Below, piece by piece: positions 1 through 64,000 of a stretch of 64,000 nt of DNA. Each line of letters starts with the position of its first letter. Positions within the stretch are counted from its first letter, which is position 1. The notes beneath the pieces are model-generated. The model had not been told where the DNA came from. It was given only the letters and a program-made list of their open reading frames with translations, and did no database searches. Made by a program: the position numbers and the translations under genes. The stretch spans positions 1,540,097 to 1,604,096 of the forward strand of contig CAJFCJ010000008.1 in assembly GCA_904063045.1 (NCBI GenBank), read 5' to 3'. The stretch comes from Dimorphilus gyrociliatus. Its lineage: Eukaryota > Animalia > Annelida.

Positions 1-520
1 TTAAATATAGTCACTATTTATATATCCCATTCATATATGCATCCAGTCATCTATTCAAAAATTACATATTGTCCTTTAAACTTTTTAACATTTTTAACAA
101 ACTATGTTTCGAAACTTATTACCCTAATGGTAAAATACATTACGGCCGGTAGAGAATAGGAAACAGAAAAAAAGAATAAATGTAGGATAAAACCCTGCAT
201 TTTCCTCGATTTCTCTCTCTCTCTTCTCTACTTGAACGATTATTGATAATCAATTTTTATTTAAGTATATCATCCTATAATAAGGTATTTTTATAGTATA
301 GACTAGCTAAAAAGATAACTTAGAAAATGTAGGAAAAAAACAAGGACGAGTCGTGTTTGTTAAATTGATATCATGTTAACGTTTATTTTAGTTAGTTGAA
401 GGATTTAGAGGGAGTATAAAGTATAATCTATGCTAGAGAAATACATATTTCTTTTTTATAAAAATGTTTATATCTGTGTCGTATGCGGTCCATTTTTTAC
501 ATCTGTGACTAATTCGGGGA

Positions 521-2449
521 TTAATCTGATTTTTGTTCGCGTCTTATAAATTTGGCTTTGTAAGGCGAAGACACTACCACTCCCATGAAAAGGAACTTTC
601 TTGCATCGTATTCCGGTAATTTATTTTCCTTTTCGGGTTCTACTTTATAATTTTGTATAATGCCTGTTATAAATAGAAACAGTCGATTCTTAGCCATTGG
701 TTTTGCTAAACAAATTCTCCTTCCAGCTCCGAAAGGTAGAAGGCTGTTTGTTTTTAAAAAAAATGAGTAGCAAATCTATTTACTAGTAGAGTATCTCAAA
801 TTCTTACTGCTTCCTCAAGTAATGACCGGTGTCTACTACTTTTCCTTCTTCATTTAAAAATCGCTCGGGTCGGAAATTCCAGGGATCGCCCCAAATTTCT
901 TCATCATGATGGAGACCCCAAATATTGGGCCATATCTACTTGACAAAAATTTAAAAGTGTATGGTTAGCATATTATATAATAAACCTGTGTGCCTTTTTT
1001 AAGCTGATAGCCGTCTAAATCCATGTCACGGTCAGTTTCGTGAGGTAAGGCGAATGGTACGACAGTTGTGTATCTGAGTAATTCTAAAACACAAGCTTCC
1101 GAATACGGCATATTTTTTTTATCTTCAAGACAAGGCATTCTAGAATGTCCGACAGCTTCACTAACTTCTTGAAAAATCCTTTTCTCTATTTGAGGGTGAT
1201 TAAGCAGTATTGGCAAAAAATTATACATTGAAGACGATGTCGTGGAAAATCCTGTATCGTATTTGTTTAGCTATAAATTTTGTATATTGTTATAATGGAT
1301 CCTTACCAGCTAAAATTATTGATTGAAGTGTCTTACAGAAGGAAGCCCGGCTATATTGAAAAGACGATTTCATTAATTGAGAATACATACTATCTATTGC
1401 ACCAGAAATCTCATCCTTGTTTTTTTCATCTTGATTCATTAGCTAGAGAAGCGATAATAAATTACAAACTAAACAAAAACTGAGGGAGAGCAAGGAGCTA
1501 GAACAAATAATTAAAGAACACTTACAAATCGCTGATCGATAACTTTATTCCAAAATGCGCAAACATTTCTTTCATAATCGCAAATTTTTTTATATGCTTT
1601 ATATCCGAAATATTTTAACCAAGGAAAAAGTTCCAAAAGCAGTGCCTTGGAGCCAAATGTAACTTCAACAAACTGTATACTCATTTTGGTTATTTGTGAA
1701 ATCTCTTCTTCACTCAGCTCTTGATTTAAAAGCTGCGTAATATACATTTCTCTAATTTTAAAATATATTTTTTAAAAGGTGTATATTTACCATGGAATAG
1801 ACTATGTCTGCTAATAAGTATTGTATCTTGTCATTTATATCTACAGCCTTGCCATTAGCATTTGACAAATATGTAAAAAATTTATTTATAGATCTCATTG
1901 TCAATGATTCCACTGTCTCCATTCCATCGCCATAGTGTTTAAAAGACTTTAAACAAATTTTTTTTAGCTCTCTAAACTTTTCATCGTCATTCATTGCAGT
2001 AATACCGGGTTCTTTCTTATATAATATACCTAACCTGTTAGATAAATATCTCGAAGAAAATCCGTCTTGTTTCGTTACAAAGACCTCGTGAATTAATTTT
2101 AGCCCAGAAACCAAAACAATGTCTGAACCCATTAGGTTAAAACGACACAAGTTGCCGTATTTCCTGGCGTAATTTGCCAATTCTAGATGCATCTTCTCCT
2201 TTTTTATACTAAAAGCTATGCCGACGAGGGGTAAGCCCTTAGGTCCTGGTATTCTTTTACCACCTTTGAACTTTTCTAATAAAAAATAAGCCACCAAAAG
2301 ACTAATCAAAGATATAGTTAGCTTTATTGAAAGATCGATGGATAACCATTTCAAGAAGCTACAATTGAATATTGAAAAAAGTAGAATTAATTAGACGAAG
2401 TAATATTCATATAAGAAATCATAAAAGCTCACTCATTAAACACAATCAT
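521..2449 (-). CDS. Cytochrome P450, clan 2 (CYP17/CYP21/CYP1-like), 7 coding exons, 514 aa
   Basis: Exons 2449-2433, 2358-1791, 1732-1526, 1442-1307, 1251-986, 935-808 and 743-521 join in frame through GT-AG introns of 50-83 nt (1545 nt total). Motifs: N-terminal TM anchor plus [11 protein letters not shown]-helix LAGFSTT, K-helix ELLR, PERF, heme motif [10 protein letters not shown]. Confidence 0.95.
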
Positions 2450-3224
2450 TTCGCACAATAATTGATGCACTGAAATTGTACAAGGTGTAAACCTTGTCCT
2501 AAATATCACTGAGAGTACATATATCAGATAAAGACTATTCAATACTACATCCTCATATGACTTTTAAATTATTCAAGCGTATCAATACGAAAATGCTAAT
2601 CGGGGGCAAATTACAATTATGGTAATATCCCTGAAACCAAAAAAATAAAATATGCTATTTAAAATAGCAACGAAAATAGACGAATTAATATGCATATAGC
2701 AGAAATACTTTGAAATTTTTTCGACATTAAAAGTAGGCTATAAATATTGATAAGTAGTTAATATGAACTATTCCTCTTGTTAATTTTTGTGAATATTGTC
2801 AATTATTTGTCGCACATAAAAGTAGAACAAAGACTGAGAGAAAAGGGACGCACGTATACATTTGTCAATTATTCTTTTGCTACAAATGTTTCGCTTGTCG
2901 AGATAATATATTTAAAAGTAGGTATTTCTCAAAGGAAAAGATCCCAAAAGCAAATTACTGAAATGTTTTTATTATTATAGCTAGTGACCATGACGATCAT
3001 TTTCTAAGAAAATGGAAATAGAATATCACATTAAACTAACATACATGCATATAATAATAACTATTATAAATAAGCGTGTTTACCTAAAAAGTATACATCA
3101 TAGAATATATTTGCTATTGTGGCTGAAAACCCTAATAACTCAGGATTATTTGTTAGCTGCATTATAAAAAAATGTTGTAAAAAGGTGAATAGGTATTAAT
3201 TAAAAAATGTTTAACTTTTAATAG

Positions 3225-5791
3225 CACTCGAACAAGCATGCCAGACTGCAAGTAAAAAATGCTGGACTGCCTGCTGTGACTGGAAATCGTCGCCTCCGCC
3301 TAAAATCGATAAACGACAGATAGTAGTTTGCACTCAACCCTTAAAAAGATCAGACTCTGAGAATAGTTTAGCCGTATCTTCGCCAAGAGATAAAGATCGT
3401 CGGGGTTCTAGTTCATCTCATGGTAGCGATGCCACACTTAACTCATTTTCCTATAGGCGCTCATCAGTAACACCAGTTATTGACATGAAACCTATAGAAT
3501 TTTGGGCCAATAGAGAGACAGTACAACCTCGTACACCTAGAAGGGGTAGACTACCAAGCGAACCTGAGTTTTCCATCGATAGCATCAAGCCAGATTTATA
3601 CGAAGTGAAGGAAGAGGTTAAAAAGGTCCAACCAGATTTAGGGGAAGTTCATGTAAGCCTGCAGTATGAAGTTCCTGCAAATGCCTTAGTTGTTAGAATA
3701 ATAGAGGCTAGACATTTGCCTTTACCTGCGTCTATGGACAGAGCTGATCAAGCTCATAGTAATCCATATGCAAAACTATACGTTCTACCAGATACGAAAA
3801 ATGCACAACAGACTGGAGTTCAAAGAAAAACCCAAGATCCAAAATGGGGCGATACATTTACTTTTGAAATGTCATTTCAGGATGCTCAAAAGGGAACTCT
3901 GCATATATCTGTTAGAGATTTTGATAAGTTTTCGAGACATTGCGTAATTGGTCATGTAAATCTGCCCTTGGATTCAATGAATTTGCTTAAGGGTGGCCAT
4001 TTGTGGAAAGCTTTGATTCCAAGCCATTTGGTAAGCTTATTTCTTTAATATATTAGTATAATATTTTTGCAGGCTCCAGTAATAAAAACATGAAGTTTCT
4101 ACAAATCGGTGTAGAAATAAAATTACTCTTAGCAGTTGTTGGGAATTATCATTAGAAAGGCTATAAAAATAGCTACAAAGGAATAAAAAGAGGTAAGGGA
4201 AGAGATAGTATAAGGGAAAAGAGCAAGCTAGTGATGGAGAAAAGGTAGTGAATATAAAAAAATATGTTTTTTTAAAAGAGCAAAATATTAAAGAACAAAT
4301 CAAAGATTTTTTAAAAGTTCTTCAAGCAGCCAAATTAAAAAGTATTTGATTAAGAAAAAGTTACGTCTTTTAACCTAAAAGATACTAAATTTTGTAGTTC
4401 CCGTTACCTAAACCTATATTGTTAAATGTGTACTTTTTATTACTTTGCAAAACCTCTAGGCTTCGTGGCCATATATCAATTGACGAGGGGAAAACAATTA
4501 ACGAATAACAAAGTACTTCCGTTCCCTGGTGATTAACTGTGATAAAAAGACATCTTGGCTTAATTCAAAATTTCTTACTGAAGTGTCACATATATTATAC
4601 ATACAAATGAGAGTACTACACAAATGAATATATATAGTATACATACTTATAGACTACAGTTTATTTATATAAGTTCAGAGTATCCCTTGCTATTTAATAA
4701 ATACTGCATAATGAAATTATTTCAGATCATCTTATATCCAAATAATAAATTTACATGCAATTCATCTAATAATAATTCATTGAATATATTTATCTTTTAA
4801 CAAAAGCATAAATGAATCATATTTGTCTCAACTATAACTATACAATATAATTGAAATTACTTTTTTGCTTTTATTTAACTACTAAAAATTTCTTTTTAAT
4901 AAAGTTAGAAAGGAGAGTATTGAATTTATACAGTTAAGGAATGAAACAGAAAGAGAGAACGCTGTGCTGTTCTAGTAATAGGAAACCTAAGAGTTCTCTC
5001 TAGTTCTTATACCTCCATCGCAGCATCATTTTAAATTATATATAAAAAGAAAAGCAATATAAAGTGTTCAGTGTTACTTTTGCTACACATGTGAGAATTC
5101 AGTTAACTGATGCCTATATTTATACAGTATATATACAGTATATAAATTTATACAGTGTATACTAATATATATACATATTACACACACGTAAATTTTACTG
5201 TATATATATACAGTAAATATATATATATTATACTTGAATACCCCTTTAAAACTGATTTTCGTCATTATTTCCGATAAATTAATTATTAATTATGAATAAT
5301 TCTTGATTTATCAGGATAAACCGGACATTGGGGAGCTATTACTCTCATTGTTATATATTCCAAGTGCTGGTAGATTGAGCATCGACGTTATAAAGGCCAA
5401 ACAACTTCTACAGACGGATTTAGTTGGTGGATCGGATCCTTTTGTAAAAATTACTTTGCTTAATCATGAAAAACCAGTAAAAACCAAAAAAACATCTATG
5501 ATAAAGAATACGATAGATCCAGTTTTTAACGAGAATATTACATTTACAGTCGGACCGGAATCAATAGACTCAACGAGCCTAGTGATTACAGTATGGGATT
5601 ATAATAGTAAAAGTAAGGATGATTTGGTTGGTAGAATTGTAATTGGAAAACATTCAAATAGTGGAAGAGCTGAAGGAGCTCATTGGAATAAGATGATGCA
5701 ATGTCAAAGGCAACCTGTGGCCCAATGGCATTCCCTACATCCTAAGGAGATCTGCGATCGATCTGCTCCAATCTCAGCAACTATTTTATGA
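3225..5791 (+). CDS. SYT17: Synaptotagmin-17 (B/K protein) ortholog; no TM segment, Cys-rich N-terminus, two C2 domains. Start-codon exon not resolved
   Basis: Exon 3225-4030 (acceptor ttttaatag, donor TTG|gtaagc) and exon 5315-5791 (tcag|GAT...TGA). Contains stretches I recall as SYT17-specific: IDMKPIEF, AHSNPY, DFDKFSRHCVIG, KGGHLWKALIPS, GELLLSLLYIPSAGRL, AKQLLQTD, QWHSL..CDR..P. Confidence 0.92.
5194..5217. repeat. 24-bp perfect palindrome TTTACTGTATATATATACAGTAAA in the SYT17 intron
   Basis: Read directly; the sequence equals its own reverse complement. Confidence 0.9.
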
Positions 5792-8563
5792 GAAAAAACA
5801 AAACTGCTTATAACTTTAATTGTTGTATATAAATACTAAAAGAAAAGAAGATAGTTTGTCAGTTAGAATGAAAGAAAGAAAGAAATGAGTACCATAAGAT
5901 GGAGAAGAACCAGTTTTACATATGATTATTTACTTTGTCGTCTAAGTGAACTTTAAAATACTTATGTAAATTTCACTTGACGTGCCTGTATAATGAACCC
6001 AAGTGGATATGATAACATAAAGTTTATATATATATTGTATAATTGGTTAATAAATGTTTTGTCAACACAATAGACAAGTGAAAACCACTTGGCAATTAGT
6101 GTGGTTTTGAAGATTTAATTGTGAAAAAAGAAGCAAAATTGAGTTAAAATAATTTCTATGTTTGATTATTATAATTTAAAAAATTTTCTGTTTATGTCCT
6201 GTTATATATTATGTTATAAATTGATAAATGAGTTAATTAACTTCGAATATGGAACCTGCAGGAACACTTCTGAAACAAGAAAATATTGAGTTTTTTCTTC
6301 TCTTTGCACAATTATTATTAAAAATGTAATTTACAGATATGAATGTTCCCCAATACGTATTTGTCAAATTTCAATGTTCAAATGATAGATAATGAAAAAG
6401 ATGTTTATCTAAATCGATGTTTTATCTGTTCGTTATAAAGTTTCCTATAATATACCTATGTCACGAAAACTGATAATGAAAACGGACTATTGTATCAGAC
6501 AAGGCAATTCGCTGTTGCATATAAATTTGTTTCTATAGTAACAAACTTAATTAGACACCTTATCTGCTTGATGACTCTTAGTTTTAGCAAGTATTATAGT
6601 ACGATAAGGGGTTTCTCGTTTCTCTCTCCCTCGCTCTACCACTTTTTTTCAGAGTCTTCCTTCTCCACATTCTGAAGAAAATTCGTTTCACACTTCTGAA
6701 CTCTCTTTAAAAATTACTGTACGTCTTAGAATAAGTTCCTATAGTAATAATGAGAAAAAACCCATTATTACCTTATATATTATTTAATTTTAATGAATAA
6801 ATATATACTGTATAATAAAAAGAAAAGAGAATGCAAGATATGATTTTTCTTATCTACTTTTCCCGCTATTATAAGTTTGCGTGAAAGTGCAATCCCTTTC
6901 CTTCTTCTCTTGATTATTCTCTGTGTTAATTAAGGAGATTATATTTTTTATCCAGTTTAAATACTTTATAAAAGGAATAATAATAAGATATTAGATGTTA
7001 CGCACTCGTTAAATTTTTAAAATAAAATCACTAGATAGCCATTCAAACCAATAATTCTTAATAAATAATTTATTAGATTAAATAGTGCATTGTTTTAATA
7101 TTGAACCCTTACAAGTATTTCTAAAAAAAGTGACAAAGGCGCCATCTTTTGGTTTTTTTCTGTTTAAAATTCTACGCATTCAAAAAACAGATGTTAAAAC
7201 TTATAGTTTTTTTGTTAGCAATAAACTGCTAATTATAATAAAGATGAATATTTTTTTCCTTCAGCTGTATTTTAAGAAGTTGTGTTTTCTTTCTTAATCA
7301 AAGTAAAATATTACTATTGAACTACTATTGATTAGTGTAGGAAAATATCGATTTATTTATAGTATTAATTATTGAAGACAGTGAATCAATAATAACTGGT
7401 ACGACAAAATTGAACTTTATGTAAATGTTAGCAAAAACAAAGAAGGGAAACAATAGATTATTTTCGCTTAGAGCTGACATCTTAAACGATAAAAGAAGAG
7501 AGTTTATACATGCATATGTGTGTGATAGAGGGAGAGAGACATAGAGAAGGTAGAAAATGACTGTCATTCAATGATTATTAACAAAAAAGTGTCTTTATTT
7601 TCTCTAAAAAGAAAACTTAATTCCTGCTATTCATACTTCTTTTGTCCTCTAATTTTTCATTTCTTCTTAAATTCTTTTTTTTTAAATGCCTAGTTTAAAA
7701 ACTAAATTGATATTTCATAGTATATTGTATTGAAATGTGCATACATTTTATATACTCTATATGTAGTGACAATGTTCTTTGCTGCTTTTGATCATATATG
7801 AGCTTAGTTTCTTAAGTAATATTTTAACAAAATTTTCTTTCTCTTGGATAAATTTACTTAAAAATCTTATAGAAGCTAATCTTTAATGTAAATTATATGT
7901 CTATTTGGACAATTAACAAATATTGCATTATACTAATAGCAATTAGTCAGTGTCATTGTTTGTCTGAAATAGAGAGGGTAAAAGCCCCAAAAGATCTTTA
8001 CAAAAACAAATAAAGTATGATATTTAAGAGATTAAAACAGTCGATTACTAAGAAGCCGAAAAGGATAAATGAATTAGCAATACATTAGAAGTAATAAAAG
8101 AGAGAATATATGAAAGAGAGTGGGTGACAATATCATGAAATGAATAATATTTTCTTCCGTTAGAACTAAACTGATGAATAAAAGATAAACTATAAAGCGG
8201 GAAATTATAATTATAGAAATGTATGGATTAATTTACTGGAACATTTTTAGAACACAACTTAGAGTATATTACCAAGTGTTAATTAAGACCGTGGATCTGG
8301 TGAAATCTCTCAATAATTAACTTGAAAGTTACAATGGCCTTGCAATGATTTTATACTTTTCCAGTACACATGGCGATATACATGCTAATTAAGTGAGCAA
8401 AATATAATGAAATATATTGAAAATAATATAGTAAAAGCATGTACTGTATCATATTTCAGTAAATACCATATGTCACTTTACTAAGATTAATACTTAAGTA
8501 ACATTTCAGATGCATAACTCAATTCAAATTCAAAATTAAATTATCTAAGTTTTGTTTAGTATC

Positions 8564-9708
8564 TTAGTTTTTTAACGTATATTTTATTTTCATAGTTGCC
8601 GATGTATAGCTGTTGTAGGAAATTTTAATTTCATCTCCGATTAACGTATCGCATTTGCGGTCAAATTCTCCATGCCAGAAGTATCCATTGTAACAATATC
8701 CATATGAGAGTGTGTAGTCAACAAATTTATATCCAGCTTTAATGGGACCGTCACCCACACCACCTATCTCATACTGGGTTTTAGAGTTACCGATTGAAAA
8801 GTTGTCCACTACGTAGGTTTTCACTTCACCATTTGTGTCGGTTACAGTTGTGAAAAGAGTTGCTTTATAAAGGGAATTGGACATAGTGAGTTGACTCATT
8901 TTTTCTAAACCTAACCAAAAATCTTTTTCCAAATTTCCGAAACCATCCACATAATTTGTATACGTTTTACTCCAAAAATAACTATTTGTATTTTTGGTTC
9001 TTCTCATGAAGACAGTCCAAGATGCTAATTTATCAGATAAATCACAATATACCAATATCTTATCCATTATTTCAACTTGATATAGACTTTTTAACTCCGT
9101 TTTAACATGTTTATTATCTAGCAAAATAATTAAAAAGAAAATTTTAAAGATCTCCTACAATAATGAGCAAATAAACAATATTTTACCTTTTATTTTCGTT
9201 TTTACTAAAAAGCCAGCGGATTTTATTGGAGCTATTTCATAAATACCGCTTTTGGTATTCTTAGTCTTACTAACATCTTGACAATCTGTCAATATTTTTT
9301 TGCAATTGTAATAGTTTATTTATATACTATTAAAAACTTTTTTTTAAATTACAATGTACTAACTAGCATATAGAATATGAAATTTTCCGTTCTTTGCGCA
9401 AGTACTGTTACAGTCGAAGGAAAGTTGAGGTTTATTTAGATTTGGTACTGTTTTTATTAAATCAGTGACCTCCTTCTCTAAATCTTTTATGGTTTTTGTC
9501 AAATTTTCATATTTCTGAATACTTTTTTTAATGAGAAAAAGTTTGTTTCAAGAAACAGAAAACAAATATGGTTTACTTACAAATTATCTGAGCACTTCTT
9601 GATAAGATTTCTTTTGGGAAAGATAAAACTATAGGTGCATGTTTCTGTAGAATAAACACCTTCTTTAACGAAAATTATTAAAAATGTAATTATCAAAATT
9701 TTATACAT
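8564..9708 (-). CDS. Secreted angiopoietin-like fibrinogen-related domain (FReD) protein, 4 exons, 312 aa
   Basis: Exons 9708-9581, 9521-9364, 9285-9187 and 9117-8564 are phase-compatible (939 nt). Signal peptide MYKILIITFLIIFVKEGVYS, angiopoietin-type CTYSFIFP motif, short coiled coil, then FReD motifs DCQD, SGIYEI, VYCD, WTVFMRR, YVDGFG, DFWLGLEKM. Confidence 0.87.
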
Positions 9709-11771
9709 GACTTTCCAATGTCAACTATATCTTTTAAAGCTAATAACTAACATTGAAATTGTAATTGAATAAGAAATTATACTATTATTTCTACTTATTG
9801 GATATCACCTTACTCTTTAAATATGAAAACTAATTGATATTTGACAAAGGCACTCGGCGATATTGAATTATGATCGAGAATTTCTAAGTATTTAATTATA
9901 ATTAACACGCTGATATTTAAAACATTTATGAGAATATTTCCTGAAAGTCACCTTCTTTTACTGGCAAGGAGATTTTTTAAAAATCTTCTTAGAAAAATTA
10001 TTCATATATTGGAATTTTACGCTAAATCTTAAGGATTATAAGTTAATCTAGTTTTATTCTGATTACAACAAAAGAGATAAACCTTGGTGATCTATTGAAC
10101 CGTCAGTTTTTGAGGAATGAAGCTTAATCTGTTTATAAGATATAACCTATTTTTAGAGCTTGCTTATCAGTTGTTTAGAGGATGATAATCCATAGAATCA
10201 CTTACTCTAAAATACCAATATGAGTATAATGTATATTGAAAATAAAAGATAATGTGGTTTTTATGTTATATACAGTACACATATAAAAATTATCTTGTAT
10301 ATAAATATATACTGTATATTAGTATATTAATTTATATACTATATATTATATTTGTATATAAATTTGTAGTTTTCGTATGAAGTATGTGGCTTATTACAAA
10401 CTAATACGATTGAAAGGCAGGAGAGAGTTACACTATACAATGTCTTAAATTAATGATCAGTAGCTCTTAGAAAGAAACAGATACTCATCACTCAATAAAA
10501 TGTTAACCACAAATGTCCAACTTTCCGCTACATTAATTAGCCTACTTACTCTGAACTCAATAAACTACAAGACAAACGGAAAATTGTTGTATTTAAAATA
10601 TGAGGGACATAAATACATGACAATTAGTATGAATGAGAGTGGATAGAGGTAAGCTAATAAAGGCAAATAAACTGAGTCGTCTAAGATGATTATCCCAAGA
10701 AACGACTGACTGTGAACTCTACTAGAGAAACATGAAAAATCGCGTGAGACATAAAAAGAAAAGAATAACTATTTAATATATACAGTAGATTCATTGTATG
10801 AATATGAGTATGAACAAATGTATGTGACATAGAATTTTTACTTTTTTATAAATTAGGAAAATGTCTTTATAAGAAAACGTGTTTCATCAAGTTAGTCATG
10901 TCTTTTTAATATGTTTGAATAATTATGCACGATAGAGATTGGTCATCATTAAGATACCCTAAACTCATTTAGCTTGATCCATTTCCTATGAGGGTTGAAT
11001 TGAAAAATAACGTTGACTACTCATATGATAACACAAATATTATATATAAAATTTACTTTTCATGAAAAATTTCATATAGAAAAAAGGGAAGAACATGTTA
11101 CAGCGTCATTAGAGTCAGTAATTTCTTTTATTTATCACGCAGTATTTGACATCGAAACAATAATTTATTCGTTTCTCACGTAAATTATATAGAAATCTGC
11201 TTCTTTCTTTCAAATTTTCCTTAATTAAAGAAATCTTTTTCAGGAAAAAGAGTCATATCTTAGTAAAAGAGATTTAGATGATTCTGGCAATTATAAACTT
11301 TGAAAATCTAAGGGAAAAGCCTAATACATGTCTTCAATTTAAAATAATAAGCTTTTCTTAGCATTTGTTTTCAACTTTCGTTTTATATGTATTCATATTT
11401 AATATTTATTAATATATATATTCTGAAGTGTAAAGTAATACAGTGTCTACACTGCAGTTTCTGTCAATTTCTTAAGAATCAATCAAAGAGCCCAAGATGC
11501 TTTATTTAAGCATAGTTGCAAGGTGTCTTTTTACGAGAGCTTTCAAACTTTTACCTCACGATAATTCTATATACATCAGTTTCAATATATCTTTAATAGA
11601 ATAAAAATAAAACACTGAAAATTTCCCTAGAGCGCACTGTGAATGTTAAGACTTTTACATTTAAAATCCAGCATTCATTGTTAAGTTAACCTGCACTGTG
11701 CGCGTTAGGGAAATTATCAGTCTGCTTTAACTTTGATGATCTTATCTCTTTTTTAATTGAAACTGGGAATT

Positions 11772-12159
11772 ATGTTCAAAATTCTAACGTGTCTGGCTTC
11801 GATTTATATGATTTGTTATTTAGAGGCTTTTACTTTTCGAAGGAATTTTGAAAAAGGTCAGTTTCTTATTATTGTGAATTTTTCGCATTTAATTTTTTAC
11901 AGCTCTTCTCGTATATTCTTTCTTTCTTTTTATATATTCTGTAGATGAGAATGATGATCAAACGTGGAAGAGGATATTTCAAATAACAAAACTTTGTTCG
12001 AATGGGGGCAATCCTTCTCTTTGTAAACTTTATAGGGAAAGACGAAGTTCTAGTATAAGTTGTAGACCAAATATTTCTCGACTACAATGCTATGATGAGT
12101 ATATTGCTAGGATTTTTAGTAAGCCCAGAGACAAGGTTCGGATTGTGGGAAAACGTTAG
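11772..12159 (+). CDS. Candidate neuropeptide/peptide-hormone precursor, 2 exons, 99 aa; the ORF track shows only exon 1 read through into the intron
   Basis: Exon 11772-11856 (donor AAAG|gtcagt), 88-nt intron with long pyrimidine tract (ttctgtag|), exon 11945-12159. Protein: MFKILTCLASIYMICYLEAFTFRRNFEKDENDDQTWKRIFQITKLCSNGGNPSLCKLYRERRSSSISCRPNISRLQCYDEYIARIFSKPRDKVRIVGKR*. It has a signal peptide, KR and RERR sites, and a terminal GKR. Confidence 0.78.
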
Positions 12160-15100
12160 TTAAGATAGTTATTATTGAAAAAATTTAAGAAGAAGAGGAA
12201 GAAACCAAAATGTAACTTTTTCTTTATATTTGTTCCCTTAAACTTTTTCTCTACCTCGTATGGTATTTGTTAAAATTCTTCTTATCTCAAAAAAAAAAAG
12301 AGATCAGATAGAATTTTTCTTGATTTTAAACAATTTATCTGTAAAATATACTATCCATATATTGCAGGCTATTTTTCAATAATAGTATTTTATTCGTTAT
12401 TTTTTATATTTAACTTTTCATCAGGAAATTTGAATGAAAACTTCATTATTATTGTACACTTTTCTACTATTTTTATATATTTATGTAGTGTATTTTTTAA
12501 CAAAAAAAAATAATTCTCAATCACGGAGAGAATCTGTTTTTGCAAAAATAGAAGAATTTTTATGTTCCTTTAATTTTTTTTCTATTTTTTTTTACTTACT
12601 TTTATCCATTTATCTTTACAAATGTTGAGAAAAGATATAAAGTTCTATCAAAAGAAAATTCGGAGATGATTTTTTAATTTAAAAAAATTTCCTAATATAA
12701 TTTATATTTATATATATATTTACACATATATTTATTACTTATAGACTAATTGTAATCTGCATGAATTTTAACTTATCATATAAGATGAAATTTTTTAAAG
12801 TACAATAACCTTCAAATTATTTTTACTTCCACGCTAAATATATATAATTTATATATATATATATATATATATATACAGTATATATACAGTATATATACTT
12901 TATATATATTTTTAATTACCTTAAATTGTTTATAAAACTAAATAAAGTATATATTCCATATAAATATGCATAAATATTTCACGAAATGAATAAAAAATTT
13001 TACTTCACACTCTATTCTTATAAACAAGAAAACGAAATTGATGGAGGAAGATAAAAAGCCATATTAGTTTATAACTACACGTGATACCTGTAACTTTTAT
13101 CATACCAAATGCTGAAAGGTTTATTTACTTGACTACATAAAACTACTCTTTACATCTTTTTAAGTAAAATGCCATTTTTGTCTCATAATTATGCTGCAAA
13201 ATAGCCATTGCCCGAATAATCATTTTTTTAAAGAAGTAAGACAACACCGAATAATAGAATATCTCTTACGACAAAAAACTTTGATATTCATATACAAACA
13301 ACTTTAATATTCGTTGATCATAGTAGGAAAGTGTTAAAAAAATACTAAAATCCGAAATTCTTCTCATTAAAAATGCATTTAAAGATACAAGTGGAGTAAA
13401 AACTTTCTGCAAATAATTAATTTATTATGAAAATCATGAATATCTTCAAAAAGAACATTTTCTTTTATACTAATATGTTTTCTTTATTCTAATACTCAAG
13501 AACTGATCTGTTCTTCCCTTTTGAGAATATTCATATTAAAGACCTCTTTACTTGACTTTGAAAATAAAACAATAATCCTATTTATTTTTTAATTACAAAC
13601 TTTGATGGGTAGAATTACTACCTACATATCTGATAATAGATCAATTCAGTGATTATCTGTTGATGAAGATTGCTATTAAAACTGTCTCTTTTTAACCAAT
13701 TAATAGTTATCGACGTGGGTGTATGTATATTAAATTAGCATGATCAATCAATTTAAGAAAAGACGCCATCTGTTGTAACAAATATTTTTACTTCATTTTT
13801 TTATTTTAAAGACAACAGATAAAGTTATCAAGAAAGAATCTTATATTCAAATGTCTTATAGGAAATATTAGTATTCAAAAAGAACTACATAATATTGGGT
13901 AATATTCATAATACTTTCAATGATAACAAATAATCTTATAAATGCTCTCAACGAACTTGAAATGACTTATTATTAGTAGTATGATTGTAATGAATGTACG
14001 TCATTGGTATTAACGATTAGTCAACATAAATTCCATTTACTTGTTATCGTAATATTATTCCCAAAGTTAGACGTTTTATTTGTGAGAAGGAATAAAAAAA
14101 CTATCACTTATTCATTTCTTCTTCAGCGGAAATTTATAAAGTTTTTTGTCATTTCCAGAGGGGGAAAATAAACTTTAATAAGATGGATTCGATGTCATAA
14201 ATACAATTTGCTTGTCAGAAAAAGACTTAAAAATAACTAGAATGAGCGAGGTACCTGACAAACAATAAGTTTTCATCAAGAGCACATAATTCATAATTCA
14301 TTTTTAGTGGACAAAATTCTTAGTTGAGGACAGGATTCAATGTAATTGTTTTAATGCTCAGTAACTATAAATATTTCACTAGACCGGAAAAAACGACGAG
14401 AGGAGAAAGAAAAAGTAGGAAGAGTGTATAATAAGCATAAGTTAGAGAAGTAGACAAAAGTGAAGAAACAAAGGAAAAAAACGTCGACTGATAAAGATTA
14501 TGCATACAAAAAGGACAATAACTGAACATTCGCTGTGCTGATTGGGTCTGAAAGTAAATATTATATTTTTGACTAGCTTGCATTTTTATATACTTAAGCA
14601 CTAGGGAATATCGTAGTATATTATTTTAACAATAATGAGGAACGTCACAAAAAACAAAAGATCTTAAAGAACTTTATAAATTTATTTAAATGGATACTAC
14701 TGTTAAAATAACAACTTTTATTATTTCTATATAAATAGTAATATAATGTTACTCATACTATTGATAAGAAATTGTACTAATTACGAGTAATTAATTCTCA
14801 TGATCATAAATAATTGAAAATATTTATACCAATGATATAATAAATAATAAAGAGTAGTATTCTTAAAAATAATAACTTCTCTCGGGCAATTTATCAGATT
14901 TTTCGTTGGGGAGCTTATTACAAAATTACCTAAAATTGAGTTAGTAAGAGCATAGATGGCAGCACACATATATTTACTATTCTACTTTTCTAGCCAGTTT
15001 GCCGTTAATCTATTTTGATCCGTTGTATCCTAATTTTAGGTGACATTCCGCTAAATAACTATTTAGAAAGGCAACTATGCACTACTGAGAATTTTTTGAG

Positions 15101-17592
15101 CTTTTTAAAAATACATCATAAATATATTCTGGTATAACTATTCATCCATTAGTTGTTTTGTAAAAAAAATTTATCTAATATAATGTATATATGCTTATAG
15201 ATTTCGACAAAACAGTTTCTTTGATTATCTATTGGACATGTGTAGATACATGCGTTTACACGCTTCAAGCTAATATGAATATACCATACACGATTGATAT
15301 AAAATGTATGCATTAAAAAATTTTTGTACGTTTGGTTGACAATTGCACACAACTTTAGAGGATTGAAGGGAGAGAAGAGAAAACAAGCCTGTATATACTA
15401 ATATACATAGCATACATTCATATCAATGAAATACACTATGTTAAAAATACGCACTGATTAACATTTTGAAGAGTTTTGTTGCGCATTTTACGCAATTAGT
15501 ACATAAATATAACATAAATGATATAACATAAATGGTACCATCGTACATTAAAAAGCATGATGGTACATTGAATAAAATGGTATATACGAGAGTAAAGTCA
15601 ATTTCCGAGAAATTTATTCCCTAGAAAACTTATCCAAAGATGAAAAAAAGTTAAATAATATTAAATGGAATAAAAACAGGAAATAATTACTAGAATGTAA
15701 ATTATTTAATAGTTTTCTTCAGTCATTCATATATTCTAAAAGCCGGTTTTGCAACATGACAGGATTATAGAATAGAGCTGTTCATGTATCGAAATACTAA
15801 CTGTTAGCAAACATGGTTGATAATAAATTTTCTAAACAAAAAACCAGTTGAAATAAAAACTTTTTTTTATGTTCGGTATTAACAGTAAAGAGATTAGCAT
15901 TACTCCATTTTTAATGAAAAACTAAGAGTCAAAGCCATTCTGATTATATATAGACAAAATGTATTGATTATCAGTAAAGCACTAAAGAGTAGTAAACTTC
16001 ACGGTGATGAATCAGATGCATAGGAACAGTAAGTGTCTATCACTTGTTTACAAAATGAAAACAGTGATGTATTGAAAGAAGGCAAGTAGTTACTGAAATT
16101 GTCTACAATATGAAGTTGGAAGAATTAACAGATAGTCAACACAACCTCAGCCAAAAATAAATGTTTCGGCTCAAATAGCCCATAGACAAAGAATTTTTCT
16201 TACCTAAAGAGCTATTAATTAGTCTTTCTTTGAATACATAAATGCAAACCCTATCAGAAGATAAAATTAAGCAAATTATATAGACGGCCTGTTAAAACTT
16301 TATGTCAATACTAAAGTGAGATGAAGAACAAGAAATGACTAAGAAATTAGGAATCTACCTGTCTGTAAACCAGGGTTGTGGTCAACTGGTGACAAAGCAG
16401 TTAGTAGTATTCATGAACTATATAGCAGTAAAGATTTAAATCGAAAAAAGTATGTGATATTTGCAATGTAATTTTCACATAAAGAAATAAACATGTAGAA
16501 GTAGAAGAAAAAGTTGGGTATATTATTTATGGAAAAGAGATAAAAGAAATCTCTTTACAAAGCAGAAAAAATCGAAAAAAAGAAGGTATTGTCTGATTAT
16601 AGAACAATTTCTATAGCATTTTCAGGGATTTTGCTCAAAATATACATTATATTAAGTAATATTAAAAATAAAAGCCATACATCTAGAAAAAGATTTAGAA
16701 ATGACGTCTAAAAAATGTTCCTTGCGCATATATATGTAAATAATTTAACAAAGTCATATTTAAATATATGTACCGATAGTAAATTAGTTGAAATACTATT
16801 TACGTTAATTAAAAACAAAGAGAAATTGAAAAAATTTGCATATATTTATATGAACTCATTGCTTTATATTTTATTTTTAAATCTCTACGTTTCCAAATTA
16901 TCTGCAATATATTCTATATATATTTAGATCTCTGTTTCATGAGCTGCAAGCTCAACATATATAAACATATATATATATATACTAATATAAATTTATATCT
17001 AAATATGGCATAGATCTATATATGTGTCAATACGTATATATATATAAAATTTATACAGTATATATATATTTTCCTTCACACTAAAGTATTAAATATAAAT
17101 AAGTGTATACGTTCTGCAAAAACCTTTCTGTAAATCAATCCATGATGGCATGCAAAGGAGAAGCTGCTAAACGGCTCTATTAAGCGGTCAACTGCTTGTA
17201 TATTTTGTTGGCTTTACAGCTTCAGCATATATTCTCCTTTAACTCTAAGTTTCTTTATTGAAAAGTATGAAAATCTTTACTTATTAGTGATTGCTAATTA
17301 AGAACATCCCAAATGACACTACTCTATTTGGGAAATGCGAGCTAATATCACAAAATAATAAATAAATGCTTTAGAAAGATATTTTTGACTTTCAAATAAG
17401 GTGAACTAAAGTAAAATTTCTCAATAATATGTTTTTTTGAAGATAAACATGGATCTGCTTATAATACTTACTGATGTAGAAAGGATATGAGTATAGCAAT
17501 AAAGCCTCTGTTGCAGTATTGGTTTAAGCCGCTTTGCTGCTCAGCTACCGCTTCTTTCAGAGACAGAGGGAAATAAAATATTTGCTCTACAG

Positions 17593-17668
17593 CCAGTGTA
17601 AAGTCAGACTCGCGGCAACTGAGCAGCTGAAAGTGACGCTGTAAATGTGACGCTTTGACCTTGAAGGC
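17593..17668 (+). other. Probable non-coding 5' exon of the GPRIN-like gene
   Basis: Locally GC-rich, acceptor ctctacag| at 17592, consensus donor GC|gtaagt at 17669, stop codons in all three frames. An unpaired acceptor ttttgtgcacag| lies at 21062, 5 nt before the GPRIN ATG. Confidence 0.45.
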
Positions 17669-17848
17669 GTAAGTTTCATATGCATGTTCATTTGTTTATT
17701 AACTTTCGGATCTATAAGTTGGTAAGTGTATAGCATAGATATCCAAAATACGAGTATTAGAGTGTTTTTATGATTTGTTGTATTGTATATTTGGCATATT
17801 TTCCATATTACATATATAAATATTCAAGTACATATATAATTTATACAG

Positions 17849-17887
<39 letters not shown>

Positions 17888-18119
17888 GCACATATATATA
17901 ACATACGACAAGGCATATATATATTCATGTACATGTATATTTCTCGAAGTAGATCTTCAGTACACTGTGAGAAGCACGTTTGTATGCAGTATACATAGCT
18001 TTATATATCCTATATGAACTATTCATACTTCTAATTTATAAGTCTACAAGAAAATAAACGAACATGTACAAAAATAAATCCTTTTGTTCTATATAAATTT
18101 AGCACATGTAAATAAGCGA

Positions 18120-18122
<3 letters not shown>

Positions 18123-18164
<42 letters not shown>
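18123..18164. repeat. (TA)n microsatellite; similar runs near 12850, 17861, 18266, 22344 and 48371
   Basis: About 21 TA units read directly. Confidence 0.95.
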
Positions 18165-18168
<4 letters not shown>

Positions 18169-18565
18169 TAGACACTGAATATGTAACAGATATTCTTATG
18201 ATAAAACAACACCCATATTTTATAAAAGAAATTGTTCATGAACACCTACCAGCTGATTTATGTATTATATATATATATATATATATATATTCGTAGAATA
18301 TCATGTCTAGTATTCTGTTTTTAAACTGCATAGTTATTATATCTATCTAAATATACATAGGCGTTTTAAATGCTTAATCTTCATTAAATTTTGGCGTAAT
18401 ACTAATTATTAGGAAAATGACACCCGTTGAGTAATTTAAGGTTTCTATCGAAGAAAATTTTACGAGTTATTCTAGACCACATGAAAGGCAAAAAGTAGAA
18501 AATATTCTTTCACAGAAAGCTAGCTCAACAACAATGCTTTTCAAAGATCATCAGCTATGTAATTT

Positions 18566-18579
18566 GTTACCATAGTAAC
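18566..18579. promoter_or_regulatory. RFX X-box motif GTTACCATAGTAAC
   Basis: Fits the X-box consensus GTNNYY-AT-RRNAAC at every position. Confidence 0.5.
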
Positions 18580-21067
18580 GACCTTTGAACTATAAGACGG
18601 AATAATTGTAATTTCACCGACGATCGCAAACAAACCCTGTCTTATTATTTAATGAATGACAGAATTACATGAAGAAAAAGCAAATCGGTGATAAAGTCTG
18701 AGTGTTGCTTTTTTATTGATTAGTTAGCTGTCTGTTTTAAGGTTGTAAGAAACTGTAGAAATTGTTTCAATGGTTAATCCTGATAACGACGTTAGACGAC
18801 AATTAATTAGTTTCTAAACAATATACTGACAATAAATAATCGAAAAAGACCAGTAGATATCGAATTTTGATCTGTCATTGTTTAACAGCTGTCATTAATT
18901 TTCTTCGAATATTTTTAGTATTAAGAGATCTCGAAAAGCGCCAAAAAATGCATCTATGTACATTTACATTTTCTAAGTAATTTCTCTTCCAATCGAAATT
19001 TATTTGTAGCCTTTTCTTTACAAGGTTAAGGTCTGCTTTAGCCTTTGGGTTTACAAATATCAATTGCAGATCAATTAATAGATCATTATTTTAACCTTAT
19101 AAACTCTATATACGTTTACTAAACCATTATGAATTAAAGTAATTTTTGAGTATATTACTCTTGGTAAATCATAAGAATTATTTATTACTTCTTTTAAGCT
19201 ATAAGCTTTCTTTTCATCTTTTTTATGCTTTCTCTTTTTACCTTTACTAACTTCGTCTATCGACCTTCCATCATCATGGAATTGAATACAGCCGATTTAA
19301 AATGAATATATGAGAGAGAGAGAGAGAATGTGTTTGCAAGAATAATAGAAAAGTACAGTGACAGAAGGTAAAAAAAAGGGAAATTAAAAAAATTGATTAA
19401 AATTAAAAGAAAAATGAATAAAATGGCTATCTGACGAAAAAGAAATAAAAGCAAAGAAATTAATTACAGAAAAACGATAAATTACATGAATAATTGAATA
19501 ATCTTTGGAACTGTATCATTTAACTTTTGGCAAACTGTGAAGGCTCTACACGATTTTTTCATTAAAGCTGCACATTTTTTCTTTTTCTTTGGTTATTATG
19601 AAATTAAACTAACTTTTTATCTCTACTTTCACTCCCATGTTGTCTGTCTTCATCTCCCTTTAAAATTCGTTTGCCCCCTCATCTACCTACCTCTTCCGTC
19701 CCTCTCCTCCCCTCTCTCTATATTGTCTAATTTTTATATCTCTTTCTGCATTTTACTTTCAATTGAATTAAGAAATTTTCTTTATAAAAAAAAGTAATTG
19801 AATTTAAAATCAAATTATCTATTCGGGACACAGCCGAAAGAAATTTGCGAAATTTGTTGGACTTTTTACGGTTGTTTATTTTGATTTAAGCCTCTTTTCG
19901 ATATAAAAATTCCAATTTACTTCTGTAGATTTCATTCTCCATTAACTTTAAAGAGAAACAAAAAATGCCTATTTAAAACTGTAATTGGCTTCCCTGTAAT
20001 CTAGTCAGTGCTCGAGCCATCGGTATACATATATTATAATACAATAAAGCATCTACGAATTGATTACTTTTCATGAATACTTCATGCAATCCATCTTTAT
20101 GGATATTTTCGACCTTTCATTTCATTTACGGAGGAAGTTAATTTGTTTCGAGCGGTTGCTTGCAATGAAATTTCCTATCAGTAAAAATAAAAATGTAAGC
20201 AATGAAGTTTTACGATGGTAAGACCTCAGATTTTTAAGACCGATAGAATGTAAACAAATGTAAAAAATATGTGAAAAAAAATTCTTGGAATAGTTTTTTT
20301 GCTTCTAACTAAATTTTCTTCCTGTTTCTCATCATTATCATTTTGCGTGCCTAGAATCCGATTGCATTTACACATTTACCGTCATAAAAATGAATTGCAC
20401 CATTTAGATGTTAGGAAAATCGCTTTTTAGCGTTACTCAAGATATTTTGAAATGATGGCTCAATATTTGAGATAATACATTCAAATCGATAAATCCGAGA
20501 ATGGAATAAATAGAATAAAAAGGCCTATTTCAAAAGAGACAATGATAATACTCGACTTGTTCCAGAAAGGAAGGAGAATTAATCGATAAAAGCCTTAATA
20601 TCTTGGGAAAATATTGTTTTTATTAAGGAATTTAGTAGATAAAGTAATATTCTGTTGGTGTGTGGGCGGTTGGTTTACGACTGCTGATATTTTGTAAACT
20701 CTAGAGAATACAGAATACAACTAAATACGATCAGAAAAAGATATATCAGGGATTTACGTGATCATTGCTCCCATAAACTCTTAAAGGGTTAGGATAAATG
20801 AAAAATATTCGCGCCAATAGACGTCTAAAAAACCGTTTAGAAGCTACAGAAGATTTTTGCCTAACACAAAATAATTCCACTTAATTAAGTTGTCCGGAAA
20901 AAGCCTATTGATTTTTCTTCTATTGCAGAAATTTTCCAGTTTCTTTCCCCTTCTATCTTTTTATTTGTTTTAATTTGTTTCTATCTTTTTTACTACTTAG
21001 AATAAAAACTTGTACTAATTAACTTGGCATTTGTAAACTTTAACGTGTCTTTTTGTGCACAGTTATC

Positions 21068-21916
21068 ATGCCGGGAGACGCCCGTAGGAAACGGTTTTTA
21101 TACCAGCGTTCTCAGACGTTGCCGGCGGAAGATGCTGGTGAATCTCTATTAGAAAGGGGAGAGGAAAAAGAATTGAGAAAACCTAGTGGCAGTATAAGAC
21201 GAACGCAATTTAAGCAGAGGAGATCAATAACGTTGAGTGAGGCGCCTGTTTTGAGGCCAAATGATTCTCAAAGGACATCTTCCAGGACTACACCAACCGA
21301 ACTCTTTCATAAAATGAGGGACAAAATTCAACAAAAATTATTCCAGACCGAATGGCCTAATGCTGCCGTAATAGTAGAAGATCGACGGCAAAGGGCATTA
21401 GAGGCCCTTGAGGCCTCAATAGGAGCGCAGGAGACGCCACAAACTAGTAAAAAGGAATTAATTTGGGAAAAAATCGAATTGAAGGAAGTTTCAGCCCTGA
21501 CCGGTGCTAAATACAAATATTCGCCAACAAAGGTACCAAAATCAGACCTACCTAGACCAAAATCTTGTTCAGAAGACCCTCGGCCTAAAATGTCACAATC
21601 GAAATCCGATTTTCAACCGTCCACATCATCGAGCTCTCCAATCGAACAAAGAGAAATAATTCTCGATGCTAAAGCCCAGGCAAGGCTTCAGAGTGAAAAA
21701 TCTATCCCAGATGTCGTGTTTGATGATCATGGTCAAACATGGGATGTTTACGGGGCAGAATTTGATCCCGAAATCCTAGGTCAAGCTATACAAAATCACT
21801 TACGAGAATTAATGAACGGAAAAGAGGAGAAAAAACAAGAAAGATCGAGGTCTCAAGGCTTTTGGTTCAAGCTGTTTTGCTTGTTCCGGCAGACACCCGA
21901 AGAGGCGTCTGCTTAA
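21068..21916 (+). CDS. GPRIN (G-protein-regulated inducer of neurite outgrowth) family protein, single coding exon, 282 aa
   Basis: C-terminal PDVVFDDHGQTWDVYGAEFDPEILGQAIQNHL matches the GRIN_C signature (WDE.G.TWEVYGA...EVLG.AIQKHL). ATG at 21068 lies just after an acceptor site. Confidence 0.88.
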   Translation: MPGDARRKRFLYQRSQTLPAEDAGESLLERGEEKELRKPSGSIRRTQFKQRRSITLSEAPVLRPNDSQRTSSRTTPTELFHKMRDKIQQKLFQTEWPNAAVIVEDRRQRALEALEASIGAQETPQTSKKELIWEKIELKEVSALTGAKYKYSPTKVPKSDLPRPKSCSEDPRPKMSQSKSDFQPSTSSSSPIEQREIILDAKAQARLQSEKSIPDVVFDDHGQTWDVYGAEFDPEILGQAIQNHLRELMNGKEEKKQERSRSQGFWFKLFCLFRQTPEEASA

Positions 21917-22420
21917 CTTATTAGAGAAAAATATCCTATTCGTAAAAGCAAAAACGAAATGCTCTAAAACTGAATTTGCATCTTGGATTTTTGTGTTAAT
22001 AAAATATACCTACACATCTGGGAACTTATTCGCCTACTCTGTTTTCATATCTCTTACATGGATTAATTAGTTAATTATTGAAGAGAAAAATGAAAATCTC
22101 TCAAATGAGCCACAGATTAGCCATAGAACGAAAAAAAACACGACAAAAAAATACATATATAAGATTTCTGGAATCACCTTTTAACAGAAAATGATAAGTT
22201 TAATATTAATAGGACGAAATACAATCTGGAAATTCTGCTCCTTGTACTATTCAGTAGCACTTTAAGGGATTAATGATCAATAATGAAGCAAACAAATGAA
22301 GGAAAGAAGGGGAATGGCAGGGTGAAGTGTAAGGAAAAATTACATATATATATATATATATATATATACACTGTATATAGTTTTAATGTAATATGTACTA
22401 CATGCTAATACATATGTATA

Positions 22421-22489
22421 TATAATTATATATACTGTATATATATAATTATATATACTGTATATATATAATTATATATACGGTATATA
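22421..22489. repeat. Tandem repeat, 3 x 23 nt (TATAATTATATATACTGTATATA)
   Basis: Units start at 22421, 22444 and 22467; the third has one T>G change. Confidence 0.9.
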
Positions 22490-25400
22490 TATATATATAC
22501 ATATATATACAAAGTGTATGTAGGGAGAAAGATTGAGGGAATGTAGGCGAAAGAAATAAAACGTGCACGAAAGTTAAATATTGGGAAAACAGTAGAAAAT
22601 TTATTTGTTTCAAGTATTCTGCTTTCTTATTTGTATTCTACAAATTAAAACTAGTTGAATTTGAGAAACAATTTCTCCTACTTTTAGATAAATAGTCGCA
22701 TAAAAAATATATACATTAAAAAAGCTAAATTTGCAGAAAAAACCAATTGGGAGAGGTATCGAACAATAAATTTCTACTATCGGGCTGCTGTTAGTCGTAA
22801 AAGATGTTGATGATAGCAGCTTTGACATATCTAGGTCAAACAGTATGCCACATTCTTGAAAATGGTCATATCATCTCAGTGTAATTAAAAATGACATCTA
22901 ATTTGCACATTTAAAGGATACAGAGTAATAAAGATGAATATAATACGAAAGAATACTTATCGTAAATACAGTGTATAAAAGTGTATGAAATTTGTGTGCA
23001 TACGTCTATAGACATTGTATGCCTGCTACCTTTTTATACAAAGCTCACGATATCTATACGAATCCGAAACAATTGGCATTTCTATTCGATATATCGATAA
23101 TGTGACCACTGATGCACGTTCAATACGTACTATTTTTTAAGTGATACGTTAATTATATCTCTTTCTCTCCATCCATCTTACTCTCTCTTCCTTATATTTT
23201 CTATCACTCTACCTTTCTACTCCCTATAATTTTGCTGCATATTTCTCAGAGCATTTAAAATGACATTTTCCTATTTTGGGAAGAAGTAATTTGATAGTAT
23301 GATGTTTTTTTTAACATAAAAGAAGGGAACTTTCGATTTATATAAGTATATTGTGTTTTCATTGTTTTTGCCTTTTTGGGCTCATCGTGATTATAAAACA
23401 GAAACTCCATATAGATTTATTATTGTTTATCCGGTATATATAGTAATATATACTTATTGTAAGTTGTATTGTATATTTCATATAAAGAAAATTTGTTAAA
23501 TTTTACAAAATTCCAAAGAAAAATATTTACATCGATATTTTTTTATTTGATATGCTATTTTCACTTTCAATATAAACAATAAATATGACAATTTTTTATA
23601 GTAGACCGGTATTTTTCATATACAGTACATTTACAATGTACGCACGAATTTTTTCTATATAGATTTTTTATCTATATAATGTACTGCATTAGTTTGTATC
23701 ATTTATATACCCACTATCTTTTTTAGATGAACCTTTTTAGTGCTTCTAAAAAAATCCGATTAGCCATCAGAAAAAATCTAGTTGGGGAAGCTTTTTCCAT
23801 CTGTATTGTTTAAAAACTGAATCAGGAAAGAATTAGTTAAAAAGAAACGTGATGTGTCAACTAATTTTAATTGACAGAACACTTTGTAAAGGTTTTAGTT
23901 AATATACTTAATACCCACTGTCTCACATAAAAATCCACACACGTACACACTGATACATGCACAGATATAAGCACATAGACATTATTTAGAAATACGTATG
24001 CTTTTGCTTATATAGCTTCACTGTATAAAAAAGAGAATAGAGGTATATCTAAACCGGAAAAGTATAATTTAATATTTCATGTGAATATTAGCGTAAATAG
24101 TTTATTACACTTGATTTGTAATTTATTAAACTTTTACACGATTATTTTTTAGTTTAGTGATTTTAGAGAGGAGAGAGAAATCGACAAAATAAAAATAAAA
24201 TATGACGGTGAAGGGATATGTGCTGCCCTTAATAAAAACCTTGTAAGGAGAAATTACGGCTTCATTAAATTTAATCTATGTTGCTTCTATGAGTAAAAAA
24301 TAGACGAACTGAAGAGGGTAGTATGAAATTAAATACTTTAATACAAAAGACAGAATGAGGAGGAAAAATTTTCCCTTTTTTTAAGTTCATAATTAATATC
24401 AACACCAGACGAACTCGAAGCGTGTTAATTAATTCTTTCCTTTCCTTTCTTTTTCTTTTTTCTTTTCCAGTTACAAATGATGTTTCTTCTCTGTTTTAAT
24501 GACAGATTAATTTTGCCAGTTTAATCAAGGTTGATAGTGTGTAAAAGGCTCATCTTTTATGCACGTGTCTGCTTCATCAGCTACCGGCAGATAATTAAAA
24601 ATATTTAATTAAGTAACTTCTTATTTGTTATTTTTCTTTATCTAGAGGAAATGAAAAAAATAAGAAATTATGTAATAACAATAGTTAGTAAAACTGGAAG
24701 TTTTATTGGCAATCTGTTGTTGAGTGATATCGATAATACTATTTTTAAACGTTACTATTTATCTAAAGATTTTATATATATACTGTATATATTACATTAC
24801 ATATGTGCTGTATATTACTACTAACAGCTGGACTTAGTGTATACAGAATCCCAGTTGATTACGCTTAATACTAATGAAGTCTGATATTAAGCTCTTAATT
24901 AAATTACCTAACTATTATTGTTGATCAAGAAAGACTAATATCATCTAGTTTCCAAGTTCTTAATATAAATCAATCAATCAATCAATCCATAACAGTAACA
25001 TATAATAAAAATTATCTATACAACTGAAAAGCATTGTAAATATCACAAAGTCTCTATTATAGTCAAAATTATGAAACATTGTTGCAACAAAACTAGTAGC
25101 ATGTGGGATAATTTATTTTTCTCTTAGTTTATAAAGTATGGTTGATTAGAAGAGAACATCGATATTTTACAAAGGAAATAACTGTCTATTATAGCTCCGG
25201 GTCATAATGCAAAAAAGTAAAGATAGCTTTTGTCGGGGGAAATGTATTTTAACTTTCGATACACCACAGACGAATATTTAAGTGATTTTATTGGTGAGAA
25301 TACCAGCTACAACTAGCCGCCAACCATCTTTACCAATGGGGAATAAAACTACTTTAAAGGAAAGAAAAGAAAGGAGTATACAGTAACAAGAAAAACTGCT

Positions 25401-28400
25401 TCTTTATTTTTATCTTTACGTTCTAAATCTTTTAGTGTTTAATATTCTACTATTCATTCTACCTATTTTACACTTCTTTCAAGGTTTTTTTATTTGTTTA
25501 AAGCAAAATGTATAATAAAAAATTCATGCTCTTTTCATTCGCCGATATAAAGTGAAAGTCATTTTGCAACTCACTCGTACTATTTATTGTATATGGGTCC
25601 GCAATTTTTTCCTAATTCTTTATTCATTATCTTAGGGGGAAAAAAGAGGTATTGAGACGAAATTTAATACTTCTCGTTATTTTTAAATTTAAGGTTATCT
25701 ATTGGTATTGCTTGATGGTTTCATGTTTTTAATTTATGAATTTTTGATTTATTAGAGTCCTCAACTATAAGATATAATAATAGAAAATAGTATAATTTCT
25801 AATAATATGCAAATATTATAATATTATAATATTTCTATTAAAGCTATTCAAAACATTTAATGCTAATACCTTTAAATATTGTTATAACTAAACATGCTTT
25901 TATTCATTCGTTTCAAAGTTTGTAATTTCAGTAAAAGTTTAACTCTTTTTTTAGCATTACCATCGAAAGCAGATAATGACTTTATGGCGTGCGTAAGGAT
26001 AAGTAATTCGCACGTTTCCAATGATTAAAAATGGTTAAGCAGGGACTGATTATTATAGAACACTTGGAAATATACTTTTAACCTTTTTCCTATTATAAAC
26101 GCTCATAATAGATAGATTGTGAAATTTATTATTCAAAGAGATACCTTTCACCATACGGAGTACTATAAAATTATTATATATGCAGTAAAATAAATAGAAT
26201 TGAAGCTAAAGTCTTATAGAGCACATTTCTCTTTTATAATATTGTAAAGTATCAATAAAGTGGCTGTTGAAACGTACGTTATTCGTTTTGTTTTTTTCCG
26301 ATTTCTTTCCCTGTTTCTTTTCAGATTATAAGAAATATATTTCATCTTACATTTTTTAGCAGGTTTATCTACCAAAATTATTAGTATTTAGATATAATAT
26401 ATATCCAAATGAATAGACAGAATAAACAAAAAAATGGAGATTACATCTAATAAAAAATAAGCAAAAGAGAGACAAAAAGAACTAATATGGAAATACTACT
26501 AATTTATTTTTCGACAAGTCATACTTCTCGGACAATCTGACTTTAAGTTATAAGGTTTATTAGAGTTTAACGAAGCTAATAAATTAGAATTTAATTACAT
26601 TATAAAATATTGATTTTCTTTTCTCTTTCTTTTCTTCTTCCACTGTAATCATTATGAACGTTTTGATATTAGATATTACTAAACATATCTTTTGAAGACA
26701 TTACTGCTTTTTCTTTTCTTATTTTAATATTTAATGATAATAACAAGAAATAATATATATTCTAGTATAAAGAACTTTTTTTTAAAGAATTTGGATTGTT
26801 ATTTATATATCTTTCATGAGTTATATTAGTATATAGTATTATATCATTTTTAACAATAATTTTTATTTTAAACAATGGCATGGAAATTGAAATAAAGTCT
26901 AATAAATTATTTAAAATTGTAAATAAGTAATGCAAACTATTGATTGATCAGATTATCATTGTAGATTTAAAATATGAAATAGTACCAGACAATTCAATTT
27001 CAACAATACTAAAAGTGAACAAACAGCATTTCTTCTCCTTACCATCTCTTTTAAATATTTACTTTTTAAGAGATTAAAGGTCAACATCTCTGAGTTGTTA
27101 ATATGACATACAATACAGGACACCTAATAGAAGCATCTATATTTTTATAGAAATTAAATTTTCCTTAACTTTGGCATTTGTGATATGTTTTTAATAGAAA
27201 TTAAAATGGAATATAGCTTGTCTACCTTCTGCCAAGAATTAGAAAATTTTTGTTTATTACAATCAAAATAAAAAAATTATTGATTTTTGTAAAAATTTTT
27301 GACTAAAATTGGTTGATTTCTGAAAAGTAGCGGGTGATAAGTATTTGAGAATAATAATTTTCTCACATTTTTTATTACTGATATAAAAAGATTTTTATTT
27401 TTACATTTTGGCCATCTATCATTCCTATGTTACAAATTAATGATAAGCCAGTTTAAAAGCCTCTTTGCAAAAAATATATGATTTTTTCATAAAAATTTTA
27501 CAATTCTCAGCGGAAGACAGACAAGATACGCATATGCTTTCGTTGTTTAATCATCGATTAAGGATAAAATTATTTACTATTATGTTTTTTTACTTCCTTA
27601 ACTATATAATACTATAAAACATAAATGCTAAAGGAACCGTTAGGTTACGTTTATCAAACAAATTGTTAAAGAAAATTAGTATTCTTTAAAATAAAAGATA
27701 AATTTGGCTTTTTAAAGTATTTTATTTTCTGATATTTATATCAATTTCAACATTTAAATGTGCTAACATTGCAGTTAGTTCTATTATGGAAATAAATGTT
27801 CTAGAAGCGCCATCTATAGCTTATAATGCGAAGAGAAGTCCTTTGTTTTTCTTTTCTAAAAGTAAACATGCTTTATCCTCTAGAACAAAATCCAGAACAA
27901 AAATCATTTAAAAAACATATGAAGAACTGTACTATGCAAATTAAAGCAGTTTTTTAAAAATAAAATAACATTCAACGTATTTATTTTAGTTTTACACATC
28001 CTAAAAGTCTTTGTTTTTACTATTTTTAAGTTAAAATAATAATTTAATCAATCAATTAAATTGCTATTTAGAATTTATTTATAAAAGAAACAAACTTTAC
28101 TTAACCGACAGAAATATGTATTCAGCCGTTCTTTATACTTTATTAAAACTTAATATTTTATCATAAATATGATCAATTAGTTCAGTGAAAGGTAGAATAA
28201 TTCAATATATATATATATATATTCTAATATGTATATATTAGTTTATTTATAATCAATTCGTTGTATAAAATTTGATAAATATATTGCTCTCTTCTGGCTG
28301 ATATCGATCTCTTTCTTCATTTAATAATATTCTATGAGAAATATTAAGGATTGTAGTATATTTATAAATATATGTCTATAAATATATATAATACATTTTT

Positions 28401-28739
28401 AGTTGCTATTTATACTTTGAGTACATTAAAGTTAAATGTATTTTCAATGAATATATTTTAATAGATATTGTATTGAATAATAATTCTTGAGGCAAGTGCA
28501 AAAGATAAAGCCCTGCCTTTAGTGTCAAGCTAAGACATAATTTCAAAATAATAGTGCTTTAAAAGTCTTTTTTACTTTTTTATTGTTAAAGATAAAAATA
28601 TCGGTGCAATATTTAGACAATAAACAGAGATATCTACTTTATTTATATTTCTGTAAAAGTGTCTGTCATTTTATATTTGTGAATTAATATTCATTCTTTT
28701 TTATAATTATATAAAAACAACTTCCTTATATGTATGCTT

Positions 28740-29222
28740 TTATTCAAAGCAATTATTTGTACTTTCTAATCTAGTAATGGTATCAGTTGAAGTATAATCT
28801 GGTGGTTTATCGACGTAAGGAGGAGCTGGAACCGGAGTAGAAGTTCTACTAAAAGGTAATCGATCTATTTGGTCTACTCCAAGTGATTCTTCAGTATAAG
28901 GAGGTGGTTCGGAGCGACTTAAGTATTTGCAATAACAGATTCCAATTATATGGATAATTATAAAACACAAAATTAAACCAAACACAGTTAAGAGTATACT
29001 GCTTAGAGAAATAGACTTAACTTTTGAATCGCAGCAAGAATACAAACCAGCTGTGTCTAAGCAGCATTTTCTAAAGGACTTCGGTTGAAAAATTAAAGGG
29101 CATTCAACCAATGAATAGTTACTATAGTTGACAAAATCTTCAACGGTGTCTATAAGTGACAATTCAGACCCTTGTAGTCGTTGTCCTTGCCAAAAGCATA
29201 AACGTTTTGATGACTTATTCAT
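28740..29222 (-). CDS. Shisa-like / WBP1-VOPP1 class single-pass membrane adaptor with PY motifs; N-terminus (signal peptide) unresolved
   Basis: Six extracellular Cys in a C*C*CC*CC pattern, TM segment ILLTVFGLILCFIIIHIIGI, juxtamembrane CYC, cytoplasmic PPPY, PPY and PPDY motifs. Confidence 0.8.
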   Translation of the reverse strand: MNKSSKRLCFWQGQRLQGSELSLIDTVEDFVNYSNYSLVECPLIFQPKSFRKCCLDTAGLYSCCDSKVKSISLSSILLTVFGLILCFIIIHIIGICYCKYLSRSEPPPYTEESLGVDQIDRLPFSRTSTPVPAPPYVDKPPDYTSTDTITRLESTNNCFE

Positions 29223-29714
29223 TTAATATAAAATAGTAAAATTATTTCGAAGAAAAATATGATGTAAGAATTTATTTCAAATATATTCATCAACACTATG
29301 TCTAGAGAGAAGAGATTATCGAAAAGAACAAGAAAGAGTCGACCCCCACATACCAATCCGTACTAAGTTTACCAGAATCATATATCCTTGACCTAATAAT
29401 AGTTTCATATTAGTAAAACTTATTAAGATGGCTATTTTCCACCAGTCTACATTATAGAGACCTGTAGGACTATTCTCTTTCTTTTTAAATTTATCTTTTT
29501 GTAGCATCTGGGCGGGATAAGAGGATAATAGGTGAAGTAGCTATAACAAAAATAATATTATTTAAAAAAAGAAAGAAAAATGTACTATTAGAGAAAAATA
29601 CGTAGGCCTTTTAATACCAGTCTGAAAATACTGGCTATGACCTTTAACCATTAAGTTTTGGAGTCCTGGCATTCTAATGTAAGCACTGTTCTGACGGGAT
29701 AAATGATTGATTAA

Positions 29715-30179
29715 CGTAAACATAGTACAAATCGAATTGGTCCATTTTCTGCTGAATTAAGTAGTTGTGATGAAATTCTTAAGGCATTGGAAGGAGAAGA
29801 AGCTGTAGTGTTACAAAGATTTAATGATAGATTACTGAAGATGAGGGATAACGAAGATATTGATAATATTTTAAATAACTATAGAAACACTCCAGATTTA
29901 TCAATTATTAATTCCAAACAAACTAATAAAATCTTTTCAAGAAAACCTGATCTTTCATTATTCAATTTAAAAAATGTGAAACATGACCTGCTTCGTACGC
30001 CATCTGCTGCCATTAATGATAATGTAAATAACGAAATTCAAATACAACTGACTGATAAAGGAGATAGATCGTCTGTTGAAGAAATATCGAAGAGATCAAT
30101 TGTATCTCAAAAAGTTTCTTCTATCAAACTCAAAGCAAAAATTAAACTTCGAAAGTTTTTCTACTGGAAAAATCATTAA
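29715..30179 (+). CDS. Orphan ORF or terminal exon of unknown function (open from 29715; first ATG at 29841)
   Basis: About 154 open codons in very AT-rich DNA with a hydrophilic, protein-like composition (CDEILKALEGEEAVVLQRFNDRLLKM...). No family recognised. Confidence 0.5.
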   Translation, partial: RKHSTNRIGPFSAELSSCDEILKALEGEEAVVLQRFNDRLLKMRDNEDIDNILNNYRNTPDLSIINSKQTNKIFSRKPDLSLFNLKNVKHDLLRTPSAAINDNVNNEIQIQLTDKGDRSSVEEISKRSIVSQKVSSIKLKAKIKLRKFFYWKNH

Positions 30180-32202
30180 TATTGATAAGTCAGAATCTGA
30201 TTAGATATCAATCGTTATCTTTAATTAATAGTGTAATTCGACTCTGACACGTTCTTTTAGATAAAATTTTATAAATGACAATATTTACGTAATAAATCGA
30301 TTTAAAAGATAATTAAAAATACGAAATACAAAATATAACTATCTAAAGTTTTCTTCTGTTACACTTTGCCTATACATTTTATATTACTCATTTCTATAGT
30401 TTGCATTAGAATAGGCATATATATATATATATACTGTATATATAGAATATATATATTCAACACGTACAAACCATTAGGCTTAACTTTTTTTATTTAAATT
30501 TTATGGCACTCAATAGGACATTGACCAGTATCAAATACTAAAATGTTAATAGTCTTTCAATAATTCACTCGCATCACCCGATTTAACTACATTAAAGAAT
30601 GAAACTCCAGAAAACCTACATTCAAAGTTATTATCAAACAAAATATATATCTACGCGACAATAACGACTCAAGAGAGGTTAAAAGATTTTGTTTAATTAT
30701 TGTAGTAGCTATTAGTAATAAAAATAATTTTAATCTTTTAATATATGGTCTGCAAGTATCTATAATAAATGAGTTTAATCGAATAATTTCTTGTTTGTAA
30801 ACAATGAAAATACAGTGACCTTTTCATTACACCAAATATGACCCTTTTAAGAAATAACCTGCAATATAACTTAAAAACACAAGCAAATCGTAAAATGTAT
30901 TTTTTAAATGTTTGTTAGCCATCGAAAGTTTAATTTGAGAAATAGAGGCGATATAAATGCTCTTTAACAAGGGAGGATTATGCTCTTTGTCCCTTAAAGC
31001 TGAACAGTTTTAAGAACTAAAATATTTCCATTTAAATAGGAATTCTAAATGTTCAAAAAACATTAATCTCTACCTCTATATTAGCTATTTTTGTAAAGTT
31101 TTGTATTAGGTTTCCTTCATGGATCAAAATTGAGAAGTGGGCAAAACTAATATATGGTCCAAACAAAGTTTAACTATGAACCTAGTCAAAAAAATCTATA
31201 ATTCTTTTGTTATGTTCACGGAAGTCAATTTAACTCAACATTTACTAGTATTTACAAGTATACATGTATTTTGTGATGAGAATATTGGTAAAAGAAAATA
31301 ATTCAGTTAAGTGAAAGGTGAAATAAACGACATAGGCATGTAGACAGACATAATGGATACTTTACAAACACACAGACTATAGCCGATTTTTAAACAGAGG
31401 TAGGTTTGCATATCAGATTATGCTAAGAAGCACCACTAGCCAAATTCCTGAGAGGAAACCCGTCTTCGCTGTAAAGAACATGACTTTTCGGATTTCGTCA
31501 TCTCTAAGATACGTACTCTCCCAACTTGTAAACTGCATACATACTTATATTTCAAATACATATAATATACCCATCAACACTTTAAGTTAAGACAAAACTT
31601 CAATTTTACTTCCAGAAAGAATAAAAACAAAAAATATATACACAACGTAACAAGAACAGTACAAAATTACTCCGAGTATATATATGTAACAAAAAAAAAT
31701 AGTACCGTGATTACCACTCATTGCATCAAAAAAATGGCACAAAACTTATTCATTTTCTTTACAAGAAATATAATAAAACACTGATAAAGCTTTAAAAATT
31801 TCTTACATCTTTACAATCATTCATTCCCTGAGCCACTTGTATAAACATAGGTTTAATGTACAATATTGACGACAACTTGAAAACTGAGGAAACATAATTT
31901 TCTTAGGGATACCACTTCATAAATAACGTTAGAGCTCTTCTATTTCATACTCAGGCTCGGTTAACATATGTCAACAGAAGATACATTTTATGTATGCATA
32001 TTCGTGTACAAACATATATATTTACACATTCATTTATTGTAAGAAAATGATCATAGTACAACAGTACATATATATACATATAGATATTTATATATATGTA
32101 CAAGTATCTACGTTAATTCATAAGTACATAGAGTTTATCATATAGATACCCTGAGTTTCAGTTCAAAAATTTCTTGTGATACATATACCTTTATATACCA
32201 AG

Positions 32203-35200
32203 TCAAACAGTCTCCTTTGTATTGTTTAAAGGTGTTAATGAATCTGGTGTCGGGTTAGCGCTAGTTTGTTGCTGGCTCTTTTTGCTCAAGTGTAGCTGAG
32301 GTGACGTTTTCGAACGAATGCAGACGAGGATAAGCGTTAAAAATACGCCGATGATGAAAGCAACAAATGCTATTATAATAACCAATTCCGTTGAGGCACC
32401 GCTAGTTTTCGCCTTTGTGCAATTCAATTCAGACGTTGCGTTTGGTTCGTAAGGCTGTCTTGTAGATTTTTTCTCTGCAAAAGACAAAAGTTCTATATTG
32501 TATCAAATTTTCACACAAAAACTTTACAGACTATAAATACTTGAAAATTCTAGGTTAACTACGTCTATATTTCATCTTTGGAATTTAAAAACAAAGAAAA
32601 TATAGGTTCTGCGTAAACTAGAAATCATTCTTTTTATGTATTATGTTTAAAGCTTAAAATTAGGAAGACAATGACATCTTATGAGAAGTGTTTTACTTGT
32701 CTATAAAATGTATGGTATTGTTCTCTTTTGTAGCAGTAATAAATCAAAATATCCATATACTTTTTTTCTATAACTCCGTCACTATTTATTTAAGACATTT
32801 AAAAATAATCTACAAAATCAGATAAGGAATGATACGTTGACCAAATCCTTTACAGCTATATCCTCCCACCCTCTTTTCTTTATCGAAGTCTCGTGTATAA
32901 AATGCGCAGTTTTTCTTTCAAAGCGAAAAGCTATAACTATTCAGCTATTGATCAAGATTTATAGCAAGACTAATGAAAATTGTCAGTCGAAACAACACAA
33001 GCTCATCGCCAGCGACAGATAAGAAATAAAATTCATTGACGAACAGACAAAAAACATATTAATAACCGTCATCATCGACTATTGAAGCGTGTAATAGTCA
33101 TCATAGAACATTTAATACAGCTGATCAAATACAAAAAATAATAGCAATTATTTCTAGCTGAACAGATATGGAATGAATGCCATAAGTCATTCTCCTTCTA
33201 TAGCCGCTATTTAAAGGTCACATTGTTTTCTTGTGTTATTGCGATTTAAACTCAATGTCAACCTCTTTAAGGAAATCTATGTTCTAAGCCTCTATTTTTT
33301 AATAAATAATCGCTTAATAAGATTTAAAATGCTTTGAAAACCATTTCCTGTGTATGTTAGATACCATTTGCATATATTATACAACTAAAAGTGTTGAAAA
33401 AGCATAGCAATAGTTTACAAATATCTAATTTTTTCAACTTATTGACTAAAGCAATTTTCTGTTTTATACATGAAAAATTAATTTAATACCTTTAACTTTG
33501 CTATTAAATTCGTTCGCTTCCTTTTTATTATAGGTTAATCCTCCACTATAAATAAAAGGGGCTGATCGAATTGTAGGCAGATCTGTCATATTTCGACTCC
33601 TATGACAAAGCTGTTTTTGACTGATGCACGAATCAGGAGATTTTGAGAAATTATTGATGCAGATGCCAACTTGACAAACCAACTCAACAGCATTTGGTGC
33701 GGTCTTAGGAAAGAATTGTTGAAAGATTACTTCAAATTTACGATTTGATAAACTTCTTATCTCGTTCCGACTGATCAGATATTCCGACATACACCTGCGT
33801 TTGGATAAACACCATTTAGAATTGCTATAAACAATTGTAATATTAGATTGTTAAGAATCTTATTCAGTCGAAACTTATAATCTTATAAAATAGAAAACGT
33901 GCTAATGATTTTTTTTAGTAATATATAAAATAAGAAAGAAAATCGCCTCAAGATTAAGAGACATCTTCAGCTGATAAGGATCATTGTCTACAATATAAAT
34001 ACAACTTATATATCAAAACAGCTTGTTTTGTTATTAACACTCGCTGTGTATCTAAATGAAAAAATAGATTACTCTCTATCTCCTAACCACAAAAAACGTT
34101 TTTTCAAATTTCACTTTGCCAGAGGTGAAGGTTAAAATAGACTATTTATGTATGTTACACTCTTATCTGCAAAACTGCCCAATTTACGGAATGAGCAAGA
34201 TTTTTGTTACCCGTTTCAAGAACGGAGTAACTTTCATAATATAAAGTCAGGGAACGATTTAAACTCCTTAAACAATGTTTTCTTTAAAAAATGTTGACTA
34301 TAGAGTCGTACATTTCTATATGAAATAGTTTATCTTAGGTTTTACTGCTCTGGTATGATCTTATATACAATGTTTATATGAGGTGTGAATGTTATATTGT
34401 TTTATGAGAGATGGATTTCAGAATATTTATTATTTTCACTATATTGAAATGAACACCTAGTTATTTCTTGAAAAAATCTAATTGTATGAAATTTAAAATT
34501 TATGCTTATAAAGGTAAATTCCATGAACTGGGCAAGCAAGTTCACAAATAGGGTGTAGCATATACAGTATAAAGCAATGATCTCACATAGACAATGTATA
34601 ATATTTTCCCCATATAGTAGTAGTGAAATGATTTAAAAATGTTTTAAAAACCTGGGTATATCTCATTTTTTGTCATGAAAGGTTTGTTTATCAGATCTAA
34701 TTTTACGACCTAAAAAAGTCTTAAGAAAAGGTAATTCGTATTTCTAAAATTATTAACTTAACTAACACTTCATCTGGTTTAGCAAATTTAATATAAACGA
34801 TACAAAATTCTCGGAATTCTAAAAAAATAGAATAAATCTCTCCTAGCTCACAATTAATTCTTGATATTTCATAGATCGTTTTTTTTCATAGAGCTCTAAA
34901 TGAGACGATCCTGTATAATAAATATGTGCAGACTATCAATTTTTGAAAAACAACATTTTTTCAATAGCTTTATCTGAAATCTCTTTTTAGAATAATGTCA
35001 GAACACTCTTTGTTCTAAATTTAATGACTTCATTAATAATCGATAAATTATGTTATAGATAAATAAAATCTACATACAAGTTGTTGTTAAATATTAGTTG
35101 CTTAAATATTACATTATTTAGCGTAAAAACTCACCCATCTTTGATTAAATACACTCGATCTTTATTGGACTTAAGAAGTTCTATATAACAATTGAAAAGT

Positions 35201-38187
35201 GACGGTCCCAAATCCAAATTAGCCATTTCGGGTTTCTTTATAATGTCCAGATTTACTACCATTGCTGAACCATCGTTAATTATAGCGTCATTCTCATTCT
35301 TCTCACCATCGAAAGAAACATTCATGATAATTGTTTCTTCTTTAAAAGTTTGTTTAACTCTTTGAACACCTTTATTCGAAGTTGGGTAATTACAAACGAA
35401 AGGCATTTGATGTTCAATAGTCCAATTTGAATCTTTACCAGTTCGTCTTCTAACAACGATAGAATTCGAAAAATGCCGTCCATAGTCATTTGTAACAATG
35501 CCACTATCGCATTCTAACATCGTAGAATGTATATCATAACCATTTGCCGATTTTTTCAACTCACATTTGGAATCATTCAAGGTGAAACGGAAATCATCCA
35601 AATTCGGTAGAGCTCTTAATATCAGATAACGCAAAGAAACATCAAAAGCATCCTCCTTGCAAACCAAAATAAAAGAATTTCGAATGCAATCATACATTGT
35701 GCAAAGAGGTTTTTGTTCTAGTTCAGAATTAATAATTGACGCTTTCATCTTGACATAAATAACTTTTGAGATTGTTTTTAAGAAATAAGTTTTTTTAATA
35801 TAGTCGTAAAATTGATCTTGGTTTAGTTGAGATGTATTATTTTCACTCTGGCTAGTTCCAAATTGAAAATCTTCTGGTATAACAACTGGATCAATAATTT
35901 TAGAATTTTCGTCCGATATTACATTTAGACGATGAAAACCAACACCATTTAAATTAATATGATATTTCGTTTTTGATTTGTGTGCTCTCGCGGCCGTTCT
36001 TATGTAAATTTTTGCCTCTATTGGCCCCGAATCTGCTTTTACCGTCACATTCAAAATTACGTTGTCGCTCGTAGGTTGAACATCAAAAATATAAAAATCT
36101 TCAGATTTTTTCGTATGTTTTGAACCTTTATAAATTTTAGTTTCTATTAAGCTGTCTCTTAACCTGCAAAATAGTTTCAATCGTTAAGAGAGCATTTACT
36201 AAATTGAATGCTTGTGTCTTTATGTAATTCAGTTGTAAAGTAATAAAACTTGACAATAAAACTTGAATTATTCTTTAAAATGTGTTCATTTAACTAATTT
36301 CTAAATTTACTGATTCGTATAAAAACGCTCTTAACCGTTTCTTAATGAAAGAAAACAGCTAACATTGTTTCATTGTTGTTTTTTGAAGCTGTATTTCACC
36401 TTAATATTTATGTGGTATCAATAAATTTTGAAAGTTGGGCAGGTTTCAACTGGTATGTAATGTTTATAAAAATGAGAGAGATTAACAAGCGCAAGCAATA
36501 GTTTGTCGTAAATAATCGAAATTTTAGTGTAGCAAGAAATCAATATAAAAAAATTTCCGTAACTCACTTGTAAGCTTTGATGATTTTGTGTGAACTAAAC
36601 TTCGAGCATGTTCTTCCTAACTGTTTGAACTTTTTTCCAGTAAAAGGTTCAATTTCTATATAATCAACTCTTCTTTTTTTAAGATACGTAAATCCTTGGA
36701 TTTGCCCAATATTTCTTTGAACATGACTTTTTAAGCTTGTGAAATTTAATCTTGGTAAGCTGGGATAAGCAAACAGCTCAAACTTCTTATTCTTATAATT
36801 AATGACTCGACTAGTATTGTGATGCTGAAAAAGAGCAGATTTAGTACTTTCAATTTAGTAATCAAAAATCTACCTAATCAAAAAAATTATCAAATTATAT
36901 AGTATAAATTAACTACTCTCAGATAAATCTCCAAGCGTTTAATAATAAATCATAGTTTATGACATTACATTGCTAATTCTTCATTTTAAAAGTACACATA
37001 GTAAGTTTATATGTCCACTGGGAGCTTAACCTACACACGCTCATACAATTTTCTAGATATTTATTTACTATTCCAGCGCTTTTTCACAATTGATGTTGAA
37101 GGAGTAAATAGATGAGCATATTGAACTTCCTATGGTAAAATGTTTTCTTTATATCCCTATTTACTTAATATCATCCTAGTTAAAATAAAATAAGATATAT
37201 AGCTGATTAAGGAATTTCTTAACAAATGCGCTTAGATAGTTATATATATATATGTGTATGTATTAATTATTGTCATTAGTTCCTCCCCCTTCTTTAGAAA
37301 GTAAATATACGAACGGCCTAAGCAACATTATTCATATTATAAAAGACACCCCACGTTATGTCTTTTGTATGAATAGCCTCTTGGTAAATTCTTTCTATGA
37401 ATAGTTAATCAAGTTACTTATGTCGTTATATAATGCATAAAATTGTTTCTTTTTAACAAATAATCCGTTTTACAAAGTTTTAGCGACCACAATATTTATA
37501 AATAATATTATATTATATATAAAATTATTTTGTTTGTTTCATTTAATAGTGTGAGAAATTTGGCTTGCTCATGAAAATTTTATATAGTCTTGAACTACCA
37601 GGATATAAATTAGAATGCGTGTTTTTAAATTCATTTATCCTATTCATGCTGTAAAATTTATGATTTATTGATATATTTATATGAAATCTACTGTACGATT
37701 TCAATATATAACTTACGAGAGATATTAATTTGTTCAGCTGCAACAACTGTCAATATAAAATATATCTATACTTACATATACATTTATCCTCATGCGCTGT
37801 CTCTTCTTTAACCAATCTGTGTTTATCTGCCAATTTATATTATTTCCGCTGAGAATTATGGTTATATTTTTTACATTCCTTTCCTCTGCGAAAGAATGTC
37901 TTTATATTATAAATTGTACATATTTTGATTAGAATATAGTAAACTTTACCTATTAAACGTCTGCTAGCAATTATTCTGACTGTTACATTTAAATATCTTT
38001 TTGAAGGGAAATTAGGAAGATACACAAAGTAAATAGAATCCTGAGAAGATGTTGCGCAATCGTCATCTGAGCGGACGCGTTTAAATTGGAAGGCCTTTAT
38101 GTCTCCCGAGTGTTTTTCATTCTCCCAATAATCGGCCCTCCCGTCCGCCCATAGTGCGATAAGGCAGATGATTAGGATGGATTTCAT
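32203..38187 (-). CDS. TGFBR3: Betaglycan/TGF-beta receptor III (endoglin family)-like protein: signal peptide, orphan domain, ZP module, TM, short tail; 6 exons, 736 aa
   Basis: Exons 38187-37950, 37885-37776, 36824-36568, 36163-35135, 33794-33490 and 32474-32203 are all phase-compatible (2211 nt). Orphan-domain resemblance from memory: CATSSQDSIYFVYL vs CASRG...EVHVLNL, and HVQRNIGQIQGFTYLK vs WARKEYGAVTSFTELK. ZP Cys pattern (FTLNDSKC, LECD, FSNSIVV, FVCNY, LIKDGC, LVCQVGIC), TM VIIIAFVAFIIGVFLTLILVCI, C-terminus ETV. Confidence 0.8.
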
Positions 38188-41100
38188 GCGAAGATCACTG
38201 TAGGAATTAAAAAAGACAAAGACTATTTAAAAAACATTATTAACAATAGTTAAGGATATTAATTCACTTAGATATTTATTGTATTAGTGATAGCATAACA
38301 GACAATATTCTTACAATTTCAGAGATATAAGCAATATTATCAAATACATCTTCAACACGAAAACAGTAGATAAAATTACATAGTAAAAGACGAATAGCGA
38401 GTGAATACTTTGAACCGATAAAAATAAAAGCATCTTTGATAAGATGGAATAATAACGTAAAAATTGTCGCACCTTTGTTAAGATATAAATTTACGAGTTG
38501 ACTTTATCAAAAAACTATAGAAAGACGGAAGAAGTAACAAAGTCTCTTGTTTTTTATCTATCATTCATTAATCAAAATGACATATATTAGTTACGAATAC
38601 TTTCATGGTTGAAACATTGGATAGAATTATCATAATATTTTGTTCAATATGTAAAATTTACAAGTATACAGTATCCTGATATACACTATATAAAAAAGAA
38701 CTATTGTATGCATTTATTCTTCTCATTCTTTTTGTAGAGTTTTAAATAATAAATGGTAAAAATAACAAATCAGTAAACATTTTGCAAAACAAGTTTCCAT
38801 TTTTCAATTGAATAATAGAAAGCCAAGAATATTTGTCCTTGCTGTCTCTATTTCGTTGTTCAATTTAATCCGAAAGCAAAAAAAAATAACTAAACGATAT
38901 ATTTGTCAGATCATAATTCCGTTTATCGATGAGGAAAATATTTAACTTAAATAACTTTCAATATTTTTTCTTCCTTTTTCTTCTTCATTTGCAAATATCA
39001 CCTAAAGAACAAATATATACTATTGCTACTGCCTGTTAACTTGTTAATGAGTTTGCTAGCTTCTCAAGTATGACTATTTACTTTTAAAGAGAAAGAATAT
39101 ATGGTCTTTTTTATTATAAAACATACAACTCATTCGTTCTTATCTTAGTCATCAAAGTTGATGACAAGTTATATTGGGTAAAAGAGTGAATCAATATTAT
39201 TATTAGTCATAACTACGAGAATTTATAAAAACATAATAGTTCTTTCAGATACATAAACATATCGCTATAGGATCGTGTTTTCATCAAGTCGTTATTGAGA
39301 CTAAATTAACTAAGAGAAAGTTACGATCGGATATGGAAAGAGTAATCAAAAAACAGCAAATACTCCGGTCCAATCGATTTACTTTTGTATGTCTCCATTC
39401 TCGTATTTTATACATGAATTGAAATTTACTTTACAGAATTTTTACAGAATCACGTATGAAAACATTACGCAAGAAATGAAAACAATTAGGGTTTAATTAT
39501 AAGTAAAATGACCTTTCGTAGTACAAAAAAATGGTAAATAATATTCGTTAATACCTGACAATGAGTAATACGGAAAGTTTCCAGATCAATTAAGTAACGA
39601 CACGAGAAATAGGCCGATATAAAATAATTGGATAATGTCGAAAAAAGCCAACATTCGCCTATCAAAAACATAGGTCAAGGTATCGTAATAAATCAAATTG
39701 TTGGTATTTTGATACATTAAACAAGGGTACACTATATTTGCGACTCTCTCTTCACAAAGGAAAGTTAATGCTTCGCATTTCATGAACAAAACTTTAAATA
39801 AGAGTTTTTTATATATTCTATTTTGGTATGTAATCATATAGATTTACCAACTTTTCAGTTAGATAATAAATTAACAGATAACGGATATAAAAAATGTAAT
39901 GGAGAAGTAATTTTTGATTAAAATTTATTTAGGGTTTGGAGAGATACTTTGGGTTAAATAAAATATTCTTATCACGAAAATTGTACTCGTAAGTAAATAG
40001 AAGTACCACCGAATAAACAATAAGGATCAGAATCATAATAAACAGGGTTCAAAGACATAAAAGCATTATTTACATAATTTAATCGAATTTTTTTGGTTGA
40101 CGAAAGTCGTACTTGATAAGCTTTCGGCGTTTCAAAATAAAGTTATATTACTATACTGAATCGTTTTGAAAATCGTTTTCTGGATAATACGAAAATCATT
40201 CAAAAATGTATACAATATCACTTGACTAGTTTTTTTTGAATGTGGCTAATTTACGAATTAATTCCTGATTCTTTAAGGAGATTTTACTGTTCAATTACTA
40301 TTAGAGGAATTATTTTTCTTTATACAACAAAAAAACTTAGGACGAAGACGAGTATTAGCTGCTGAAAGTGCTCAAACCTATTGTATAATGCACTCCATAA
40401 ATTGAAACGATAAAAATATCGACCTATTTAAGAAATGAATTATTTATTTTCATTTATATTTTATTTAGCATACGAAATCTGTTGAAGTAAAAGTAAAAGA
40501 ATATTTATTGAATTCGTTACAGACTAAGGAAGATTTTTCCCCCTGCTTCTTTAAGGCTAAAATTACACAAGACTACTCAGGAAGGAAATTACAATTATAT
40601 CTTACGCTTGGATTAAGATAAGAAATAGCTATTGAATAATGTTAATAACGGCAATTACCCAACAACCTATATCCCTCCCCCTATTCCCATGCTACAATGA
40701 ATCCACTCCCACACCCCACCATCGAGTTACCCTCGGTCTGTTCAGCAGCAATTTGACCGTTAATATATTTAATGTAGATATCTTGGCTGACAAATTTACA
40801 TAAGCAGTACTTAAACAGTAAAAATTACAAATATTTTTCATTACCTTCATTGAAAACTTATTAAAAACACTGCGATTATCCCAAGGAGAAATTAAGCGGG
40901 GGGAAACTAGGTCATAAAAAATGGCGGATTGGTCAGCCGATGGTCAATGGGAGCGAACAGTAATTAAAATAGTAAGCATTGAAATCCGGACATATATTTA
41001 ATATAAAACTGGCTAGTATGAAAAAAAAGGTTTCTAGTTGACATACCTTCACTGGTAACCAATCTCTTTTTCTAGTTGTGATTTGTTCTTCCTTTACAAT

Positions 41101-41306
41101 TAACACTGAGCCTAAAACGTCGTGAAAATTTTTCCAAACAAATAAATTTCTTCGTTACAGACGATACTTAATTTTTTAAGACAAGTCCAGAGATGATTCG
41201 ATCGCTGAAACTCACTAAAAACAGGAGAAAATTACGATTTTCGAGTTCTTGCGTACGAGATTGTTTTGTTTGGAAGCTCATTAACATTTCTAAAAATACG
41301 GGAATC

Positions 41307-41359
41307 CACGTGACGTCAATAGACCGCAGCGACTCCTATTGATTTGTTTGGCGCCATCT
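41307..41359. promoter_or_regulatory. Probable promoter/enhancer: overlapping E-box and CRE (CACGTGACGTCA) plus GCGCCATCT
   Basis: CACGTG at 41307, TGACGTCA at 41311 and GCGCCATCT at 41351 lie in a GC-enriched patch upstream of the TGFBR3-like gene. Confidence 0.45.
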
Positions 41360-42665
41360 GCCTTATGTGAAAATTTTTATATATTTCAAGAACATTCAAT
41401 AAAAATGCCTTTGAAAGCAATAACATTACTGTAATATAAATATAGTGGACCTTAAAACCATTATTTAATAAAGAATGGAATGAAATGCATAACCAGAATA
41501 TAAATTTTTAATTTAAAACGACTTTGGCAAAAACTTGTTCTGGTTTAAAGACTTTACACAAATAAATATATATATATATGGTTTAGATGAATGTCAGTAT
41601 AACGTGTCATTACAATATGTAAACAAAAAGCCTTCAACCACAAGAAAAAAAGAAATATTTTAAAAATTTTTATCTAAAAATAATAACAATAAATAATGAT
41701 CTTAATCTCTTTAAGAAAAGAAAAATATAATATGGCCAGAGGGAGACAAGAAGAAAAGGTGGAAAAAGCCAAAGAAATTGATAGATATATAGTATAAAAG
41801 ATAGCAAAGAGATTATCTTACAAATCACTATCTGTTTTATAATTTTACACTTTTAACTAACATTAATAGTTACGTATTTCATTTTCCTTCTATCAGCAAT
41901 AATAGAAAACTTCATTCCATATAATATGGAAGTAATATATCTATTAATATGCTGTATAGATGCGTATATACAGTATATACAACATATAGAGTATATATTC
42001 TATTTAATGATCTATTATTTTCGAAATGATTCATTAACTATATGAAAATTTAATATAAGAAAAAGTAAAGTAATTAAATAGGTTAATATTACTTTAGAAA
42101 TAGATTTTTTATTTTTACTCTACATTCCCACCTTGAAAATTCACCTTTATAGGTAAAACAAAGCTTTAAAATCAAAACGTTTCCTATTTCTTAATCTTGT
42201 TCGCAATATTCAAATGGCGAAAATTTAATTAAAGTGAGAAATATTAATACTTTTGCAGTATATGACAAAAATATATTGGATATATATTCTAATATATATG
42301 TTTATGTTGTTTTTCTTTAAGTTTATCTATATTTGATTGTAGGCTTATTTTTCCACGAAATGATCAATCCCCTTTTCTTTTGTGTTTTTAATTATATATT
42401 CACTTTTTCTAGGTATTGTACCATTTTTTTATTACAAAGTTTAAGAAACTGTTTTGCAAATATTTTAGGTTGAATAAACATAAAAATTTAAGGTAAGTTT
42501 AATGTTTTATTTGTTATGTTTTCCTTTTTTTTATTTTTTGCGACCATCTTTTAAGAATTTTTATTAACATAACTATAAGCGTACGTTTTCAACACTACAT
42601 TACACAGTCAAAAGCTATATCTAAGTACAAATATAGTATATAGACCTCCGCTAAAAACGTCTTTT

Positions 42666-45600
42666 CTACTCTTTCGACCAAACTCGCTTCGGCTTATCTG
42701 GGAAAACTTTTTGAATTTTCTTTAATGCTTCTATTTCTTTCAAGAAGAATATATTCTGCTCCTCGTATTCGGCTAATGTTTGCTCGCTTGTTTTAATTAC
42801 TTGCGTCATTTCTTCTATTGAACTTTTAATTTCTGATTCATCGAACTTCGTTCTTAATCCAGTATATTTTTCTTCTAATTCTTTGAGGCGCTCTTCGTCA
42901 ATATCCCCAAGAGTATCTATTGAAAAAAAAACCATTATATTCACTATATTCACTTACAATTCTTGACAAGCCTGGTCATATATCTTGCTATATAATTTTA
43001 AAAGTAGTGCCATCTATATTACTTTCAGTGAATTAAATTATACACGCACCCATAATATTCTTTATTTCATCAATTAGCTTTGTAGAGTTCTCTATGCTCT
43101 CCTCCAAGTCTCGTGTAGTGGTGGATATTTGTGAAGTGACTCCGGAGACCTAATAAATAAATAAATATACCGGTTTAAATATAAATAAATCATTATAAAT
43201 ACCTTATCAAGTGTTTTCTTATTATCCTCGTTTATAGTTTGGGTATTGTTAACATAAATTGATGTTTTTTCATATCCTTCTACCAAATCTCTCATTGATT
43301 CAGAACATTTGCTAATAGTTTCATTGCTCTCGTTTAAGTCTTTAAAGACATCTTTAATTGTTTGATCGATATTTTCACTTTCCTTCTCTCCTTGTCGAAG
43401 AGTCTCCACAGCCTGTGATGAAACACTATCAGCATTTTCAATGTTCTCTCCAGTTTCGATACTTTTCATATTACTTTCTTTAATCCATTGTTTGGTTTGG
43501 TGTGAATTCGCTTCCGCTTCTTCAGATTTTTTCTTGCTACGTTGAATAACATTATCAAAATCTAGCAATCTTTTGTATGTTTCTTTTGCAGTTTTTATAG
43601 CATATCCAGATTCTTCAACAGCTCTAGAAATTTTCTTTTTCTCCATATATGCTTGGGCCAGCAGTAGGTTAAATCGTTTGGATAACTCCATTATTTCATA
43701 TATTTGTTTCTTTGTCTTTTCAACATTTGGTCTCATCTCTTCAGCATCTTTCTCATATTTTTCTTTTCGATTTTCGAGAAGTTCCTTAATCTTTTCATAT
43801 TGTTCATTTATTTCATTTAACATATTTTCATAAATTGTTAAATTGACTTTGTAGCCTAAATCTCTATCAACATTGACAGAGATCTGAATAACTGCTTTTC
43901 TCAAATCGTCTGCAATTTTTTTATAGCTCTCTATTAGATCCAAGGTATTTTTATAATTACTTCGAACTGATGTAAGATTTATCTGCAATTCTTCAATTAG
44001 ATCTTTTAGAAGATCAGGTTTATCAAACGTTTCAGTAATTGTTTGTTGAAGCTTTTCAACTTTTTCAAAGTTTTCATTGGCAGTTTTATTTATTTGTATA
44101 GCCGACTTATGAATTGAGTCAGCAGTATCTCTTGCTTTAATAGCAATAATTGTTAGTTCAGCATTTTGCTGACCATGCTCATTAAGTAATTCTTCTGTTT
44201 TATGAAGCAACGCCCAACTACTATTCAACTTTGACTCAACTTCATCGAGATTATATTGGGTATCGTTTATTTTTGCTCTCACTTCCATCAAATTTTTGTC
44301 AGTAATGTGCAAATTTTGGTGTATTGTTTGTGTTCCATTCATTAATTCTTTTAATTTCTCTTCTAGCTCTTTCCAATCGTTCGATAGCTTTTCAGCAAGC
44401 ATACTCATTCCACCACCTCCCGTTTGTTTCAACGCTTTTTCATATAAAGCAGATATTGAAGCATTTACAGCTTCTAACTTTTCAGCAAAATCTGAATCAT
44501 TTAGTTTCTTTGGATTGTCACGAATATCTACTATCATCTGTTCCACTTTCATCAAATTGTCTCTAGTAGTATTAACAAGCGATTGAACTTCGCTGTAGCA
44601 TAAATCACATTCCAAGCAACCCCTAGCCTTATTATAGCGATTTTCTGCGCACACAGAACACGTTTTGCTAACGTAATTTGGCTTACATTTGCATTCTCCA
44701 GTGAACAGATCGCATTGTTCGGACAAACTGCCTTCAGGATCGCAATTACAAGGTTCACAACCAGAATATGAGAATCCCCAATGATTTTCAATACATTTAT
44801 CACACCTTAAACCACTTACGCCTTTATTACAATCGCATTGACCACTTTTTACATTGCATTGTCCCTGACCTGTCTTTGTACCGGTCGTATTACACAGACA
44901 GGCGGTACAGCCTTTGCCAGAGTCTAAACCGTAGAAATTTTGTTCACACTTATCGCATCTTCTACCTTCAACTCTATCGAAGCAATCACATTGGCCACTT
45001 TTCAAATCACAGGTTAAAAGTTCATCAGTATAGTTATCAGGCTTCTTCGTTCCGTTAAAGTAGCAACTACAAGCTTCACAGCCTTGACCGTAAGTCATAT
45101 TAAAATAACCTGGAGCGCAATCTTCACAATGTGAACCCATCGTCGATTCCAAACATTCCAAACATTCTCCCGATGTCCTATTACATGGATTGATGACATT
45201 AGAATGAACGTTTCCATTACATTTACATTTCACGCACGGTCCACCTCCCTGAGTTGCTGGTAAATCTGGATTTCCGTAGTAACCAATTGAACACTCCATA
45301 CATCTTAAACCACTATATCCTTCCAAACAATTCAAACAAACTACATTCTGAAACTTATCAACAGTACAGGTTGCAAGATTCTTTTTTGTGTTTTTACATT
45401 TGCAAGGTTGACAATCGTTTGGTCCTCCTTGGAGAGCATTACCATAGAAAGCATCTTTACATTTTTCACAGTGATCTCCTGTTGTATCATGTTTACAGTC
45501 AAGGCATACTCCAGTTTCTGGATCACAATCAATAGCATGCCCATGGCAGTCACACTTGACACATCTGCCATACGGACCAGGCGTACTTCGATAGTAACCA

Positions 45601-48271
45601 GGTGCACATTTTTCGCAAGAAAGTCCTGTATATTCTGGTGGGCAAGTACAATTCTCAACCATCCTATCAATATCGCCTCCCACTGAAGTGTCCGCTGATT
45701 CCAGCGCAAAATGTGTCAACTTGTACTTAATTACTCTATTCGGTACAGCGGCTCGTATCTTTATCGCTGTCAAATTTGATAGAACTTGTGCTATTGAACT
45801 ATCATCAGTAAATTCTAAACCATCCCTATTCAATTGAATTTTATACGAAGCACCCATGACTTTAGGAACTTTCGCTAATGTTTTTTTAATCTGTAAGCCA
45901 TCAGTTCCCTCCAATATAAAATCATTATCCTGATTATACGGATTAACTTCAGATTCGCTTACCAAAGTAAAGGTAACAAATTTGTAAAAACTCTTCCTTT
46001 GATCACCTAGGAATTTTTTAGGGGCTATAAAGAAATACTCATATCCATCAGTAAATTCAATTCTTTTTGGCTTAACCAATCCAGAATCATGCTCCAGATA
46101 GTCTTCCGAGGTATTCAGAGATTGTCCCATGAAAAACTCTTCTAGTTTCCAGCCATCATTATCAGCTTTAAAATTGGCTTCGATTGTATTTTTATAAAAG
46201 TTATCAGCTACAGTACAAATATCAGTTCTATCAGAACAATAACATGGCAAGCATCCTCGTGTTAGATTTCCAGAAAATCCAAAGAAACTTTTTATGCATT
46301 GATCACAGTCAGTACCTTTTACGTGCGCCTTACATTGACAAGTTCCTCTATCGCAAAAACGGGTACCCTCATCATTGCAAGTACATTTTCTACATCCTGA
46401 ACCAGTGTTATAATAACCATCTAGACAAGAACTACAGAATTCATCCGTTGCACCCTCTTTACAGGTACATTTGCCCCCTACTGGATCACATTTTTCGGTA
46501 TTTAATAAATCACATCGACATTGATAACAAGGCAGGGTTGGATCGTCTAAATCTCTGTAATGGTTGTCTTCACACAATTCACAATTTCTTCCCTTTGTAT
46601 GACTTGTGCAATATAAACTACAGTCACTACCACTACCAGTTGCTTTATATAGGGTTGAGTTAAATATGCATCTTTCAGAATGAAAGTTACATTGACATCT
46701 TTTACACGCATTTACATTTTCCGGTGTACCGGGCATTGGTGGAACATCCTGATATTCTTCCAAGCATTTCTCACAGTTCGGACCCGTTGTATAATGAGCA
46801 CATTCACACATCCATCTCTCACTATAATATGTGCAGGTATCTGCATGACCGCTGCAGTAACAACTACCGCCAATGTGAATATTACTTATGCTATAAAATT
46901 GCCGACGAAGATCGTCTTGGTTGGCGTAGGGAGTTGTTATCATCTCTTGCAGAGAAATTCTTATACCTTTTACTGTTACAAAGTTTTTCATCATTTCTTG
47001 CGTAGATGTATGGCCGGAAAATCGATTTATGTTAGGCACAAAAATCGCTCGACCATATTCATAACCAATAAAATCTACGTACTGTCTCGTACAATAAGGA
47101 GCGGAAAAATTATCCTTCGTAAATATTGGATCCGAAAGCTCCCAATCGTGCATTCCATATCTTCGTTCACATGTTAAACTGTATATGACATAGGGTTCCC
47201 ATTTATCATCAACTGTCAATCTTTCTATAACAAAACTTTGAGGTGCTGTTGACCGAAATTTGATCTTAATGTTCGCCAAAATCATTTTCTTTCCTGTAAT
47301 TTATAAGAAAATTAGTGTTCCACTTTTTTCCGACCGTACGACATGTAAAAATCTACTTTAAAAAAATAAGTCGCCTTTCTTGTCTCTGCTTTCATTTAAA
47401 GATAAAAAGTTTGCTTCACTTCAAATACGCTTTTAGAGCCTTAGAAGGCATATCTAGGTCAAGCAAAACCTATTACACCAATAAAACCGTTTGTAATTGC
47501 CGTATAATTCGTAGTCTAGCATTAGGAGTGTTAAACACATGTATAAGTATTTCTCAAAAATTGTTACGTAATCGATTAGTAACTATACCAATTAGAAAAT
47601 TTTTGTTTCTGATAGTATCTACAGAATATACATATACTGTTAACTATATTTTATGTCCATTGTTTTATTGGGAGTAACATAAGCCCCTAACTCGAACTGC
47701 TTTGTTCTCACGTAGGTTACTCTTCAAGCTTTTTTTTATTCAATGGAAAATTTTCTATGGGAAAATCAAAAAATGTAGAGATGCTAATATATCTAGGCGT
47801 GGTGCGTTTAAAAACCTATAAGGTCAAAAGGTTAGCGTCGTACAATATATACAAACAATTTAACCTACCAAACAATATCGTAACGTTAACTGGGCTTCTA
47901 GATATAGTACGATCAGTATAGGTGGTAGCGCTGGCCCAGAAAGTTGAATCCGAAGCATCTGTCATTCTTTCAGGTAGAAGGGTAGTATATAAAGTATCTC
48001 CACTATATCTTTGATCGTCGCAAACAAAGCATCGAACTCGGGTGGAACCTCTAGAGGTAGTTGTCGTCATAAAGCAATAGCTTTCTCTTGATCCTCTGTA
48101 ACCGCATTGACTTGTAACATTAGGAATTAAACCTCTTGCTATATTTGTTAAACCAGGACGACAGAAAACAGGGTTATTCTCCTCGTCCATACATCTTGAC
48201 CTCCTTCTCTGTGTGTTTGCGGTTTGAAATAGGAGAAGGATCGCGCAGACCACCAACGTAAGGGCATTCAT
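42666..48271 (-). CDS. LAMC1: Laminin subunit gamma (LAMC1/LanB2-like, divergent), 4 exons, 1614 aa
   Basis: Exons 48271-47869, 47293-43203, 43149-43050 and 42916-42666 are phase-compatible (4845 nt). Signal peptide, LN domain, LE repeats, a single L4/LamB domain (APKKFLGDQ, LSNLTAIKIR), more LE repeats and a long coiled coil give a gamma-chain architecture. Confidence 0.92.
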
Positions 48272-48358
48272 ATTTTTTTTTTCAGCTCACTCTCTCTCTT
48301 ACTCTCTCCCCTTGCTTTAACTCCTCTTCTCTTCAATATCCAAACTGGTACTTTGCCG

Positions 48359-48395
<37 letters not shown>

Positions 48396-48574
48396 CCCAA
48401 AATGTGCTCTTCTACAACTATGACGGATTCTCAGCAATCGTTCATTTAACGTCGTCAAATACTTCTTATCCGATTGTTCTCTTCTAATCTACGAATTATA
48501 TTTTACCAGTATCACTTCTGTTATCCTAGTTTTCCTTCTCCGTTCACCACCTTAATCTCCTTGCTTTCCCACTA

Positions 48575-48760
48575 TGAAACGTACGCCGCACGCCGCACTA
48601 GGTTGGCTTGGTCTGGTCGAAAACTCGAGACGATATCGCTAACAGATTAAAAGCGACGTCTAGCGGTCGAGCTTCCCGACAAACTGGGCCAGAAGCCCAG
48701 AAGGTTAACGATAACGTCCTGTTGGTTAAACTCTGCCCTCTCAATCTCTAGCTCTACCTC
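48575..48760 (-). promoter_or_regulatory. CpG-rich promoter/5' UTR patch upstream of the laminin gamma gene
   Basis: Dense CpG (CGCCGCACGCCGCAC, CGACGTC, GCGGTCG) against the AT-rich background, about 300-500 nt upstream of the ATG. Confidence 0.5.
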
Positions 48761-49551
48761 TAGCTCCCCATTTATTTCTAGGTCAAATCACCTAGCATGG
48801 TGCAAGTGTATGTACAGTAAAAAACGTTTTTTACATATCTTTGGTGTGTGCAGATTTTGTAGGTTTACTCTACCACCTTTTTATCTGCAAGCGAAAGTTA
48901 AGATTATGTAATCTTCATGTAAGAGGTGGCTTTGTCGAACTGCTAATAGATAAGAAATTCATATTGAAAGGGAAAATAAGAAAGAAATGTTTCGGTCAAA
49001 GTTGAAACGTCCCTTTACTTGTTTATTTCATTTTATCTTAAATGAAAAGAAACATAAGCAGTTAGTCATATCCTATATATAACTCTTCTTTATAGACTAA
49101 AATGTTGTTGTAAACCGAGGCTAATGTACTGGAATATTTTTATAACTTTAGTTTTTAATTTATTTATTCTTTACATCTATCACAGATCTAGTACTTATGA
49201 AAAGAAGGGCTGTCAAAAACTAAAGGGAGGCTACAAGTGAAACTGAATAGCTGAATTGATAATTAGACCTATATGGTATTTTAAGCCAGACTATTGTTAT
49301 TTTTTAAAACTGTACACTGAAATCTATAGCAAGGTTCTTCCTTAAGCAGTATATGTTACTTAAAAAATTTTTTCACCTATATTTGAATTGACCACTTTAG
49401 TCATCATTCAAGTGTAAATGCTTGATTGCTTACACCTGTTCATATCACTCTATCATCTCATCTTAAGATTTCATAATAGATTAATTACAATCTCAAACTT
49501 TCTTTTACAAATAGGAATTACGTAACAAAGTTTCTCAGAAATTTTATCACA

Positions 49552-50476
49552 AGATGGCGCAATTTATCTGTCGTTCTAAAATAGCTTTCCCGTTAAGTAC
49601 AATAGAAGAAAAGTAGTTTTATTGCCAAGCTTTTTCTATCTTCTTCAATATCAATAATACAAAAAGTGAAGACGAGTAAAATTTGATAGCTTGTGGGTAT
49701 AAAATTAGTAATAATTCTAATAAAGATATATGTGTTAGTGGGATAGTTATAATGATATAGGGCATATAGAGGGCGTCTCGTTTCAGTGAATAAGTCAGTT
49801 ATGTATTATAAGAAACTTTTCTTCAGTTGGTTGGTTTGTAACCTTGAAAAAATGTTAAAGCGCCATCTACAAGTGTGTTTGTCCGAAATATATACCACAG
49901 AGGGAGCTTCTATTCTTTCAGTATTTATTACAAAATCATTAAACATTGAATAAGCTGAAATATATAAAAGTATTAATAAAGAAAATAAAATAAAAAGAAA
50001 ATTTTTATTAAATTTTTCCTTCCTACTTAAAAGTTTAGAAATTTCATGTTATAACAATAAAAACTGTCTTTCGGCATTTTAAAGTATAGAAAGACAATCT
50101 TTCAAGAACGAAAATATTTATAATTATAGCCTTTTAAAAATTTATATTAGGAAAAAAATAAGTAAATAAATACCATAAAAGAGGTTGGATAAATGTTTTT
50201 AGAACGTACTCTTTCATATTATCGGACAACGAAAAGAAATTACTTTGATGAACTTTTAACGCCTGACCGCTTGAACTATTCATTCAAAACTGTATTCTCC
50301 AAGGTATAATTTATTACACATATCTCTACACCGTTTCATCCTTTGCTCTACGGCTCACTAGTCTGACTCAGTCTCTTAAGCAATTTTTGGATTTTGAATG
50401 ATATAGTTTATAGACAATGGGAAATTTTGACGGAGTACTCTTAACCTAGGGTGCGCTTTCATGAAAAGCGCCATCT
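49552..50476. promoter_or_regulatory. Cluster of three CTCF-like GCGCCATCT sites (49552 minus, 49860 plus, 50468 plus)
   Basis: Exact 9-mer matches read directly. The 9-mer is the core of the CTCF consensus GCGCCATCTAGTGG. Confidence 0.5.
50237..50288 (+). repeat. Copy A of a 52-bp dispersed element (copy B at 59126-59177)
   Basis: Ungapped manual alignment gives 45/52 identity, with an exact 16-nt core TGACCGCTTGAACTAT. Confidence 0.85.
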
Positions 50477-53400
50477 GTCAAAGATTATCTCACCCGGCTA
50501 ATAATGGCAAGTAGATGGAGCTAGATCTCATTTTGACTCGTGCCAAAACCTATAAGAAATTTTTAAAAATGAAGTTAAAAAGAAGAGCAAATAAGTATTA
50601 AGAAAAAAGGAAAACCCAATGAAAAAGGCTCGTTCATCCTTAAAATCACGACAATTCTTATACAAAAGAAAAAGCTGTCTTCAAAGATTTTAAGCCTATA
50701 AATACAATCTTTATGCGCAAAAATATTTATAAATATAATTATTTCTACCGCCTATGATCCATGTGCACAATTACTATATTCGGCCCGAAAGCAAGACTTA
50801 ACCTTGATAAAAGTTGATTTATATCGTGTCGGTAAAAAAGAAAGAAAGAAGAAACTAAATGTGAGTAACCCTTTAGGAGGATAGCAGATAAATTATCTTG
50901 TGAAAATCCGATATCGGGAAAAAGCAGCTTTTTCTCAGCGTGTTGCCACCGTTTCGGACTGTCAGTTTCGAATGTCCAGAACGCGTTGTTTATTCATCGA
51001 ATCATATGGAATTAAAACGTTTTACGGTCTTCAGATTTCTGAAACTTTGGCGATTTCAATACACTATCTAATTTACTTTTGATCGACTCACCTACTTTTG
51101 TGATCATTGAGGTTTTCAGACAAATTGTGACAGTTGTTCCCAGACGACAATCGGCTCTATGATAATCACCATCAATAAAAAGAGGAATAAAGAAAAGTAC
51201 TTGTTACATTTCTTACACGATAAAGAAACTTGCATAATACTTATCCATTACAGGCCGGGTGTTTTTTTCTTCATTGCAACGTCTACAAAAGATAATATTT
51301 GCCCAATGAGAAAAGGATTGATAAGTAGTTTCTTCTCAGTCTTCATCAATAGAGGCTAATTTACTTTGTAAAGTAAAATTAACTGCCAATTAGATTGCCG
51401 GATTCTATAAACTCTTTGAGTATAAATTTAAATAAGAAACTCTTATAAGAGTTGGACTTTCCTAAAATTTTCAATATCCGGCCCAGACCGAGAATAGGAA
51501 ATTCTTCGCCCCCTTTGTCACCCTCCACTTTTTTTACATAACAAAAAGAAAGGTCTTTCCTTTAAGCATCAGTCAGCGGAAAGGACGCCTTTGGATTTTC
51601 TATTCTCTTCAAAGATATTATCGTTATTAGGAAAGATTGATAAAACAAGGAGATTTTTCCCCTCCTCCAAGGTATTATTACCGTTTTTTCGAAAGGAATG
51701 TCTGAATTTAATACTGCATGATTTCATCATTGAGAACGCTTAAACCCTTAGAGAAAAAAAGTAACGTTTTCTTTCACGGATGCCTGACTGCGTCAACCTT
51801 TTAAGAAAACATACAGAATTCTGCGCGTGTGTGTATGTGGAACTGTATGCAACCATGTATTATGCGGAGTCTTTGTGAAGGAATCTAATCGACAAAACAT
51901 TCCATCCCAACGAGGAACCCCCACCCCGCCCCCAAGCTCTTCATGAATGAATGAATAATTTATTACCGATTCAAAAACAGTCAATATTTAAGTAATAAGT
52001 TCAACATGGTTTTTATATATGTTTATAAAGGTATTTGTATACTTGAGTTTACTTTTTTTATTAATTTGAAAAAGAGTAAGAAAACGTTTTCCCACTTCAC
52101 AATTTTAATGGATGGTATCAGGTATCGAAAATTAACGTGATGGGCCCAAAGTAGCAGTAAAAGTGTCCAAAGAGTGTTGTTTATTCATGAACCACTCACA
52201 GGCTTCGAATTCTCAACTTTGGCGATTTCAATGCAGGCAGTAATTAAACTGATGGACTCTTTGCAGTCATTCGACACTAAGCCCTGAATAAGGCTGTTGA
52301 CTCGATCCTTCTGTTGCTTAGGGATGTCACGCTGAGTCCTCAGGGGGAAACCTTTTCTCATTTTTCACTACATTTTTGAAAAAAACCAATAGTCCGTATA
52401 TAAACAATTCATTCTTAGGAAAAATTGTCGAATGAATAGGTAAAGGAATCGTATATTACTTAAGAAAATATATCACAAACAAGGAAGGTGAGAAGGGAGG
52501 AGGTGAAAGAGGGACATGAAAGTATATTCGACCTAAGGGGCGATAGTTTTTTTTTTTAGAAGTTGTTATCGTCCCTCGTCGATCTTTACTGACCGAATCG
52601 GCTCGTGTGAAGTTAGAAATCTTAGAGGCTAGATGGAATTTGGTGATAAGCGCAATTTCGCCTCTTTTACAACTTATTTTTTATTAGCGTTCTTTAAAAC
52701 GCCTTTTTTTGAAAGAGTGCCGGATTTTGTAGACAAAGTATCGATTTAAGGGGCAATTCGTACATCAATCGAACAATTGTATGCTCTTCCCAGCCCATAA
52801 TAAAAGTTAGCGTTTGCGTATAGTCAAGTGGCAAACGACCGTGCTTTGTTTGTCTAATAGTCCCATATTGCAATTTCCTAAATTCTAATTTACCTTTCTA
52901 CGTAAGCCTACTTGGATAAAAAAAATTGGCGCCATTAATTTATTTACCCGTCCCACTCTCTTGTATTTGCATAGACCAGGTGATGTCCTCTGCAGGCGAT
53001 TCTTTGCTTTCCAGCGTTCCTTTCTTTGCCGATATGGAACTTGATAGTTCTAGGCAGATGGATTTTAGGTGTTAATTTCAACTTTGACTATTATTCCTTG
53101 TTTTTTTTTATGTCTCTCCAGTTTCCATTTTATTTTATTTGTTCTTTTTTGTCGTTTCAAACATCTTTTTCTTTAACTCCTTATAGTCATAATTAGAATT
53201 CGCAGCTGTTATATCAATATGAATAATTAAGCAAATAATGGATGTAGCATGTCAATTTTAAAGTGCAAAAGTGACTATATGTGTCATTATTTGTTTTACT
53301 ACAAGAATAGAAAAAACATTCCGAGTTCTATCAAGAACGATGATTTAATGGCCTATTTGCTAATCATTTTCACAACTTTGTTTGCAATCATTCCCCATCT

Positions 53401-55101
53401 ATTCAACTATTCATTCAAGTATTTTCTTCCTCATGAAAAAACTCAATAAAATATTTAAAAAAAACCTGTCAAACTAAATTATTAAACAACTTAATATATT
53501 GCGAGAAAAAATAACAACTATAGAAGGAATAGAAAACTAAAAAAAAGGGAAAAAAAGGGGAATTATCTCTTTTCTATTATTATTTATATTACCTGTTTTT
53601 TATATCTTGAATACGCTTATTTCTCTTTGCTGAGTAAATCAACTTTTGTAATGAGAAAAGACAAAGTTTCATCGACTTTTAACTGAAAGGAATTAAGCTT
53701 AAGGCATATTAAATATCAGTATTAATATCATAATACATTAAGTATGTAAGAAGGTAACTTTATATTAACGACAATTTTTTGTTAGAGAAAACAAAATAAA
53801 AAGGGAAAATAATAAACATTGTTTAGAAAGTTATCCTTCCTGATCTGGATACTTAAGTGAATAGGCCGCAATAAAACGGATTTAAGGTCTAAATGCGATT
53901 CTTATATAACCCTTTTGGTTAGTTGTATAAGATCGGATTAGTAAGGGGGCTTTTAGTACCCTAATCCAAATGGCTAAGTAGAAAATCTTTTTCTCGTCCA
54001 ACGACCAACACTCGAGTAGAATAGTACGCACTGAATTGTTTACGACAAAAGATAAGAGGTTTATCTCGGACCCTACTGAATGTTTATAGAATGAAGCCTT
54101 CGTTACTGGGCTACCGGCTATATGATGCAACATTACATTTAAAACAAGTATGCCACAAGGAATTTTCCTTTTACCCTATATAGCTGTCGAAATAGCCGTT
54201 TGAAGCCGTATTCCATTCGAACTCCCGGGGAAGGTTGTTTTGCAAAAAGGAACGCTCTTATGCCATATTTCTGAACATTGTCGTCTGTCAGAATATTCAG
54301 AGTAGAGTTGAATTGGACTTGAATTGAATAATTTGCGTGAGAAGGATCTGAACATGCTGGGTCGATTATGAGGTCTACGGCAGGAGGTTGGTCGTAATTG
54401 ATTTCAAATATATACAAAAAGGGACGTTCATGTATCGTAATATTGACTCAGCTGTTTGTATAAAAACTCCTTAAATATTGACCAACTATATGAAAAAATT
54501 TTCTTTTCCAAACAAGAACTTTAATCGACCGGATTAGAGCCGTCGCTTTTTACTTGTTCAAAGTTTACGCATACTAATCAATCACTTGGCCCCTTCTAAT
54601 CCGTTTTTAGCGTGCATTCTTCAACTTAATCATTCAATTTCATTAACCTTATCTAGCGCATGCGCCCAACAACCGGCTCTCATTTGTCTTGTACTATCTT
54701 GACAGATGCTCTCCTTGATCCCCAAAATTAAATTCAGTTTACACGCCTTGTCGAGTCTTTTTCTTCTGTATACTTTTTTTCGGAAAATACTCTTTTCTCT
54801 CTGCAAATACTATTCGTTTGAAGCATGCATGTACTAATCTACAAATAGCGGACCACCTTCGGTGAAATCCTGTCGAATTCAACACGGAGTGAAAAAGACT
54901 ATTTAGCCTAGACAAATATTTGTTGATCGAACATATTTCTCCAGTTTCCCTTCATTTCATAAATACTTTGATTAATGTGCCAGCTACATTGTTCTATGTA
55001 GTTTTTTGTTCCCTCTTACTTTGTCATCCACCTTTTATCTTTTAATTGCAGTCTTAAATCCCGCCTACTTTCAAACTAACCAATAAGCGCCCTGTTCTTT
55101 G

Positions 55102-55235
55102 GTCACGTGACAATTATTGACGGTCTAGCTACGTGCTGTAGTTGAAGCGAGTCAGTTCGCACGCCAGTTGGCATTCTGTCAGCACTAAAGTTGTAAGAAT
55201 TAACGTTTTTTAGATTACGCAATTTCTTTCTATAG
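55102..55235 (+). promoter_or_regulatory. Probable protocadherin core promoter and 5' UTR mini-intron
   Basis: Palindromic E-box GTCACGTGAC at 55102, Inr-like TCAGTT at 55152, donor gtaaga at 55193 and acceptor ttctatag at 55235 (43-nt intron) ahead of the ATG at 55312. Confidence 0.5.
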
Positions 55236-55311
55236 GTGATAATATATACTTTGGAACAAACTACTCAACATTGGATTACTCTACTATTTGGAGACAATCC
55301 AGTTATTAATA

Positions 55312-57972
55312 ATGTGTTCTTGGACTGTTCTTCTCTTCTTTATAACTTTGAATATAGTTGTTTGCGAACATTATGATTTAGAATTCCAGATCGAAGAAGA
55401 AGTTCCTGAGTATACTTTCGTTGGCAATATAAAACAGAAGATAGGATTAACCAACTCTGAAAATGTTGAATTTAAACTTTATAAACCTACAAAAAGTAAT
55501 CACAACAAATTTTTTCGATACGAAGTAGGCACTGGAGTTTTACGAACTAATAGGCCTATTGACCGCGAAGAGATATGCAAATTTCTCACTCGATGTGTTC
55601 TAACGGCTTATTTAACGTCGACGTCATATGAACTTTTTTATACAGTCACAGTTAAAGTTGACGTAAAGGATATAAACGATAATTATCCAAAATTTAGTTC
55701 AGACTCCATAACTATCAAAATCAGTGAAGATGAACAGCAGGGAAAATCTTTTAATTTGCCAACGGCAGAGGATTCTGATAGTGGAATGTTATCGGTAACG
55801 GGCTACGAGCTACAACCGACTTCTGATTTGTTTGAACTCCAAAATAATGCTGTTGCTCACGGTACAACAAGATTAAAGTTAATTTTACGTGGAAGTTTAG
55901 ACAGAGAAAAGCAGGAGAAGTATACCTTCATTTTGCTTGCCTTTGATGGAGGCGTCAATAGAAAATCTGGCAAACTAATCTTAAACATCACCGTTCTGGA
56001 CGCTAATGACAAGCCACCAAAATTCTTGTCAGATATTTATAGAGTTAAAGTAAATGAGACCCTTAAAGTGGGAGAAACGATAGTTAAAGTTGAAGCAACA
56101 GATGAAGATATTTTGTATAATGCAAAGATATCTTACTTCTTTACCGAGAAGACATTCAAATACTATGGTAGTCTTTTCGACATTGGAAGGGATAGCGGGG
56201 AGATTATTCTTAAATCGCAATTGGACCGGGAGACAAAAGATTCCTACAATCTAGTCGTTATTGCCAAGGACGGCCAAAACGAAGCCTTTACAACAGTGTA
56301 TATCACCGTTGAGGATGCTAATGACTCGCCGCCATTAATTTTTGTGGCTACACTTTCGTCTTTCTCTTATGCTATTGTAGAAGAAAACCTTTCACAAGAT
56401 AGTCCCAGTAATTTCTTTGCTCATTTTACTGTTGAAGATGGTGATATTGGTTCAAGCGGTCATGTAAGTTGTTCCATTAATGATACTGATACTTTCGAAT
56501 TGGTAACGATACCGTCGGATAGTTTTAAGATAAAAACTAGAAAACCAGTTAACAGGGAAGAAAAAAGTCGCTATTTTTTAAAGATTGTATGCTTTGATCA
56601 TGGTTTACCGCCCCTTAATTCCTCCGAAACGCTTGAGGTTAGAGTTCAAGACGTGAATGATCATACTCCGACATTTCCAAATTCTATATACAAGGGAAGT
56701 ATTAAAGAAAATCTTCTTTCCGGAACACTAATTATTAAAGTACAGGCATGGGATGCTGATGCGGGTAACAATTCCAAACTGACTTATAGCATTAGTGGTT
56801 ACGAATCTCAATATTTTGAGGTTAACTCCAACACCGGTGAAATATTTAGCTCAAGACCATTTGATAGAGAATTAAAAGACTTTTATAGATTCAAATTGAC
56901 AGCAACAGATAATGGAAAGCCGAAAAAATATTCAACAACTGAAATAGATATAACAGTTGAAGATCAGAATGATGAGGCGGCATATTTTGATAAACAGTCC
57001 TATGTCTTTCAAGTGGAAGAAAGTGACAGAAAATTGGAGTATGGAAAGTTCAGAGAAATTGATCGAGTTATTGCAAGAGACGCTGATCTCAAGCCATATG
57101 ATTCATTCCACTATGAATTTGCTCTTGATTTCGGCACTGATCATGAATCGTTCGTAATTGATAGGGATACAGGAAAGATCATGTCGAAGATAGCTTTAGA
57201 TCGGGAAGTTCAGGATGCTTATTACTTGGTCGTTGTAGCCGTTAATGATCACACACCCTTATTTACTGGGTCAGCAAGCGTCTCTATCTTTGTCTTAGAT
57301 ATGAATGATAATGATCCAGTAATAACATATCCAGACGATGTGAATGATACACTTCAAGTTTCAAATCAATTACCGATTAATTACCACGTAGCTAAAATAG
57401 AAGCAAAAGACGACGACGCAAATGAGAATTCAAGATTGTATTACTTTCTGAGGGAGGAGAATGAATACTTTAAAATAAACCCAACTAGTGGAGAAGTTCG
57501 CGTAAAAAAATCCCTTTCATTAGTCAAAGACGTTGAGACGTTCAAATTATCTCTTATTGTACAAGATAGTGGTGACCCACCGAGGAATGCCACTGGTAAT
57601 TTGTACGTTGTCGTTAACAAGAGTATTCCATTCACCTTCAGTTCACAAACTGGCGAAGAAAACGTTAACAAGATGATCGTTATAACTTTAGCGGCCGTCT
57701 CCTCTTGTCTAATAGTCTTATTGCTGCTGGCTATTTTCTCAATCCGTATTCATGATAGCCGAAGGAGAGCACGAAGTAGACGAATTCCAACAAAGATCGA
57801 ATCTCACCAACCTTTAACGGATAAATATGATGAACTATTAAGAATTCCCGTACCGGCCCACCACAGTGCTGTTAACATGGTAACGTCAGAGAACAGGAGG
57901 AATTCGGCTGTTGAAAAACAACAGGAGAAAAGAAGCACAGACTATGGCGGCAGACAGGTCTGGAATCCCGAC
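55312..57972 (+). CDS. Protocadherin with 7 cadherin repeats (delta-1/spiralian type); large first coding exon, downstream cytoplasmic exons not located
   Basis: Signal peptide, EC1 with DREEIC-x5-C, linkers DINDNYP, DANDKPP, DANDSPP, DVNDHTP, DQNDEAA and DMNDNDP giving 7 EC, TM IVITLAAVSSCLIVLLLLAIFSI, consensus donor GAC|gtaagt at 57973. Confidence 0.93.
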
Positions 57973-59125
57973 GTAAGTAAAATTTTTACTCTCTGTTAAT
58001 ATAGAACAAGTTCCAGTATTACGCGGATGTATGATTCATTCTAAACCCCTGTTGTTTGTCGAAAGTATTTCCAATCGATTTCTCTCTGTTACGTAATGAT
58101 TAATTCTCGCGCCCTTTTATAAAGGTTTGTTTGTCTTATTTATCGAACGAATAGGAGTGTTATAAAATTAGAGATATGCAATTTCTCGGTTGATATAAAT
58201 TGCTGCTCTCTAATTAGCCAGTGCTTTTTGAAATGCCTAACCGGTCTTCTCTTTCAAAAGCAAAAAAAAGAGGCACTGACCTTGTTTGCCATCTCAGCTG
58301 TTGATGCCAGTCAATTTATAGCATTGCATGTGAACTTTTAACAAATGTTTGTGAATTTTCTACAAGTATGGTTAGGATCTTCGTGAATCAGTCGAGCATG
58401 CTTTGTTTCTTACCAATTCTAAAGAAAAAAAAATAAGGACATCGTTTGCGTGCCTGAATTCACGTTCTGTCAATTTAAATTATTCAATAAGAAAACTAAA
58501 AAGAAACTATTAGCGATCTATAGTTTCTATCTATTTATCTATCTATTATTATTATTTTAATTAAAGAATTATTCAATTGGAAGTGCCCAGTTCTAATAAA
58601 TAAAAAAAAACCGGAACAATTTTCTTCCTCACATTGTTTACCCGCTGTCAAAAGAACATACCGGATATTTTAAAAATTTTTACTCATATATTGATTGAAA
58701 TATAAAGGTTGTGTACTTTGTCATTTTCAAAATTGTACTTAATATATACTTTATTGACTAATGCCGACTTTTACGTTGACAATTAAAAAGGTTCTTCTTT
58801 AATATCTCTAATCTTGTCTGGTTTAAGTATGACATTACAGGTAAATAGGTGTTTATTAGACTTATGTAAAGGAGTCACTAGGGGATTTCCTTTTACTAGT
58901 CAAATATCCATTTAAGACATCTATCAAACAAGGTACTTAAAATGTAATAGTTAAAAAGTAGAATAAAAAATGAAGGAGGGGTGTGGAGGGTTTGGGGTTA
59001 AGGAGAGTTTTTTTAATACATAAGTGAAAGACTATACAGTATAACAAAGAGTATTATTAAAGCAATATAGATTTTAATGATCTGTGAACAATTATATGTA
59101 GTTTTTTATACTAGTTGACAATAAA

Positions 59126-59177
59126 AAATTACTTTGGTGGGCTTTTAACGGATGACCGCTTGAACTATATATTCAAA
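59126..59177 (+). repeat. Copy B of the 52-bp dispersed element (copy A at 50237-50288)
   Basis: Same orientation as copy A, 45/52 identity. Confidence 0.85.
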
Positions 59178-62100
59178 TATATTTCCCCACCGTACAATGA
59201 TGATGTTAATGATTTTATCCGAATAGGAATCTGTTACGTCACTGATTGCTTTTAAACATCAGCGCTTGCAATTAGGTAAAAGGCGAAATAAACTTGGTAG
59301 CGAGTAAAAAGTGTATAATATATTAGATTTATTAGGTATACGTATTGCGTGTAATATAACCAACGTAATAAAATATGGAAGAAAATAAGAATTGATTGTC
59401 CGCATATAGCAAAGCTACTAATTAATAATAAAGAAGAAACGAAAGAGGGTATAATTTGGTTGCTTTGTGGACATCCGAATGAATGAAACGTATTAAACTA
59501 CACGAAGAGAAGGAAGGAAAATTCACAAGTTATTAAAGCAATTTAGGTAAAGTTAAAGCTAGCTTTTATAAAGAAAAGGAAGCAATAAACCTCATAGAAA
59601 TAGTGGAGAAACGAAATGATTGGCAAATTTGTTTGTAACTCTATAAAAACAAGATAGAAAACCTGTGAATTAATTCAATTAAGAAGTAAAAATACAGACG
59701 CTGGACACCTTATAAAGCAATATATACAAATCAAGTTTATGAGAATAAAATAATCCCAAAAAAGGGGTTACAAAAAGAAATTAAACTATTGGGGGAGCGA
59801 TCAATCACGGTTAACTGTAAAACCAATTAGATCGAAACGAGTCAACAGGAAAATAAGAAAGTCGTCCTAGTTTTATGGGAAACACTGATAAGCTTGAATA
59901 TGTGAATGTCTCTGTCTGTATCTATATGTATATTTTGCATAATACCCGTATTTCTTCAGATTGTAGAGGATATTTTAAGTTGAGATAAATAAGGTTAAAA
60001 GGCTAAATGCTAAAGGGAAAAGAATAAAAGGTTGAACTTGCGCATGGAAATATCTGCTATCAAATCGGATATATTTAACCGTAAAACCAATTAGGTTAAA
60101 ATGACTACAGAGTTGTTCTTCATCAATCATCATCTCTACAGGGTCAGCCATATCCCATACTTAAAGATTTCCAACTAGCTAATGGACCGTCCTAATCCTA
60201 CGGATGTTTTTTCGTCAGCCTTAGCTTTCTAGCAGGCCCTAAATAAAAGCATCCAAACTAAACGGCGCGGAAAGATTTGTATTGGTCCTGAAACAGACTC
60301 ATCTTCCATTGTTCAGTCACCCTCTAGGCCACTTAAAAACCTTTCGATTTTTCTATGCTTTTCTCGAACGATAAGCATTGTTTATAAGAATAAAAAATAA
60401 CAGATACGGAAGCTTCCTTTCACATAGCCTTTGGTAAAGCTAGTTAGGAGAGAAAATTCCCCATAACATTTGAAAGATTTAGAGAAAAGAGGAGAGAGGG
60501 ATAGAAGGGGGGCATAACGCGCATACTGGTGAGGTCGGAGCAGCTGTAAAGGAACGCAAGAAGCGCTCGTTAATTCGGCGGAAAACACGTTCTTTTACCG
60601 AACTTTTCGTTTATTTGTATTGACGGCAACGGAGCGTGGCAGACGAGGCAAACTATAGCCTCGTACACCTAGGGGTTTCAGTTTTCTAGTAGAGTTTGTT
60701 ATTCTTAACTGGCCTTTTTGTTGTTCCTTCTAGCGTTTAATATATACATAAATAATCAGGGGGCCTATCGCAATATTTGATGGCCCGCGAATTTTTATAG
60801 AGATTGTATTATTACTCGTAGATTTAAGTTTTTTCCTGTAATCTTATCATAATATTTACTGAATATTCAGTCGCCGCTAAACTGTACTATATCATATAAA
60901 GCCCCTATAAAAGTAGTTAGGTGGACGCTTGATATAAAAAAAATAGCGCTATTCAACCTCTGACTTAGAAAATATGGAAAAAATTATTTCTAATATGAAT
61001 TATTTGCACAATTGTCGAATATTTGAATATTCTCGAAGAAAATTTTTGATAGGAAGAAAATATTAAATCACAAAAATTTGATATATAATCAACAAAGAAT
61101 TCGTGCTTTTTCTCAATGTTTAAAAAAATGACCTATAGCCCTACCAGTTGGTTCAAATATACAAATATGTCTTTTGGTTTATTTTTATAAACATTCTATT
61201 ATTTGTTCATTTCTCATTCATCGTTCACAATATTTAAAAGCTTAACGGCTACGAAATAGATGTCAGATAAAAAGATTTATATTAGGAAAATTTTCATCTG
61301 CTTAGGCTTTATTACTTCGCAGAGTAATATACGAAAAAGAATGACCTATTGGTAACACAGCTGTTTTTCTCTTATAATCCTCATACTAAACCGTTAGGTT
61401 TTACTATTCACATGTCGAAAACCATCTTTCTTTACCCAACGAAAAGAAAAACACTCTTTAAATAATCGCAGGTAGATAAACACGTATTCGTGACATTCAT
61501 GTATGGAATATGTTCACCCAAAAATGTATATCTTTCACTACAAAAACATAAAAGTGTGGAAAAAGTAAAAATTATTAAATATATGGGCTTAACAATATAT
61601 ATATATATATACAGTTGCTTACTGTATAAAAAAATATATTCACTATTTATTTCCTTTCTTTCTTATTTCCTGTTTCAGTTATATAATGTGTTTCATAAAA
61701 GTTGTTAGTTTGGATTTTTTTAATGCCTTCCGGTTGTCCTTTTAGTACTAAGGCTTTAGCAAACTGTTTTACTAAACTTCCTTTCTCGATGTTCATTCTA
61801 GCATTTAATAAAACACATAAATAATTGCCAGAAGGGGTCTTATAAGCCAATTATTACCTTAGTAATGCACTGGGAGGGATAAATTCCGTTTTAAATGAAT
61901 ACTTAGTATACCCAAACGAGGGGGATTTTCTCTTAGAAATTGCATGTAAGCATTTATATTTCAATATAAAAGTATATACAATATACTAGAAAGGTTGTTT
62001 ATACAAGTTATTTTTCGGATGACATAGAGTTTTCATTTTCGCCTTTAACGCCTCTATTCTTTGATTTTCTTTTTTAATAGACGTTTTATTAATAATATAT

Positions 62101-62886
62101 GTACTAGTTTGCTCCTGTTTCGACTAATAAAGAGATTCGAAATAAACTGTCTAAACAAGCTGACGGTCAGTTAAAGATGCAATTTCCTGGGCGTTTTGTG
62201 CTCGAAAGGCTGACGAGTGGTGTTTTCCTTTCGTCTTTCATCGCCCTCTAATTGCTTGACGGTCTAATTGTTGCATAAAATGGTCTAGGTGGAATTTTAC
62301 TCAAAGAGAGACAGAGGAGTGGTAGATGAGAAAGAAGGAAGTTTAAGGCTAATAAAAGGAATATACAAAATCGTAAATGGTTTGCTAAGCAGCTTAATTC
62401 GCCTGTAGAATGCAAGATAGGCTACTCACTATTAAGCACTTTCGTGGAAAAGAAGCATTCAGTATTGAGTAGAGTCCCCAAAAGAATCTTACTAGCTTTA
62501 TTATATTTGACTTTTATGGTCTCTAATTCAACACTCTCAACTAATTACAAGAATATCGCGTCAAAATAAGGCGTTTCTGTATCAAAAGAAATGTTTCCCA
62601 CTACAATATCCTTTAATGGATATAGCAAATGCGGTTTTCCCAATCAATATCATTAGGGGAATGAATCGACTTGGCTGTAAAGGCTATCTATTTTTATTTG
62701 TTTCCGTAAACATTGATCAGACGGTTTTAGTTGATGAAAGACAGCGTCCACCTCCTTTAACGCCTTCGATAAGAAGAGACATAACAGTTTGTTTGTACTA
62801 ATAACAAGTTCCTTTTCTCTGGAACAGATTCCGACCTTTTAAGAGAATGTACAACTATTTAATATTGTAGAAAGCAGTTACGTAAT

Positions 62887-62902
62887 AGCGGCAGCTGCCG
62901 CT
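62887..62902. repeat. 16-bp GC-rich perfect palindrome AGCGGCAGCTGCCGCT centred on E-box CAGCTG
   Basis: Read directly; self-complementary. Confidence 0.85.
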
Positions 62903-64000
62903 GGGAGATTTCAACGACCCTTTTATTTTCAGCCTTTAACAACAGCGCCGTCTTTTTGTGCGTGATAAGATACAGGCGGATTAGGCTGACGTAACACAAC
63001 ACTAGCTAGCCGGGACTCTGTCTGTGCTGATGACTTTTAGCTAACAGATCAAAGAAATCGGTGATGGTAGCGTGTGCAGGCATGATTGGACATCAAACTA
63101 CCTTACGCTGCTTGATGTAACCGAGTCATACATTTTAGCATTTTAATTACGATGATTATATTATTTATCAAAGCTATTGATAGTTAACGGGATGGGGGCA
63201 CCTGCGAGTATTTTCACACGATACTTCAATTAAGGTAGACGCTTTGATTATTTTAGTTATGGTTAATGGAAAAGGTGCCCGCCCTTCCTCTTTGTCTACA
63301 AAGCTCTCTTTACTTATGTTAACATCATTTCTTCTTTCTTTTCTCTCGCTTTCCTTCAGTTTTCCTGTCTATTTTTTTTTCAAATCTCTTTTTCAATCCA
63401 TCACTAACCGAGGAATAGTTAAAACAGATTGTACGATTGCCTTGAGCGAATCCTCTTCCACGCTCAAATAAAAAAGAATGCTACAATTTTTAATTAGAAA
63501 CATAAGACGATAACTTCAGCGCAACCTTATTTCCCTTTTTTTACATAAGAAAGGGAAAGCGGTGAAATATTTGATCAAGATTTCTTAATTAGGCAATGAC
63601 GGCTTCCAAAGGTGAATATAAAAGAGTACTCAAACCAGACGTTTCATTTTTACACTACCTTTTCATGGCTAATAAGTTCTCTTAAAATAAGGTCGTTTTG
63701 TTAGAAGAAAGAGGAAGGAAGACGTTGACTCTAGATTAAACAAGTGAAGGAAAATTATAAGAATAGAAGAAAGTGAACCGTAGTTTACTTTGTATGCGAT
63801 AATATGCAAATTAAGCTATATTTAAAAAATTCACAAGGTTACAACTTTTGGTAGTCGCAAAGTCACCAAACATATCCCTATTGCATACTAAATAACTCTC
63901 TCTATATTTTTTCCCTTACGGGCTATTGCTCTCTGCCCCACTAGTGTATCTACAAACATTGTACAGTAGATACATAGAATTAACAAGGCAATATCCGTTT

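Follow-up and report, generated by a model that had tools for sequence, protein, structure and literature searches.

A disulfide ring closed by two cysteines with eight residues between them (C-x8-C) is known from MCH, a deuterostome family in which the ring is located at the C-terminal end of the precursor and the peptide is non-amidated and has no long tail. In peptides of the calcitonin/CGRP/amylin type (Pfam PF00214), an N-terminal disulfide ring is followed by a helix and a C-terminal amide, all within 32-37 aa. A terminal G-K-R and multi-copy precursors with KR-flanked units are typical of neuropeptides, and a signal-peptide exon followed by a phase-1 intron is a common layout among secreted proteins. 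All elevenins, which are protostome peptides, have exactly 8 residues separating their two cysteines, and the conserved residues of Aplysia elevenin are D5, F11, P13, R16 and G17 (PMC10175484). The EP/CCHamide (GGNG) peptides are known in annelids, including dinophilids, and EP occurs as a single copy right after the signal peptide; its ring contains an aromatic residue and in many cases also His, and its amide is preceded by GG or GA (PMC6617912).

Here we analysed a 64-kb stretch of Dimorphilus gyrociliatus DNA, the whole of which is called the window below, and found a locus that is likely to be an unannotated gene for a small secreted prohormone, releasing ring peptides, one of them probably amidated, with a predicted signalling role. 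It shares with EP/CCHamide the two cysteines and a predicted amidated C-terminus. However, its two peptides begin 19 and 43 residues past the predicted signal-peptide cut, the ring of peptide 2 contains neither an aromatic residue nor His, and no GG or GA follows the second cysteine.

Gene structure and genomic context

Splicing from position 11856 to position 11945 joins two exons (11772-11856 and 11945-12159) into a reading frame of 99 aa, which is exactly the protein proposed in the initial annotation (Table 1). The frame opens with the ATG at 11772, preceded at a distance of five codons by an in-frame TAA (11754-11756). The donor reads AAG/GTCAGT after 11856 and the acceptor reads TTCTGTAG/AT before 11945, with a pyrimidine run and TAG preceding exon 2, and together they delimit a canonical GT..AG intron. 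The N-terminus has a hydrophobic core whose 12-aa Kyte-Doolittle maximum (mean over the core) is 2.25. The ring interior of peptide 2 is RPNISRLQ, and its predicted C-terminus is R-I-V-amide. No canonical AATAAA was found downstream of the stop codon in the window.

There is also an alternative in-frame AG at 11901-11902, inside the intron, whose use would add 14 hydrophobic residues, as the initial annotation had pointed out. The extra 42 nt fall in sequence that is unconserved in the ortholog described below, which argues against this acceptor.

The DNA around the locus has about 27% GC and the stretch is gene-poor. A median intron of 66 bp and a strong GC bias are reported for the D. gyrociliatus genome (PMC7854359), and the short intron and strong base-composition bias of this locus are compatible with these figures. 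The motif C-x8-C-[FYLM]-[DEN]-x-[YH] has a single occurrence across all six frames of the 64-kb window; therefore, the window contains no tandem paralog. Neighbouring coding features with Pfam matches are included in Table 1; otherwise, no ORF of 90 aa or more occurs from 9.1 to 21 kb, a distance of about 12 kb. TA-rich microsatellite-like stretches (about 17800-18200 and 22300-22520) give YIYIYI translations, which lead to spurious low-complexity protein matches.

Table 1. Features of the locus and its neighbourhood, in window coordinates
Feature	Position	Strand	Remarks
Conserved upstream block	11672-11771	+	Alignment to ortholog, z = 11 relative to shuffles
Exon 1, coding part	11772-11856	+	Start codon, predicted signal peptide, then FTFRR..EK; ends one base into codon 29
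Predicted signal peptide	11772-11828 (residues 1-19)	+	Hydrophobic N-terminus
Intron, 88 nt, phase 1	11857-11944	+	GT 11857-58, AG 11943-44
Start of exon 2, acidic spacer to W-K-R	11945-11973	+	KR convertase site (predicted) 11968-11973; WKR invariant in both species
Peptide 1, 20 aa, C-x8-C ring, non-amidated	11974-12033	+	From sequence and ortholog comparison
RERR, furin-type cleavage site (predicted)	12034-12045	+	Identical in ortholog through synonymous changes
Peptide 2, 34 aa, C-x8-C ring, then Y-D-E-Y-I and predicted helix	12046-12147	+	Cys codons at 12061 and 12088
G-K-R amidation/convertase signal (predicted) and stop	12148-12159	+	GKR 12148-12156, kept in ortholog, paralog and last unit of P0002 and P0005; TAG 12157-12159
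Tandem-C2 gene, synaptotagmin/rabphilin-like	exons 3485-4048, 5303-5791	+	One C2 domain each, Pfam E 1e-21 and 2e-23; upstream of the putative prohormone gene
ORF with fibrinogen C-terminal domain	8564-9124	-	Pfam E 4e-17
Long ORF with GRIN_C domain (G protein-regulated inducer of neurite outgrowth)	21053-21916	+	Pfam E 2.4e-16

Ortholog and selective constraint

A word-indexed search with the exon-2 product against 5.8 billion protein clusters returned P0001 as the sole relative, with 69% identity; the window gene's own product was absent from this collection, and no transcript-derived protein of it was found there either. P0001 sits on three identical genomic Logan contigs (L001-L003). It turned out that L001 holds the complete orthologous gene of a related species, in which the ATG context is the same, the N-terminus is signal-like and AFTFRR is conserved. 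Its donor, GTGAGT, leaves one codon base, its intron is 164 nt long, and its acceptor is at the equivalent position, after which exon 2 runs in the order WKR, first C-x8-C, CKLY-RERR, second C-x8-C and GKR. The ortholog thus retains the start codon, the position and phase of the intron, KR, RERR, GKR and all four cysteines, and the layout set out in the initial annotation (signal peptide, acidic spacer, KR, RERR, G-K-R-stop and two C-x8-C pairs) is conserved in it.

In the Nei-Gojobori comparison of the window gene with the ortholog, pS is 0.74 (saturated) and pN is 0.20, which corresponds to a dN/dS of 0.07 or lower, and the differences at codon positions 1, 2 and 3 number 23, 19 and 51. For the stretch from RERR through peptide 2 to GKR, pN is 0.11 and pS is again saturated. 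When the segments were aligned to L001 and scored against shuffles, z was 13.5 for exon 1, 57 for exon 2 and 11 for the upstream 100 bp, while the intron (-0.5) and the 3' flank (about 0) stayed at chance level. Because conservation on the coding side is confined to the exons, pS is saturated with a low pN, and intron position and phase are conserved, the locus is, judged from this comparison, a functional protein-coding gene in the frame and across the intron given above, and it is under strong purifying selection.

The two peptides differ in their constraint. Across the ring of peptide 2, 15 consecutive residues are identical in the ortholog. Peptide 1 has a dN/dS of about 0.5, and its rate of evolution is roughly fivefold that of peptide 2; its ring spacing and CKLY tail are kept, with a changed ring interior. 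Since the 15 identical residues persist despite saturated synonymous divergence, and dN/dS is about 0.5 for peptide 1, peptide 2 is probably the constrained, bioactive product, and peptide 1 is a family unit that has probably degenerated.

Two further conserved stretches were observed. Directly after the predicted signal-peptide cut stands FTFRR, then an aromatic residue and Glu (residues 20-25; 11829-11846), which is also conserved in L001. Possible roles of this motif are those of a sorting signal, an additional cleavage site or a small peptide; cleavage at RR within it would release only a tripeptide. In 11672-11771, the blocks shared with the ortholog are CACTGT, TTGTTAAnTTnAC, CGTTAGGnAAATTA, TTTAAC, ATGAT and CTGGGA, all conserved despite the saturated synonymous divergence. 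This upstream region is probably core promoter or 5' UTR, and its blocks are candidate elements of such a promoter or 5' UTR in a gene with cell-type-specific activity.

Paralog and multi-copy relatives

From the two orthologs we built a profile for an exhaustive HMMER search, with no word filter, against 1.84 billion representative proteins, and four proteins passed: P0001, P0004, P0002 and P0003. P0004 (94 aa; E 2.7e-6) was regarded as a paralog because one sample (SRR23372228) contains both it and P0001; the source runs of both are Logan SRR23372215/216/228/231. Its gene, contained in contig L004, consists of a signal-peptide exon and one other exon, separated by a 163-nt phase-1 intron at the same position as in the window gene. 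The encoded precursor includes a 35-aa peptide that shares the ring-plus-YDEY core and the GKR end with peptide 2, and the first cysteine pair of this precursor is C-x4-C instead of C-x8-C. After GKR, P0004 has an extra short C-x7-C peptide (FDC...GCLRKP; L004 4923-4965), which the window gene does not contain.

P0002 (773 aa) was matched in 14 stretches, with an E-value that is inflated by repetition, as the spurious P0003 obtained 1.7e-10 in the same search. P0003 was rejected as a relative, for it has no cysteine ring and owes its score to four identical tandem repeats. Two relatives of P0002 were found, P0005 and P0006, and these precursors are about 770 aa long with about 20 units (sources of P0002, P0005 and P0006: ENA ERZ27279858, Logan SRR30853453 and ENA ERZ25070167, respectively). 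The cysteine pairs found in a scan of the three precursors are C-x8-C without exception (51 of 51). Each unit contains exactly two cysteines, mostly between dibasic sites; most units have KR-type flanks and continue after the ring with [FL]-D-[RKQ]-Y-[IV]. In P0002 and P0005 the last unit ends with V-GKR, in P0006 with V-GRR, and the spacing between the ring and this end is close to that of peptide 2.

For the link between the window gene and these precursors, a reverse HMM built from the multi-copy units only scored the window protein at 14.5 bits, against a maximum of 11.3 in 2000 shuffles. In BLASTP, peptide 2 matched successive units in a single register (best E 4e-5), and P0004 likewise aligned to the multi-copy units in a consistent register. 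In terms of sequence similarity, the homology of the window gene to P0001 and P0004 is certain, and its homology to the multi-copy precursors, a link that rests on short motifs, is probable. The family can be written as [dibasic]-x(4-6)-C-x8-C-[FYLM]-[DE]-x-Y-[IV], or more widely with [IVFML] at the last position, a pattern that the window gene contains. It also has the gene layout of the family, in which a signal-peptide exon and a phase-1 intron precede one exon with all peptides, as found in the window, L001, L004 and L007, the last of which shows that the multi-copy gene starts in the same way.

In L007 (3.2x coverage), the multi-copy homolog at 1655-3821 is split into overlapping ORFs (1655-2458 and 2319-3821), which reflects either a frameshift from an assembly error or a real disruption. 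Besides, this contig contains tRNA-like SINE sequence near 330-420 and a repeated element with similar ORFs at 4893-5285 and 7501-7773. Scans of metagenome contigs with the family alignment and with P0005 gave no match.

Search for named families

The database searches used the exon-2 product rather than the full 99-aa protein. At E<=1, Pfam gave no family for it, including Pro-MCH, calcitonin, NPY and CRF, and no relevant family was obtained from Pfam for P0001, P0004 or P0002. The NCBIfam models returned nothing relevant, and no hormone chain was matched among PDB sequences. In the ESM Atlas, the exon-2 product had only sub-threshold TSP1-like noise and P0005 had no match. The peptide strings and run accessions retrieved no relevant paper from the text of 8.4 million papers, and no family-type strings were found in the sequence supplements to studies of Platynereis, of nemerteans/brachiopods/phoronids, of molluscs and of D. 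gyrociliatus. A few 4-mer matches in the Platynereis secretome belonged to unrelated proteins and were discarded. In the sources searched, none of the relatives (P0001, P0002, P0004-P0006) has a name, and the peptide family as a whole seems to have none there.

The initial annotation had suggested a possibly undescribed neuropeptide system. This holds in that no already named neuropeptide family was found in Pfam, NCBIfam, PDB sequences, the Atlas or paper text, but the gene is not isolated: it belongs to an unnamed family with a paralog and, in other animals, precursors of about 20 copies.

Proposed processing and structure of the peptides

The features by which neuropeptide precursors are generally recognised, i.e. 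a signal peptide, conserved mono- or dibasic cleavage sites and an amidation signal, are found here in sequence and conservation. From them we infer secretion, cleavage, amidation, ring formation and a signalling (neuro)peptide role, with the cleavage and amidation calls resting on motif rules. Exon 1 would supply the signal peptide, and exon 2 the acidic spacer and the two cysteine-ring peptides. The signal peptide would be removed co-translationally near residue 19, and each C-x8-C ring would close by a disulfide in the ER. Prohormone convertases or furin are then expected to cut at KR, RERR and GKR, after which carboxypeptidase E would trim the ends and PAM would turn the terminal Gly into an amide on Val96.

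The predicted main product is a 34-residue Val-amide with a monoisotopic mass of 3996.09 Da, in which a 10-membered-residue disulfide ring would cap a short helix, and it would most likely act as an extracellular signal on a receptor. The 20-residue ring peptide (2196.11 Da) may be a fast-evolving by-product or a second ligand.

We ran AF2 on a family alignment of 21 sequences with a 41-aa segment. In the model (mean pLDDT 70), a helix covers residues 16-28 with pLDDT 80-85, running from inside the ring (RLQC) through YDEYIARIF, so that the disulfide would staple the loop onto the first helical turn. The hydrophobic moment of peptide 2 is 0.56, a value exceeded by 6.5% of shuffles, so its amphipathic tendency is weak. 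Foldseek with the 41-aa model gave no match.

Alternative explanations

An ORF produced by chance together with fortuitous splice sites might be expected in an AT-rich genome (about 27% GC), and the locus is indeed unannotated. This explanation is effectively refuted by the dN/dS of 0.07 or lower with saturated dS, by the conserved phase and position of the intron, by the restriction of coding-side conservation to the exons, and by the paralog and the wider family. Rather unlikely is a secreted and convertase-processed peptide of non-neural cells with a role other than that of a neuropeptide, for example in defence (antimicrobial), in reproduction, in a gland or as a pheromone. The cationic charge of peptide 2 goes together with the amphipathic tendency given above, furin-type sites such as RERR also serve the constitutive pathway, and peptide 1 evolves fast, all of which would suit such a product. 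However, defence peptides usually diversify, whereas peptide 2 is under strong constraint, and the terminal G-K-R and the roughly 20 mostly KR-flanked copies in the relatives are typical of neuropeptide precursors. A signalling prohormone is therefore the reading that we retain.

Two further alternatives concern the rings themselves. The initial annotation had left a choice between two ring peptides and a disulfide-linked two-chain hormone, in which interchain disulfides would keep the peptides together once RERR has been cut. The four cysteines conserved with the ortholog and the RERR between the two pairs speak for it. Yet the multi-copy units have two cysteines each, mostly between dibasic sites, which means that the ring closes within the unit; the paralog has a first pair of the C-x4-C type and a further C-x7-C after GKR, so that chain 1 would be without a conserved partner geometry; and the evolutionary rates of the two peptides are about fivefold apart, that of peptide 1 being the higher. 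Ring peptides are thus favoured, and the two-chain form is most improbable. It is likewise very unlikely that the gene is a strongly diverged form of elevenin (protostomes) or MCH (deuterostomes), the named C-x8-C families. The exact eight-residue spacing speaks for such a membership, being found in both peptides, in their orthologous copies and in all pairs of the relatives (51 of 51), and peptide 1, with 20 residues and no amidation, is similar to Aplysia elevenin. But the Asp before the first cysteine, the Phe at ring position 5, the Pro at ring position 7 and the Arg-Gly after the second cysteine are absent: peptide 1 reads L-C...C-K-L, peptide 2 reads S-C-R-P...C-Y-D, and C-R-G occurs in none of the 51 units of the relatives, from which the conserved elevenin residues are missing as well. 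Peptide 2 also has a 19-residue amidated tail, where elevenin has none, and the relatives are multi-copy, unlike elevenin. With MCH, only the ring size is common, and no Pro-MCH match was obtained from Pfam. The view of the initial annotation that elevenin and MCH do not match beyond the C-x8-C ring is thereby borne out.

Significance and comparison with known systems

In annelids and other spiralians, the known set of neuropeptides is considered almost complete, yet a ligand is still missing for many orphan GPCRs. If the reading as a prohormone is true, a conserved and unannotated precursor of an unnamed family would represent a new ligand family for orphan GPCRs, and short intron-split peptide genes like this one would be systematically missed by standard annotation. 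A broader reading may be put forward, although we consider it doubtful on balance: the gene might be a reduced, one-to-two-copy form of an unrecognised animal neuropeptide family, marked by C-x8-C and a helix start of the type [FY]-D-x-Y-[IV], with about 20 copies ancestrally and an orphan receptor of its own, and this family might be an ancient sister of the elevenin/MCH rings. With one or two copies here and about 20 elsewhere, it would exemplify the reduction of a precursor.

Compared with the multi-copy relatives, the window gene agrees in the Pro that occupies ring position 2, in a hydrophobic residue located two positions before the second cysteine, in an aromatic residue or Leu followed by D/E, x, Y and [IV] after this cysteine, and in the dibasic flanks. 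It differs from them in having one conserved unit and one probably degenerate unit, not about 20, and in the ring interior, which is RPNISRLQ in the window gene and xPGEDxxx in the relatives.

Among the named systems, peptide 2 is similar to the calcitonin type in its length of 34 aa and in its build of ring, helix and predicted amide, the ring and helix being those of the AF2 model; this is a resemblance of design only, since the ring has 8 residues rather than 4-5, five residues stand before the ring, and there is no Pro-amide. It also differs from NPY/NPF, as it ends with R-I-V-amide and not with RxRF/Y-amide. In conclusion, the locus probably represents a new peptide family within a well-known kind of system, a novelty that is real but not categorical.
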